Shown in pieces: positions 1 through 64,000 of a stretch of DNA of 64,000 nucleotides. The position numbers were made by a program, and so were the translations under genes. Under the pieces are notes generated by a model. That model was not told where the DNA came from. It was given only the letters and a program-made list of their open reading frames with translations, and did not search any database. The stretch spans positions 35,489 through 99,488 of the forward strand of contig JAADVB010000042.1 in NCBI GenBank assembly GCA_023334545.1. Reading direction: 5' to 3'. Positions within the stretch are counted from its first letter, which is position 1, and every line of letters begins with the position of its first letter. The stretch comes from Salisapilia sapeloensis CBS 127946 (Eukaryota > Protista > Oomycota).

Positions 1-1
1 A

Positions 2-1264
2 AAGCATGGCGCTGCTAGTGCACTGGCATCTACGAGTATCTTGGAGAACGTGTGGCAGACACTCTATCATGGCATCATCCTGTCTGCCTCAGAAGAGAGT
101 GAAGAAGATGCCAAGAGACGGTGTCTGGCACTCCAAGCAGCAACGAATCTCCTGCTGTATGCTGCGCCAGACGACGATGAGAGAGGAAAAGAGCTTGTGC
201 GTGTCCTCTTTGACGCTTTACAGTCGGAGAGAAAATGGTATAAGAAGAAGCAGTGGAGGACAGAGGTACGTGCGGCGGCAGGAAGTAGTGCTTTAAAGGT
301 AGCTCGTAACTCTCACTTGGAGCGACATGTGTCTGTCGAGCTATGGCACTTGCTTGCGTCCTTGGTCCAGGATGATAGTGTCATCGTGCGACGGCAGATG
401 GCCAAGACACTGAAAGGCAGTGTCTTGCGTCCGAGTCTTTCCCACAAGTACGTTTCGTTACTGGTTTTATCTGCTTGTGAGAAGGAAGAGGACATCCAGC
501 GAACGTTTATCGAAGCGTTGGAGCTAGCAGTCGACAAGCTGCGGCATTTGAACAAAGAGTACGTTGCCAGTGGTCGCTCTGCTGGTCTCACATCTGCCCT
601 CACGCCAGAGTTTGCTCTCCCATACGTCCTTCACTTGTTATCCCACTCGTCTTCTTTCCCAACATCTATCCTCCAGTCGTATGACGCCTACGAAGAGGAG
701 ATGCTACAAGAAGATGAGTGGAAGAGTGTTCTCGTCTACCTTCGTTTCTACTTTCAACACATTCGATGCAACGGAGAGAACGTTCCTCTTCTCCTTCAGA
801 TCCTTCAGAAGCTGAAAAAGTATCGAGACGCAGTTGATGACGATCGGAAGAGACTCTTGCTCTTGATCGGATCCGCGGAGACGATGCTCCGAAAGAGCGT
901 CAAGCCAACACAAGCCTTGACGCCGTTCCCTGGGAAAGTCTACTTGCCCTCGAGCCTCTTCACGCTCGTGGACGAGTCTCCGGAGAAACCCAAGGCGAAG
1001 CAGGTGACGCCGAGCAAACCGACGACGCAGCAGACGCTCATGAAGTCTTCCTTGTCTCCGATCCAGAGGACTGAGCCTGGTGGAAGCAATGACTTTATGC
1101 TCAAGCCAACGCCTCCAGTGTTCAAGAAGAAGACAAACTCCGTCACGAAGTCGAGTGCTTCAAGTACCTCTTCGAAACGCAAGCGAGAGAGCAAGGCCAA
1201 GCCGAGTAAGAAGCAAAAGAAGGACGAACCGGTGGTACGTACTTTTGTTAGGATACGAAGATAG
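2..1264 (+). CDS. PDS5: Sister chromatid cohesion protein PDS5, C-terminal part (5' truncated by window edge)
   Basis: Frame is open from base 2. Contains HEAT-like 'LASLVQDDSVIVRRQM' and the PDS5-typical 'PEFALPYVLHLLSH', then a basic low-complexity tail. Confidence 0.8.
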   Translation, partial: KHGAASALASTSILENVWQTLYHGIILSASEESEEDAKRRCLALQAATNLLLYAAPDDDERGKELVRVLFDALQSERKWYKKKQWRTEVRAAAGSSALKVARNSHLERHVSVELWHLLASLVQDDSVIVRRQMAKTLKGSVLRPSLSHKYVSLLVLSACEKEEDIQRTFIEALELAVDKLRHLNKEYVASGRSAGLTSALTPEFALPYVLHLLSHSSSFPTSILQSYDAYEEEMLQEDEWKSVLVYLRFYFQHIRCNGENVPLLLQILQKLKKYRDAVDDDRKRLLLLIGSAETMLRKSVKPTQALTPFPGKVYLPSSLFTLVDESPEKPKAKQVTPSKPTTQQTLMKSSLSPIQRTEPGGSNDFMLKPTPPVFKKKTNSVTKSSASSTSSKRKRESKAKPSKKQKKDEPVVRTFVRIRR

Positions 1265-1397
1265 TATTGGATTCTTATATGGATGTAGGCTGAACGTCGG
1301 TTGACGAGTCGACAGCGAAAGCTTCTGGAGAAAGATTAAGTAGTCGTGTATTCACGTCATTCAAAACTATTTTTCACTTTGTTTGTACGGCTTCATG

Positions 1398-2105
1398 TTA
1401 GTCGGAAAGAAGGAATTGAACAGATAGGCGAGGGTCACTTGTCTTGGACTCCTCCGCTTGCGTCTCAAGACCAAGTTGGGCGTCGTCCACGATTCGAGAG
1501 ACCGTCGTGAGTGATCCGAGTGCTTCTTGCATTGCAGATATCATGCCTGTTTCCATAAAGATGCTGGACACTAATCCATTCTTTTGCACAACGAACGTAC
1601 AGTTGCCTTCGACCGTCCTCTGCTCCTCGTTCCCTTGCTCCAGATCGAGAGACACGTACGCTACGGTATCTACGATCACGATTAATAGGTCCTCCAAGAC
1701 GTACGTCTTGTATGTCTTTGGCTCCAATTGGAACGATCGGAAGGCGTTGACTTCATCGAGCCAAGTACCGAAGGCTCCATCCATATCGTTAAATCCGTCA
1801 GGAGTCATGATCGAATGCAAGAAGTTCTCTTGTTCAGTACGATGTGCATCGGAATAACCATGCTGGAAGACACGAAAATACTCGGCGACAGTTTGCAAAG
1901 CATTGTCACGCCAGACTCGCTCGTAGTGTGTCTGGAGCTCTGAGACGGTGGATTGCAAGGACTCGACTTCGGCTTCAAGCGTCATCAACTTTTGTTTGCG
2001 TTTCTCTCGATGTCGACGCTGATGTTCCCGGTCTTGCAGCCGCTTCCGAGAAATTCGCTCCTTATCTTGCATCGCTCGAAGAGATTCTTCTCCGTTTGGA
2101 TCCAT
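1398..2105 (-). CDS. Oomycete-type bZIP transcription factor
   Basis: Basic region RKRLQDREHQRRHREKRK, heptad zipper LEAEVESLQSTVSEL, then 'TVAEYFRVFQHG' typical of the C-terminal domain of oomycete bZIPs. First ATG is at 2105; the track start is a near-cognate codon. Confidence 0.8.
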   Translation of the reverse strand: MDPNGEESLRAMQDKERISRKRLQDREHQRRHREKRKQKLMTLEAEVESLQSTVSELQTHYERVWRDNALQTVAEYFRVFQHGYSDAHRTEQENFLHSIMTPDGFNDMDGAFGTWLDEVNAFRSFQLEPKTYKTYVLEDLLIVIVDTVAYVSLDLEQGNEEQRTVEGNCTFVVQKNGLVSSIFMETGMISAMQEALGSLTTVSRIVDDAQLGLETQAEESKTSDPRLSVQFLLSD

Positions 2106-3304
2106 TTCGAAGATGACAAAGGTGAAATCACACTGTGCGTTTGCTCGTCTGGTTATTCCAAGCAATCAGAAGTATGAATGGTGTGTTATGGCAAGCGTTG
2201 CCAGACGAGCCTGGTCGTGGCGCGAGTGATGCGCTTCGACGGAGACAGTACCAGCTTCCTTTAAATTGAGATATAGAATCGTTGCAAAGAAGAGCTTGGG
2301 ATTGTCCCTGACGAAGTGAGCCATATCTTGCGATATGGCTCATGTCTACTCCTTAAACTGTCTTAACGTTTCTAGAGACTACATTGCAAATCTCGGACCC
2401 CATCTAGATGTGCAGACCGGATAGATACTAGAAACCGTGTAGATGCACATAGCAGTTGACAGGATGCAATGCCGTATTATTCGTTCGATCGTTGTACTCT
2501 CTCGCAATCCGCGCCTGAAAAGAATGCTTTTGCTGCGTGTCTATAGAGTAAATCGGCCGCTACGCAATCGTAGGAGGACGTTGTTCATAAGAATTATTGG
2601 TTGATACGAAACAATCTAGATACGAGGAGGTCGGATGGACGCACGATATACCATATGCAAGTAGGACCGTCGGTAGAGAAATGGACCGTCACTTTGGTTG
2701 GTCACGGCGTTTAACGATGGGCTCGATTGCATAAAGACGCTACATGACCGTCGAGGTCTACACACCGCATCGATATGTCCGGTCGAATGTCTCGATACTA
2801 AGTCTTTGAAATTCCCCATGGATATACTTAATTAATTTGTTTACGCTTTAAATTACTGCTGCTGTGTATTCGTATCTGCATCTAGAATACGTATTAAATC
2901 TCGCTGGTAGATTGCACCTAGAGCAGTGTTGTAGAGTACGTCAAGCGCTACAGAAGGCAGCGACGAGAAGATGGGTATATTAACCCACGAGATTCTGCAC
3001 GAAGTCAAGTACGAACGTTGGTAAAGAAATGAGATGTCAAATTTCGGACACTTCGTTTAACGAGGTGATTTCTACGCAGCAAACTCTACCGTTTAACGAA
3101 ACATTTTCTGTACGACAGAGACGATTGGTGCCTGCCGCTTCCCATGTGCCATGTCGATGTAACTCGTCGGACCGATGCATGCCAAGTCACATAATCCTGC
3201 AAGTCTTGATGGATATGTAACATCGATACAAAGTATCCATGAATACCACTGCCTGCTTGAAACGATCGACTTTCTGCTTTGTCTATTTCTATCCTCCTGC
3301 AAAT

Positions 3305-5015
3305 ATGCCACGATCTCCTCGTCGGCGCGTGGCGTCTGGAGCAGTGCTCCATCTTGCTATCAAACTTGTGGGTGGAGCTCAGCTCGGGAAGGCTGTGAAA
3401 GGCAAAAGTAAGGATAAAGGTAAAGGCAAAAATGGTGGACATGAAGCCACGGAAGAAGAGAGGAAGTTGCAAGAGTCGATTCGACGACTTGAAATGAATG
3501 ACTATTTGAAAAAGCTGACGTTGACCAAAAAGGCTATGCTTCAAGATTTCCTGGCAAAGGAAGCTCAAGTATCTCGGACGAACCAATTGAAGATCCAGAA
3601 CCACTGGCGGAAAATTTTGAGGCTAGTCAAAGTCGAAGCTCTTCGCAAAGAAGTAGAAGTTCGAGCTCAGAACCATGAGCGCGACGTCGATCGTCGCGAT
3701 GCCATCATTCAAATGTTCGATCGGGACCTGGATGAAGCGGAAGAGCAGCTTCAAACAGCGTTGCGCAGCCACCTTCTTAACATCGATGATTTGATCGACA
3801 TCCAGGATGACCGTCTGCTTTCGCTTGAGAAAGAGTTCGAGACAGATCTCAGACGCCTTGAGCGCGAGTTCGATGCGGAAAGAGAGCGAGTGATGGCTCA
3901 ACACAGTCTCGAACAAGGCGAGCTACAACGTATCATGAGCGCGGTGCAGCAGCAGGACAAAGACCGAGAGAATGAAGCTCGGCAAGAACACGAGCAACTG
4001 CGTGAAGAGATTCGAAACAAGAACTTGGAGGATATTAATGTCCTTCGTATCACGCTCGATGGCAGCATTGAAGAGCTAGAACAGCACTTTGAAGCAGCGC
4101 ATCTAAACTACCTCCAAAACACCGACCAACGTACGCAAGACTTCAAGTATTTGACAGCAAAAGATCTGGATCTATCTCGTGACATTGAGCTGAAACTTCG
4201 AAAGATTGACCGATTGCAGTCGAGTCTGGTCCATTGGCGGTCCAAGATAGCTCAAAACACAAAAGAGAATGCGGAGCGCAATCGGCAGCTGGAAGAGGAG
4301 AAAGCAGCGTTGTCAGTCCATTATCAGAAGCTAAAGTCCCGTATGAACAAAATGCGTGATGTCCAGCGACGACGGCTGACGGACTTGTCCAGTAACGCTC
4401 GTGAAGCTAAAATAGGACTAGATGAACGGCTGGAGTTGATGGAACGTATCTTGCATCTTGGTGAGCTCGTGAGAAAGCTTGAAACCGAAAGAGAGAGGGT
4501 CCTGCCGTACTATGTCTCGACACTTGAAGATGAGACTGCAGCAAATGAACTGACTGAGGCCGTCCGTCGTAATCTTCCAAAGGGTACTCTCTCTTGACAA
4601 CTTTTCGTTCCATCAACTGATTTTTAATTTAATAATATGCATAGAGTGGAATGATGAAAATGCAGGCACGGATGAATCGCTGGTCGGGTATCAGCCAAAG
4701 GCTGAGTTGAATGGAATTGAAGTATCCGAATGGGAAAGTCTTGACTTGTTCTGGAAACGATTTAACAAGGTTCAACTGGATAATTTGGCCATTTCGCGGG
4801 AGAAAGAGAGACTGGAGGCGGAGAATAGAGAGCTACAGACGATCTTACAACGGTACCTCGATGGCGTCACTGTGAACGATAGTGTCATCGATCATGCCAA
4901 CCCGCTCTTTGTGGTCAATGGTAGACTACGAGTGCATAACCCGGATGCAGACAGCACAAAGACGGTGGTGGAAGGGAATCACATGGTCCAAACGAATCGT
5001 ATCTCCAGAGGGTAG
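3305..5015 (+). CDS. DRC2: Dynein regulatory complex subunit 2 (CCDC65); exons 3305-4583, 4645-5015
   Basis: NYD-SP28-like 'KIQNHWRKILR...RDLDEAEEQ', long coiled coil, and C-terminal 'FWKRFNKV...YLDG...NPL'. A 61-bp GT-AG intron joins the two ORFs in frame. The start codon is uncertain. Confidence 0.85.
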
Positions 5016-5743
5016 GACGGTGTCCAATGTGAAGCATATCTTCTTGGTCTCATCTCGACTTTTTCGACTATTTTGTGCCGAAGGAATACTCAACACTCTC
5101 ATAGAGTATGTCGCAGTTGGTCACCTCATGCTGATATGGTTTCATTCTAATTTCTCCGAACACTGTTTCTCTTCTTGCGTGGCAGACTAAGCATCTATTT
5201 GGTGTCAAGATCGTGGTCCTATATCTTCAGAAAACTTCCTAGTAGTAAAAGTTCGTCATACTCGCAACAGTATCCACTTTCGTAATACGCATGTGGCATT
5301 ATGTCAATAGACATGGTACCCTCACTTTGCTTTTGCCGTGTTCATGCCTTGGAAAATGTCAGCTCAACGACGTGTTCAAATAGCTTTCCTAATGTACACA
5401 CAACTTTTTCAAAATCAACGTTACCACCACGCTGTCGTGGAATATCTTTGTCGCCCGCAGTCTTTTGTAAAGTTGCATAGACGTCCATGACTGTCTTCTA
5501 CTGGACTCATGAGCATTTATGCAGTCATTGATCGCCCATCGCATTGATCATTCTTATCATCGCTCGTGCTCGTCATCGACGCTACGAACGAAAGATCGTC
5601 TATCGCACATACGTAATCTCTCTTCTACAAGTCTACCACATCGCCACGATCTATCACATTACATCGAATTACAAATAGATCCAACCTGTCAGCTTCTTCA
5701 ATCTCCAAAAAATTGTATTTATTTTTATTCAAAAGCATGGGGA

Positions 5744-8700
5744 TTATTCTTGGACAATAGCAGCTAGTTCTCCAGCATCATCCTGCAAAAGCTCCGACGG
5801 CTCTCCGACTTCCACAAGCTGGCCGTTTCGTAGAACAACCACCTTGTCATAGTCTAGAATCGTCTCAATGCGATGGGCAATAGTCAAAACCGTTCGTCCA
5901 GCATACTCCTCCCGAATGACCTTTTGAATCATGTCGTCTACACCATATTATCAGTACCTCCACCAATAAAATAGAAGATGTACATGCTACCTGTGGATTG
6001 ATCCATGGAAGACGTAGCTTCGTCTAGACAGAGGATCTTACTACTCTTCACTAATGCTCTCGCGAGGCACAAAAGCTGCTTTTGTCCAGCACTGAAATTC
6101 GCTCCTCCTTCCACAACCTGAGCTTCTAGCTTCCCTGGCAGTCGACTCACGACTTCATCTAGCTTGGCCTGTCGTAGCACATGCCATAGCCGAGCGTCAC
6201 TCGCTTGATTCGTCGGGTCCAGGTTCATCCGCACAGTAGAAGCAAACAAGACCGGATGCTGCGGGATGATGGCGAGTTGCGAACGGAGATCGGACAGCTC
6301 CAGTTGGCCAATGTCAGTTCCATCAATGAAGATCTGTCCTTGACTGCATCCGACGAGCCGGAAGAGCGTAAGCAGCAGCGAACTCTTCCCAGCTCCTGTT
6401 CGTCCACAGATACCGACACGTTCTCCAGCTTCAATGGTAAAGCTCACACCTTTCAAGACACTTGGTAAGGAAGCGTCGTACTGAACATGCACATTTCTAA
6501 ACTCAATCTGTCCTTGCTGGAGCCATCCAAGAGGAGATGTGATGGGATTCTTAGGAGTCAAGTAGCTTGGGAAGAAGATGGGCTCCGTCGGAACGATCGA
6601 CTCTTTCGTAAACGCGTCGATGCGTTCGACACTTGTCATCATGTTCTCCATATCGATATGATTACGAATGAGCCAATTGAGCATGCCAGTGATACGTTGC
6701 GAGTAGCTTAGCAAGAGACCAGCAAGAGAGCTCGAGACGACTGTGCGATGGCTAGTGAGGAAAGCAGCAACGACAAAGGTGATGGCAGCGCCCAAGAGCT
6801 CTAGTCGGACTCCCAGCCATCGATTAATGACGTTGAGAAGGAAAAAGGCACGCGTGTTCTCGTCAATGTTCTCGCGCTGCTGCTTCTCCGCTTTCTCCGT
6901 CGCGTGGAACGCTCGGAGAGTTGAGATGCCAGGGAGGCATTCCTTTAAGTGACCATAGATGGGAGATCGAGTGATGTTATCTAGACGCTGGAGCTCACGA
7001 CAGGATTTACGGTAGAAATGCTGGAGAGTGAGGTAGATGGCAAATATAGGAATAAGGCAGGCGCCGACGATCGGAAGAGCGGACACTTGGAGAAGGAGCA
7101 TGGCGACGAGAGACAGCAGGACGATAGCAAAGGACTGCATCGCGTCGTTGAGTTTCTGATCGATGATTGTAATGTCGTTCCCGAATCGGTTCAAGACACG
7201 TCCGACAGGGGTCATATCAAAGAAGCGCATGGTGCCTCGGATCACATGGCGCAAGAGGTCAGCATGCATCGTGTTAGATGCACTGATACCAGCGTAGCGC
7301 CAGCAAACATTGCCACCAACGCCTAGGAGGATGGTGATAGCGCCCAAATAGGCATATACACTGATGTAGAAAGCAACACTCTTGCGCTTCCCAGCTTCTT
7401 CCTTGGAAGATTCCGTCCAGCTCGTGAGCCACAGGTCACTCGCGACTTGAGAGACTTGTTGGACAACCAAGACAGCGACAGTCGAGACTGCCATAAAAGT
7501 TCCACAAGCACTCGCGTAGGCTACATACAAGTGCCAATCCACTTCTCCCTCCACTCGATCCTCTTTTGCAGTCTGTTCTACTTCTAACACCTTGTCATCG
7601 TCTTCTTTCGACGTGGATGACACGAGGCTCTGTTTCGAAGATAGTGAAGACGTGAGCATGTGGGAAAAGATGTTATCGTCTGCTTTGGACAACTGATCGT
7701 ACGTGCCCATGTGAACAACTTGCATCTGACCCAACACGATGATCCAGTCGGCTTTCGACGCTATTTCCATGTCGTTCGTACTAATCACCCGGGTGTGACC
7801 TCGTAGTGACCCTGAGTTTTCATCCAGTACATCTCGGAAGAGTGAAGTCGTGACCTCTCGATCTAACGCAGACATACTGTCGTCCAGTACGTACATGGAC
7901 CTATGCGCAGCATACACTGCTCGTGCAATCGCCACACGTTGTTTCTGTCCACCACTTAGCGTGACGCCATTCTCCCCTACGAGTGTTCCTAATCCATACT
8001 CTAACGATGCAATGTCTTCTTCCAACTGACAGCTCTTCACAACTCTTGCCAAACGGTCCGTGTCCAGTATCGAATTGAAGACGATATTATCCTGGATCGA
8101 GCCTCGAATCAAGTACGGCTCTTGTGCTACGTACGCAATGTTCGAGGTAGGCAAGTCGGTGATACCAGAGGTAGGAGATAGCTCTCCAATGATAGCAGAT
8201 ACGAGCGTCGATTTCCCACTTCCAACAGGACCGACGATGGCAGTCAGCTGACCCTTCGGTATTTCGATGGACACGTTCTCGAGCTTTGGGACGGTGGTAT
8301 CGTCACTGGACACATGATCTGTCCAGGAAAACGTAGCGTCTTGAATCGAGTATGAGCTTTTAGACGAATTGTGTGGAAGAGCAGGCTGGTGTTCAGGTAG
8401 AAAAAGAAAGGATTCAAGGCGCTTAACGGAAATGTCGGCTTGGAAGATCCAGTTAAAGACACGTGGAAGCATCGACAAGGGCATACGAAAGATACTGAAC
8501 AAGGAGATACTGGTAAAGGCCTGTGCTGCCGTCAACGGTTCCGACGAGATGCTCGCGTACGTTCCGAACGCTGCGAGTGACACTAGAATCGGTCCAGCTT
8601 GTAACGACATTTCGGACAAGGCTTCCCACACGATCATGCGTTTGAGCCATTTGAGTTCGTCAAGACGAATCTCACCTACTTTGGATAGCAACGGCAGCTC

Positions 8701-9873
8701 CCATGCGTAGCACTTGATCATACGAATGTTCGTCAGAATCTCATGTAGCCACTGCAGCCGCTTGTCTGTGCATTCGATAAGCAATTTCGAAAGTTTAGCG
8801 GCATGGGCAGAGCAGGCAGCTGCGAATGGGAGAAGGAGGACCATGACGGCTACTCCGACAAAGGCCGAGATGCCGAGATAATGGTACAAGAGGCAGAGAC
8901 CGATAATGACTTGCAGTGGGGCAGCCCAGACGTAATGGACTAAAGATGCAGGTTACTATATGAGCGGATGGAAATGCGTAGTTATCATACTGAAGTAGAA
9001 GAGGTCAAGGAGCCGCTTGGCGTCGGTGGTCGCGAGGTTGATGATAGCACCCGAACCGACGTCATTCTTGGTCGTCGTGGATAGTCGAAGGCTTTTGGTG
9101 AAGACGAGCTGGACGATAGCAGACCGAACTCGAATAGCTTCCCGGATCACGATGTGATGATGCTATATGTTCGTAGGTAAGAACGGGATCACAAGAAGAT
9201 GGCTGTAGAAGTGGAAACCTGATGCAAGAGAAGTGTGCGAACGGCGGAGGAGAAGAAGAAGATGAGACTGAGGATGTATCCGTAGTAATTGGTGGCGCCA
9301 TCCGAGGTCCTGTCAGCAGGCTGTTCGATATATCGGACAAGCTCTATTGCAAATCAGCCATAACGCGAGAAGGTTCAATGTCGAACTTTAGAAGACAACG
9401 TACCGTTAATAAGGATGGGACCAATAAAGCCAGTCAAGTCTCCGAGCAATTTGCACACGCCAGCAATGTACATATTCGCACCAAAGGCCTAGCAAGGGTT
9501 AGATGAGTCCATTGCAAACTGTAGCAAAGTCTAGCTTACGTGGTGTAGAGCACGCCAGAGCGAGTGGCGGTCGGAAGAGGCATTGTTTAGTCGCGATAGG
9601 AGAGTGGCGTAATTGTCACTCGTGCTATCTTTCGCCTGCACTGGGTACAGATGGGCTAATTCAAGCGGGATCTGGACGCCCTGTTGCAAGATGTCTTCGA
9701 CCCAACTGTATTGCATGAGCTATCGGAGACCTCGTTTGAGCAAAGAGCATGGCATACCTGAAGATGAGTCGGGAGAAGCAATGCACGCGTTGCTCCGGGT
9801 GGGGGATTTCGACGCCATCGCGTGGTGCGAGGAGACGTGTCGACTCGACACTGGCGTCAGTACTTGACTGCAT
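5744..9873 (-). CDS. ABCC/MRP-type full ABC transporter (TMD-NBD-TMD-NBD, no TMD0), 7 exons
   Basis: Walker A GPVGSGKS and GRTGAGKS, signatures LSGGQ and FSAGQ, Walker B. GT-AG introns at 9706-9757, 9489-9539, 9344-9403, 9163-9218, 8940-8990 and 5938-5990 keep the frame. Confidence 0.93.
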
Positions 9874-10762
9874 GTAATTCGTACCTTTGGTGGTGCGACG
9901 ATAGGAAGATAATGCCAGGGAGCCCCCGCGCCTCGTGCCCCGTTGTATCGTTCTGTTGACAATTAGAGCGTTGGCGGCATCGGATTGGTCGAGACGATGG
10001 AAACGCAAAGACTTTTCGTGTACACTAGTAAGTTGGATTTGTTGGTCGTAAAACGGAGATGCGCCGAGTGTGAGTACACGACGTTTCAGGAGTATAAAAA
10101 AATGGCGAAGAGGTGTGTTTCACTTCGTTTCAATTTTTCCAGCATAATCGTTGAAGGCTAAGTGCACACCCCCCTCTTGTGACAGATAGCCTTCGTCCTC
10201 GACCGTTTTTATACGATGCAAATGTCACGGCACGCCAGCAAAGCTTCGATATAGAATACTTTGGCCGGCGCAACTTCTATCCGAGCAGACCCCGTACCTA
10301 GCTACCATTGCCAATGAGTGCACGCCGCTTCCACTCTATCGAGGTATGATTTCCGTTCGCGACATGCTGAATACGTGCAGCGGGTAGGGACAATTGGCTG
10401 GTCAATATTCCGCCTCGCTTCACCTACTCTCGCCCGAGTGCGATTATGGGCGCTGACGCCACCTCCAACTAGAAATCCGCGAGTACGATCGAAGCTCGAG
10501 CGACAAGGTGTGCTTCTCAGAAAACTTACCCAAAGTGAACTTCAATACAAATTTCAGGTCAAAAATCCTGCTGGGCCGCTGACGTGCTTGTCGTGCTACA
10601 AGGAAGAAACGCCATTTTCGGTTTTACCAGCTAGCACACAGTTGAAGGAAGCAGTAAAACAGACGCGCAGTCGAACACGGGCGCGAATACCACTAAATCA
10701 TCATCAGTCTCTCCGCCATCTTCAGTTGCCTCTCTTTTGGCCGAGGCCGGCCCAACAACAAG

Positions 10763-11500
10763 ATGTTCACTTCCACGGACCGCATACCGGCACACAAGAA
10801 AGAGGACCGCGTACCGCCGGTCCTTCCGCCTCGATTCGGTGAACATGTAGACGATCCAGCCACCACGAAAGGCGATGCGAGAAACTTTCGCAGCTCTCTA
10901 CCAGCTACGCCGGAAGAACTAGAGGAGATGGGCACGAATATGAGCTACCCGTCGGCCGATCGCAGACGCAGCACCTTTGACTCGTACATTCGACGCCGTA
11001 GTCAGGACTTCTCCGGTGACTTATCACCCAATGACGAAGAACGCGGGAGCATGACCGTGCCATCAATACCTGCAGTCGAGATCGCCGGACATGCACGCGA
11101 TCGCAGTGCACTGGATTTTTATCGTATCCATGGCCGGACACTTGGGCACGTTGCACTCCCGAAATGTGATCATGAGGTCGGTGCCCCTATGATTCGTGTA
11201 ATCAACCCAACGGATACGACGACGTGGACGCGAGGTAGTCCGGTCGTGATCGAATGGGAGGTGCTGGACGACACTGTCGAACAGCTTCAGATTGAACTCA
11301 TGGGTGAGCACTCGAGCGGCATAACAGTCGTGGCGAAAAGTGTGGGAAACACTGGATTCTTTGCGTATCAGAAGGTGCCATGGGGCATGGAACCAGGCCA
11401 AAAGTACTTTTTACGATTCTCGGACGCGTCCAAATCGAGCGAGCGATTTATAACGACGAAGTACTTTACCATCGATACACCATACAAGGACCGCGCGTAA
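10763..11500 (+). CDS. Hypothetical protein: disordered N-terminus plus C-terminal Ig-like beta-sandwich (Kre9/KNH-like pattern)
   Basis: 245-aa ATG-initiated ORF. 'VINPTDTTTWTRGSPVVIEW...NTGFFAYQKVPWGMEPGQKYFLRF' matches the P-x4-W-x-G-x4-I-x-W Ig-like pattern. No signal peptide. Confidence 0.6.
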   Translation: MFTSTDRIPAHKKEDRVPPVLPPRFGEHVDDPATTKGDARNFRSSLPATPEELEEMGTNMSYPSADRRRSTFDSYIRRRSQDFSGDLSPNDEERGSMTVPSIPAVEIAGHARDRSALDFYRIHGRTLGHVALPKCDHEVGAPMIRVINPTDTTTWTRGSPVVIEWEVLDDTVEQLQIELMGEHSSGITVVAKSVGNTGFFAYQKVPWGMEPGQKYFLRFSDASKSSERFITTKYFTIDTPYKDRA

Positions 11501-11735
11501 ATGACCAGTCACGACTTATCTATTTAACCCCTGCCGACGCTAGAGGTGTCAGCACACCTCCCTCTCTAGCCTTTACCGTGTTGCTGTAATATATACGTTC
11601 ATTGGATTCTTTCTCTCGCGCTTTTAAGGTGGACCTTGCGTGCTTCAACCGTGTCAAGCCATTCACACGTCTTTGCACGGAATACGAATCTTGCATGCGA
11701 AAATCTTATTCTTATCGGGAATGCATGTGCCTAAT

Positions 11736-12590
11736 CTATTCTTCCTGCCATGGTCGCAGCAACTTGGCACGAGTCTGTCGCCGAACTAGCTTCATCGCGC
11801 GCTTGGACTTGGGCCGTCCCATGTCGACGGTACACTTGACTTTCATTACAGGGGATGGCGTACATAATTTCCATGTCTTTTTCCGTCGCACGGGTTCAGT
11901 CGCATTCGTCTTGTCTGGCGTAGCCATGATATTATCCGTGGAAGTCTGGGATGTGTCTGTCACATCGACGGAGTCTATCTTTGGTAGCAAAAGATGCCGA
12001 ACGTCGGCGACAAAGGTGGCAGCTACGTCGTGACTAGTCGTGTCGAACCAGATCCCACGCACGCCACTTTCGTGCAAGCATTTAATGTTCATTCGATCGT
12101 CGTCGATGAGGGCTGTATCGTAGTTGCAAATGTGCGCATCCTGATGCTTACTCGCTTCGATTGCTGCAGCAATCACAAACGTTAGTTTATGATCACGATC
12201 GGCATGTTGGCCATGGGCGAGCCACAATGGTAGAAAACGAGCAGCCTGCGTTTCGGACACCTTCCACGTTTCGTCGTCTCCTTTAATAATGATCTGATTC
12301 GATATGGACGTAGGAAAGCATTGGTCGAGGACGTCGCGAATGAGCTGCGTTTCCGGGTTAAACGTCACGATCGCAACTTGCAGTCCTGCCTCCAGTAGCT
12401 TTGGAATGGTGTGTAAGAAGATGGGGCGCATGCTACTTGCGACTTGGGATACATTGTAGTCTTTATCATGCGTGTGAATTCGTACAAGTGTCAAGTCAAA
12501 GTCGATGCATACAAGTCGCAGTTTGTCATGCTGCAGTGCTTCCACCAGCTCAGTACAGGCTATGGCTGTCTCGCCGTCCGACGCATCCAT
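11736..12590 (-). CDS. HAD-superfamily phosphatase-like protein
   Basis: Motif I DFDLT (DxDxT), motif II IVTF, motif IV IDDDRMN; basic C-terminal tail. Confidence 0.8.
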   Translation of the reverse strand: MDASDGETAIACTELVEALQHDKLRLVCIDFDLTLVRIHTHDKDYNVSQVASSMRPIFLHTIPKLLEAGLQVAIVTFNPETQLIRDVLDQCFPTSISNQIIIKGDDETWKVSETQAARFLPLWLAHGQHADRDHKLTFVIAAAIEASKHQDAHICNYDTALIDDDRMNIKCLHESGVRGIWFDTTSHDVAATFVADVRHLLLPKIDSVDVTDTSQTSTDNIMATPDKTNATEPVRRKKTWKLCTPSPVMKVKCTVDMGRPKSKRAMKLVRRQTRAKLLRPWQEE

Positions 12591-12740
12591 CGAGCGTCGT
12601 GAGAAAGATGGACGAATGCGAAGACTTGGAGCGATCGACTTGCAATTTCCCGCGACTTTTTAAATGAATGATTGATACGTTTTCAAAAAGGAGCCAATCG
12701 GAATGCTTCATTGGACAACAATATAACTTAAAAACAGATC

Positions 12741-14660
12741 ATGAAGGTAGAAGACGCTCTACTTGGGGCTCTAGCGGCCTATTATGTCTACGACTGTCCA
12801 TATGCAAAGGTGGAAGAGAGCTTTAACCTCCAGGCTACACATGATCTACTCATACATGGCATTTGGAAAGTGGAAGACTATGATCACATCGATTTCCCTG
12901 GCGTCGTGCCTCGGACGTTTATCGGATCCATCCTTGTCGCTATGCTTACGAGTCCAATGACAGTGCTTGTGAAAGTATTTGGTTTGGACAAGTTTATCTT
13001 GCAATATGCTGTGCGTGTTGTGCTTGCAATGGGTACCACTAGCGCTCTTCTCTTCTTAAAAAAGAGTGTTCATGGTCGATTCGGAAGTGTACGTGCTTTT
13101 TAACTGTAGCTTCTTCATCGTATCCCTTCTCCATGTTGACGAGTACTTTACAATGCAGGACACTGGTCGGCACTTTATACTTATTTGTGCATGTCAATTC
13201 CATTTGCTCTTTTACGCTGGTCGAACCCTGCCAAACATCTACGCCCTCGTACAGTTGCTCTTTAAACTACTGCTATTCATCCAAATGACCATAGTGCATC
13301 TGTAGATTATGGTGATATGCGCCATGGCATTCTGGCTACAGGTTTGGACGTATATTACCACTTGTTTGAACTAGCTAACCCGATCTGTATGCTAGAACCG
13401 AATGCGGCCTGCTATATCCCTCTTTACATTTACCACCATAGTCTTTCGAGGGGACACAGCAGTTTTCTTCGCCCCATTCCTTCTGTCTTTAATCCTAGCT
13501 CGACCGAACTTGTTTCTTCAAATAATATGGTGGGGTATCTCGGCGACCATCGTGTCTCTAAGTCTGACTATCGCCATTGACTCTTACTTTTGGAGACGAT
13601 GGCTGTGGCCAGAGGGAGAGGTGCTATGGTATAATACAGTTGACAACAAGAGCAGCGATTGGGGAACGTCGCCTCCTCTGTGGTACTTTTACTCTGCTCT
13701 CCCTCGAGCTCTTTTAGCAACTGCTTGCTTACTTCCGTTCGGACTATCGTATGCTACTTTAGAACCTTTACTGTATCTTTTATTCATGGTTGGTATAGAC
13801 CGATGCTGACATCGCTAGTGACTGCTCGAACCTGGACACAGGTTAAGAACATTGTCTCGTTAGGACAGGTGATCGATAGGCAAGTGTGGCCACTGTTCTG
13901 GCCAACATTCCTGTACTTGTCCTTGTTCTCGCTATTGCCACACAAAGAGCTTCGGTTCATTTTCAATGCCGTTCCTGTGCTGAACGTAATCTCTGCTGTC
14001 GTACGTTTCATGTTGACGCAGATAAAAACAATCTTTCATATCTGTGTTTTAGGGCATGTCGAAGTTGTATCGTGCTAGAAGCAAGGTACTAGTCTTGCTT
14101 GGAGCGACTATATTCTCCACTGACTATGCGACGTAGGCTATTCTTCCGTATATTCTTGCGTGCAGTTGCCTTGTAGCTACACTTCTTGCAACACGCATCT
14201 TTCATCTGGCGTCTCAAGTCAACTATCCAGGTACGTGCTCTATCTTTATATCCAGAATCAAGGAACAAGAAACGACTCTCTACTAGGTGGTGAAGCCTTC
14301 CGGTATCTGCACCAAATGGAAAATATCCATCGCCAAGTGCCAAAAAGTGTGTACATTGATGTTCCAGCCGCCATGACCGGCGTCTCTCGCTTCGGCGAAA
14401 CGTTTCCCATGTGGAGGTAGCAGCCTATATCTTGATCTAGTGGAAACCTTCTAATTGATACGTGGTATAGCTACTCGAAAGAAGAAACGTTGACGCCAAA
14501 GGATATGTGTACCTTTCATTACGTCATCACGGCAAATCCCCCCTCCTGCATGGAAGAAACCTTCCAGATCATGCAAACATTCCGAATTTTTGACGGTCTC
14601 GAGCCGTCCGCGTCGATCATTCGAACGAAAGAGGCCATCTATCTCTATGAACAGAAATAA
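12741..14660 (+). CDS. ALG12: ALG12 Dol-P-Man alpha-1,6-mannosyltransferase (GT22), multi-exon
   Basis: Motifs 'CPYAKVEESFNLQATHD', 'YDHIDFPGVVPRTF', 'RTLPN', 'YFWRRWLWPEGEVLWYN', 'LPHKELRFI' and 'IDVPAAMTGVSRFGE'. First introns read at 13089-13158, 13249-13305 and 13342-13395; later exon limits are approximate. Confidence 0.92.
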
Positions 14661-14998
14661 ACCCAAAGGTCAATCCATAGGCATTTGACATGCTGACGTG
14701 CCTCCCGTTTCCCGTATCTGTACTGTCTATTCAATGACATGTAGCAACCTTGTTTTGGTCGCATCATCAACGGAGGGTGGTTGCATGTAAAGATACGAAT
14801 GAGTTGGTCATAGATAACTCTCTTTCCAGATCATTTCGGAAGAGCTCTTTTCTTTTAGACAAATAGAAACATATACAACGCTTTATTTCAATTCATTTGT
14901 CTTCTTAATAAATACTTTCAAGAAGGCAAGTACGACACGATAAGGAGAACTGGACAATTGAGGAGATCCCGTCATATGACTATCCCAAGCGACAGGTA

Positions 14999-16126
14999 TC
15001 AATACGAAGCGGACGAGTCTTTCATCAGTTCCAACACGACACTCAGCTCTTCGCCCGTAAAGTCGGGACCAGCTTGTTGCATCGTTGGTGGCATGGGCAT
15101 GCTGCCAACGTACTTGCTCTCGTCACATGGTGGAGGTCGGAGGATCGAATAGCTATTGTAGCATTGAGACTCTTGAAAGTCCTGGTGGGTTTCCTCTCGA
15201 CTGTGAACATAGTAGTCTTGGTAGTAAGGTGTGTTCGATCGGTACGAGTGATAATCTTGCGTTGGGTACACGTGAGCGTTAAGAGGTTCCGACGTGACTC
15301 GTGTCTGGAACGATGGCGTAGGGTCGCCTAGTGGGAAAGCACTGTGGCCCATGAGCCGGACAGGAGATGCAGGCATCGCTCGTCCACGCTTCCATTCGTA
15401 GTTTCCATCCATCTTGTCTTTTTGCTGCAGCGATGTAAGACTCGTCGCAATATTCCAGTCGCCCGATCGCCTCTTCTCTGGTTTTACGTACGGCAAAATA
15501 GCACTCGGCTCCACTTCCGTGGATACCTGTCGATCTTTGTCTTTGGAGCTTTTCATCACTTTTTCAGCGACATGACCAGCTCCGATGATGACATTGTGGT
15601 GTATCTTTTGATGCTGGGCAAACTCTTTATAATTGTCAAACGTACTGGAACAATTGAGACCGACGCAACGAAAGAGCTGGAGACCGTCCGGGAAGTGCGT
15701 CCGCATGTGTCGCTTTAGTTTTGTACTCGTGTTAAACTTTTTCCCGCACGTTTCAAAGATACAAGGGTATGGCTTGACACCCGAGTGAATGCGTTTATGA
15801 CGACTAAGATTGCCGGATGTGTTGAACCGTTGCTGGCAACCCTCGATGTCACATACGTACGGCTTATCCCCCGTGTGAATACGCATGTGTCGTCTCAGGG
15901 CAAAGGATCTCGGAAACGTCTTGCCACAATTGTCCTCTGTACAGACATACATGTCCGATTCGTGACTGCGTGCCTTCTTCTTCCCTTTGCGCTTACTGCT
16001 CTTCATCGGTGGTGCCACCTCATGTCGATTGTCCAGTACCATATGTGGCTCGGCACTCCGGACTTCATCATGCCAGAGCGTGGTCGGAGCGCTTATCGGG
16101 GGTAAAGGCGAGTAATAATGTTTCAT
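14999..16126 (-). CDS. C2H2 zinc-finger transcription factor (4 fingers)
   Basis: Four C-x4-C...H-x3-H fingers, the first two followed by TGDKP and SGVKP linkers. The likely start is MKHYY at 16126. Confidence 0.9.
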   Translation of the reverse strand: MKHYYSPLPPISAPTTLWHDEVRSAEPHMVLDNRHEVAPPMKSSKRKGKKKARSHESDMYVCTEDNCGKTFPRSFALRRHMRIHTGDKPYVCDIEGCQQRFNTSGNLSRHKRIHSGVKPYPCIFETCGKKFNTSTKLKRHMRTHFPDGLQLFRCVGLNCSSTFDNYKEFAQHQKIHHNVIIGAGHVAEKVMKSSKDKDRQVSTEVEPSAILPYVKPEKRRSGDWNIATSLTSLQQKDKMDGNYEWKRGRAMPASPVRLMGHSAFPLGDPTPSFQTRVTSEPLNAHVYPTQDYHSYRSNTPYYQDYYVHSREETHQDFQESQCYNSYSILRPPPCDESKYVGSMPMPPTMQQAGPDFTGEELSVVLELMKDSSASY

Positions 16127-18222
16127 CGACGTTTTCCTTTGTTTCAGTCGGAGGGGCGGACGGACTTGAGCTCGTGTGAATAAATCGGAGAGTGAAGCTT
16201 TTGCCCATCCTCCCGCCGGAGCGTGTAGAGCAGGGGATGCCGATAAAAAGAGGACAGAGCAGATACATTTCAAATCACGATGTGTCCCGCACAAAGAAAA
16301 AACGGACTTGTCAAGGTGAGTGGGAGAAACGTGGAGCCGAGTCTGAAGCTGCTTGGCAGCACTATGGAAACTTTGAATGTAAAAGTACGTCTAGTAGAGC
16401 ATGGGTGAATGGAAAAAAGGGCAGATTGGTGATGAATACACTCGATGGTTACTCGTTCCTAGATCCTACCATGAGAAGGCGTTCGATTTTTTATCAAAAA
16501 GTCACAAGTCGCCGACTGCCTGTTTTACACCGCACTGTGCCTGCGCCAAAGCCTCTCCCAAAAACGCCGTCGGAGAGTATCAACGACTGCGCTCAAGTGT
16601 TTACTTTAACTGACCATTTTTGACAAAAATGGTCATGCAAGGCATGACAGACGGATCGATGCTTCCCATCAGAACTACCATATCAGGCTTTCGATCAACG
16701 TGTCTGCTACAAACACAAAAGCTGGATGTCGTTCAGAAGAGATGGTGGAATTGCACACAGTATCCTATCGTCTCTTTTACATTACGATGAACATTTTCAT
16801 GCTTGATGCTTATCTAGTCTGGAGATGAAAGACCAGAACAGTTAATTTGGGTGCAAAAACCACTTAAACGTTTCGCACGAATGGATGAACACTATCAGGC
16901 ACGCTTGGATTGTTTATGTTGCATGCGTCATTTGCTGTCTGGAAACGCAGAGGAAAGAGACAAAACGCATGGCTTGAATGGCATCACAACATACTTTCCA
17001 AGTGTCAATGCAAGCTCCCTACTCAGATACGTGACATAATGCTTCGTTCGACACTCGTTCCATTCACAAAATGGAATCAAGTGCATTCAGATCGAACCAA
17101 ACTCTCGATTTATACAGTATTGGGGATCGTGGATCCTGGCATCCTCGCCGCTATCCTATCGAAACTCCGTACCTTTTAGACTACCCTTCTTAGTCCTTAG
17201 TCCCCACCTTCCCATAGTTCAAAGTAGAAATCCACTCAGTGTAGGTCCATCGTATACAGCAATAGACACGTCATGAACCTCCCCCAATTTATGCAGTATT
17301 CATTGATGGCATGAAAGGGATCAACACTGTAATACCTACAAGGTCCAAGATTTTCCTTCTCAACCACACAGCTTGGACGAATGTAAGTACCGACGGGAGT
17401 ATTTGTACACACTTTAAATTTTTATTATAAAAAGCAAGCGAAGTTGAAGATAGCTGCGGTAGCCTTAGAAGATTCGGATTAGCTTTCAAGAGTCGAATAG
17501 AAGGTGGCGATGGATACAAAGTCCCCGTTGTTGAATTGTTTACAATAATTACCATTTAGAAGATGGTGGCGGTGACAATATTTTGTTTAAACTAATGAAT
17601 ACTTCATTTTTATAAATAACTTTTTAGTTAGAGTTGTCTGATCATCTCAAGGCTGCTTTATTTTGGGTTACGCTGCTGTTTTCCATAAAAGTTATATAGT
17701 GGGCAATGCCTATCACACATAATAGTCCATAAACCATCGAAGATAAACCATTTGTCGAATAGCGACGTTAGCACTGGAAGAAGCCTATGATATAAATAGA
17801 ACTTCTGTCGTATGCAAAATACATTTTGCGCATCAAAGCAAGGTCAATTTCATAGCATCATTACTTAAAGTCTAGACCAATCTAAATGTCAATAGGCAAA
17901 GAGTGTGCTTTTGCTCGTAGAAATATCTCGGAACTATGATAGCCTAGACTCAGGCTGGTTCAAGTGGTTCGAGTGGGCCTAAAGGGCCATAGATGTACCA
18001 TTGGGCCGTATCGTCGAATAAGTGAGTCATCATGTTTGCTGTTTCACTTTGGATCTCTTTCCATGCGTCTGGTAGCTTCGCCGAGTGTACATTGCGATAT
18101 TGTCTTACATACCCTTAATTCTGAGTAGCAAAATAAACAATTAAAGCCCACGGTTGTACCCCATGCATCTAACAAAATACCTCCTCGCTTCATTACAGGT
18201 GTGCTTGTATTCTGGACCTGCG

Positions 18223-18744
18223 CTATGGATAATCGAAGTAGTCAAACTGGAACGTTAAATCCATAACTACATCAAAGCACAAGTCAGTGTCAATTTTACG
18301 AATGAGCTGGTCTCAATTCAACCAGTTGACGTACCGAAATGAAGATACAGGTACTGTGCAATGTAGATGAGAAACAAAATGGATCTGGCGATAACGATAG
18401 CACCTCGTGCTTCACAGGTAAAGTCAAGCAATTTGATCGGACTCAAGCCGAACTTCCATTGGATATACGTGGCAAATACGACAAACGAGATAAACTCCAG
18501 TCCGCCATACAGAGTGATATTGCCGATCGAGCCAAAAAACGTATCTCTATCTAAATGTCGAAAGTTGTCATGGCTCTTAGCGTTTGGCATGTGGGACAAG
18601 AAGAACGTATAGATCATGTAGATATAAGGCACCACAAACTCTACGCATTCGAGCAGTGCTAAGTATTCGCATCGAAAAAGTAGAGACTGAGGCCGTGTTC
18701 GTTGAGCATATAATCGGGGATTATGTGAGAAAGAATAGTTTTTT
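18223..18744 (-). pseudogene. Remnant C-terminal part of an oomycete-type multi-pass membrane protein
   Basis: Reads LLFRCEYLALLECVEFVVPYIY...HMPNA...LYGGLEFIS...KFGLSP...HF, then an intron, then MDLTFQF. This resembles the end of an expanded oomycete TM family as I recall it. There is an in-frame TAA just upstream and no upstream exons were found. Confidence 0.5.
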
Positions 18745-19429
18745 TATTTATCTAAAAGAGTTATGTCGGCTAACTACGCCCAACGCCGCTGCTTCGCGCG
18801 GCGTTAATTACAGAGACGTATTACGACTACCCTGTGGTAGGAGTCCAGTGTGCGAGAAATAATAGGCATTTATTGAACAAACACCATAAAATTTTAATTG
18901 GCATTATGCCTCGATTATCTCCCTTTTACTAATCGGCGAAGGAAGAATATGTTGAAGAGTATTCCGATTTAGACATAAATTGCTCCGAAAAAGACTCACG
19001 TAATTGCTGAAAATCTCACACTGATCTCGCTACAGCGAGTATGGCAACGGAAAACTCAATATAAACGTAGGATAGGGGACGAGAGGCGAGATGTATTAAA
19101 ACACACAGCGGCATCTCCATTGCGGGCACCAAACACTTGTTTCTACACTCCTAATTTGGCGGGAAAGTTATATTGAAGCGCTTCGTTAGGTTTCCAACGG
19201 CGAGTGGCAAAACCAAATTGACGATTCTCAACGAACGCAGAATTGCTTGATTCGATTATCGTTAATAGAGCTACAAAATCTGAATCCTCGATTATGCTGA
19301 ATCGGTATTATGCGCGAACACGGCCTAACTATCCCGAGATAGATGTCACAAGATGTCTAGAATCTGAAGCTTGTTTGTTAGCAAGAAAATTCATGTTTCT
19401 CAATTATCAATGTTAGCCTCACAACTGCC

Positions 19430-20577
19430 TCAATCGTCATCTTCCTCTTCCTCTTCTTCTTCTTCCTCTTCTTCTTCCTCCGATTCCGATTCCGATTCCT
19501 TCTCCGATTCCGATTCCTTTTCCGAATCTTTATCTTTATCATCGTCGCTGTCGTCATTCAAAGCATGTTCCAAAACCATGCCGCCGACGAGTCCAACACC
19601 GACGCCAGCAGCAACGGCACCCGCGCCCATGCCACCTCCACTGTTGTTGTTGTTGTTGTTGTTCTGCTGTTGCTCATCTTGGAAGTAAAATCCTTGGGAT
19701 GGCTGCCCATATGCATTTCCTTGGTACTGTTGGTAAGGAGCACCGGGTGGAGGACCGTAGGAATTTCCCTGGTATTGGTCGTACGAAGCACCCGGCGGAG
19801 GTCCATACGAACTTCCTTGGTATTGGCCATAGGAAGCACCTGGTGGAGGTCCGTATGAACCTCCAGAGAATTGGCCATACTGACTACCCGACGAAGGCCC
19901 GTAGGATGGCATTGAATCTTGTCTCGACATCGAAGAGCCATAAACTGGTGGAGGGCCGTATCCTGGAGGAGGCGTCTCGTAGCGAGGCGGGTACGGGTTT
20001 GAGGATTGACTATAGCTTTGTTGGTGATAGACCTGCGGCGGTTGCTCTTGCTGTGGCTGCTCTGGTGGCGCATAGTTACTCTGGTTCATGCTGTAGGATT
20101 CCGAGTGCTCATATTTTTCTCTGTACGAGTTACTCTCCTGTTGGATCCAATTGTTGGTCTCGTATTGGATACGAAGGTTGATTTCACCAGCATGAGAGTT
20201 ATCTTCCGTCTCCAATGAATACCACTCATCCTCGACTTGGCCATTCTGGAATCGGTCAAGTGCAATTTTGCATTTGCCGATCAACTTGTTGTTGGTCCAG
20301 TTCTTGTTCTTGACTTTGACAGTGAGCTTCTCGTCGTTCTTGTCTCGGACTTTAAAGTCGTGGACCGAGCCCCATTGAGGCTCCGTTCCTCCATTGTCGT
20401 GCACCTAAATTTTAACTTGCATTAAGAAATTGTTGATGCCCCTCCACAATTGTTACAAGGTACCTCGGTCTTGTGCTTCTCGCCATTCACTTCGAGCACA
20501 CAGAAGGGATCTTGTGTACCGAAAGTCTGTACGTCCCGAAGGTTTCGACACCCGACAACTCTGACATGCAAGGTCAT
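19430..20577 (-). CDS. C2-domain protein with Tyr/Gly/Pro/Gln repeats and acidic tail; exons 20464-20577, 19430-20404
   Basis: MTLHVRVVGCRNLRDVQTFGTQDPF...KTE, a 59-bp intron, then VHDNGGTEPQW (typical C2 domain). YGPPPG repeats and GGMGAGAVAAG follow. Confidence 0.85.
19433..19548 (-). repeat. Simple repeats (TTC/TCC, TTCCGA) encoding the poly-acidic C-terminal tail
   Basis: Sequence cttcctcttc...ttccgattccgattcc encodes DDDKDKDSEKESESEKESESESEEEE...DDD. Confidence 0.85.
19732..19890 (-). repeat. Coding tandem repeat, 48-bp unit x about 3.3 (YGPPPGASYxQYQGxS)
   Basis: Directly visible units such as ggaggaccgtagga, ggaggtccatacga and ggaggtccgtatga at 48-bp spacing. Confidence 0.9.
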
Positions 20578-20602
20578 TTTAAAGCAAGTAAGCAGATGAG
20601 AT

Positions 20603-20610
20603 AAATGAGC
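20603..20610 (-). promoter_or_regulatory. Possible oomycete initiator (INR) element upstream of the C2 gene
   Basis: GCTCATTT lies about 25-33 bp upstream of the ATG and matches the GCTCATTY core of the oomycete INR. The FPR half is not well matched. Confidence 0.35.
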
Positions 20611-23179
20611 TTCTTCTCGTGCCGTTCGATTCCTAAATGACGCAAACGAAGTCCACGTAATGCGCAGTTGTGCACGATCAGGATATCTTGGGAAGCATTA
20701 CACAATTGGACTACAGCAGTGGTTAGTATCTGCGAAACCGTAAACAAATATCCATGTAGCCACCTCCGTTCTTTGTTGTACCATCAGCTCATCTTTTCAA
20801 AGTCACTCTACAAGAAATGGAAAGCTTTCGGAGTAATTGCAGGTCATCGTTCATGACAGGTGATACCTGTCATGATGGAAAGGGTGAAACCGAGAGGAGA
20901 GATACCATCGAGGTTCGGTTCATAGGATATGAATACAAGATAGTAATGGCTAAAGCGACAATAAGACTAAGATAAGACAGCTGTACGAGTTTTGAAGCCA
21001 TCGAAAGATCCGCTTTGCAAATCGTCAAGGGATTCTAAAATCTGCCAAAGGATTTTTATAAACCTTCCATTCTCAGTACTCATTCATGCTAATGCTGTCA
21101 GATCCACTTCTCAAACAGAAGCTTACAAACTAGACTTAGATAAGATGTGTAGTAGACACAAAGGAGTCCACCTAACAAAGGATTTCGATAAGCAATCGAA
21201 AGGCTACTTTTACTATTCTTCAACTTGGGAAGGAGCGTAACATGGACGTGAAATGCGCTTAACATCCAATACAAATGAGAGAGCTGATCCGGCTCGATAC
21301 GTACATAGCAGATCATTGATGGATATAGAAAGCTTGCAGATAACCTGTTGGCTTGACTGCTGCAATAGGGTGGCTTGTGATGTAAAGAGAGTTTAAGATC
21401 ACTTACATTTGGATACCAAAATTTACAATTCCGTAGTATCAGCTACGATGGTAGCTGGATTAACCAAACGATCGATATATTATGCCTCTGCTAGCGAAAC
21501 GGTATGTAATCGTGTACGATGTTGTCACATTCGTCACTATGTGCAGCGCGTAATGGCGGAAAGCAAACAAACAAGTGATGAGAAACACACTTCTATTCTG
21601 CAAAGCTAGCACACTTTCAAAGTCTAGCATGTGACCACTGTATCCATATTAAGCTAGTACATCTCAGTATTCGCTCAATAAAGTTTGAACAAGAACATCG
21701 TTCACCCTTCTGTACATTCTGGTGGTCATTTTTACAATTCCTTGTATCAATGACTTCTTTTCAGTCACCTTCACGGTTGGAATGCCTCTCAAGTCCGTGC
21801 AGAGGTTTTGTTCTCCAACTTTTTCGCCATAAAGTGCTTGGGCAGTCAAATTGACTTTGTACCCGCAAATGACCACACAAAAGATACATTCAGTTTACAG
21901 AACTTGGCTTGTTCACACGAATAAACTATCATTCGCTTCATTGCGCTTAGCCAAAAGAAACTTCAAGGATTTAGAATAGCGGATTCGCCTAGGATTATTA
22001 ATGTTGGTTATCCGAGTAGGTTTCCTTCGAGTTACCAAAATGAGAACATGTCTACTACCTATTGCTAGCATGTTGGGTGAGTACAGGTCGGTACCACAAC
22101 TACCCTGACATCAATTTTTTCTTATATAGTCATGCTGCCTTTTATGCAAATCTCTGAAGTAAATATAACTCAATTTTACTATAGTAAATAACAGAGTTAT
22201 CTATAGCTATAGAGTTTGAAGTTTTTAGGGTCGCACAATCTTGAGCAATGGCAGATTTCCCCGTGAAGAAGTTTATCGTGGTCAATGCTCACAACTATAA
22301 CAAATCATTATCCGCCACGGCGAAAATACATCTTTGGGATAAACTTTAGTAGAACTTATAAACTGGATGATGTGTGGTGTTTTTAAAAGCAAGGTACATT
22401 GACTTTGAGCTACTCGGCATGTCCAAAGTCCGTCCTAGCACATCATATTCATGCACTAGCCTACAAAACACGCTATTTTACTACTATTACGCTCTAGGTG
22501 TTCGATTTTAACTTGGAAGCGGGCCCAGGATCGGTTTATAGATATTTTCGAAGCGGAGAGCATTGGCGATGCTGTTCCTTGGAAGTAATTGAATCACGTG
22601 CTATCACCATTGAGGTTAAAACGCTCTAGTCGCTAGGTGTTTTGACATAGTATTTACGTGCAATCTTCGTGATTGTCCATGCTGCAGTTTAGACGGTGTC
22701 CACCGGCCTTTGGTAATTCCACTACAGCAATTAGAACGTAGATCGCTTAGTCCGTGCAGCTCTATATAGGAAAAAGTGTTGAAGCACGAAAGATAGAAAT
22801 CGGGTAATGCCTCATCCACCAGATAGATATTTTGCAAGATATAAATGTACACAGAAATACAAGATAATATGTTTTTAGTAACCTGCTTTGCTTGATGCTG
22901 CATACACAGCTGAATCTAGTAATAGCTTTGCATGCGGTTTGGTATACCGACATTTAATTAATATGCTTTATGAGGAAGTCGCTACAATAGCATCAGAGCT
23001 TACTTCACACATCAACCTCGTATATGAGCCCTCAACGAATCTCAGTCTTGTGCAATAGACAAACTCGAAAATTTAATCAGCATTTATGCTCTATGAGATT
23101 TAACCCTTTCCAGCAATCGATACTCGCCGTTTCTATCTACTTACAAAACGGGCGAAAATGGCCTACGTAAAGCCAAACT

Positions 23180-25484
23180 CTAAACAAAATTCTGGCTGTA
23201 ATTGTCCTTCGGGCGCCTCATCAGGGATCCGTCGGGTCTCTGTTCGGCCGGCGATCCCTCCATCGCAGCCTTCTTTTGCTCAACTGACTTCATCAGCACT
23301 TGCTGCTGCTTTGCAGCAGAGCGCGCTGACAAGTAAATCGATAGTATAGTGAAGAAGAGGGCGATGATACCGACCGTCAGGGTGAGTTCCATGGGAGGTC
23401 CGTAGACGCGGCTCGAAAGGTCACTCGATGTTTCTGCCAGTGCCGTGGTGCATCGAGGTCCACCCCAAGAATCTGAGTGAGTACACTTGCAACGACTGTT
23501 TTCACACTTGCCAGTGATGAGCAAGCTGCGCGCACCTGCTGCGCCAAGCGTGCAGTCATCATCTTTTCTGCAGAAAGCCTTACCCGCGACTTCCTCCCAT
23601 GGGTTGTCAACATCTTCATACTCATCCAAGTGCTCTTCGATCCACTTTTTCGTCGGATGCGTGTCAGGGTCGCATCCAATTTGCATGAGTGATCCGTCTT
23701 TAAGATTTCCACTGACATCCTGGTACAGACGAATGTAGTCAATCTTCATGTACATCGGGAAGGAATCGCAGATGGCGTTCACTTTCTTATCTTTACCATC
23801 CCCCCGACATTCATTGCCAGCGTTCGGTGGAGTCGCACCCCACGAACTGGACAAGGCAACGTTAAAGATGAAGTACATGGGCTCTTCCAGCATGATTTTG
23901 GTCGGGTTGTTCTTCTTCTTGTTTTGCGGTACATTGGAGAACGCGTCTGCCGAGACTTCAAAGATCGGATGACCGTCCAACATCCATCGTACATACCCTT
24001 TCGTACCAGTCACCCACTCTAGTTGGTAAGTCAAAAATCCGGTATACGCGCCAACGTGCACAGGCCAATTGGAAGAGATAGCATCCATCTGATAATTGAA
24101 CGGTGCCATCGTACCACTTGGCTTTGTGTCCGGGTCTCGAGGATCCGAGCATAGCTTGTTCGTGTTGTCTGGGTCGCACAAGTAGGCTCCCATGTATGAG
24201 TTCATCACTGGGAAACACGTGCCGTTCGTGTTGATGCCCCAATGGTCCGGACCGACTCCATCAATCAATTCGAGGTCACCATTTACATCATAGGACGCTG
24301 GGCAAGTAGTTACGGAACAAGTGTTCTTTGAAATACCCTTCTTGACGGATGCAGCCACCGGCTTGTACGACTGTTTTTCGTCCGACTTCGCAACACAAAA
24401 GTTGTTTGCGCTGTATCGCAAGCCTTGATACCAACTTCTGTGTCCTCTATTCTTCATGTAGTAGCTCGTCGGCACATCAATGTAGTTGGCACCAGGCGTC
24501 TTACAATCGTACGAGTAAACACAGTACGGATTCGCTGAGTCTGCTCCATCTGCTTCTGCAGGGTAGAGTCTGAAATCTTGTGGCATTCCTGGACCCACTT
24601 GCAAGGAACTGGAAATAGCGGTACCACCTCCTTCGAGAATATCAATCTCAGGAGCTCCTCGTCCTTGATTCGGGTTTAGACCGTAGCCTGGGTCATCATC
24701 ACAGGCACTAATGCGCTGGTTGTGCGATGGGAAAACATCTTCGTCACATTCATCGTACGAGAATGGCCACATGCGACTTGTCGACGCAGTAAAGATTGCT
24801 CGACCGAGATTACCAAGCATCCAGATACCTGGCCATGTCGGGTAGTACGCGACGTTGTCGGTAACACCACTACTTCCCAAGGAGAGGTCAGGGTTACCAG
24901 AATCTTTACTGATGGCACCAGGAAGCTGCGCTCTCACTTCGATCATACCACCTTGGAAACAGAATTTATTCCAACTCTGCACCATTGCCGCATAGTAGTA
25001 AAAGTTGACATGCTCATAGTCTGGCGGATTCAAATATGCGTTGTACACTTTGATGGTTGTCACTTGGTCGACGACTTTAATGTAAAAGTAGCACACTTTC
25101 TCTCCCTTGTCATCCGTCTCACATTCCGTCGAGGTCATGTTATGCGCGTAGATTTCCAACGCACCGTTGACACCATCCGGCTTGTCTAAGGACGTCCAAA
25201 TATGATCCTTGCCTGGCTTAAAGCTCCGGTCTGGTGTGTTAAACTCGTCACTATGAGAAGAGTATAATTAGCGCATGAAACGGAAGAGACGAGTGCGATC
25301 GATACCTCATGACAAGTTCCCACTTGTCACCGCGAGACGAGGTGTACATTTGTCGGTTCGACGGAGTCTCCGGGTCGACCCATGCTCGAATTCCTGATTT
25401 GGTCTTGTATTCTTTATCATTGGCTTCGACCGCATTGGCGATGAGGATGCATGTCAATGCGAGGGTGATGGATCGTAAAAGCAT
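23180..25484 (-). CDS. KRE6/SKN1-like beta-glucan synthesis-associated GH16 protein; exons 25305-25484, 23180-25250
   Basis: Signal peptide MLLRSITLALTCILIANAVEA, 'WVDPETP...WELVMSDEF', 'FCFQGG', 'TWPGIWMLGNLGRA', catalytic EIDILE, Cys-rich EGF-like segment and C-terminal TM helix; 54-bp intron. Confidence 0.92.
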
Positions 25485-26931
25485 AGCTGAGCCGGTCCAC
25501 ACGTTTCTGAAGCTGTTGACTAGTTATTTATAGCGCTTTCGATGCTTCCACACTTGGACGAGAAGGCCGCTTCTTGATCCGGATTAATTTTGCAAAATGG
25601 ACAAAGACCGAAGGGAGGCTTGTGCACAAGTCAGCCGAATGTACTGTGCTTGAGCAGGGCGCACGATACTGAGAAAGGACCAAATGACTTGTACTTCGTA
25701 TTGGTCATTACAACGCAACGAGCACCCGTTCTCAGCTCCATCGAGATCGGGGCTTTTATTTCGGATGTAGTCGATTGTCCCAATTGCTTTCTCCGGTCTT
25801 GCATTCATGACATGCTGTATGTCATTCTAGCATGAGCGACCGGAGGAGATAATGGGAGAAGCAGCATAGAACTTAAGAAGATGCCCTTTGAAAAGAATAT
25901 TGGTAACCTCTGTCGTAGCACAGAGCTACGCACGAGTGCTTTCGCGTAGCCTCTACATAACCCGATGGCACGACTATCCAAAATGTCACTTGTGTCGATT
26001 GGATCACATTAGGATAAATTCGACAAAGATGTCTTCGATTTTGCTGAAATATGAAGCTTAAAGTAGCACGTCGAAGCAAAAGCTAGGCTTTCATACTATT
26101 TGAAGATAATATAAAGTTGCATTCACATGTTCATGCTGTCTGTACTCCTACCATGCAATTGTTGGCGCTTTCCAAATATACTGTGATGCTATAAAAGAGG
26201 CTATGCAGAAGACCAAAGCTTGTAGAGATGAAAAAATTGTCTTGCTGAGTTCCATTCTCTACGCTTAGCAAAATGAATAGTTTTCGGTGGCCTGCAGACA
26301 GTACAAACACAGCATCTTCTAGCTTCACATATGGTTTAAATTCTCGTCTACTAGCCTTAAACTTCTACTACAGTACAAGCCCAAGTGACCTGTTCATTTA
26401 CATGCAAAACAAATTAGCATCTTATTTCCAAACCTTGTGCTCAGTCATTCGATGTGGGTGTGGCATTCGACTACCAACACACCTTGAATTTGCTTCAGTG
26501 AAGTTTAAATGCTCCCTTTGGCATTTTTCCGATATAATATGATCAAGCCCCATTGCATCATATCCTCGACTATTGCAATTAAATTTCCAGTCTTCAGTTA
26601 CGTGCAGAAGAGACCAAACTCATTCGACTTGTCTATTGCCACTATTGTTGTAAAAGAGCAAACTAGATCAATTTCCACGTCCAGCTCAAGTCAATATCAA
26701 GCTTCAGAGGGATCCCTTCGACCAATTTTCTTATTTTTTAGGCTTGTGGACACTTTCAATCGTGATCCGAATGGTTCAGTGCATGCCTATATATATTTAA
26801 AAGACCCGACAAGTCCAAATAAGCTCATGTGAGATGCTAGTCGATACAACGAGAAATTAAACCCAAAACATTATTATTTACTTTCTTTATACGCAGCCCA
26901 ACTTTGCTCACGACCCACTTGAACTTCTTAA

Positions 26932-28299
26932 CTACATCCACATCATGTCGGCACTATCGTCACTGCTATAATCTTCTTCTTCAAAGTTTTCTTGGAAGAA
27001 AACTTGTGGACGATGCCCGCGGCCTTCACTACTTAATCGATTCATCAATTCATAGTCCGGGGCAGACGGTTCATCGTCCAACTCCGGTGCAGACGGTTCC
27101 GTCATACACCTGATTGCTACCACGACCGGTACGGAGCTTCCAGGCCCAGCTTCGCTCTCAAGTGGAGGCGCTGTCGCTAGCTCTGTCGTCTCTATCGGTG
27201 CAGATGGAGCTGAGTCTCGGAACTGCACATTGCGTTCTGTACTCCTATCGCCTCCAGTCGACTGCCAGCTAAAGAGATTCAACAGTTGACCTCGGACAGC
27301 TTTCAGGCTATTCACACTGGAGACAGTAGATATGTCGCCAAGACTGTAGTTGGACATGATCTCCTCGGGATCAATCGTCCGGTTGTCGTCCACATCGGAT
27401 GCACATTCGGACGTGGATCGGGACTTGCGTGCTGATCTGACAGCCATGATGATAAACATGCACATGATCAAAACGCCTATGCCACCAAACACAAGTGCGT
27501 ATCGAGGCCCTTCTTCTTTTTCCTCTTCTTCATGTGGACTTAGAGCTTTCATCGGACAATACCTGTCTTCCTTTGGAGGATGAAGCCGCATGCGCTCACA
27601 ACCTGCAATGCAGACACATCCGTTCTCCCCGACACAAAAGGACATGTAATAGTCATCTGTCTTCCCAGCGATCGTACTCGCGAATATTGTTTTTCGGCAT
27701 TCTGTGCAAATGGGATCGTCATTCGGACAGTAATTGACATCCGACGCACGAAAGACATAAGATGCGTTCAAGTCATCTTCGCTTGAATCCTTTGAGTCGA
27801 TCTTGTTGATTGGAATCGCGTCCCTATAATCCCATTTCGCATCGTATAAGTCAGCAGACTCGCAGTATCCTTCTTTACCAATCATGCATTCCTATAAGGT
27901 TCTTAGACATGAAATGCAGAGTAGACAAGTTTTCTATAAAAATACCTCTCCGATACTACTCGCCGGCGTATTCAAACAGTCTACACAAGAGCGAGGTTTA
28001 TGGCATCCATCTTTGTCTGGTGCATACCCTGCGCATGTACCCCCACTGGCACTAAAGTCGTCGGATATCTCGCTCTCGTCACAGTCATCGTCACTTTCAC
28101 CGTCACCGGCAATAACGGCAATGATCCCTTGCTCGCTTTGTGAACTAGTAGACGTATCAATGGAGGAAGAGTCTCCTCCGCTATTGGGTTCGCTCTTCGA
28201 CGAGACCTTCGCCTTCATTCCACCATAGAAAGATGACCGGTCTTCATCCTTGGAATTTGACGGCGCATAAAAGTCATTCCGTCCTGTTAATTGAGCCAT
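26932..28299 (-). CDS. Cys-rich single-pass membrane protein, paralog A; exons 27946-28299, 26932-27891
   Basis: RSCVDCLN...CMIG..G.C...YCPNDDPICTEC...FCVGENGCVCIAGCE, a TM helix, and a cytosolic LNLFSW motif with PSAP repeats; 54-bp intron. Confidence 0.8.
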
Positions 28300-29087
28300 C
28301 GTCTATTGCCTACCGCGAATAAATTCGGATCGAGTAGAAAGCGATTCCGAGTTGAGACTCGATGGAAGAGTTCGATTGACGCTCAAGAGCGCTCTTTTTA
28401 TGTCTGGTGTGGGAGCCTGAAACTTTGGCGATGGGTACTTTAGCGACTCAAATAGGGGTACTTTTTCAGATCAACGATATAGTGTCTCGAATTGTATGAA
28501 TCATAAGCTCATGATGACATGCTGCAAAACATGAACGCTTTGCTTCTTTGGCCTGACCAGAAGAAGCTATGCAATTATATGTAGTGGAAGCCGAGAAGGA
28601 GAAAGCTATTCAAGTAGAAATCAGACACATTGGTTAGTCGCATGTAGATTTGGCATAGAGTGCGCTTTTTAGTTTCGTGAGACGAGGGACCTACTCCTAC
28701 CCATCAAGTAACCACTTCCGTTCAGATAATGGCAGCATGGCAGTGGATGGAAGTACGCGAGTCGGGTGTATTAAAGCAGTCAGTATAGGATTTTATAGCA
28801 GTATTGCTCTTGACTAGAGCGAAGTGGAAGAATGTCATCTTAAGGAGATCACATTAGCGAGAGGTGGTTGCGCTTGGGACGCTCTTGATTCTAATTAAAG
28901 GTCACCTGTATTTACTGACATTCGCATGGTTATTTCAAAATGACTTTCAACTCAACAGAGTGCATGTACCCGCGTTCGATGCATACAGTCGATAAGTTAG
29001 GCACGAGGATACATCACGTCAAATTGCCGAATATACTCAAGTCTTAAAGGCAGTCGCAGGAGCCACTTTATAAAATTAAAGCCTAGC

Positions 29088-30116
29088 TTAGACAGAAGCT
29101 CGATCTTGGTACGGCGTATCACTTTGGCTGAGGGGTGAATTCGAGACCAGATTCGGACTGCTCGTCACGCGCAGGACTTCATCAGGGCTAGCGACTTGGA
29201 TTGGGATGCTCCTATTCGCGCCTTCACGCTGTTCGTCCATGATAAGCTTGCTATGATACGCCCTCCAGCCTCCGAGCGTAAGATGTGGTAATTTGTCTCG
29301 ATCACTACTCCGTCGTGACTTTCCACAAAGGTAGTTCCAAGCTTGTCGGAATCGGGCTGTACATACACATTAGATTTCTACGTAAGAATTGTATCCGACT
29401 GCACGCACATTGTAATTGACGTCGACGCATATAAAGAATTACGAACAAGATGATGATGAGCAAGCCCAAGACAGCGATACTAAAGACTGACATGAACCAC
29501 GTATAGCCATCCAATTTTCTTGTCGGCGGATCGTGTAAGGTTCCAGGCGACTCACTGCCACTGCCAATAAAGTAGGCAGCGCTGTGACTTCCTCTAACCG
29601 CATCATATGCGTCTCCACTGCCACTCGTACTGGCCTCAGGTGTCGCCATGTGAGAGGTCTCACATGCTTGCGTGCAGATGCATCCACCCTCTCCAATGCA
29701 ATACGACGCACGGGCATGATCGAAATACTGCCATGCCATGTGACAATTTGCACAAGTGACGTCCGTGAATGGACAGTATGTAAACTGCTTCGAGGTGAAG
29801 ATGTTCGTGAGAAGTGGTCGATGGACGACATCGACACAAGAACCTTCCGGATCAATGCCACACTACGTATCAATGTGAGCTTGAGAGGTATATGTATGCA
29901 CTTGTGTTGCTTTACTTTTCCGCTTAGCTCAGGCTTATTCAGGCAATCGTAACAGGCACGAACGCCTCCGTTTTCATCAAATGTACAGTTTATCGTGTTC
30001 GATGGCGTCGTCGTGGCGGTCGGAGGCAGGGTGATGGGGGAATCTGAATCATTTGATGATGTCATGGACATGCCTGGTGGAGAGAGCGACGCTTCCTCAG
30101 TCGATGCATTCGCCAT
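29088..30116 (-). CDS. Cys-rich single-pass membrane protein, paralog B; exons 29906-30116, 29409-29862, 29088-29356
   Basis: RACYDCLN...CGID.EG.C...YCPFTDVTCANC...YCIGEGGCICTQACE, a TM helix, and cytosolic LTLGGW. Introns of 43 and 52 bp restore one frame. Confidence 0.8.
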
Positions 30117-30338
30117 TTAGACCACAAAACTCGTTTGTCCGAATGTAAAGTTGAGGATGGCATGACATTGGTGACGGACAGACGATCGACTTCGTCCAGC
30201 AGATGGTAGCAAGGAATTGTCGAGACAGGCTTATCAAGACGATAGGGAGCTCATAAAGATCTATTTTCATTCTTGCTAAACGGTGGTTACATTGCATGAA
30301 ATGAGTTCACGAGATCCCCTTTTTGTATCAAGGTGAGA

Positions 30339-32777
30339 ATGCTCGGGGTGAAGACATTTGTCTCGGAAACGATACATGCTTTAAATCCAGTTGATCTACA
30401 GACACTAGCAGATACCCTTCGAATTGACCTGAGAGGGTGCGAGGATCGTAAGGACATTGAGCGAATTCTGACTGGACTGCTTGCGCTAGATGAAAATTCG
30501 TCACTAGGTAGTTGACTAGGACCTTATGGTATTGACAATATGTTCATGTGTTGACTAGGTGTCTTCATCTCGTGGCTTCGGACATCAGAGCAGAAGAGTG
30601 TAGTGACCACGAAGCCACAATTCGAAAACACGTTCGTTCCAAAGTGCTACCCTCTGCGTCCAACGAAGCGATTGAATCACAACTCTCCTTCTAAGTCACC
30701 ATTAAAAAACCAGGAGCAGGATGTGCTACCGGAAATTCCGCAACATCATATCTCAGCTGAAATTGCAACTCTTGTCGCTACAGTAGAAACACTGGAGAAA
30801 GCATTTAAAGACGCAGAACGTGAAGTCCATGGAGGAGTGCCGACGTTTCAAAAGATGAAACATTTTTTAATGTGCTTGACGCGATTGAGGAAGAGGGAAA
30901 CTGAATTACGACAGCTACTTTTGCTCCAAAGCAATAGACTAGTGGAAGAGCATGAAGCGATGAAAGTCGAGACATTGGATACGAGAGATCAGCTCGACTT
31001 CTTTATGGAAGGATTCACCAACCTGCGGCTGCGTCATGATAACCTTGTGGACATTTCGACGAAAATGCAAGCTGAGAACGAAACAGCTCAGGATGTGTTC
31101 GCCATCATCAGCGCCACAGAGTCACATTTTTCTGCTTTTTTACAGCAGCAGTACATGCATCAGTTTCAAAAGGCAGCAATTGAGCAATTGAAGGTGGAGC
31201 GATGTCAAGAAAACATTGCAGAGCTCCAGAGACAATTGCAAGTTGCAACAGATAAAATCTCGGTTTTAACGAGTCAACGAGATGATGCTCGAAAAGATGC
31301 AGCCTGCGTTCGTAGACAGCTACGTCGGGTGAAAAGGCGGGTGCGAAATGGAGCGCTGGAAGACCCGCAATGCTCCTATTTCGCTGCTCAAAGTCAAAAA
31401 CTAAAGAAGAGTCTTGTAGCGATTGCAAAGTACTACAAGGACAAAGTCGTTGGTGAAATCGTCAAATCCGGAAAGCCGATAGGTAGTAGACTGATTCTCC
31501 AAGAGCTGTACCAAGCCGTGCTTCCAGTACCGCCGGATGATATCACATCATTGGATACGCATAGATCTATTTCCAACGCTTGGCATCCGGATGCTCATAA
31601 AGATGTACCAAAACTTGTGTATCGCGTTCGTGCTGAGCAGCAGGATATCAGTGAAGTAGTGTCCGGTGTGCTTTTGCTTGGTGAAAGCCATAGTCAGACT
31701 GAAAGGCTTGCTCAGGTAGTAGCACAAAGGCAGGGGTATCTTCCGATGAACTTATCAGAGCTAATCCGCGAAATTGAAATCAGTCATCAAGATCAATTGG
31801 CTCTGTCGAGTACTACCGGCATCGTACCTACCATTGAAACTACAGATACAGATCAAGGAATACTTGTGGAAGATATCATCGATCCTCGGACGTTAAATGC
31901 ACCGGAGACGGAAGAGATGACATTGGATCAGATGGAAACTAGTGCCACTAAACACAAGAGTATTTTGCAGAACTCACTCTTATGGAAGAAGCGAGATGCC
32001 TCAGCAAACGGTGTGCTGTTCTACGGTCAAGTTTTCTCTGTTAAGCTACTCAACCTACTTATCTCCATGGGGTTTCCACTTTCCACTGTCATCTATATCA
32101 AAGGGGGCGCTTCCATCTCTTCGTCCCCATCCCGAAAAGCACAAGTATCATCTCCAGTAGATGATAGTATAAACACAAAAGACCAAGTCCGTCAGAGTAG
32201 TGGAGCTAGTCCATCGAAAACTTCCACGTCGCGCTCAGAAGTGCGATCTACGGCTGCAAAAGGGAAAGGAGTGACTTCAAAAACTGGTCGGCCAGTCACA
32301 ACATCACCAACTGTCAAGTCCATCGATCAGTTGGTCCGAGTGTTAGGAAAGAGTGTGCACAAGTTGGAAGCGAGTCGATTTGAAGAAGACTGCATCACAT
32401 CCATCGAGTCTGCAATTGCAAGTGAGTATCGACAAAAATGTCTTCCGTACATCCAATGGGACTCTACCACACAAGCGATGAATGAAACCTTGCGCATGTG
32501 GTTTGAAGACATGACATCTTGTATGATCCAGCAGCGAGACCTAAAGGCCGAAGCTACCGAAGCTGCACGAACTACAGCTACTCGTGCATCAAAGCCTGGG
32601 ACAGAGACAACTGCTCCAGCGTCTCAAAAAGTATCGAATCGAGATGCGAAGAGCAGACCAGCTCCTCGTATACCAAACTCGAGTCAATCAGGAGTAACGA
32701 CACCAAAGTCTGGTAAACGACCGGAACGCAAGGTAGTATCAACGTCACCACTTAATAAAGCAAAGGGAAGAAAGTAG
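30339..32777 (+). CDS. Hypothetical protein: short helical N-terminal motif, coiled coil, degenerate nucleotide-kinase-like segment, S/T/K-rich tail
   Basis: A 51-bp intron at 30508-30558 joins ORF 30333 to ORF 30603 in frame. 'GVLLLGESHSQTERLAQVVAQRQGYLPMNLSELIRE' has adenylate-kinase-like spacing without the GK. The start is uncertain. Confidence 0.65.
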
Positions 32778-32827
32778 ACAAGAAAATCGATAAATTACAT
32801 GTGAGTCCACGAGTGGTCGTTCCGACA

Positions 32828-34560
32828 TCACTCCCGTTTAAACTGGCTAAAGTCTGCGAGGCAGCCGTAGACGAAGCCGCAGATGACAAACACGATCAGT
32901 AAGATGGCACTGACGACTGACGAGAAGGCTGTGTATATGACAAAGGCGTAGAGACATAGTGGCAGAGTGAGCGACGCGATGGACGCAGTGAGTTTAAGTC
33001 TTCCGCTCACATTATCTTTCTCGACGCAGATCGAACCTCCTGCACGATCCAGTCGTGGGGAGAGTAACCGGAGCTTGATGGATGCGAGGATAAAGCCAAT
33101 CCCTTCGAACCCAGCGAGGCCATTGGCGAGATAGATGAGGTCATTAAACTCCAAGTTGATGATAATGAGAATGACCGCGAGGCTACCGATGATTGCGCCA
33201 TGCGGCGTCACGTTTGTCTGGGACGAAGTGGGCTGGCCGAGCAATATTGGAGCAAAGCCTTCATTGGACATGCCCCACGCCAAGTAGGAAATACAGAGCA
33301 GTGTGCAGATACAAAGTCCAGCAGTACTAACAATTTCGACGCCAGTCGAAAGGATCGTCATGAATGAGCCGCCTAGTTCTTTTGTGACTTCATTTAAGCT
33401 GCCTTCCGTCCATCCTTGCCATTGTGGATGGGCGACGGCAACGCTCGCGAGGAGAGGCAAGGCGTACGTCGTCGGGACTAAGAGACAAGATACCCACATG
33501 ACTTTCTTATACGCACGTGGAGCGTCCGGCACTTCGACCGCGAGCGCCGTGAGCTTGGTGAATCCATTCAAGGACCATACAAGCGTGTTAATGAGTGTCG
33601 TGTAGTCGATCAAGACTTGAGGCTCGGACGGATGATTCGGCTGGATGAGAGGATTCGTTCTTAAGTTCCTTAAAAAGTCCCAGTCACCCGACAATTCGTC
33701 ATCCGCGGATGCCGATGCGTCCGTGTCATTCGCAGTCTCATATCGCAAAGCACCAATAGCACTCCACTCTTCTGCAACAAAGAAACTCCAGATGACAATG
33801 ATCTATGCATACTCTATCAGTCGAAAGCAATCGATACATGACATCGAGATGTACGTACGGTATAAAAGACAAGGACGAGAAGCATGAGGTATCGTTCTAC
33901 TCGAAGCACGATGCGGAATTTCAAGAACGTTGGAAGAGCCACGACCATGGCCATGAAAGCTCGACCGAGGTACTCGATGAAAGTGGGCTTGCTATCGGGT
34001 GTAAAGCCGTCTGTACCGGCAATGGCAGACACGGACATGGACGTGTACATGACGTAGTCGACGCAGTTGGAAATCCAAGTCCAATACCCGACCTGGAATC
34101 CGACGTATGGACCAAAGGCAAGGGCAGTCCAGTAGGCGTGTCCACCTACATGTACGATGAGCCAAGGAGAGAAATTAGGTCCGCATTACAGCTTACCTGG
34201 TTCAGGCATCTGTCCAGCCAATTCAGCGACAATTTTGGCGACTGGGAGGTAGAAGATGACGGTGAAAACGAGGATGGAGATGAGTCCGATCAATGGCCCA
34301 GCAGCTAGTACAAGTACGTTAGACTAGGTCGGAGAGCAGATAGAGACGAGCGTACATGTGACGAGGTCTTCAGAGCCACTGGGGCCACCACAGACAGCAA
34401 AGAAACATAACGCAAGGAGTGATCGGGTTCCTAAGAGCTTTGGACAGGTAGACGAACTGTGTGCGTGGCTCGGACGTTCCGATAGTGGAGGGATCGTGTC
34501 CCGCAGTGGGATGTACGTGCTATCTCCTGGACTAGACGAAATCGTAAGCTTCGTATTCAA
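32828..34560 (-). CDS. APC-superfamily permease (polyamine/LAT-like), multi-exon
   Basis: TM1 'LLALCFFAVCGGPSGSED', 'GGHAYWTALAFGPYVGFQVGYWTW', 'LINTLVWSLNG', 'W.GW.EGS', 'TPHGAI'; GT-AG introns link the ORF fragments. Confidence 0.85.
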
Positions 34561-35402
34561 AATGGTGCCGGGCTAGAATATAAAATCGAAAGGCAGGATA
34601 GGAATGTGCTGGACTTTCGCAGCCATTATAGCTGCAAGGGAACGTCGGAAGAGCTGCTTTAAGAGGTAGCAGGTACACAACAGTCGCTACTTTATAGTGA
34701 CATACCTTAAAGTGCCGTCGACTACTGGCGTGTGCGAAGTTGCTGCACTGTGGCTTCGAGAAGACGCCGTCAAGACTCGAGGGGAGCTCATGCCGAACGA
34801 ATTTAATGCACGCAGTTGGATGGATAATCAAGAACATGTGTGACTTGGACTTAGTATGTAACGAGAACCTAGAAATTCTTGTTCCTACAGTATTTTTACG
34901 CTACATCTGCTGATACTATGCACTTTCGTGGCTACTTTTGATACTTTCAGCAATCGACCAGTTCATGTTCATGTTAGTCAAGTATCGCAGTCGCAAGGGA
35001 GAAAACATGTAACAACGCTTTTACGTGTGCCACAGGAGAACAAGCAATTGGTGCTTTACAAAGCTAAAGTTTAAAAATGTACTATCAGGATAGAATGGTT
35101 TCAAATAAGCTGTACTGAGGCTAGATTTCCATAAATCACGAGTAGGAAGAACGAAACGATAGAGCTACGTATCACGTGCAAGCGTATGCATACACTGCAA
35201 TAAAGCAACGAGTAAAGCTATGGCTATCTACCACATCCACTTTCTAAATTAGCAGCGCCACAAACTGATCGGCCGCTACTTAAAATAGAAGCGCTGGTCT
35301 GCGGAACCTTGGAAAGACACAGAAAATCCAATATTTAGCATAAACGTATAACTCGACTTTCTTTCATCCGAACTCGGACTAAGACTCTTCATCGATTGCA
35401 TC

Positions 35403-36562
35403 ATGAGTACCGATGCAAGCACCAATGCAAGTACCGACCTTTCGTCATCACGCACCCAACAAGTCGATCCAATAGTGTGGGACGAGCTGCCGGATGAAAT
35501 TCGCATGGAACTCGCGCAGCTTAGCATCGAGCTTGAGACATCCGTACCAGAGGCGAATGGATCTGTCCAGACATCACCAGTTTCTAATAATGGAGAATGG
35601 AGCTGTCGAACCTGTACCTTTCTGAACCATCCCGATGTACAGGCTTGTGAGGTATGCGAAACCATTCGTGTGCCTCGTCCGATTGATACGTCTCCATCCA
35701 ACATATCTGAAACGCGCAGTCCTCGCGAGCGAGTAGCATCCTTTGGTAGTGAATTGTACAAAAAGATAACGTCTCCTTTCTCGAAAAGCAAACGTCGAGC
35801 GCATCTCCCGTCTAGTGCTGCATTGCCATACCTGTATGCCCTCCAACAGCATCTCAATACGAAATGTACGAAACAAGATGCTGTCATTCAGAGCTACTTG
35901 CATCGACTTTGGGTCGCGAGTGGTCTTCCAAGGGACCAATTTTCCAAGGAAGATGATCGATGGATGCAGCTAGGTTTTCAAAGTGCCGATCCTATAGCAG
36001 ACTTTCGTGGAGGTGGCTTACTATCTCTCGAATGCCTCGTCCACTTGTTTGAAAAGGAGGATCAGCTTGTGCTGCATGAGAAAGAAAGGTGGTACCCCGT
36101 GAGCGTGGCTGGTATTAATTTGGCGTGCTTGATGGCTGACGTCATGGGTATCGGGGATGGACAGTTCGAATCGATGGAAACGACGTACTGGGGTCTTCTG
36201 GAGGAAGAGGATGCATTCCATAGACTGTTCTGCGTCATGTTTGACAAGATGGATCGCGTATGGCACCAAATGACGGTATCGCACATGGAATTTGGAGGTA
36301 CAGCTATCTCTTAGATCCTTAATAAAGCTTACTGATGTGCTTCCTAGTGGTGCTGACGGCAACGAGGAAAATACTGACGACATTTTTAAACAACGGACCG
36401 AAAAGTATAGACGAACTGGAGCGCATGTCGTCCGATGTGGATGTGACATCGTTTGTACCAACTTCTCCTCGGAAGAAAGGTCGAAGTCGAGTCGATAGTG
36501 CAGAGAGTGATTTGGAAAGTTGTATTCGATCCGTACGGATGCATCGGGCGTCCTCGAGCTAA
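35403..36562 (+). CDS. ELMO/CED-12 domain (ELMOD-type Arf/Arl GAP) protein with N-terminal UBM-like motif and RanBP2/NZF zinc finger; exons 35403-36297, 36348-36562
   Basis: VDPIVWDELPDEIRMEL, WSCRTCTFLNHPDVQACEVC, WMQLGFQSADPIADFRGGG and YPVSVAGIN; 50-bp intron. Confidence 0.87.
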
Positions 36563-36598
36563 GGAATGGAAACATAAAATATCTTTCACGTTGGCAAC

Positions 36599-37380
36599 TT
36601 AGGTACCGAACTTTAAACAGCCAGTCTCTTGGTGCTGATCACCACATTTCACACGACAGTAGGCCGACCCACAGCGTTTGCAAGAGTACTTGCCAAAATT
36701 CCCACAGATGACGCAAAAGCGTCGAGCTGGATATACCGAAGAGGAGGCAGCAGCACGCAAGTAATTTGGCGTCTCAGAAGCTTCAGCTTCCGCTCCAAGC
36801 TATTAAGAGTAAGCGAGGGGTAGTAGTTGGGATATAGGAGGGACACATACTTCTTCAAAGACATGTTGTGCGAGGCTCTTGACCTTGAATACTCTCTTGC
36901 TACAATTCCAAAAATCAAACATCTGTGCTTTCATTGTATACAAGGAGCTATACCCAATAGGAAGTGCCATCTTGGTCTTTTTTGCCTTCTTCTCTTTGCT
37001 ATTGACTGGTGCAGTGCTGTCAACCTCATCATCGACGTACATGTCGTCGTCGTCGTTTTCCTCGTTATCTTCCTGATCATAGCCATAGTGATCGGCCTCC
37101 AAAGCTTCCAGACGCTGATTGAGCACCATCGCTCGAGTCTCTTCATCCACATAGGCCATTGCGCGACTCAATTTGACAGTTCGACCTGTTCATGATCGAA
37201 TAGAAAGCAAGTTAGAGGCAATGGTCCATGCAGAGAGCTCCTCGAGATAGTAGCCAAACCTGATCGTTTCTTTTTAGGCTGTGTACGAGCACCATTGGCA
37301 CCTCCAGCCACTGCTAAGTCAGGTGTAGCCTGTTGGATCGTTTCATTCCATCTCCGTTTGCCGTCATAGTGCTTGCCCAT
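36599..37380 (-). CDS. SWC6: SWR1 complex HIT zinc-finger subunit (SWC6/Vps71/ZNHIT1), spliced
   Basis: Contains 'RLEALEADH'. The spliced last exon reads PNYLRAAA...RRFCVICGNFGKYSCKRCGSAYCRVKCGDQHQETGCLKF, which is a zf-HIT finger. Confidence 0.85.
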
Positions 37381-37548
37381 GGTCTGCGCCCGATGCTCGT
37401 TAGGTGCACAATTATCGTGTTTTCGGCTATTTTACGAATTTAAAAGCTGTTTAAAAGGCTATTTACAGTGATACAAATGAGAGTCCGTCTATTTCTGAAA
37501 TTAGCCTAGATAATGCTACTATCTTGGCTATATGCAGGTCATCTAGTG

Positions 37549-38996
37549 CTAGAACATGGACACTGCCGAGCAATGGTCGACATTCTCTGGCACTGGATCC
37601 AATACATGGAACCGATTAAAGTCGATGACCACGCCTTTATCTGTTTTCTGGACGCAATTCTGGAACGTCGAGTCCCATGCAATGTCCTGCTCTGCATATG
37701 AATGTCTCGCTTGCGTCGTGCTACTCGTGCTACAATCAATTCCTTCCAAAATTGCTACTACTTCCACTTCAGACTGTCGTAGATGGTTTACAATCTGTCT
37801 TCTCGTTGGCTCTTGGAATGGCTTTTGCTCCGAATGACCTTCTCGATTGCCATTCTCCAAGTCCACTTGCCGCTGCTTTGGATCCGGATACGCTGGCGTG
37901 AACGACTGGTACTGTCCTTCGTCTTGCTTTGGTGGAAGACACTCGGGCGGGAAGAGTGGACTCCATGGATCGATCCGATGGACGATCACTTGGGGTAAAG
38001 CCATGAGCAACGTCGCTCCGAGTTCGTCATCTGGCTGCTGAATACGCATCTGATGGCACTGGAAGAGACGCTCTGGGTTTGTGTATGAAGTCGAGACGGA
38101 GTTGTAGTCGTGTCGGACAGCATAGAGGCGAATGTGGGCTTCGACTAGCTGATGCTTCCGACGTTCACAGACTTGGAACATGAGGTAAAAGTGTCCTCGG
38201 ATCTTCCGGATGATCGCGGCGTTGGAGAAGAGGATGGTGTTCGCTCGAGAGTTGGCACGAGAGAAGCGAGCGAAGAAGAGACCAATGCAGATGGAGTCGA
38301 GGAAGATACCAGCAAAGGACTAGGATCTACGTTAGTGTTTTTATAGGGATTTGAGTGAAGAGAAGCTACCTCGAGGGATAAGATGGTTGCCATTTGCAGA
38401 CAATTGCCAAAGAAAATGTCGTCCTGAGGAGCGCTATAGCCGATCGTCATCTAATAGTTGTTTAGACATGTCGATGATAGTAGAAAGATGGAGTGTACGA
38501 TTGTTTGGAGGGAAAAGAGATAAGCCTGCATGTAGTTGGAGAGTCCGACATGACAGTCTTTACTAGCATACGACACACGCATGTAGAGGACGCCAAATCC
38601 CATGATCGTTAACAAGTACTACTCGGGTTTTAGTGACATTCCATCGCGTAAATCATTGCAATGGATGCGTACGATAAAGAAAATGCCAAAGAGGATTTTC
38701 GGTGTGCTCGTGTTCAGGACGGTGTGGAAACTACGAAGAGCATTATTAACGAGTACTAGCGTATCTTCACAAGTGCTAACGTACCTGTCATCATAGTATA
38801 TTTTACGCCAATCGCCACCTTTACGCACGATATTGTATCGTCCTAAGGACTGGCGGAAGCGACCTCGACGGTCGACGAAGCGGGTACGAAGAGGCGCATC
38901 GTGATTCACAATCCCAGAGATCGCTTTATTCTTCGTCGGCGTCCGTACGAGCAGCGGTTGTTCTACATCTAGCGTAATATCCATCGGTCCTTCCAT
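37549..38996 (-). CDS. Inward-rectifier (Kir)-family channel, multi-exon
   Basis: Motifs 'RFVDRRGR', 'FHTVLN', pore 'FSLQTIMTIGYS', TM2 'GIFLDSICIGLFFARFSR', 'ILFSNAAII', 'HQLVEAH', 'EVVAILEG', 'QARHSY' and 'IDFNRFH'. Confidence 0.88.
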
Positions 38997-39203
38997 CCCC
39001 ACGTCGCACTCCACCAATGTACGACAAGCTAGTGGAAGGCGCTATCTACCAGATAGACGCCAAGAGTCGCTGCGACTCGAGTCGTCCTTTGTGATTTGAG
39101 CACGATTGGACAACAAATTGAAGCGAACGAGATCATTTGTTGTTGCTTGAATTGTGTCAGTTAGACCCAAAACTAGTCAAACTATTATCGGAGACACGTA
39201 GCA

Positions 39204-40117
39204 ATGAGCTTCCTCCGTTTGTCGTGCTTGCTGCTACTAGCGCTAGTTTCTTGGTCCTTTGTGCATGCAGAAGAAGCTTCCCCTGTTGCAGAGCCAGAGG
39301 TCCCGCAAGAGGAGGAGCTTAAAGCGCATGTGAGCCACATCCTCGTAGCCTCGGAAGAGGAGGCGGATGACATTTTTGCTCAATTGCAGCAGGAAAAGGT
39401 GCCTCTTGTGCGATTCGGCAAGATAGCAATGGAGATCAGTCTGGATGAAACGACAAAGGCGAAGGGGGGCGACATGGGCTGGCTCACGTACGGCGAAATG
39501 GAGCCGGAAGTCGCGGAAGTCGCGTTCCACGTGCCGTCCTTCCGCCAGGTGCGCAAGGTGAAGAGTGCAAAGGGCTGGCACATACTCTACACTTCCCACT
39601 TTTCCGAAACCGAGGACCCGAGCTCTTGGAGAAATACTGTTCGATCCTTCTTGCTCTGGGCATCACCTGCTATCTCACCCATGATCATCCTGATTGCCAT
39701 GTACTGTGGCACGAGAGCGAGTGAGTCGACTATCAAGTCTGGTAAGAAGGGTCCGAGAGCTAGAGCAAGCCACGTATTGGTGAACAAAGAGGAGGAAGCG
39801 GATGAGGTGCTAAAATTGGTCTCCGAGGCCAGTGATAAGCAGAAAAAGTTGGCCGAGCTGGCGGAAATCAAGAGCAAGTGTCCATCGAGGAAGCGAGGTG
39901 GAGACCTCTCGTGGTTTGGTCGTGGCGAAATGGTCAAGGCCTTTGACAATATCGTCTTTGAGAAGGAAATTGGATCCGTCCACAAGGTCAAGACACAGGT
40001 ATAAAGTTTATTTTTAGATTGGAATGGATAGAAGAGGACTGATCGTGTGTATAGTTTGGCTATCATGTTGTCATGGTCACGGATCGTGCGGATGGAGAAG
40101 AAAAGAAGGAAAAGTAG
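39204..40117 (+). CDS. Signal peptide - parvulin - TM - parvulin protein (PpiC-type PPIase); exons 39204-39998, 40055-40117
   Basis: Two rotamase domains: SHILV...GGDMGW...KGWHI and SHVLV...SKCPS..RGGDLSWF.RG.MV.AF...KTQFGYHVV. A hydrophobic helix lies between them and the protein ends in KKEK. Confidence 0.88.
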
Positions 40118-40152
40118 TTGGGGCTTCTAGCAAAATATCCATCTTGACATTC

Positions 40153-40592
40153 TTACAACTCGATTTTCGTTTCTTGTTCATCTTCGGTATCCCAACGCTC
40201 TGTCACTAGCACTAGATGGCATCCCTCCTAGTGGTTTATTAGCATTTTGTATGTCGTAAGAGTGAAAATTAGACACGTACCTCCATCCCGGCACGTTGGA
40301 GTGTGAACATCTCTTCGTCAAAGATGGCTTTGTCGAGAGGGAGAGGCAGCTCTCCCTTGGTAACAGTGCCCATGCTACCACCCATACGACCTGAGGAGGC
40401 TTTACTCCGCTCGATAGCCATGGCCTGGAAGCGTCGAAGTAGCTCGTTGTCATCTTTTGCACGGCTAAGTCGATGCATCATGCCGTTGCACATGAACTCA
40501 TCCTCGACCAATATGTGATAGACCGTCGCTTGCTGCTCAGCAACGATGCTCTGCATGGCGGTCATCGCCAGTGCGCATAAGAAGACGAACAT
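40153..40592 (-). CDS. Small secretory parvulin-like protein (128 aa); exons 40281-40592, 40153-40227
   Basis: Signal peptide MFVFLCALAMTAMQSIVA, YHILV, GGSMG, LDKAIF and EGCHLV; ends ETKIEL; 53-bp intron. Confidence 0.78.
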
Positions 40593-40727
40593 GACCGTAA
40601 TACGTGTGCGTTTTAACTGTGGACTTGCTATCTTCAGAATTTAAATATCGTATCTCCAAGATAAAAATATATTTGCATTTGGATTTATATCGCATGCATT
40701 CGGAATAGAATTTGATTAGCAGCACGG

Positions 40728-41310
40728 ATGCCGTCTTCATGCTCCGAGGCACCGTCGAAACGATCAAGACGACGGTCCTTGTCTGTGCCAGAGGAAAAAC
40801 GTCGTGCGTGTATTGAACTCCGGCAAAGTGGAGCGTCATGGTCGAAAATTGCGACTGATTTAGGTAGCTTCCTCCTACTGCGTATGCAATCGAGTATGAC
40901 GAACGTCTTCTGTAGGCATCGCTCGCTCCACGGTTCGATGTATCGTGCTCAGATATGACCAGACTGGCAGCACAGAGGACAAGAAACGCAGCGGTAGGCC
41001 GTCTGCGACGAAACCAGAGGAAGATGAGCTCATCGCGAGTCTTGCCATGAGCCACAAGACGCACTCGCGCAACCATCTCATGGCACTCTTAAAGGAGAAA
41101 GGTGTCCAAATCTCCATTGCAACACTCCAGCGTCGTCTCCGGAACTACCATCAGAAGGAGTCTCCACACGAGGGGGAAACGAATTCGTCCGAGCACGTTC
41201 CGTTGCTGGAAGAGTCGAATGAGGCAGCTTCAGGAGACACGGAGCTTCCTCTCCATCTTAGTCAAGACTTATTCTCTCCTTCCGACACGACTGAACACGT
41301 TACAGTATAA
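40728..41310 (+). CDS. Tc1/Tc3-type bipartite HTH DNA-binding protein without catalytic domain; exons 40728-40863, 40916-41310
   Basis: SWSKIATDLGIARSTVRCIVLRY..TGS.EDKKRSGRP...ISIATLQRRL; 52-bp intron inside HTH1; no DDE domain and no TIRs seen. Confidence 0.75.
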
Positions 41311-41346
41311 TACATAAGAACAAGAACGATTTTCAAGGCTTATAAC

Positions 41347-43605
41347 TTAGTCCTCGACTCCTTCATTTTCACGCACGTCCAAGTCGGATGGATCGACCTG
41401 TGTCACTTGCATCAATCGCCTCCTCTCAGCCATCTTCCCATCTCGAACAATGTCCGGCCGGAGTTTATGCAGCACACATCGACGCTGCGTATTTCGTAGT
41501 CGCATCAGCACTGGATGCTCACACATGCCCAAGACTTCGCATACGCTCGTGTTCAGCTCTTCACACGTGACACTCGCCAGTCGCTCGGCCATGCGCTGGC
41601 CTAACTTCTCTGCCCCCTTCTCAGCATTCTCCACGACGGTCGGTTCACATAAGGAGCACAAGGCGATGCTGACGGTGAAGACACCGTCGAGACCCATGAG
41701 GAAGCAGACGTCCCAACAGAGCAAGAGCGTGTCGAAACGGAGTTGCGCGTGCGCGGCCGTGAAGCACACGTCCGAGAAGAGTGTCGGGAACCACTTGTGT
41801 GCTAGCATGCAGACCGGTAGTCCTGCTTCCAGCAACGTCTCAGAAAAGACCGGGAGCTGGACTTGCACGACATCTTCCAGGACAGACCCGACGTCCGACA
41901 AAGACGTGAAGAGATCGGATGGCTGCGTGTCTTGCGGTCGATTGGCAGAGAAAACTTGAGGGAGGATGTGTCGTACGATACCAGCAAAGAAGTTAAACGT
42001 CGGTTCGATGGCATCGTCAAAGGCGTAGAGCAAGAGATACGCGATGCCGTTCATGCCCTGCATGTACACTCGCGTCTTGAGCTCCCACTGCCCCTCTTCC
42101 TTGACATCTATCTGCAGCTTATCTACTGTCTGGGCTACGAATGCATTCAGCACGACTTCTAACGCCTCCAACCTCTTCCGAGTAGCTTCTGGACTAAGAT
42201 CCGGAGCTTCGTGACTGCCTTGGAGCCATCGAGATGTACGTGGAATGTCCTTATCCATCTGCACGCGATCGCTGTGTGGGATCTCTCGACGACTCCACTT
42301 TCGGATCTCGTCCTCTGAGATCGAGTCGAGAGCCCATGCAAACGCTGGTGGCCAGTACTCTGGTCGCAAGTCAGTGTACCGTACGAGTAGCTGCAAGGCT
42401 TCGATGAATCTGCCTTCTTTTTGGAGGAAGAGGAGTAGACCACCGACTTCCGAGCCTTGCATCTCGTCTGAAGACGAGGAAGGACTGTTGTCGGAAGGAT
42501 GGAGGTCTAGGTCTAGCAGGGAAGAGTCATGACGAATGTGACGAGCGCTTTCGTCCAAGAGAGACGAGAGCGAGATTTCACTAGGGAGAGAAGTGTTGAT
42601 CTGAGGCAAGTACAAGGACGTCTGGAGGCTAGTGATCCAGTCGTCTCGGTCGGACGTGGATGGCGTGGTGAAGGTGATGGGAGCGTCGTACACGAGAACG
42701 AAGCTGGATGTAGAAGACGGGAGGACGCTGTCTGGGGTGAGGAAGGATAAGTCGAAGAGCTGGGAGTGGGTGCTTTTCGACTGCGCTTTGCAGAAGAGCT
42801 TGTTTCGGGATAAAACGCCAGTGTATTGCTGTCCATCAATGACGAGGGTATCACGTTTGGAAGGGAAGGTGGCGAATGTGAGTGTGAGTTGAGGCAACGA
42901 GTGCGAGCGTAAGCACGTCAATACTTCCGAGTAGGAAGCAAAGGATGTGATGCGCATGCCGTTCACGCCAACGAGACACGCACCGGCCGTCAAGTACGTG
43001 GAGTCAATAGGCATATCTTCTTGGAGCTCGACGCAGGCCATTCGAGTCATGTCAGTCTCTTTATGTGATAGAGCTCGGATGATTCGCTCCATCTCTTCGT
43101 CGGACGAGATGTGCACTTCCGTTAGTAGGTCCTCTGCTAAGCTCTGGTAAAGAGAAGAGTCATCATCTTCTTCTGTCCAGTCCGAGAGACTGTGTAGGTG
43201 AGCAGTGGATATCTGTTGAGCAAAAAATGTAATCGTGGCGATCCACAAGTCCATCAGTTCCTTGGTCTTGCATGCGTAGATCAACTTGAGAGGCGTTTCG
43301 CTCGTGTGGATGGGATATGCCTCGACCTGAAACGCGAACTGCTTACCTGCTTTTCTAAAAGGTACTGGTTTCACTGGAGGCTTATTGTTGTCGACGCTAT
43401 TGCGATGGAAAGGTCGAATACGATACTGACTGTACAGTGTCATGCCACTGCTGGACCGACTGCGCTGTTTTGGACGAGTTAGCGTCCCACTCGTGAGCTT
43501 GTACTCCTTGAGCACACCATCTCGCTTGGATAGGACAATATATCGCTGGTTCCACGTAAACAACAGTCGACCACGGGCTTTACGAACCCACAGACTGCCT
43601 TCCAT
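41347..43605 (-). CDS. PH-PDZ-PH-TBC Rab GTPase-activating protein (intronless)
   Basis: PH 'EGSLWVRK...WNQRYIVL...DLWIATI', PDZ-like 'LVGVNG', second PH ending 'RDDWITSLQ', TBC arginine finger DKDIPRT and glutamine finger YMQGMN. Confidence 0.87.
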   Translation of the reverse strand: MEGSLWVRKARGRLLFTWNQRYIVLSKRDGVLKEYKLTSGTLTRPKQRSRSSSGMTLYSQYRIRPFHRNSVDNNKPPVKPVPFRKAGKQFAFQVEAYPIHTSETPLKLIYACKTKELMDLWIATITFFAQQISTAHLHSLSDWTEEDDDSSLYQSLAEDLLTEVHISSDEEMERIIRALSHKETDMTRMACVELQEDMPIDSTYLTAGACLVGVNGMRITSFASYSEVLTCLRSHSLPQLTLTFATFPSKRDTLVIDGQQYTGVLSRNKLFCKAQSKSTHSQLFDLSFLTPDSVLPSSTSSFVLVYDAPITFTTPSTSDRDDWITSLQTSLYLPQINTSLPSEISLSSLLDESARHIRHDSSLLDLDLHPSDNSPSSSSDEMQGSEVGGLLLFLQKEGRFIEALQLLVRYTDLRPEYWPPAFAWALDSISEDEIRKWSRREIPHSDRVQMDKDIPRTSRWLQGSHEAPDLSPEATRKRLEALEVVLNAFVAQTVDKLQIDVKEEGQWELKTRVYMQGMNGIAYLLLYAFDDAIEPTFNFFAGIVRHILPQVFSANRPQDTQPSDLFTSLSDVGSVLEDVVQVQLPVFSETLLEAGLPVCMLAHKWFPTLFSDVCFTAAHAQLRFDTLLLCWDVCFLMGLDGVFTVSIALCSLCEPTVVENAEKGAEKLGQRMAERLASVTCEELNTSVCEVLGMCEHPVLMRLRNTQRRCVLHKLRPDIVRDGKMAERRRLMQVTQVDPSDLDVRENEGVED

Positions 43606-44488
43606 GAGTTCTTCGCGTTGGGTGGTCTTGGTATGGTCAAAAGTACTTCTAAGTGTACAGCAAAGACGGAAATGTCTAGCTCGACGACGTATCTCGCCAA
43701 CGGACGAGAGAAATGGTGCTACTGCGCGTTCTGGACAGCACAAGCAGCGGTCGGAAGTGGAGTCCGAATCACCTGATAGTGGATATTTCTGGACGTATAG
43801 CCTGGTGGACTATTATCTATGCACTGCCACAGTCGATACAATGTACTGTGATCCGTTTAGAAGGGCAAGTGTCCGTCGTGTGCCTGATGAGATCTGCTAA
43901 TGCTACTTGCACGAATGAATGCAGGAGCGCGATTGAATATGTTAAATGTACGAAGGAGCTCTTCGATATAAAAGATACGGCTGCGACGCCCCAACAGTTA
44001 CCTTACTTCCATGTTGCTTTACATACGCACAAGACTGTAAGTAGTTTCTACTCGTCGTACAAAGATACTCAAGGGGTATTGCAATGTTGCGTGTGTAGAT
44101 TGTTAAGTAGATGGTAATGTCTACGCCAAGACTGAGAAGCTGCGCAAGGACCGGATCTAAGTCGATCGTTTGTGGGTGTATTTGCTCCCAACTTGAAAAG
44201 CTTCAGACAATTGGACATTTGGCCAGATCTAAGCACTAGAAAAGTATCCAAAGTAGGTGAGAAAACAGAGCTTGCGAAGGCGTGCACATAAGAGTACAGA
44301 GGTTGGCACTAGTAGACAAGGGAGGTGTATGAATACATGTAGTAGAATGGTAGTACAAACTTGTAATTGCATTAGAACGAGAAAGGCAAATGAAAGATGA
44401 AGATAAAGAGCCTTTTAAACTACTCTGTCCAAGTGACAACATATTCACGCACATACATGGTACGGATTCCACCTGGTGGTTGCCAACA

Positions 44489-45331
44489 CTATGGTGTCGT
44501 CTTCCTCTTTTTGCGTCCAACGGCAAGATTATGGCGCTGCATGAAGCGAGAGATCCAGTTGGAGGATGGTACAAATTGCTTGTCTTCGAAAAGCTGGTTG
44601 GCAGCCGTTGCGATCCACTCTTTCGATACCGTACCTGTCTTCTGTCGCTGACGGATAATTGACACGAGTATCTCTTCTTCGTCCGCCATCAGCTTCGGTT
44701 TCCGTCCGCCACCAGAAATCCGAGTTCGTACCTCGTCACCATTCAAGATAAGGTCACGATTTTGCCACCACTTTCGAATACAAGAAGATGGAACGTGTTG
44801 CTGCTTGTCTGCAAAATGCTTATCTGCCCGAGAGGGCATGCCCTCACCTTCGGTCTGTATCCACCGAATGACCTCCTGCTTGAAACTAATTGGCCAGCTA
44901 TGTCTTTTCGTTTTGCTAGAGCTACTTTCATACTTTGTCTGTTGTGTGATAATGGATGCGGAAGCTTCTGACATTGTCTGTATGTCCATCGAAAGCGATG
45001 GGTTGGTAGTCGGTGGGACGTCCGACGTCGATTTGTCGCCAGTAGCAGGTTCGTCGACATGATTGAGCTCTAACCTAGTTGTTTCCGTTGGTGACGGGTC
45101 AGAGATGGCTACAGAAGAGTGTATATTGGACTCAGACAGCATGGAAGCTATCGTGTCATTCGATGGCGCTGGTTTGATATCAGCATCCTTCTGAGTATGA
45201 CGATTGCGAGCCTTGACGAGACTCAATAGATGTTCGAGCGTTTCCTCCAGCGTATCATTGGCATAGGCTTCACCGATCATGGTAGCCATTGCGATGGATG
45301 AAGGAAAGCAGGTGTCCTCCGTCGTGCTCAT
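44489..45331 (-). CDS. pogo-type Brinker + CENP-B/Tc5 HTH DNA-binding protein without DDE domain
   Basis: KRHSWPISFKQEVI...IRKWWQNR (Brinker-like), GGGRKP linker, EEILVSII...FVPSSNWISRFMQRHNL (CENP-B HTH); the stop follows directly. Confidence 0.78.
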   Translation of the reverse strand: MSTTEDTCFPSSIAMATMIGEAYANDTLEETLEHLLSLVKARNRHTQKDADIKPAPSNDTIASMLSESNIHSSVAISDPSPTETTRLELNHVDEPATGDKSTSDVPPTTNPSLSMDIQTMSEASASIITQQTKYESSSSKTKRHSWPISFKQEVIRWIQTEGEGMPSRADKHFADKQQHVPSSCIRKWWQNRDLILNGDEVRTRISGGGRKPKLMADEEEILVSIIRQRQKTGTVSKEWIATAANQLFEDKQFVPSSNWISRFMQRHNLAVGRKKRKTTP

Positions 45332-45463
45332 CACTTGACCTCCAATTTACAAGCCTCTTATCTTTTATTTTGGTTCATACGCTATCGACTGGTCAAATGA
45401 TTCGATGAGGCATACTTTAATCAAGTGACCACACATTAAAGTGGACACCAAACTTGGAAGACG

Positions 45464-46527
45464 ATGGCTCGAGTCGTTTGCATTCTGTCTCCAGCTAAAA
45501 GCCTCGATACTTCGTTGCCAGTGATTAAAAAATGTTCCCAGCCATCTATGCTTGAGAGTGCGGATGAATTGGTATGACTTTTGTTGTAAATGATGTCATT
45601 TAAGACCGCTTTTATGACGATTGGGACCATGATCAGATTGACATTCTTCGCAAGAAGTCTCAGAAGCAAGTCCAGTCTCTCCTTGGCGTTAGTGCCAACC
45701 TAGCTAAACTCAATTACGATCGGTATGGTAACTATTAACACTATTTCTTTAGTACGACCACTTACAAGTATGATTCAATGCTAGCTACCAGAGCTTTATG
45801 AAAAGTGACGAAGCGAAAAAGGTGACAGAGCCGACAGACACGTTCAAACAAGCTGCGTTGGCGTTTGACGGTCCAGCCTTCCAAGGCCTGGAAGCTTCAA
45901 AATGGTCCGATGACGATCTCGAGTATGCTCAAAGCCACTTGCGTATTCTATGTGGCCTATATGGTACGCGCACACATGCTTGATCAAGCACTTCTTGCCT
46001 CATTTATATCTGTAGGAGCGTTGCGTCCATTGGATTTGATCCAGCCATATCGACTAGAGATGGGTCAGAAGCTTGACAATCCCAAGGGCAAGGACCTGTA
46101 CTCTTACTGGGGTTCCTCCATTGCTACTGAAAGCCTTAATCCGCTATTTCGCTCGGGTGACGGCGAGAAAATTATTGTCAATGTCGCGTCCAATGAATAC
46201 TCCAAGAGTGTGGACGAGGAGGCGCTAGCAGACGATATTCGCGTCATTCAATGTGTCTTCCAGGATGGCGGCAAAGTGAAAGCAGCCTATGCCAAGCGAG
46301 CTCGAGGCCTTATGTGCCGTTATATTGTGCAAGGTCGAGTGGAAACCTTGGAAAAGATCAAAGCATTTGACGTCGAAGGGTATGTGTTCCAAGAAGACGC
46401 TTCGGACGATAAAACGCTTGTGTTCAACCGTAGTCCAGATAAGCAAAAGGCAGTGTTAGCAGAGATCCGAGCGAAGCGGAAGCGAGACAAGGAGAGTGGC
46501 ACCTCGAAAAAACAAAAAGTCGAATGA
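45464..46527 (+). CDS. yaaA: YaaA/DUF328 (UPF0246) peroxide-stress DNA-binding protein, spliced
   Basis: [59 protein letters not shown] and AKRARGLM. Confidence 0.9.
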
Positions 46528-46639
46528 GGTTGTTCGAAGGTTGCGTTTTGAATGGTGTTGGATTGGCATAAAATCAATATTTTTAGCCAGTAAAATTTGT
46601 CCACTTTTACTGGCCGTCATACTACCAAGTGACCAAGTG

Positions 46640-48572
46640 ATGGAGAACGCCGCGTCTCGTTTCGGCCAGCGCCTTGCGCACACAGGTTCGTATTTGATCC
46701 TCTCAATAAGCTCATGCAGCTGTACTCTACTGTTTCTTCATGATGTGATGAATTGACCATTGCAAATATAATAGAGAAAAAGTATCGGGACCAAGCTCTA
46801 CGCAAGCTCACATCGTATCTGACACAGCGGTCTACTTGGACTGCGTTGGAATTGGATAAGCTATGGAAAGCCATTTTCTACTGTACGTTCAAGTTTGGTG
46901 ATAGCACTGTTCTCTGTGATACTATTATCTCTTGATTAGGCATGTGGATGAGCGACAAGCCCAAGGTCCAGCAAGAGTTGGCAGCCAATCTGGCTCAATT
47001 GATGCACAAGATTCCTTCCACCGACATTGCTCTGGAATTTATCCACAGTTTCTTCCGTACGATGCACCGAGAGTGGCCTGGTCTCGACCAACTACGGTAT
47101 TATGCTTCTTCCATACGTCGCTTGTGCATGCACTCATCCTCTCGCATAGATTGGACAAGTTCTACTTTCTCTTCCGTCAATTCCTGCATGAATCAGTTGC
47201 TCTCTTGGCTGCAAATGACTGGAACCTCCAGTACGTCGAGACGTTCGTATCGATGCTGTCGACGGAGATTGTGAGTCAGAAGCCGAACGGACTTCGTCTC
47301 CATATTTCAGACATTTTCATTGAAGAAGTGTTTACTGCTGGTGGAGACAGTATCTCTACACCTTCCTTTATGCTTTTGCTTGAACCGTTCTTCTCTCTCT
47401 TGTCTTCTGAGTACGATCGTGCTGTCTACAAGCGTATTCATGAGAATATCTTCACTTCTCTAGTGGACGAGTATGAGTTTGCCGACTCGGTCGAGAAAGA
47501 TGACGTGTCGGATGACAAGGAAGGAGATGAGACGGATGAAGAGGAAGAGACGAAGAAGTTTGCGAACGTCGAAGTGCGATACGTCCAGCACCGTATCTTC
47601 CGTATCGCAGCGGCGGATGACACGGTCGAGCGAAACCGCAGTCAGCTGTATGAGCTCTACAACAAGTTCTACAGCGCGACGCATGTGGATTCATTCAAGG
47701 CTGGAGAGAAGGAGGAGAAGAAGCTTCAGGCTGAGGTTGAGAAGAAACGCAAGAAGGATCAGCGCAAGCGAAAGCAGGAAGAAGTCAAGGTAGAGGAGAC
47801 GGAAGAGCAAGAGAAGGCGACAAAAAAGCAAAAGAAGAGCAAGGAGTCTGCTCCCGTGGAGGAAGTTGAAAAGTCTAAGAAAAAGACTAAGAAGCAGAAC
47901 ACGGATGAGCCGGCAGTCGTAGAAACCAAGAAGAGTAAGAAGAAGACGACAGAGGATTCGGCAGTCGTAGAGACAAAGAAGAGTAAGAAGAAGAAGACGG
48001 ATGACTCGGAAATTGTGGAAACGAAGAAGAGTAAGAAGCAGGTGGCGGAGGCTCCTGCTGAAAAGGAAAAGGAGAAGTCGAAAAAGAAAGACAAGAAGCG
48101 GAAAGCGGATGAAATGGCGGACACACAGGTGAAGACGCCAGAGACTAGCAAGAAAGCAAAGGAGGCAGAGGATCCGAACGTTGTCATCCGCAGTGGAAAG
48201 AAGTTCCAACGATGCTCTTCCTGCAGAGGTTTCGGCAAAGGCTTTATCCCGAAGAACAAGACCATGTGCAGACACTGTGAGCGAGCTGCATCTTCCTCCA
48301 AGCAAGCGAAGAACAAGACAAAGAAAGTGAAGAAGAAGCAGGAGAAGCAGGCGAACATGGATGCCGAGGAAGAGAAGAAGGCCAATGCGAAGAAAGTGAC
48401 GTTCGGAACGAACAAAGCACTCAAGCACGAGGTGTCTGTGAAAAGGCTCAAGGCGTCTGCGAAGAAGAAAGCGGACGACGAAGCTTTGGCCAAGTCGATC
48501 AAGGGCGTTCTGAAGAAATCTGACGCGCCCAAGGTCAAGAAAGGAAAGAAACGTGCGGCAGACTTCTTTTAA
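46640..48572 (+). CDS. RRP1: Ribosomal RNA processing protein 1 (RRP1/Nop52), spliced
   Basis: RLAHT/EKKYRD.ALRKL, KLWKAIFYC.WMSDKP.VQQELA, REWPGLDQLRLDKF, Lys-rich tail. Confidence 0.92.
47910..48035 (+). repeat. Coding tandem repeat of about 48-51 bp x3 (VVETKKSKKK) in the RRP1 tail
   Basis: gcagtcgtagaaaccaagaagagtaagaag, gcagtcgtagagacaaagaagagtaagaag and gaaattgtggaaacgaagaagagtaagaag. Confidence 0.85.
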
Positions 48573-48650
48573 CTCCTCACGAACAATAGACAACAGGGAT
48601 GCATTTTGAATCAACGTCGACTCGATGTACTTGCTAAAAATTCACTTTAC

Positions 48651-51600
48651 TTAAATGGTACTTTTGACCAGCAACCAGCTTTGACTCGGGTACATGCGTG
48701 CGAAGAGGCTGACGAAGAACTCGTCCTGATCTGCCAAGCTTCGGTTCGGGTCCCGTGCAAACTGGAGTAGCCATTCGACCCTCTTCCCTAGTTGCAGACA
48801 GTCCTTGCTGCCCATTAATTGTTCCAGTTTCTTGATCTCAGCCTCCGTGGTTGCGGACACGTGTAAAGGTACACGGTCCGAGTCTCGTAATGGTGTACTT
48901 TGCTTTGTCTGCAGTCGTAGATAAATGCCTGAAACCATCGCGGACAAGTGGAACTCAACGCCATGGGCCAAAGCACCACCCATGCCAATAGCTTTCATCA
49001 GACCATGATTCTTCCGCTCATCTCCAAGCACAAGCAGTCGTTCTGCTAGTTGCCGGAGTGTCTGCTTTCGAACCGGTAGTGATAAATGCGGTGCTAAGGC
49101 TACATTAACGACATTGCTCAATTCTGCGGCGAGGTACATGACCTTTCGTTCGACTTGCACACCAGAGTTCCTCGGCAACTCAAACTGCTGAATCCACGCC
49201 AAGAGTTTCCCAACAAGTCCGACCGCAACGCTCTCGGTTAAAGTCGGTGCTTGCTTGAGCTGTTGGAGGAAGAGAACTTGTAGTGTCAGCAAACTGCCAG
49301 ATTCTAGACAAGCCTCTTCAAACTCATCCACGCTCAGTTCCGGTACAGTCAGCTTCGACACAACGTCTTCCCATCCTCCTCGACGTTCCTCAATCAACCA
49401 CCTCTCGATGCTCTTTTCGCTAACCTGACTCATCACATGCACAGAGGCAACAGCACGACCACAGGCCGATAGACAACACAGCTCTCCACCACGGAACCCT
49501 AAAAAGCTCCACAAGAGTCGACCTAGCGGATCTCCAATCGCTTCGACTGCTGCCCAAGACGATGCGTCTGCCGGGATACTACTAGATTCTTCTCCACCAG
49601 AGGAACAGGGAGAACTGTCGCTCCAGTTGCCAGAGTTTCGACGAGGACGCCGCTTCTTCTTGTTCCGCCCGTTGGATGCAAAGTCCCGGACAAGGCCATC
49701 CAGTTCCACTAGAATCACATTTCCATTCTTGGTCCACGTAGCGCTGATAGTCGGTGTGGATGCACTGCGTTGTGTGGCGAAGAAGTCGTCTACGAGAGAC
49801 AGGTTACAGAATCGGAGGATACCGATGATGGTCTTTTCAATCGGTCGATCACCCACTCGTTCCACTTGTTCCGGATGCTTACACAACTGCACGAGTTCAT
49901 CTAGCTTCTCATACAGGACAGTGCAACTCGCACCAAGGAGAGCCATGAGCCATCCGGATTTGCCACAAGCATCAAAAGCAGCACTCACGCGTGTCTTGTC
50001 GTTCTGTTCGAAGATAGTGTAGATCATGGCGAGGAACTGGTCGATCCGGTCAAAGCAGCCTGATGGAGGCAGCTTCTGATGCTCTGTCGTGGTGATCTCC
50101 GATAGCAACCGGAAGGCTAGTTGGAGCCTCGCAAAGGCATCTTGGATGACAGGAGGAGACTTCATGTGCTGGAATCGATTGTCATTCGACTGGAGAGGGT
50201 CCAGGACTGTGTCTTTCGCATAGTCCAAGAGAGCCTGCAAGTGTACAGTCTCGAGCTCCCAGTTCCGCCACAAGGCCGACTGTTGCTTGACAAAGTTCAC
50301 GAGGTAAGGTGGTAGCCTATTTGCAGACGACGAACTGCTTTGAGAGTTACTTCGGAGCGCACCTGACCGAGTGCTAGTGTCAGGTGGGAAGTCAATGATG
50401 AGATCAATGCACAGCTTGGCAAACGTCAGCAGGAAGTTCGAGACGATGGTCTGCTCTTGTTTCTCCAGCCACGCCTCCGTTTCATCCCATGTCAGTCGAC
50501 ACAGCACCTCCCGTACCATCCACGATACGTACGGGTACGGCGCAGAAGCTTCTGTCTTTTCACATTCGATAGACTCTCGCATCTGCTGCACCACTTCCAG
50601 TGTCAGGACCCAGTGCTCCCATCCAAGTCGTGTTAGGAATTGGTGTAGGAGCTTACACACGTGAGCTGGTGCATTTGGGACCAGCACTTCGAGATAAAAC
50701 GTCCACAATTGCGTCAGTTTATCAGTCTTCGGTGCAATGCTTCCATCGTCATCCGGAATGGGAGACAAGTATTCACGACAGATGCCAACAAAGCTAGCAC
50801 ACAACGTGCTGCCTGTGGAAGCAGATTCCTCTTCGTTCCAAGGACAGCATCGACTAGAGCTTTCATTCGCACTCGCTGGTTCGTAGAGAGTGGATAGGAG
50901 AGGTTCATAGAAAGTTGTGATGAGTCCCCACTGGCGCTTTTGAGGAATGTGCTTGATTAGAGTTGCAAAGAGTTCCAAGAGACTCTTGAGGACACCCAAC
51001 GTCTGTAGGTAGACGAGTGGATAGAGCTTTTCGCTCTTTCCAGCACACTTCCATCGGATGGAGCTGACGTGCTGACTTAGGAACGACACTACGCTCTCAA
51101 TCTCGATGAACGACAGTCGATTCCAGCAAGCGTCTGGAACATTCACGAAAGCCTCCCATGCAGTCGCATCCACTGGTCGTGGCAATAGGGATGCGATCAT
51201 CGCAATGTCGGAGCTATCGTCTGACACATTCAGCGACGTCGTGTTCGCGAATCGATAGTCATCATGGACACCCACGAGTGCTTTTACGACACGCTCAAGA
51301 TGATCTTCCAATCGCTCACTACACACTAGTTTCACTACATTGGAGTATATCTGCAGCAGCTCACGCATGTGGGCATTTGCTCCTTGCCCAGCAGTCTCTT
51401 TTCCTCCTCGCCACGACTCGAGTAGCAGTCGATCAGCTGGGAATTGAGCCGTGAGATCTCCAAGGACAATGGACAAGACGGTTTCCAAATCAAACTTGGA
51501 AGGCGTTGCTTGCTGGAGCCACGAGGAAAAGTCAAAGCGACGTAGCACGGCTAGTTTCTGTTCGCTCGACAGCTTACTGGCAGAGCTAGCACTCAGTAGT

Positions 51601-54600
51601 TTCGAAAAGAGTTGGACGAACCGAGAGGGTGCAGCTGCTGGGAAGAAGCACGGACTTAGGAGGTCAATACGTGTAGGATCGTCGAGCATCAGATCTAACA
51701 AGGCTGCTGTCTCCTGCGCATTCACACCGACAAAGTTCGCACCGAGTTGTCGGATGGCACGCCACAGAGCTTCGCGTAGAGAAGGCAGCATCCTTGCCAG
51801 CTTCGTATCGAGCTTGGTGAGTTCACGGAACCATTCCAGCCCCTTCTCCTGGAGTCGAGCTAGCTTTTTATCTACATCTACAGTCTCTGCTTCTTCCTCA
51901 GTGGTACCAGCCACTTTTGTCTCCTCCTTTTCACGCTCGAGCAGCGGCATTTGAACGTCTAGAGCCTGGACGATGCGATCAATCAGAAGCAGTTGACGGC
52001 ACAACGCTACAGTATCTTGGTCCAAGCCTAGAAAGGCAGGTACATCCAAGTCGACGACTTCTTCGCTACCGACCTGCTGTCCATCGTATGCGTCAGATAG
52101 AGAAACAGAGAGGTTGGGAGGCTGCATGGCACTGAAATCGCAACGATCGGCATGAACGAGAACTGTATCAATGGCTTCCGACACATCTGCATCACGAGAC
52201 CATTCCATAAACTCAAGACGAAAGATTGCAGGCGAACTACAGCTCGTGCCTTCGAGACATGCCCGACTCTGCGTCACTGTACGTGGCTTGCTCGCGTATA
52301 ACTTGGTCGTGTGGTCCATAAGTTCAGCATCGAGTGCAACCAACGTAGACAAGGTCTCGGAGAACTGTGTCGCAGCCTGCTTTAGCGTGGCTGCATTCAG
52401 AGCTGGGGAAGTGGACAAGACGCAACTGCTTTCTGTCACCTGGACGTTTGCAGTCGGTAATGAAGTCAACGACCTTTGCTGCGTTTGCTGACGAGTAGGT
52501 GGTAAAGGTAGACCACTTGAGTCCGCCTTCTCACCTACCGATGGAGCTCTAGTGCGGAACGTACTGAATGTTTCAATGAAATCGTAGTCGTCGTCAAAGA
52601 GCTCATTGTTCGACCCTGTCGTGTCGTCTGTGTTGCTCATACTTACCACGTCATCGTTTCCGTTGTCACAATAAGAAGAGCGACTGGCATGCTGGAGTCC
52701 ACATAGGTTCAGCCATAGAGGTAGCTTATCCCATGTCATGTCGTTTGCATCACAGAGGAGAGCAGCACTTAGACTGAGCACCTGTCGTAGTCTCTGGGCT
52801 TCGAAATGTCTCGGTAAGGAGTCAATCTGGTCTTCCCGCATCCATTTATTCGGATCACTGTCTTCTAGCCATGCATCCATGGCCGTATACAGTTGCGACA
52901 GAGACAGTAAGTGCGTGTACTTCTTGTCCTTGGCATCTACACCGGAAGCTGCCGTCAGTTCCATCTGTGCTTGCGTAGAACAGTGACTAGACAGCATCCG
53001 TAGCTTCTTCTGGAGATTCTGTCGCAGATACGATTGTCCTCTAGACACCTCGGAGCGTTCGAGGAAGTGGTGTCCAAAGAAGCGGGAGCAACTGTCGGAT
53101 GCAAAGTAGAGTGCGAAGAGCACTTGCCAGAAGAGTACTTGCAGTGGCTCTTCCTCTGGTAGCTCTAAACAGTACTCGCACCACCGGTAGAACTTAAACT
53201 CGGCCAATGTATCGAATGTGGTGTGTGCGTATCGAAGGGCCTTCTCCTGTCGAACGGTATCCGTAACGATTTCGTCCGACTCACTCGGGAGGGTGCTGAG
53301 GCCCACTTCGTGCAGCGCAGCAGCAATGTCACCTTCTTCCAACGCCATTCTCTCCAGCGTCGACATCGTTTCTGGTTCATGCTGGATCATCAGCTGACCA
53401 AACGCAGATAACAACGGTGCCTCTTGTCTCGTCTCGACCATAAGCGACCAGAACGAGAGACTAGGACAGCTGCCAACGTACTGCGCAACATTCAGCGCGC
53501 CTCCAAAGAGTGACTGAAACGTTAGTGAAGGAGAGGAAGCTGGTAGGAAGCTAACAACCGGCGGTCGCTCTGCATCTACACCAACTTCCGACTCGCTCTG
53601 CGGCTGCAGAATTACTTGCTCTAGTTTGGAACAATACTGCTTGAAGGCTACTACCAGACCGGACAATAGACTCCATAGTAGACTCTCATGGCGCTTACTC
53701 TGCTTACGCATATACTGATTCATGGCGCCTTGCAACAGCACATCCATTACTTTTCGCAGTCCAGGATGCTCAAACCAAACAGGCGTTTCTAGAGTATATT
53801 CAAACCACGTGCGAATCGTATCTTCCATCCCACTGGCACATAGCTCCATTTCACGCTGAAGAGCCATGCACAAGGAGCGTATGGAATCGCCTTCCTCTGG
53901 ACTCGACGACATGATGCCAATAGTACTACTTGATCTAGCAACAGGAATTAAGGAAGAACTACGGATGGACAGTAACTCTGTGATGGACGTTGCGTCCGCA
54001 GATGCGAGGGGTCCAGTCGACTTGTCATGTCGCCACAGCCAAGACATGGCGCCATGGAGCAAGGCTGTGGTGGATAGAGATCCTGCAGACGCGAGTGGAA
54101 AAGTGTCATCAGCAAGAGACGGCAGTGCAATGGGATGCACGAAACGAGAGTGATTGCGTACGAAGCGTAGTCTCGCAAGCACCTTCTTCCGCGCCGCTTG
54201 TTCCCACGTCATGATGTATCCGTTCTGTAGGATCTCTTCCATATTCCGCAACTCGACTTCGTTAATATACGCGTACTTGTACAAAACATGGAGAAGACGT
54301 AATAAGTCATCCAGGGAAAGAGATTCGAGTGCTTTCATGCAACGCTTCTCCTCCCACTCGACAAACGTTACTCTCGCTTCTGCTTCAGACCCAACGACGT
54401 GGTCTAGCAGATGCAGTTTGGCGCGCACAGCCAAGACGTTCTGTATGACTTGTACACTAGCAGCAAACTGATTGTTCTGGAGGAGAATCACGAGAGGTTC
54501 CCATCGATCCAATCGACTAGAGTACAAAAAGGTAGTGATCTGACAGATGACATACGCGACGATCGGGTCCGTCGTCAGAGTGCTCGAATCTTTTGTCTCA

Positions 54601-57600
54601 TCCGACTCGTTCGTGCCAGTACTCTCCACCTTTTCATAGAGAGGGTTTGAATTATCATACTGATCTAGAACCTCTCTGTCCGATCCTTGTAACGCTTCAA
54701 GCCGTTCATCCCTCGTCTCTGCTTGGCTCTTTCTTCCCAAACGCTGCACTTGTGTCTCCAAAGAAGCGTAGAAAGGAATCTGAAGCTCGGAACTTAGAGC
54801 TGCCGATGCACTTGCAAACCACCGACGAAGCATGAGCGCTTCTCGAGACTTGTCCTGGACAAGATCGATCGGTTCCAAGAGCGGGGCGTGGCTCAAGGGA
54901 GAGTGGAAGCGCAATTTCAGCATCAGACGCCAGCACCAAGCTTCAAAATCCACTTCCTGTTCCAGCCAGAGTGCTCGACGGATGGATTTCGTAAAGTAGT
55001 GCATCTGCGAACGACTGCTGTCCACTGCTTCCACCGGTTCTCGCGGATGCAGTCGACGTGCCTTGTGCAGCACAAGAGCTTCTGCAAGGATGAGCGCTAC
55101 CTGTCGATGCAATGCCGCTGGTGTGAACAGTGTTTGTTCTTTCAAGTCGAACTCCCAATTTACGTGATCAAGGAGAAAACGAGCGAGGACGGCACGTGGC
55201 TCACAAGTGTCTTGGAGGAAGAGCCACGATTGTAGCGTCGACAGGTCGTGCAAGGTAGGCGTCCAGCGATTGACAGGCAGCGTTTGAAAGAGCTTCACCC
55301 ACGTCCCAGCACACTCGTGATACTTGAAAAGCAAAGAGATGAGGTGAGACAACGCCCACGGATGTGTCAGACAGACAGTGCTAATGGCTGGTGCCACTTG
55401 ATCTCCCTCTTCCCCCAACGCAATACGACAGCTTGGTTCTGTAAAGCCAACGAAGAAGAGTTCCTTCACGGCGACAGTCACCAATGCGCGTCCGTCTTCA
55501 TCTTCTCCTGAAGTGCAAGCGGCGAGACTCGCTACAGCTTCCAGGAGGTAGGCAACATGTTCTGCATCCGCTTGCACACGTTCATGAAGGACCTGTCTCC
55601 TCGTTTTACCACTCGCGTCACTCCCGTGTCTACTCTGCTCTGCAAACGAGAGCCATCCAACGACGCTCTTGGCTTCAGTCGGTGGCTGATGGTCGTAGAA
55701 CAGTAGGAGGGAGAGGACATCCCACTTGGCCAGGGCCGACAGAGCGCTGAATGGAAAAGCCTTGAGCTGCTGCCATGACGCTCGACTGCATTCGGGTGCC
55801 AAGAGACCATGCAAAGCAGTGAGGAAGAGCTGATCGAGAAGCGTAGGGTAGAACAACGCGTCCTTGGCTGTCTTTGAACGCGTCTGCGTACCGACAGATA
55901 TGTGGGAAGCGCTCTCAAGTAGCTGAGCTAACAAGTCTGCTACACGGATAGGGAACTTTTCGAACTCCTGGAATGTCCGTAAACTCTGTGTGAGTTCCAG
56001 GACGAGCGTTAGTGCTCGATTAAAACACTTTTTAGTGTCGTAAGAGCATCGGAAGATCTGATAGAACGCTAGCGTATGTGGAAACTGGTTGACAATAGCA
56101 ACAAAGTCATCGTCGGACAAGAACCATTTGTCCAGTGTCTCTGGGTTCTCTAGAAGAACCCACTCCGGCGACACCTTTCGATCGTTTGGTATGCGTTGGG
56201 ACCTCGACATGTGGGATGGACTGCTGGACACCATCGTAGCCATACGTCGGAGTTTCTCCGGGTGGAAAACAAGGTGGACCATGGCCAAGTAATGGTCGAC
56301 GAGATCCTCTGTCCAGTCGCCAGTGACACTCCCGTCTCCCTGTATCAATCGACGTGGAAACTGGAGGAAACGAAGTGCCCACTCTCGATCCTCTGTTGAT
56401 ACTCGCGGCAAGTACATGACATGCATGAGGACATATGGCGTGTTGCTCAGGAGCTTTGTACGAAGCAGCGTCTGGAGACAGGTGGCGATCCAGTGTTGTA
56501 GCGACTGTCGAAAGCGACCAACGGCTGCAACCCAATCGCTAGAAGACGTCGATACTGAAGTGGACGGTAAGTACAAGAGCACCTGACAGCTACGACACAT
56601 GCGACACGACTGATCAGCAGGCATCGGCTCGTTCAGACTTCCACATGCAAAGCACTTGATCTGTCGGAGCATCCCGCTGCTCTTATGGGACGGAGACTTG
56701 CTTTCTGGTGCCTGCCACACGACTTCTCCTCTGTTAAAGTACGCTGGTAGTCGAGCGAATTGAGACCCGTCATCTACCGTCACTGCCTTCTCAAAGTAGA
56801 TGAGGACGTCGATAACCTGTTTCAGCGCATCAACACTTGCACACAAGTCAGTACCAGGTTCGAGAGCTTCGTAGAAGTTAGCACCGGACGGAACGACTTC
56901 AAATTCACTGCTGTCGTCTTGAGAATAGAATCGACGTTGGTTAACAAACGTCACGAGGTGCGTGTCCTCCAAGACGTTCGAAAGAGCCTCTTCAACATGG
57001 AAAAATGAGAGAGCTCTGTCGAGAACATGCATAGACGCTTCTGTCGTGCGTGCCTGTCGAAGTGCATCTTGATGGTCACGCAGTCGATCCATGTGCGCTG
57101 GGTCAAGCTTCGCTGTCGTAAAGTCCATCTCGTGCTTGATTTCAATGTTATCACCGCAGCGTTTAGTGGCTGAGATCCGCCGCTTGTCCAAAGACCACAC
57201 CTGGCGCAACAGCTCTTGTGTCTTGTTCCGACTGGACTGGATGTGAGTGCAAGCAGTGTGTACGAGGTACTCGGAGAAGAGGTACTTTTCCACGAGTCGA
57301 TAGAGATCTCCTTTGGAAGCACCAATGTGCTGCATCTTCTTCTCCTGCCGCTTCTGAGCTGCCTCTGCACGGAGGAGATTCATCTCGTAGTTCACATGCG
57401 GCTCCAGCTTAATGTAAACATGATGGAGAGATGTTTTCTCTTCATGAGAGACGTTAGGAAGCTCCTTTTGCTTTGCTGACTGGAGCGTCTCGGCGTCTGG
57501 TATCTCTGGATATTGTCGTGTAGATACTTGCCGCAGTTTGTAGCTCGTAGCAGATGCATGCTTCGTGCTGACTTCTTTTTGAGCACTCGCTTGTTCTACT

Positions 57601-58652
57601 CGAGATTCCTCTTCCATCAAAGGAGCAGAAGGGACTTCATCTTTATTCATCTCCGCGTCTGGAGCACTAGGTGCTTCCGGTGTCTCCTCATGCTCCAGAT
57701 CTGGGGCAGTCGGGATGTTTTCGTCTACCATAACTGGAGCCGATGGCGTTTCCACTTGGATATTCTCCACGTCCGGAGCAGTCGCAACTTCATGCACGCC
57801 CTGCAGACTTTCTGGTGCAGGAGAGGTGGATTCTGTATCATCCATGGGAGGAGATTCATCCTGTGGTGCGGAAGGAGCTGTGGCGTCTGGAGATGAAAAC
57901 ACAGACGGAGAAAGAGTCAAATCCGCTAGATCCGGTGGTGCGGATGGTGTTATTTCTGTAAAGCTTGTTGGAGGTGATGGTGATGAAAAAGATGCACTGG
58001 GGAAAGGAGGGCTTTGAGCCATGCCTGTTGAATCTCCATCTTCTCCATCCGAATGGTCAAAGTTGGGTGCAGATGGCACTGCTACTAATTGAGAGGATGA
58101 TGTGGGATTAAGAGGTAATTGCGGTGCATCGGACGGTGGCGTTTCCACCAACAAAGACTCTTCCTTTTCTTCCATTTTCGTGCTATTCATCGCTGGTGAA
58201 TCTATTTTCTGCTTTGTATCCATCGCTTCCTGTTTCGTTTCCTCCTTCCTTTCAGTTTCATCAGGAGGTGTCTTTGACTCGATTTGCTCCGAGGTTAGAG
58301 TGTCTTTATTATCTTCATCCTCTCTCTCAGCGCCTTTAATCTCTCCCTCATCCAGCATTTCGGATACTTCTGTCTGTACACTATCTCCCTCGGTTTTTAA
58401 CTCTGTAATGGAATTATCAATATTCTCCCGCATCACTTCTGGACTGACTTCGTTGATAGTTGCCTCTTCATCCAGTTCATCTAGCAGACTTCCATCCAAG
58501 CCCGCTTCTTCGTCCTCCTGTGTAAAACTCTTCGGGGATACCTGTTTCTTTCGCTCCACTTCCGACCCTAAACTAGACACGGCGGCAGTAGTATCCTGTT
58601 GCTTTCGTCGATTCGCACGACGCTTGCTCTTACGCGGACGCACAGCTTCCAT
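48651..58652 (-). CDS. EPG5: EPG5-like autophagy tethering factor (3333 aa, single open frame)
   Basis: Size and helical-solenoid character fit EPG5. Recalled EPG5-like segments include 'LQHWIATCLQTLLR...LMHV..LP...WAL.FLQ', 'LPVNRWTPTLHDL..LQSWL', 'LEQEVDFEAWCW' and 'PLQVLFWQ.LF.LY'. Confidence 0.78.
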   Translation of the reverse strand: MEAVRPRKSKRRANRRKQQDTTAAVSSLGSEVERKKQVSPKSFTQEDEEAGLDGSLLDELDEEATINEVSPEVMRENIDNSITELKTEGDSVQTEVSEMLDEGEIKGAEREDEDNKDTLTSEQIESKTPPDETERKEETKQEAMDTKQKIDSPAMNSTKMEEKEESLLVETPPSDAPQLPLNPTSSSQLVAVPSAPNFDHSDGEDGDSTGMAQSPPFPSASFSSPSPPTSFTEITPSAPPDLADLTLSPSVFSSPDATAPSAPQDESPPMDDTESTSPAPESLQGVHEVATAPDVENIQVETPSAPVMVDENIPTAPDLEHEETPEAPSAPDAEMNKDEVPSAPLMEEESRVEQASAQKEVSTKHASATSYKLRQVSTRQYPEIPDAETLQSAKQKELPNVSHEEKTSLHHVYIKLEPHVNYEMNLLRAEAAQKRQEKKMQHIGASKGDLYRLVEKYLFSEYLVHTACTHIQSSRNKTQELLRQVWSLDKRRISATKRCGDNIEIKHEMDFTTAKLDPAHMDRLRDHQDALRQARTTEASMHVLDRALSFFHVEEALSNVLEDTHLVTFVNQRRFYSQDDSSEFEVVPSGANFYEALEPGTDLCASVDALKQVIDVLIYFEKAVTVDDGSQFARLPAYFNRGEVVWQAPESKSPSHKSSGMLRQIKCFACGSLNEPMPADQSCRMCRSCQVLLYLPSTSVSTSSSDWVAAVGRFRQSLQHWIATCLQTLLRTKLLSNTPYVLMHVMYLPRVSTEDREWALRFLQFPRRLIQGDGSVTGDWTEDLVDHYLAMVHLVFHPEKLRRMATMVSSSPSHMSRSQRIPNDRKVSPEWVLLENPETLDKWFLSDDDFVAIVNQFPHTLAFYQIFRCSYDTKKCFNRALTLVLELTQSLRTFQEFEKFPIRVADLLAQLLESASHISVGTQTRSKTAKDALFYPTLLDQLFLTALHGLLAPECSRASWQQLKAFPFSALSALAKWDVLSLLLFYDHQPPTEAKSVVGWLSFAEQSRHGSDASGKTRRQVLHERVQADAEHVAYLLEAVASLAACTSGEDEDGRALVTVAVKELFFVGFTEPSCRIALGEEGDQVAPAISTVCLTHPWALSHLISLLFKYHECAGTWVKLFQTLPVNRWTPTLHDLSTLQSWLFLQDTCEPRAVLARFLLDHVNWEFDLKEQTLFTPAALHRQVALILAEALVLHKARRLHPREPVEAVDSSRSQMHYFTKSIRRALWLEQEVDFEAWCWRLMLKLRFHSPLSHAPLLEPIDLVQDKSREALMLRRWFASASAALSSELQIPFYASLETQVQRLGRKSQAETRDERLEALQGSDREVLDQYDNSNPLYEKVESTGTNESDETKDSSTLTTDPIVAYVICQITTFLYSSRLDRWEPLVILLQNNQFAASVQVIQNVLAVRAKLHLLDHVVGSEAEARVTFVEWEEKRCMKALESLSLDDLLRLLHVLYKYAYINEVELRNMEEILQNGYIMTWEQAARKKVLARLRFVRNHSRFVHPIALPSLADDTFPLASAGSLSTTALLHGAMSWLWRHDKSTGPLASADATSITELLSIRSSSLIPVARSSSTIGIMSSSPEEGDSIRSLCMALQREMELCASGMEDTIRTWFEYTLETPVWFEHPGLRKVMDVLLQGAMNQYMRKQSKRHESLLWSLLSGLVVAFKQYCSKLEQVILQPQSESEVGVDAERPPVVSFLPASSPSLTFQSLFGGALNVAQYVGSCPSLSFWSLMVETRQEAPLLSAFGQLMIQHEPETMSTLERMALEEGDIAAALHEVGLSTLPSESDEIVTDTVRQEKALRYAHTTFDTLAEFKFYRWCEYCLELPEEEPLQVLFWQVLFALYFASDSCSRFFGHHFLERSEVSRGQSYLRQNLQKKLRMLSSHCSTQAQMELTAASGVDAKDKKYTHLLSLSQLYTAMDAWLEDSDPNKWMREDQIDSLPRHFEAQRLRQVLSLSAALLCDANDMTWDKLPLWLNLCGLQHASRSSYCDNGNDDVVSMSNTDDTTGSNNELFDDDYDFIETFSTFRTRAPSVGEKADSSGLPLPPTRQQTQQRSLTSLPTANVQVTESSCVLSTSPALNAATLKQAATQFSETLSTLVALDAELMDHTTKLYASKPRTVTQSRACLEGTSCSSPAIFRLEFMEWSRDADVSEAIDTVLVHADRCDFSAMQPPNLSVSLSDAYDGQQVGSEEVVDLDVPAFLGLDQDTVALCRQLLLIDRIVQALDVQMPLLEREKEETKVAGTTEEEAETVDVDKKLARLQEKGLEWFRELTKLDTKLARMLPSLREALWRAIRQLGANFVGVNAQETAALLDLMLDDPTRIDLLSPCFFPAAAPSRFVQLFSKLLSASSASKLSSEQKLAVLRRFDFSSWLQQATPSKFDLETVLSIVLGDLTAQFPADRLLLESWRGGKETAGQGANAHMRELLQIYSNVVKLVCSERLEDHLERVVKALVGVHDDYRFANTTSLNVSDDSSDIAMIASLLPRPVDATAWEAFVNVPDACWNRLSFIEIESVVSFLSQHVSSIRWKCAGKSEKLYPLVYLQTLGVLKSLLELFATLIKHIPQKRQWGLITTFYEPLLSTLYEPASANESSSRCCPWNEEESASTGSTLCASFVGICREYLSPIPDDDGSIAPKTDKLTQLWTFYLEVLVPNAPAHVCKLLHQFLTRLGWEHWVLTLEVVQQMRESIECEKTEASAPYPYVSWMVREVLCRLTWDETEAWLEKQEQTIVSNFLLTFAKLCIDLIIDFPPDTSTRSGALRSNSQSSSSSANRLPPYLVNFVKQQSALWRNWELETVHLQALLDYAKDTVLDPLQSNDNRFQHMKSPPVIQDAFARLQLAFRLLSEITTTEHQKLPPSGCFDRIDQFLAMIYTIFEQNDKTRVSAAFDACGKSGWLMALLGASCTVLYEKLDELVQLCKHPEQVERVGDRPIEKTIIGILRFCNLSLVDDFFATQRSASTPTISATWTKNGNVILVELDGLVRDFASNGRNKKKRRPRRNSGNWSDSSPCSSGGEESSSIPADASSWAAVEAIGDPLGRLLWSFLGFRGGELCCLSACGRAVASVHVMSQVSEKSIERWLIEERRGGWEDVVSKLTVPELSVDEFEEACLESGSLLTLQVLFLQQLKQAPTLTESVAVGLVGKLLAWIQQFELPRNSGVQVERKVMYLAAELSNVVNVALAPHLSLPVRKQTLRQLAERLLVLGDERKNHGLMKAIGMGGALAHGVEFHLSAMVSGIYLRLQTKQSTPLRDSDRVPLHVSATTEAEIKKLEQLMGSKDCLQLGKRVEWLLQFARDPNRSLADQDEFFVSLFARMYPSQSWLLVKSTI

Positions 58653-59119
58653 TTTCAGCCAACGTAGAGATGATCAAAGCACGTTTGGTGTGTACTTGAT
58701 GAGCAGATGCAGTGTCAAATTTTGTTTGGTACGTCTAGACGCTTGCAATGTTCTCGGTGGATGGTAGGAAAGGAAGTATATCAGCGATAGAGACGCACAG
58801 ACCGTGTTCTCTACGTCTTCTCTCTAATCCGTTTTCTCGTCTAGCAACCTTCACGTAACAAGGGAAGTACCACTCAAGTACCTTTGAAGTTGTCTTGAAG
58901 TGTGGTTGAAGAGGATCGCTTCCTCCCACGGCGATCTGCTTCCTTCTGATGGTCGTGGTCCCTAGAGTGAAGATTATAAGTAGGATATTGGTCTATTGGA
59001 ATTGCTAATCAAAACATCTTTTCGTTGGTTATATGTCATGCAGTGTATGTCTAAAATAAAACGGTGCGACCTTTCATATTATAGTTGGGCTTTTCCAGTT
59101 AGAGCTCGCAACGAGAATC

Positions 59120-62037
59120 ATGTCGACAACGGAACACAGACCTGGTCCACAGTATAAATCATCTGAATCAAGCCGAAGACATTTAAATGTAGACACGGCT
59201 GCGATTCACAGTCGTCAGCTGCAACAGCTCTTGGCGATGGCAAGAGGGCATGGCATCCGGTCAGCACCTTCCTTACCACATTCCGCAGAGCAAGTTATCA
59301 ACGAGTTGACTGAAGGAGTATTAAAAGCATTTTCAGTATCTCCAACCAAGACAATGGACAGACAATCAAGTAATCATGTCACTCGGAGGCACGAAAAGCA
59401 GGCACAGCAAATGCAGGCTTTTCGTTCGGTCTTCTCGGACACCGAGTCGACGTTACGGTCACATCGGCAACCTCTTGCAGACAAAATGGAAGAAATTGGA
59501 AAGGAAAGAGAAGAACTGTTTCAGACGTGCTACGAGACACTGCATACCTCAAACGCAGAAGTAGCGGTAATGCCTCTCTTCCCACATCTCTTCATTCTTA
59601 CTTACATATTTACGTAAACAGCACATTCAAGCAGCGATGAAGAATATGGATGAGCAGTACAAGAAGCTCAATATGACAGCATCAGGCGTCGGTAGTTTGC
59701 TATCTTCATTACAGGATCAAAAGCAAACTGCAGACGAAACGAAGGAAATCATGAAGACGTGGCAAGTACTGGGTAATCCGAACGGCCAATTGTTCATTCA
59801 AGACGAGCTTTTGAATTCTTTGAAAGACCCGTTGGAGCAAAAGAAGACGGCTTTAGTTATGAAACGACTACTAGCGTTTACAGATGAGATGAAAGATATT
59901 GAATTAGGTCCAGCCCAGATGGAATTGGAACAACTAAAGCAACGGATGGAATCGGACTTGCTTGAAAAGTATACGCTAGCACAAAAAGACCGAGATGTCG
60001 TGATGATGAAGTCGTGTGCCGAAGCTATATCTGACTTTAGTACTCGAGATAAAGTGGTCGATCGGTATATTTGGAATGTACTCCAAAATCGTTTGGACAA
60101 GTAAGTGATTGCTTAAGTACACTGATTGCTACTCGTATATTTACATATTAAATGACGAAGTAGATTACGAGAGGCAAGTCAAAGTGGAGAAGTGTCTCTG
60201 AACCCGATGCAAGACTTGGATTCGTTGCTTTCAAAGCTGACATTGGTCATTCGGACAGAGTTTACACTCATCCAGAGTGTCTTTGAACCTTCCTGGAACG
60301 CGTTAAATGTACAAGAGAGGCTGCTAAGGAGACTTTATCAGGATCCAGCTTTTGGTATCTCTTCTATACTCGATCAAATCCTGTTCCTATCAGACTGTGT
60401 CGCTACTTCCATCACGCTGGAACAATTGGATGAGCAAATGCAATATGTGAAACTGCTCTGCACTGCATATCAAAAAGTCAGTGCCTTTACTTCTACAGTC
60501 ACAGCGTTGATGATTACCAAAACGGATACGTTGGAAGCGCATAACGCTATCCAGCGATTTGCGAATGGTCAAATGCACTCCTTGTTTGGCGTTCACATAG
60601 ACAAGTTTAGCCGATTAGCACCGACACTCCTTACTTCCTTACTCCGGCAGTACCTGGAACAAGTATCTTTACCCATATCTAGCCGAGTAAAGGGGAAAAA
60701 TATGATGACAAAGTCTACAGCATTGCCCCTACAATCCATTGTCAAGTCTGTTTCATGGTCTTCATCTTCTGGTTCGGCCTCTCGATCCTCTTCATCTCAA
60801 AAGTCTAAAGTGTCAGATCGGATCCAAGTGCCCAGCTCGTCATCAGACTTGTGTGCATCAAAAGGTGGAAAAATGAGTAAAGAAGAGGCTTCTGATTGGC
60901 ATTATGTGGCATTATCGACAGCTCTCGGTGATAAGCAAGTTTTGGATGATTGTCTACGTGTTCTGAAGGACCTCGTGGAAAATTGTGAATGCCTTTTAAA
61001 GGATGAAAAGCTCATGCTTGACTTATGCACAATTTTTGTTGGTGAAGTTGGTGATAAATATCTAAAGGTAAGTCTGTTGATGGTTGTATTGGGGCTTTCA
61101 TAATGTCATGCTGTTGACCTAATAGAAATCTACTGAGCTTGGCAATGAACTGCTACGAGGCAAGCTGCTGACTCATGACTCTGTTATGCACTATCTCGAC
61201 ATCTTGGAGGTAAGTCGCTCGACAGTAGATGCAAGTGAATCGCTTATAATGACTTTGTAGGTGCTTTTGGATCGTATCGATGTATTCGATGCCACTTTCA
61301 TTGACATTGTTGATGTATCTTTTGATGAAACGGGAGACGCTGCACAGTAATTTCACGAGCTATATATGCGTACTATCTAAAGTAGATCTAATTGTTTCTG
61401 CAGAGCTTGCTATAATGTCGAAAGTGCTTGTTTGGAAACCATTCAAAGCTTTCTCTCGGACGGTTTAAAAGAGGTCAACGTAGTCATCATTAAGCAATTG
61501 ACAGAAATCCTTTCGAGTAGTCAAGAGAAGACAGATTTCCACGTCCATAACAACTCCATTCTATCCTGCACCAATGCTTGCAAGGCAGGCTCCGACTACC
61601 TTAAGCCAATCGTCAAGTCCGTAACTAAAATTCTGGTATAGTCATCTCGAGACTTTGTTCGTATTTGCATTTACCAATGCTTATTGTAGGTCGGTGCAAA
61701 TCGCGATTGCTTCCTCTCTGACCTGGTGATGTCTTTCCGAGTCGCCTACTTGAGTCATCTGCAAAAATTGAAATTTGATCCGGACGGAGCGTGCGTCTTA
61801 CTACAAGATGTCAGCACATTTGCCCAAGTCTTCCGTCATACTAAAGTCCCGGCAGTGGAAGAAAACTTTCAACTGCTTCGTGAAGTAGCTAGCTTATTTA
61901 CACTCGCACCAGATAACGTTGCGGGGTATGTCAAAGACAGCATGCTGTCTGGGAATCTGGATATGGGTAGCATTAAAGCTTTGATAAAGCGCCGAGCGGA
62001 CTACAAGACTCATGGCGATCGGATCGTTTTGAAATAA
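59120..62037 (+). CDS. SEC10: Exocyst component SEC10/EXOC5, multi-exon
   Basis: N-terminal coiled coil, 'EFTLIQSVF', and C-terminal 'GACVLLQDVSTF...FQLLREVASLFTLAPD' matching the Sec10 end. Exon limits are approximate. Confidence 0.75.
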
Positions 62038-62132
62038 GACAAATGCGCGTTTGGCAAAGAGAAAGAGTAGTTGTGTTGTTTTTACAAATGCCCGATTGAG
62101 AAGCATACGGCAGGATGAAATAAAAAGCATTC

Positions 62133-63431
62133 TTAGACACTGGTCGAGTACAACTCATGCTTGACGGCAGCGCTACGTTCCTCCAGTCGCCGAGAGTTAG
62201 GCGGATCCACGCGCATTACGTAATTGTATCTCCGTCGAAAGTCTTTCTTTTCCGTCAACGACCGCAACGCAAAGTAGTACTTGGCATAGACGCTCGCGGA
62301 GATGTACAGGTCCCACTGGATGTACTGCAGGAACAAGCGTTCGAGCTTGTTGACCGAGTGGAGTGGGTACTGCGGGTAGATGCAGCTGATCTCGACATTC
62401 CAGGAACTCAAATCTTGCCATACTTTGGAAGCTAATAAAAGACCACACAACACAATGGGCTTCCACGTCCTGGCCAACAGCGGTACGTTCGCTTGTTCCA
62501 TCAGTCGTTCGATATAGATGAGAGAGACGATGGTGCATTCCGGACTGAGTTGGGCACTCTTGAAGAGGTTCATACAAAAACGGAAGATCTCATCGACCGT
62601 CGGGACGTGAGACCGAATGGAGATCTTGCGCATGGCGTACATTGTCAATGGATGGACGCTACCTCCGACGCGTGGGAAAGTGTACTTGAATTGAGGAGTG
62701 ACAAAATGCTCTTCCCGAAAGAGCTCGTCCACTGGCAGATCATGCAGCGGCGGTGAAGACCAGTCATGATTGGACTTTTGGCTCTCTTGGTTGCCTTCAG
62801 ACCGTGCCTCTCCATCTTCGCTGTACACATCGCTCTCTTCCCCCGTCTTATTCGTGGATGAATCGCTCGACTTGTGAACCGCCGTTGGTGCCGTCTCGGG
62901 TGCTGACCCACCAGCATTCGCAGCCGTGTTTGCAGCAACCGTGGCTGATCCAGACGTCGCGATAAAGTGGTTGGCAGAGTCACTGTAGTTCCCTCCACCC
63001 GATACCCTCCGCTTCATTTCTCGATGCCGTCGTTCGCATCGTTTAATGTGTTGGTATAGCACGACACTCACACGCCGTAAAGTATCATCGTAGTTGGGCT
63101 GGGCAATGGAGCTGACGGAGGAAGGAGGCGCGAGTGCACTCATACGATCGCCTGGCTTTCGGTAGCGCAGTGACGACGAGTCCGTGATACGAGGTGTGAA
63201 GCCTGTGTGAGTCGGTTGGAAGCTCGGATCTTCAAAGTGAACGCGCTTCTGGTCATCATTTACATCGTTTCCATTGCCGTATTGGTTCGAGGACCGTGCT
63301 GACTGTGTATAGTGAGATAATTGCGAGCTTCGGATGGTCGGATCATCCTCCTCTTCGACCGAACTTGGCAAGGGAGGAGAAAAAGAGGCTCCCATAGGCG
63401 CTTGTTGTTGGCGCATGACTTCCGTAACCAT
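62133..63431 (-). CDS. Cyclin Y-like protein
   Basis: Cyclin box 'ECTIVSLIYIERL...WKPIVLCGLLLASKVWQD...NKLER.FL...WDLYI..SVYAKYYFALR', characteristic of the cyclin Y family. Confidence 0.88.
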   Translation of the reverse strand: MVTEVMRQQQAPMGASFSPPLPSSVEEEDDPTIRSSQLSHYTQSARSSNQYGNGNDVNDDQKRVHFEDPSFQPTHTGFTPRITDSSSLRYRKPGDRMSALAPPSSVSSIAQPNYDDTLRRVSVVLYQHIKRCERRHREMKRRVSGGGNYSDSANHFIATSGSATVAANTAANAGGSAPETAPTAVHKSSDSSTNKTGEESDVYSEDGEARSEGNQESQKSNHDWSSPPLHDLPVDELFREEHFVTPQFKYTFPRVGGSVHPLTMYAMRKISIRSHVPTVDEIFRFCMNLFKSAQLSPECTIVSLIYIERLMEQANVPLLARTWKPIVLCGLLLASKVWQDLSSWNVEISCIYPQYPLHSVNKLERLFLQYIQWDLYISASVYAKYYFALRSLTEKKDFRRRYNYVMRVDPPNSRRLEERSAAVKHELYSTSV

Positions 63432-63872
63432 ACCGTGCGTACGACAGGACTTGGGAGATACTAAGCTTCGTCTGTAGCTGGTAAGAAGGCGTTATAGAGC
63501 GAAAGCGAGCGACCTCCGCACGAGACAATAAACTCAGATCTTTCCGAGTCTTTGATGCAAGTCTCCGCCAACTGTATTGTTCGGACACTTCTTTATATAT
63601 AATGTATGTAATTGTCCGACTTGAATAGATTGCTTCGATAATTTTGAAAGAGGTCGACGTTACGCTCTGCATAAGCTCCATCATGGTACGAGGGTTATCT
63701 ATCAGTAGCGATTTGCATGAATGTGGACTCTGAACTTTACAACGTCAAGCTTCAATTGTCTTAAGCACACCCTACTGAAGTAATCGTCTTTCACAAACAT
63801 CAATTGGCAAATTTATTCAAATGTCTTGCTCTGCAATCGTAACCTAGACTACTACACTCCCACTTGTCATCG

Positions 63873-63998
63873 TTACTTGCTTCTCTTGAGTCCGACCATG
63901 AGTCCGACAAAGCCTACTACACGAAACGCGAGGTTGAGGGCGAGCAGGATCATGGCCGAGGTGAAGACAGAGCGCTCGTCGAGGCTGTAGTTGGCCAA
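63873..63998 (-). CDS. C-terminal end of a probable ABCG (ABC-2 type) transporter; gene continues beyond the window
   Basis: Translates as LANYSLDERSVFTSAMILLALNLAFRVVGFVGLMVGLKRSK*, which resembles the last TM helix of ABCG proteins. Not in the ORF track. Confidence 0.6.
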   Translation of the reverse strand: MANYSLDERSVFTSAMILLALNLAFRVVGFVGLMVGLKRSK

Positions 63999-64000
63999 GA

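What the first reader, a model, noticed from the sequence alone, without database searches (positions are those of the whole stretch)
39204..40592. Tail-to-tail pair of ER-targeted parvulins: candidate undescribed secretory-pathway foldase system
Seen in sequence: two convergent parvulin genes whose stop codons are 35 bp apart, both with signal peptides. One is a membrane protein ending KKEK, a KKxx dilysine motif. The other is a 128-aa soluble protein ending KIEL, an xxEL motif. Established: KKxx and KDEL-like tails retrieve proteins to the ER; the well-known ER prolyl isomerases are cyclophilins and FKBPs, while extracytoplasmic parvulins (SurA, PrsA, PpiD) are bacterial. Inference: a dedicated ER parvulin module with one membrane-bound and one luminal partner.
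Basis: partly seen in the sequence, partly recalled or inferred. Interest (0 to 1): 0.85.

Follow-up and report, generated by a model that had tools for sequence, protein, structure and literature searches.

The report
ER-type parvulin foldase pair in an oomycete
Two neighbouring, expressed oomycete genes encode parvulin-type prolyl isomerases that carry signal peptides and conserved ER-retrieval tails, which points to an undescribed parvulin branch of the ER protein-folding machinery; localisation and activity have not been tested.

Summary
Gene A (39204-40117, +) and gene B (40592-40153, -) are convergent, their stops are 35 bp apart, and each has one short intron. Transcript contigs from three runs show both introns spliced exactly as predicted, so the C-termini KKEK and KIEL are real.

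It reads signal peptide, parvulin, transmembrane helix, second parvulin, KKEK, which predicts one PPIase domain on each face of the membrane. Gene B is a very divergent 128-aa parvulin that lacks two residues of the catalytic network.

The family is present in most oomycete groups sampled:
- 8 of 8 complete large orthologs end in KKxx.
- 42 of 45 small orthologs end in [DE][LF] after an otherwise unalignable acidic tail.
- The convergent pairing recurs in five other oomycete contigs. It is broken in Phytophthora sojae and absent in Albugo candida.

All oomycete domains form one clade beside bacterial PpiC. I found no paper on ER or oomycete parvulins.

ER residence is well supported by inference but unproven. 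A functional "module" is not supported: the pair looks like an old inverted duplication sitting in conserved microsynteny. Other first-stage notes cover this same stretch; none concern other DNA.

The parts
39204..39998 (+). Gene A exon 1 (aa 1-265): signal peptide, parvulin domain 1, TM helix and most of parvulin domain 2
   Evidence: ORF and translation. Two Pfam Rotamase stretches. Oomycete orthologs at 41-48% identity. Present in transcript contigs.
39204..39269 (+). Gene A predicted signal peptide (aa 1-22, cleavage after VHA)
   Evidence: Hydropathy 1.7-1.9 over aa 1-22. A hydrophobic N-terminus is aligned in all orthologs. Inferred; SignalP was not run.
39312..39605 (+). Gene A parvulin domain 1 (aa ~37-134), predicted luminal. 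It is divergent: the conserved SKCPS motif is replaced by SLDET (Cys to Asp).
   Evidence: Pfam stretch 37-128. AF2 pLDDT is about 90 for this domain. Its tree branch is 2.28, against 0.41 for domain 2.
39645..39707 (+). Gene A transmembrane helix (aa ~148-168) with conserved prolines (ASPxxxP)
   Evidence: Hydropathy. Conserved in alignment A1. AF2 models a long helix at 142-178. Flank charges follow the positive-inside rule.
39756..40084 (+). Gene A parvulin domain 2 (aa ~185-275, interrupted by the intron), predicted cytosolic, with a canonical SKCPS...GGDL...FGYH motif set
   Evidence: Pfam. Alignment A1. Clade with other large-protein D2 domains, SH-aLRT 98.
39999..40054 (+). Gene A intron (56 nt, GT..AG, phase 0, between KTQ and FGYH)
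   Evidence: Skipped in transcript contigs of X1-X3. Present at the same position in Lagenidium, P. brassicae, L003 and L004.
40055..40117 (+). Gene A exon 2 (aa 266-285 plus stop). The KKEK codons are at 40103-40114.
   Evidence: KKxx is found in 8 of 8 complete orthologs.
40118..40152 (.). 35-bp spacer between the two stop codons. The 3' UTRs must overlap.
   Evidence: One transcript contig runs through both genes.
40153..40227 (-). Gene B exon 2 (aa 105-128 plus stop). It holds the last beta-strand (EGCHLVLV) and the acidic tail. The KIEL codons are at 40167-40156.
   Evidence: [DE][LF] is the ending in 42 of 45 orthologs.
40228..40280 (-). Gene B intron (53 nt, GT..AG on the minus strand, phase 0, at the codon homologous to gene A's intron)
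   Evidence: Skipped in transcript contigs of X1-X3. The small genes of Lagenidium, P. brassicae, L003, L004, L009 and P. sojae have an intron at the same place.
40281..40592 (-). Gene B exon 1 (aa 1-104): predicted signal peptide (aa 1-18, 40592-40539) and a divergent parvulin domain. SKCPS is replaced by SKASS and GGDLG by GGSMG.
   Evidence: AF2 model has pLDDT 77, and all 50 listed Foldseek PDB matches are parvulins or parvulin-domain proteins.

Best explanation
The locus holds two paralogous PpiC-type parvulins of the early secretory pathway. They descend from an inverted duplication in an early oomycete.

Gene A is a type I membrane protein. Its signal peptide is cleaved. Parvulin domain 1 lies in the ER lumen, one helix crosses the membrane, and parvulin domain 2 lies in the cytosol. 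The C-terminal KKEK is a dilysine signal that COPI reads to return the protein from the Golgi to the ER.

Gene B is a small soluble luminal parvulin. Its acidic tail ends in KIEL, a KDEL-type signal read by the ERD2/KDEL receptor.

In most oomycetes all three domains keep the catalytic motifs, so they probably isomerise prolyl bonds of newly made secretory and membrane proteins on both faces of the ER membrane. In this organism the two luminal domains have diverged strongly. Gene B has lost the Cys/Asp and Thr of the catalytic network, so it more likely binds or chaperones substrates than catalyses, as the inactive parvulin domains of SurA and PpiD do.

Shown here: gene models, splicing, expression, parvulin homology, and conservation of architecture and tails. 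Inferred: signal-peptide cleavage, topology, ER residence, activity and clients. The two proteins need not interact.
For: - Splicing and both C-termini are confirmed in three runs.
- Pfam and the ortholog HMM support parvulin identity.
- AF2 models show parvulin folds plus a long TM helix, and all 50 listed Foldseek matches are parvulins or parvulin-domain proteins.
- The architecture SP-parvulin-TM-parvulin is conserved in 11 aligned orthologs.
- KKxx sits at exactly -4/-3 in 8 of 8 complete large orthologs. [DE][LF] ends 42 of 45 small orthologs, as at least 16 different tetrapeptides after unalignable acidic tails.
- Flank charges fit a luminal N-terminus and cytosolic C-terminus.
- KxEL with any non-Pro residue at -3 gives efficient ER localisation in human cells (PMC2140024). 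A Phytophthora PDI ends in HEEL (PMC4539480).
- All oomycete domains form one clade (SH-aLRT 95), and D2 groups with the third paralog (98).
- The intron position is shared between D2 and the small gene.
Against: - There is no localisation, topology or activity experiment, and no SignalP or DeepTMHMM run.
- KIEL fails the PROSITE pattern at -3.
- 18 of 45 small orthologs (Phytophthora and its closest relatives) end in DRDL. Asp at -2 is weak in human cells, and -4 is not basic.
- The L004 ortholog ends RDLR, one residue past the motif.
- Albugo candida keeps only SP-parvulin-TM with the tail ARIKDD and has no KKxx.
- Dilysine signals usually sit on short tails rather than at the end of a folded 100-aa domain (my own knowledge).
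- Gene B's place in the tree is unresolved because its branch is 3.32 long. Its orthology rests on synteny, intron position and architecture.
Confidence: 0.68

Rival explanations
1. This is the first reader's version: the two proteins form a dedicated two-component foldase. The membrane-bound parvulin and the soluble luminal parvulin work as physical partners, and selection for that partnership keeps the genes linked.
For: Convergent adjacency is conserved in the window, Lagenidium, P. brassicae and three unnamed oomycete assemblies. Both products are predicted to meet in the ER lumen. In this organism both luminal domains diverged together, with branches of 2.28 and 3.32 against 0.41 for the cytosolic domain.
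Against: - The flanking genes are conserved too (RabGAP-TBC, HTH, YaaA, Epg5), so linkage may only reflect slow decay of microsynteny after a tandem duplication.
- The pair is split in P. sojae.
- Albugo candida has no adjacent small gene.
- A stop-to-stop gap of 35-36 bp is common in this window according to another first-stage note.
- No interaction test was possible.
Confidence: 0.2
2. The small parvulin, and perhaps the large one, is not retained. It travels on to the Golgi, the vacuole or the outside of the cell, like bacterial PrsA/SurA-type extracytoplasmic parvulins or a secreted pathogen protein. The acidic tail then serves another purpose, for example binding calcium.
For: The endings DRDL, DKDL and KADL in many orthologs are weak or untested KDEL variants. 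Raykhel et al. note that many such tails are not required for ER residence. Oomycetes secrete many proteins that carry only a signal peptide (my own knowledge).
Against: The last two residues are fixed as [DE][LF] in 42 of 45 orthologs while the rest of the tail varies freely in length and sequence. That is hard to explain without a receptor that reads the free C-terminus. This organism's KIEL is a strong variant by the human data. The large protein's KKxx is invariant.
Confidence: 0.15
3. Gene B is a decaying duplicate with no remaining function in this organism. It is still transcribed only because it overlaps the 3' end of gene A.
For: - It has the longest branch in the tree (3.32).
- It is only 23-29% identical to its orthologs, which are 55-90% identical to P. 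sojae P0013, the one reference they were compared with.
- It has lost the near-invariant Cys, Pro and the FGRGQMV block.
- The word-index search with it found no homolog.
- Albugo candida appears to have lost the adjacent small gene altogether.
Against: - The frame is intact over 128 codons, the intron is correctly spliced, and the signal peptide and KIEL tail are retained.
- The hydrophobic core positions and both His residues are kept.
- AF2 still folds it as a parvulin (pLDDT 77).
- It scores 67 bits against the ortholog HMM.
Confidence: 0.1

Closest known systems
E. coli PpiC (Par10) and other bacterial single-domain PpiC-type parvulins (PDB 1JNS)
   Same: They have the same domain family and the same motif set: SHILV, S-x-CPS, GGDLG, GQMVPEFD and TQFGYH. 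Oomycete small parvulins are about 55-65% identical to bacterial 92-aa PpiC proteins. 1JNS is among the best sequence and fold matches. Some bacteria also carry tandem double PpiC proteins (P0049, P0048).
   Different: Bacterial PpiC is a small protein with no signal peptide, TM helix or tail; that it is cytoplasmic is my own knowledge. The oomycete proteins add a signal peptide, a TM helix and eukaryotic retrieval tails, and they contain spliceosomal introns.
Bacterial extracytoplasmic parvulin chaperones: PrsA, SurA, PpiD and PEB4/HP0175
   Same: A parvulin domain is placed on the far side of the translocation membrane to help exported proteins fold. PpiD is membrane-anchored next to the translocon. 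The parvulin domains of SurA (domain 1) and PpiD are catalytically inactive yet useful, which is a precedent for gene B (my own knowledge). They appear among the sequence and fold matches.
   Different: Those proteins carry large N- and C-terminal chaperone domains (SurA_N and related). Pfam finds only Rotamase families in the window's proteins. None of them has a second parvulin on the cytoplasmic side or a eukaryotic sorting signal.
Known ER-resident PPIases of eukaryotes: cyclophilin B and FKBP13/23/65 (FKBP2, 7, 10, 14)
   Same: They share the predicted compartment and logic: a signal peptide plus a KDEL-type tail on a small PPIase. Raykhel et al. cloned and localised FKBP7 and FKBP14, which have PROSITE-matching tails, to the ER.
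   Different: They belong to unrelated folds (cyclophilin and FKBP). To my knowledge, and in seven literature searches, no parvulin has been placed in the ER of any eukaryote.
Eukaryotic parvulins Pin1/Ess1 and Par14/Par17
   Same: They share the parvulin fold and the His-Cys/Asp-His-Thr network. Domain 1 of gene A uses Asp as Par14 does. Ess1 (7KKF) is the top PDB sequence hit for domain 2.
   Different: Pin1 has a WW domain and a phosphate-binding basic loop, and it is nuclear and cytosolic. Par14/17 has a basic N-terminal extension and is nuclear or mitochondrial (my own knowledge). None has a signal peptide, a TM helix or retrieval tails. In the tree the oomycete domains sit with bacterial PpiC, but Pin1 and Par14 were not included in it.

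Membership tests
Parvulin / PpiC-type PPIase domain (Pfam PF00639, PF13616) | Sequence match above the curated Pfam threshold | tested here: met
   Gene A scores 92.2 and 90.1 bits with two stretches. Gene B exon 1 scores 22.0 bits against a cut-off of 21.7, which is marginal. Full-length gene B scores 67 bits against an HMM of oomycete small parvulins, while the best of 2000 shuffles scores 7.4.
Parvulin / PpiC-type PPIase domain (Pfam PF00639, PF13616) | Parvulin fold (four-stranded sheet packed by helices) | tested here: met
   In the AF2 model of gene A, both domains have pLDDT of about 85-95. The AF2 model of gene B exon 1 has pLDDT 77. All 50 listed Foldseek PDB matches are parvulins or parvulin-domain proteins, but the E-values are weak (0.02 and above). 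The model carries the signal peptide and lacks the last strand.
Parvulin / PpiC-type PPIase domain (Pfam PF00639, PF13616) | Catalytic hydrogen-bond network: His, Cys or Asp, His, Thr or Ser (Pin1 H59-C113-H157-T152) | tested here: not met
   This verdict applies to gene B, where Cys is replaced by Ala and Thr by Met; both His residues are kept. Gene A domain 2 meets the feature (H, C, H, T). Gene A domain 1 meets it with Asp and Ser. The mapping of the network onto these sequences is from my own knowledge of Pin1 and Par14.
Parvulin / PpiC-type PPIase domain (Pfam PF00639, PF13616) | Measurable prolyl cis/trans isomerase activity | not testable with these tools
   This needs a protease-coupled or NMR exchange assay on recombinant domains.
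Dilysine (KKxx/KxKxx) COPI-retrieved ER membrane proteins | Lys at -3 and at -4 or -5 from the free C-terminus | tested here: met
   KKEK, confirmed by RNA. Orthologs end KKSD, KKSE, KKSK, KKSN, KKND, KKSD and KKSD, which makes 8 of 8 with the window.
Dilysine (KKxx/KxKxx) COPI-retrieved ER membrane proteins | Membrane topology that puts the C-terminus in the cytosol | tested here: inconclusive
   Predicted only. [quoted passage not shown] Flank charges are -2 to 0 before and +1 to +4 after the helix in 12 of 13 sequences; the 13th, P0007, is an artefact of a mis-spliced tail. There was no topology predictor and no experiment.
Dilysine (KKxx/KxKxx) COPI-retrieved ER membrane proteins | COPI binding and ER localisation that depend on the tail | not testable with these tools
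   This needs localisation with and without the last four residues.
KDEL-type soluble ER residents (PROSITE PS00014) | Cleavable N-terminal signal peptide and no TM helix | tested here: inconclusive
   There is a hydrophobic core at aa 2-13, IVA at -3/-1, and no other hydrophobic stretch. All orthologs have a hydrophobic N-terminus. SignalP was not run.
KDEL-type soluble ER residents (PROSITE PS00014) | C-terminal tetrapeptide [KRHQSA]-[DENQ]-E-L | tested here: not met
   KIEL has Ile at -3. It does fit the experimentally widened rule (K at -4, any residue but Pro at -3, then E and L) from PMC2140024. Orthologs: 42 of 45 end in [DE][LF], but only a few match PROSITE strictly.
KDEL-type soluble ER residents (PROSITE PS00014) | Binding to the ERD2/KDEL receptor and tail-dependent retention | not testable with these tools
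   This needs secretion and localisation assays with tail mutants in an oomycete.
SurA/PrsA/PpiD-type periplasmic chaperones | Chaperone module (SurA_N or PrsA N/C domain) flanking the parvulin domain | tested here: not met
   Pfam finds only Rotamase and Rotamase_3 in both proteins. Outside the two domains, gene A has only the signal peptide, a 36-residue helix and short linkers. It may work like these chaperones but is not a member of the family.

The most novel reading that the evidence does not exclude
Gene A represents an undescribed class of ER-membrane-spanning double prolyl isomerases, with one PPIase domain in the lumen and one in the cytosol on a single polypeptide that KKxx keeps in the ER.

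The same logic recurs in what look like other microbial eukaryotes, as FKBP-TM-parvulin with KKxx or KxKxx tails. Short-anchor TM-parvulin proteins with such tails also occur in at least one marine stramenopile (MAST-4).

This would suggest a widespread protist device that acts on both ends of membrane or translocating proteins, perhaps at the translocon. Animals, fungi and plants, where ER folding has been studied, would lack it.
Probability: 0.3. Interest if true: 0.8.

Novelty: new variant of a known kind. Interest (0 to 1): 0.62.

Why it matters
Textbook ER prolyl isomerases are cyclophilins and FKBPs. Parvulins outside the cytoplasm are regarded as a bacterial speciality. A conserved oomycete family with signal peptides and KKxx or x[DE]L tails would add the third PPIase family to the eukaryotic ER.

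It would also add an unusual design, with PPIase domains on both faces of the membrane. Oomycetes depend on mass secretion of proteins, so a lineage-specific part of their folding machinery is of basic interest and is absent from their plant and animal hosts.

The family also offers a natural series for studying retrieval signals, since many tetrapeptide variants sit on one scaffold. It offers a second series for asking what a parvulin domain does once its catalytic residues are lost. All of this is testable with standard tagging and enzyme assays in transformable Phytophthora species.

Tried and rejected
- **Word-index search with gene B exon 1.** It found nothing. Orthologs were reached through synteny and through P. 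sojae P0013 instead.
- **Placing gene B in a domain tree.** This failed because of long-branch effects: its branch is 3.32 and it has no supported neighbour. I did not use the tree as evidence for its orthology.
- **Looking for further parvulin genes in the window.** A six-frame HMM scan found only these two.
- **Mitochondrial or other targeting.** Rejected, because both N-termini are uncharged hydrophobic cores rather than amphipathic presequences.
- **Linkage as proof of a module.** Rejected after finding that the neighbouring genes are conserved as well and that the pair is split in P. sojae.
- **A bacterial contaminant origin.** Rejected, because both genes have spliced GT..AG introns and eukaryotic neighbours.
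- **Literature.** Searches for oomycete or ER parvulins and for ortholog accession numbers found no relevant paper. Pemberton & Kay 2005 could not be read beyond its reference list.
- **Full spliced proteins.** The exon-1 pieces were used, so the gene B model lacks its last strand.
- **First-stage note s1-289734.** This note, on a PDI without a KDEL/HDEL signal elsewhere in the genome, could not be checked.
Full report
**1. What is in the sequence**

Reading 38700-41100 and listing ORFs shows two convergent genes.

Gene A (+ strand):
- It starts at 39204 and runs to 39998. A 56-nt GT..AG intron follows (39999-40054), and the gene resumes at 40055 up to a TAG at 40115-40117.
- The spliced product has 285 aa and ends ...DRADGEEKKEK.

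Gene B (- strand):
- It starts at 40592 and runs to 40281. A 53-nt intron follows (40280-40228), and the gene ends with a stop at 40155-40153.
- The product has 128 aa and ends ...EDEQETKIEL.

The stops are separated by 40118-40152, which is 35 bp.

**2. The splice sites and C-termini are real**

Four runs hold 81-85% of the sampled words of 39100-40700. I laid three of them on the stretch. In each, one assembled contig covers the region with zero mismatches. Each contig skips exactly 56 bases (GT..AG) and 53 bases (CT..AC, which is GT..AG on the minus strand) at the predicted places. Such spliced forms can only come from RNA, so both genes are transcribed and both tails are as predicted. The contigs run through both genes, as expected when convergent 3' UTRs overlap. 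Relative expression therefore cannot be read from them.

**3. What the proteins are**

Gene A:
- Pfam finds two Rotamase/Rotamase_3 stretches (92 bits).
- Hydropathy shows an N-terminal hydrophobic core (aa 1-22, with VHA before the likely cleavage site) and a single internal hydrophobic segment at about aa 148-168.
- The architecture is therefore signal peptide, parvulin 1, TM helix, parvulin 2, KKEK.
- An AF2 model built on 11 orthologs gives confident parvulin folds for both domains, joined by a 36-residue helix (aa 142-178).

Gene B:
- It is barely recognised by Pfam (22.0 bits against a cut-off of 21.7, exon 1 only).
- A profile of its orthologs scores the full protein at 67 bits, against at most 7.4 for 2000 shuffles.
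- AF2 folds exon 1 with pLDDT 77, and all 50 listed Foldseek PDB matches are parvulins or parvulin-domain proteins, though at weak E-values.

**4. Relatives and conservation of the large protein**

The large protein has orthologs at 41-48% identity in Pythium brassicae, Globisporangium, Lagenidium giganteum and several unnamed assemblies. Many database models read through the intron. Every model or locus with a complete C-terminus ends in KKxx at exactly -4/-3: KKSD, KKSE, KKSK, KKSN, KKND, KKSD, KKSD and KKEK. That is 8 of 8.

The flank before the TM helix carries net charge -2 to 0 and the flank after it +1 to +4 in all orthologs. This fits a luminal N-terminus and a cytosolic C-terminus, the side on which COPI reads dilysine signals (established knowledge).

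A profile search of 1.84 billion representatives found only one cluster that covers the whole profile (P0143, 415 bits). The two-parvulin, TM-split architecture therefore seems confined to oomycetes.

**5. Relatives and conservation of the small protein**

Synteny led to the small orthologs. In Lagenidium and P. brassicae the large gene is followed by a convergent 134-136-aa parvulin gene.

Searching with P. sojae P0013 recovered the family in Phytophthora, Peronosclerospora, Plasmopara, Nothophytophthora, Pythium, Globisporangium, Lagenidium, Aphanomyces, Saprolegnia, Achlya and Thraustotheca.

Of 45 sequences with a complete last domain, 42 end in [DE][LF]:
- DRDL occurs 18 times, KKEL 6 times and KKDL 3 times.
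- KDDL, DKDL, KADL, KTDL, TDEL, WDEL, DSEL, ESEL, EREL, DTDL, NKDL, DRDF and KIEL also occur.
- The acidic tail before the ending varies freely in length and sequence.

The three exceptions are an alternative P. cactorum model, a P. insidiosum model, and locus L004, which ends RDLR. Chance would give a [DE]L ending in roughly 1% of proteins (my estimate from residue frequencies). The terminal dipeptide is therefore under selection, as expected for a signal read at the free C-terminus.

How strong are these endings as retrieval signals?
- KIEL fails PROSITE PS00014 at -3.
- Raykhel et al. found that, in a KDEL context, -3 can be any residue except Pro, while Asp at -2 gives only partial ER localisation (PMC2140024).
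- A classical Phytophthora PDI ends in HEEL (PMC4539480).
- The window's tail is therefore a good candidate signal. The DRDL tail of Phytophthora is a weaker or untested one.

**6. Linkage**

The convergent pair recurs in five other loci: L001, L002, L003, L004 and L009. The surroundings are conserved as well:
- RabGAP-TBC, an HTH transposase-derived gene and YaaA lie downstream in the window.
- RabGAP-TBC and an HTH gene lie downstream in Lagenidium.
- RabGAP-TBC and YaaA lie downstream in Albugo candida.
- Epg5 lies upstream in L004 and L009.

In P. sojae the small gene still sits next to the HTH gene, but the large gene is elsewhere. P. infestans has the large gene at another locus, broken by an assembly gap.

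Albugo candida keeps only signal peptide, parvulin and TM helix, with the tail ...ARIKDD. It has no second domain and no adjacent small parvulin.

Linkage is thus best read as inheritance of an old inverted duplication. It is not evidence of a functional module.

**7. Origin**

In a domain tree of 79 sequences, all oomycete domains form one clade (35 rows, SH-aLRT 95) set among bacterial PpiC proteins. That clade includes large D1, large D2, the small protein and a third paralog. D2 and the third paralog group together with support 98.

The intron lies at the same phase-0 position, between KTQ and FGWH, in D2 of the large gene and in the small gene. It is absent from D1. L009's large gene has lost it.

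Bacterial single-domain PpiC proteins are about 55-65% identical to the oomycete small parvulins, and tandem double-PpiC proteins exist in bacteria. Whether the family entered by transfer from bacteria or is an old eukaryotic PpiC lineage cannot be decided on 96 alignment columns.

**8. A peculiarity of this organism**

- The cytosolic domain 2 is ordinary (branch 0.41, SKCPS kept).
- Both luminal domains are on very long branches: D1 at 2.28 and gene B at 3.32.
- D1 has SLDET in place of SKCPS. This is Cys to Asp, as in Par14, so it may still be active.
- Gene B has Ala for the Cys/Asp and Met for the Thr of the His-Cys/Asp-His-Thr network. It also lacks the near-invariant Pro and the FGRGQMV block.
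- Gene B's hydrophobic core, both His residues, the signal peptide and the tail are kept.

I read gene B as a probable non-catalytic binder or chaperone, by analogy with the inactive parvulin domains of SurA and PpiD (my own knowledge). It is not a pseudogene, but that rival is not excluded.

**9. Comparison with what is known**

The domains belong to the PpiC/Par10 type. The proteins work like the bacterial extracytoplasmic parvulins PrsA, SurA and PpiD in where they are placed, but they lack the chaperone modules of those proteins.

In logic they resemble ER cyclophilin B and the ER FKBPs, but on a different fold. To my knowledge no eukaryotic parvulin has been assigned to the ER. Searches of 8.4 million full texts for parvulin with oomycete, Phytophthora, KDEL, ER lumen or stramenopiles, and for ortholog accession numbers, found nothing relevant. 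Databases name the orthologs only as 'PpiC-type peptidyl-prolyl cis-trans isomerase, putative'.

**10. Wider pattern seen in passing**

The profile search also returned the following (taxon labels, where any exist, are):
- Proteins with a signal peptide, an FKBP domain, a TM helix, a parvulin and a basic tail that is KKxx or KxKxx in three of four: P0170 (KKSK), P0211 (KKMN), P0181 (KPKAA). P0179 ends AKTD, with Lys at -3 only. All four come from metagenome or transcript assemblies without a taxon label.
- Short TM-anchored parvulins with such tails: P0183 (KKRR), whose cluster includes a MAST-4 stramenopile protein, and P0193 (KxKxx tail) from EukProt. P0172, from MMETSP, is also TM-anchored but ends AKRD, which is not a dilysine motif.
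- Soluble double parvulins ending in DDEL, KSEF or DAEL: P0090, P0059 and P0152.
- A Diplonema protein that joins a parvulin to a thioredoxin domain and ends in SEEL (P0160).

Secretory-pathway PpiC-type parvulins may therefore be widespread in protists.

**11. Verdict**

The ER-targeting inference is well supported by conservation but remains untested at the bench. The 'module' inference is not supported. The family is a new variant of a known kind: a parvulin PPIase in a new compartment, with a new membrane-spanning architecture.

Noticed in passing
P0170, P0179, P0181, P0211 (metagenome and transcript proteins): These proteins have a signal peptide, an FKBP_C domain, one TM helix and a PpiC-type parvulin. 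Three end in a dilysine-type tail (KKSK, KKMN, KPKAA); P0179 ends AKTD, with Lys at -3 only. That is a mixed FKBP/parvulin counterpart of gene A's two-sided layout. Pfam confirms both domains. No taxon name is attached to them, and I found no description of such a fusion in the searched literature.
   Followed up: partly
P0160 (EukProt, Diplonema japonicum): This protein has a signal peptide, a parvulin and a thioredoxin domain with a CGSC motif, and it ends in SEEL. It looks like an ER-type fusion of a prolyl isomerase with a disulfide-isomerase-like domain.
   Followed up: partly
L003:3-610 (+) and P0161: This is a third oomycete paralog: signal peptide, short luminal stub, TM helix, cytosolic parvulin, and a tail ending KKAQ (L003) or KRKKH (P0161). 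In L003 it lies directly upstream of the large gene, so that locus holds three parvulin genes in a row. It groups with domain 2 of the large protein (SH-aLRT 98). The window has no such gene.
   Followed up: partly
L007:4001-4531 (Albugo candida, GCA_001078535.1) and L008: The Albugo candida homolog stops 16 residues after the TM helix (tail ARIKDD). It lacks domain 2, and an elicitin-like gene sits where the small parvulin would be. The flanking RabGAP-TBC and YaaA genes are syntenic with the window.
   Followed up: partly
window 39312-39605 and 40153-40592: Both predicted luminal parvulin domains of this organism lie on branches 5-8 times longer than the cytosolic domain of the same protein (2.28 and 3.32 against 0.41). 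This suggests that constraint was relaxed or changed specifically on the luminal side.
   Followed up: partly
window 40728-41310, 41350-43743 (-), 44492-45334 (-), 45865-46524: The downstream genes are an HTH_32-like protein, a PH plus RabGAP-TBC protein, an HTH_Tnp_Tc5 protein and YaaA (H2O2_YaaD). The same gene set lies next to the parvulin locus in Lagenidium and Albugo, so microsynteny here is old.
   Followed up: partly
P0049, P0048, P0055, P0065, P0071: These are bacterial proteins of about 187 aa made of two tandem PpiC domains with no other part; one is annotated from Pelagicoccus mobilis. They are the best non-oomycete matches to the oomycete parvulins. They could be a model for the ancestor, or they could be independent duplications.
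   Followed up: no
L004:5070-5171 (-): The small parvulin of this unnamed oomycete assembly ends ...DDLRDLR, one Arg beyond an RDL ending. Its close relative L009 ends ...DEREL. This is either an assembly error or a natural loss of the terminal motif.
   Followed up: no
L009:4001-4882: The large gene here is a single uninterrupted ORF. The phase-0 intron before FGWH that is present in the window, Lagenidium, P. brassicae, L003 and L004 has been lost.
   Followed up: no
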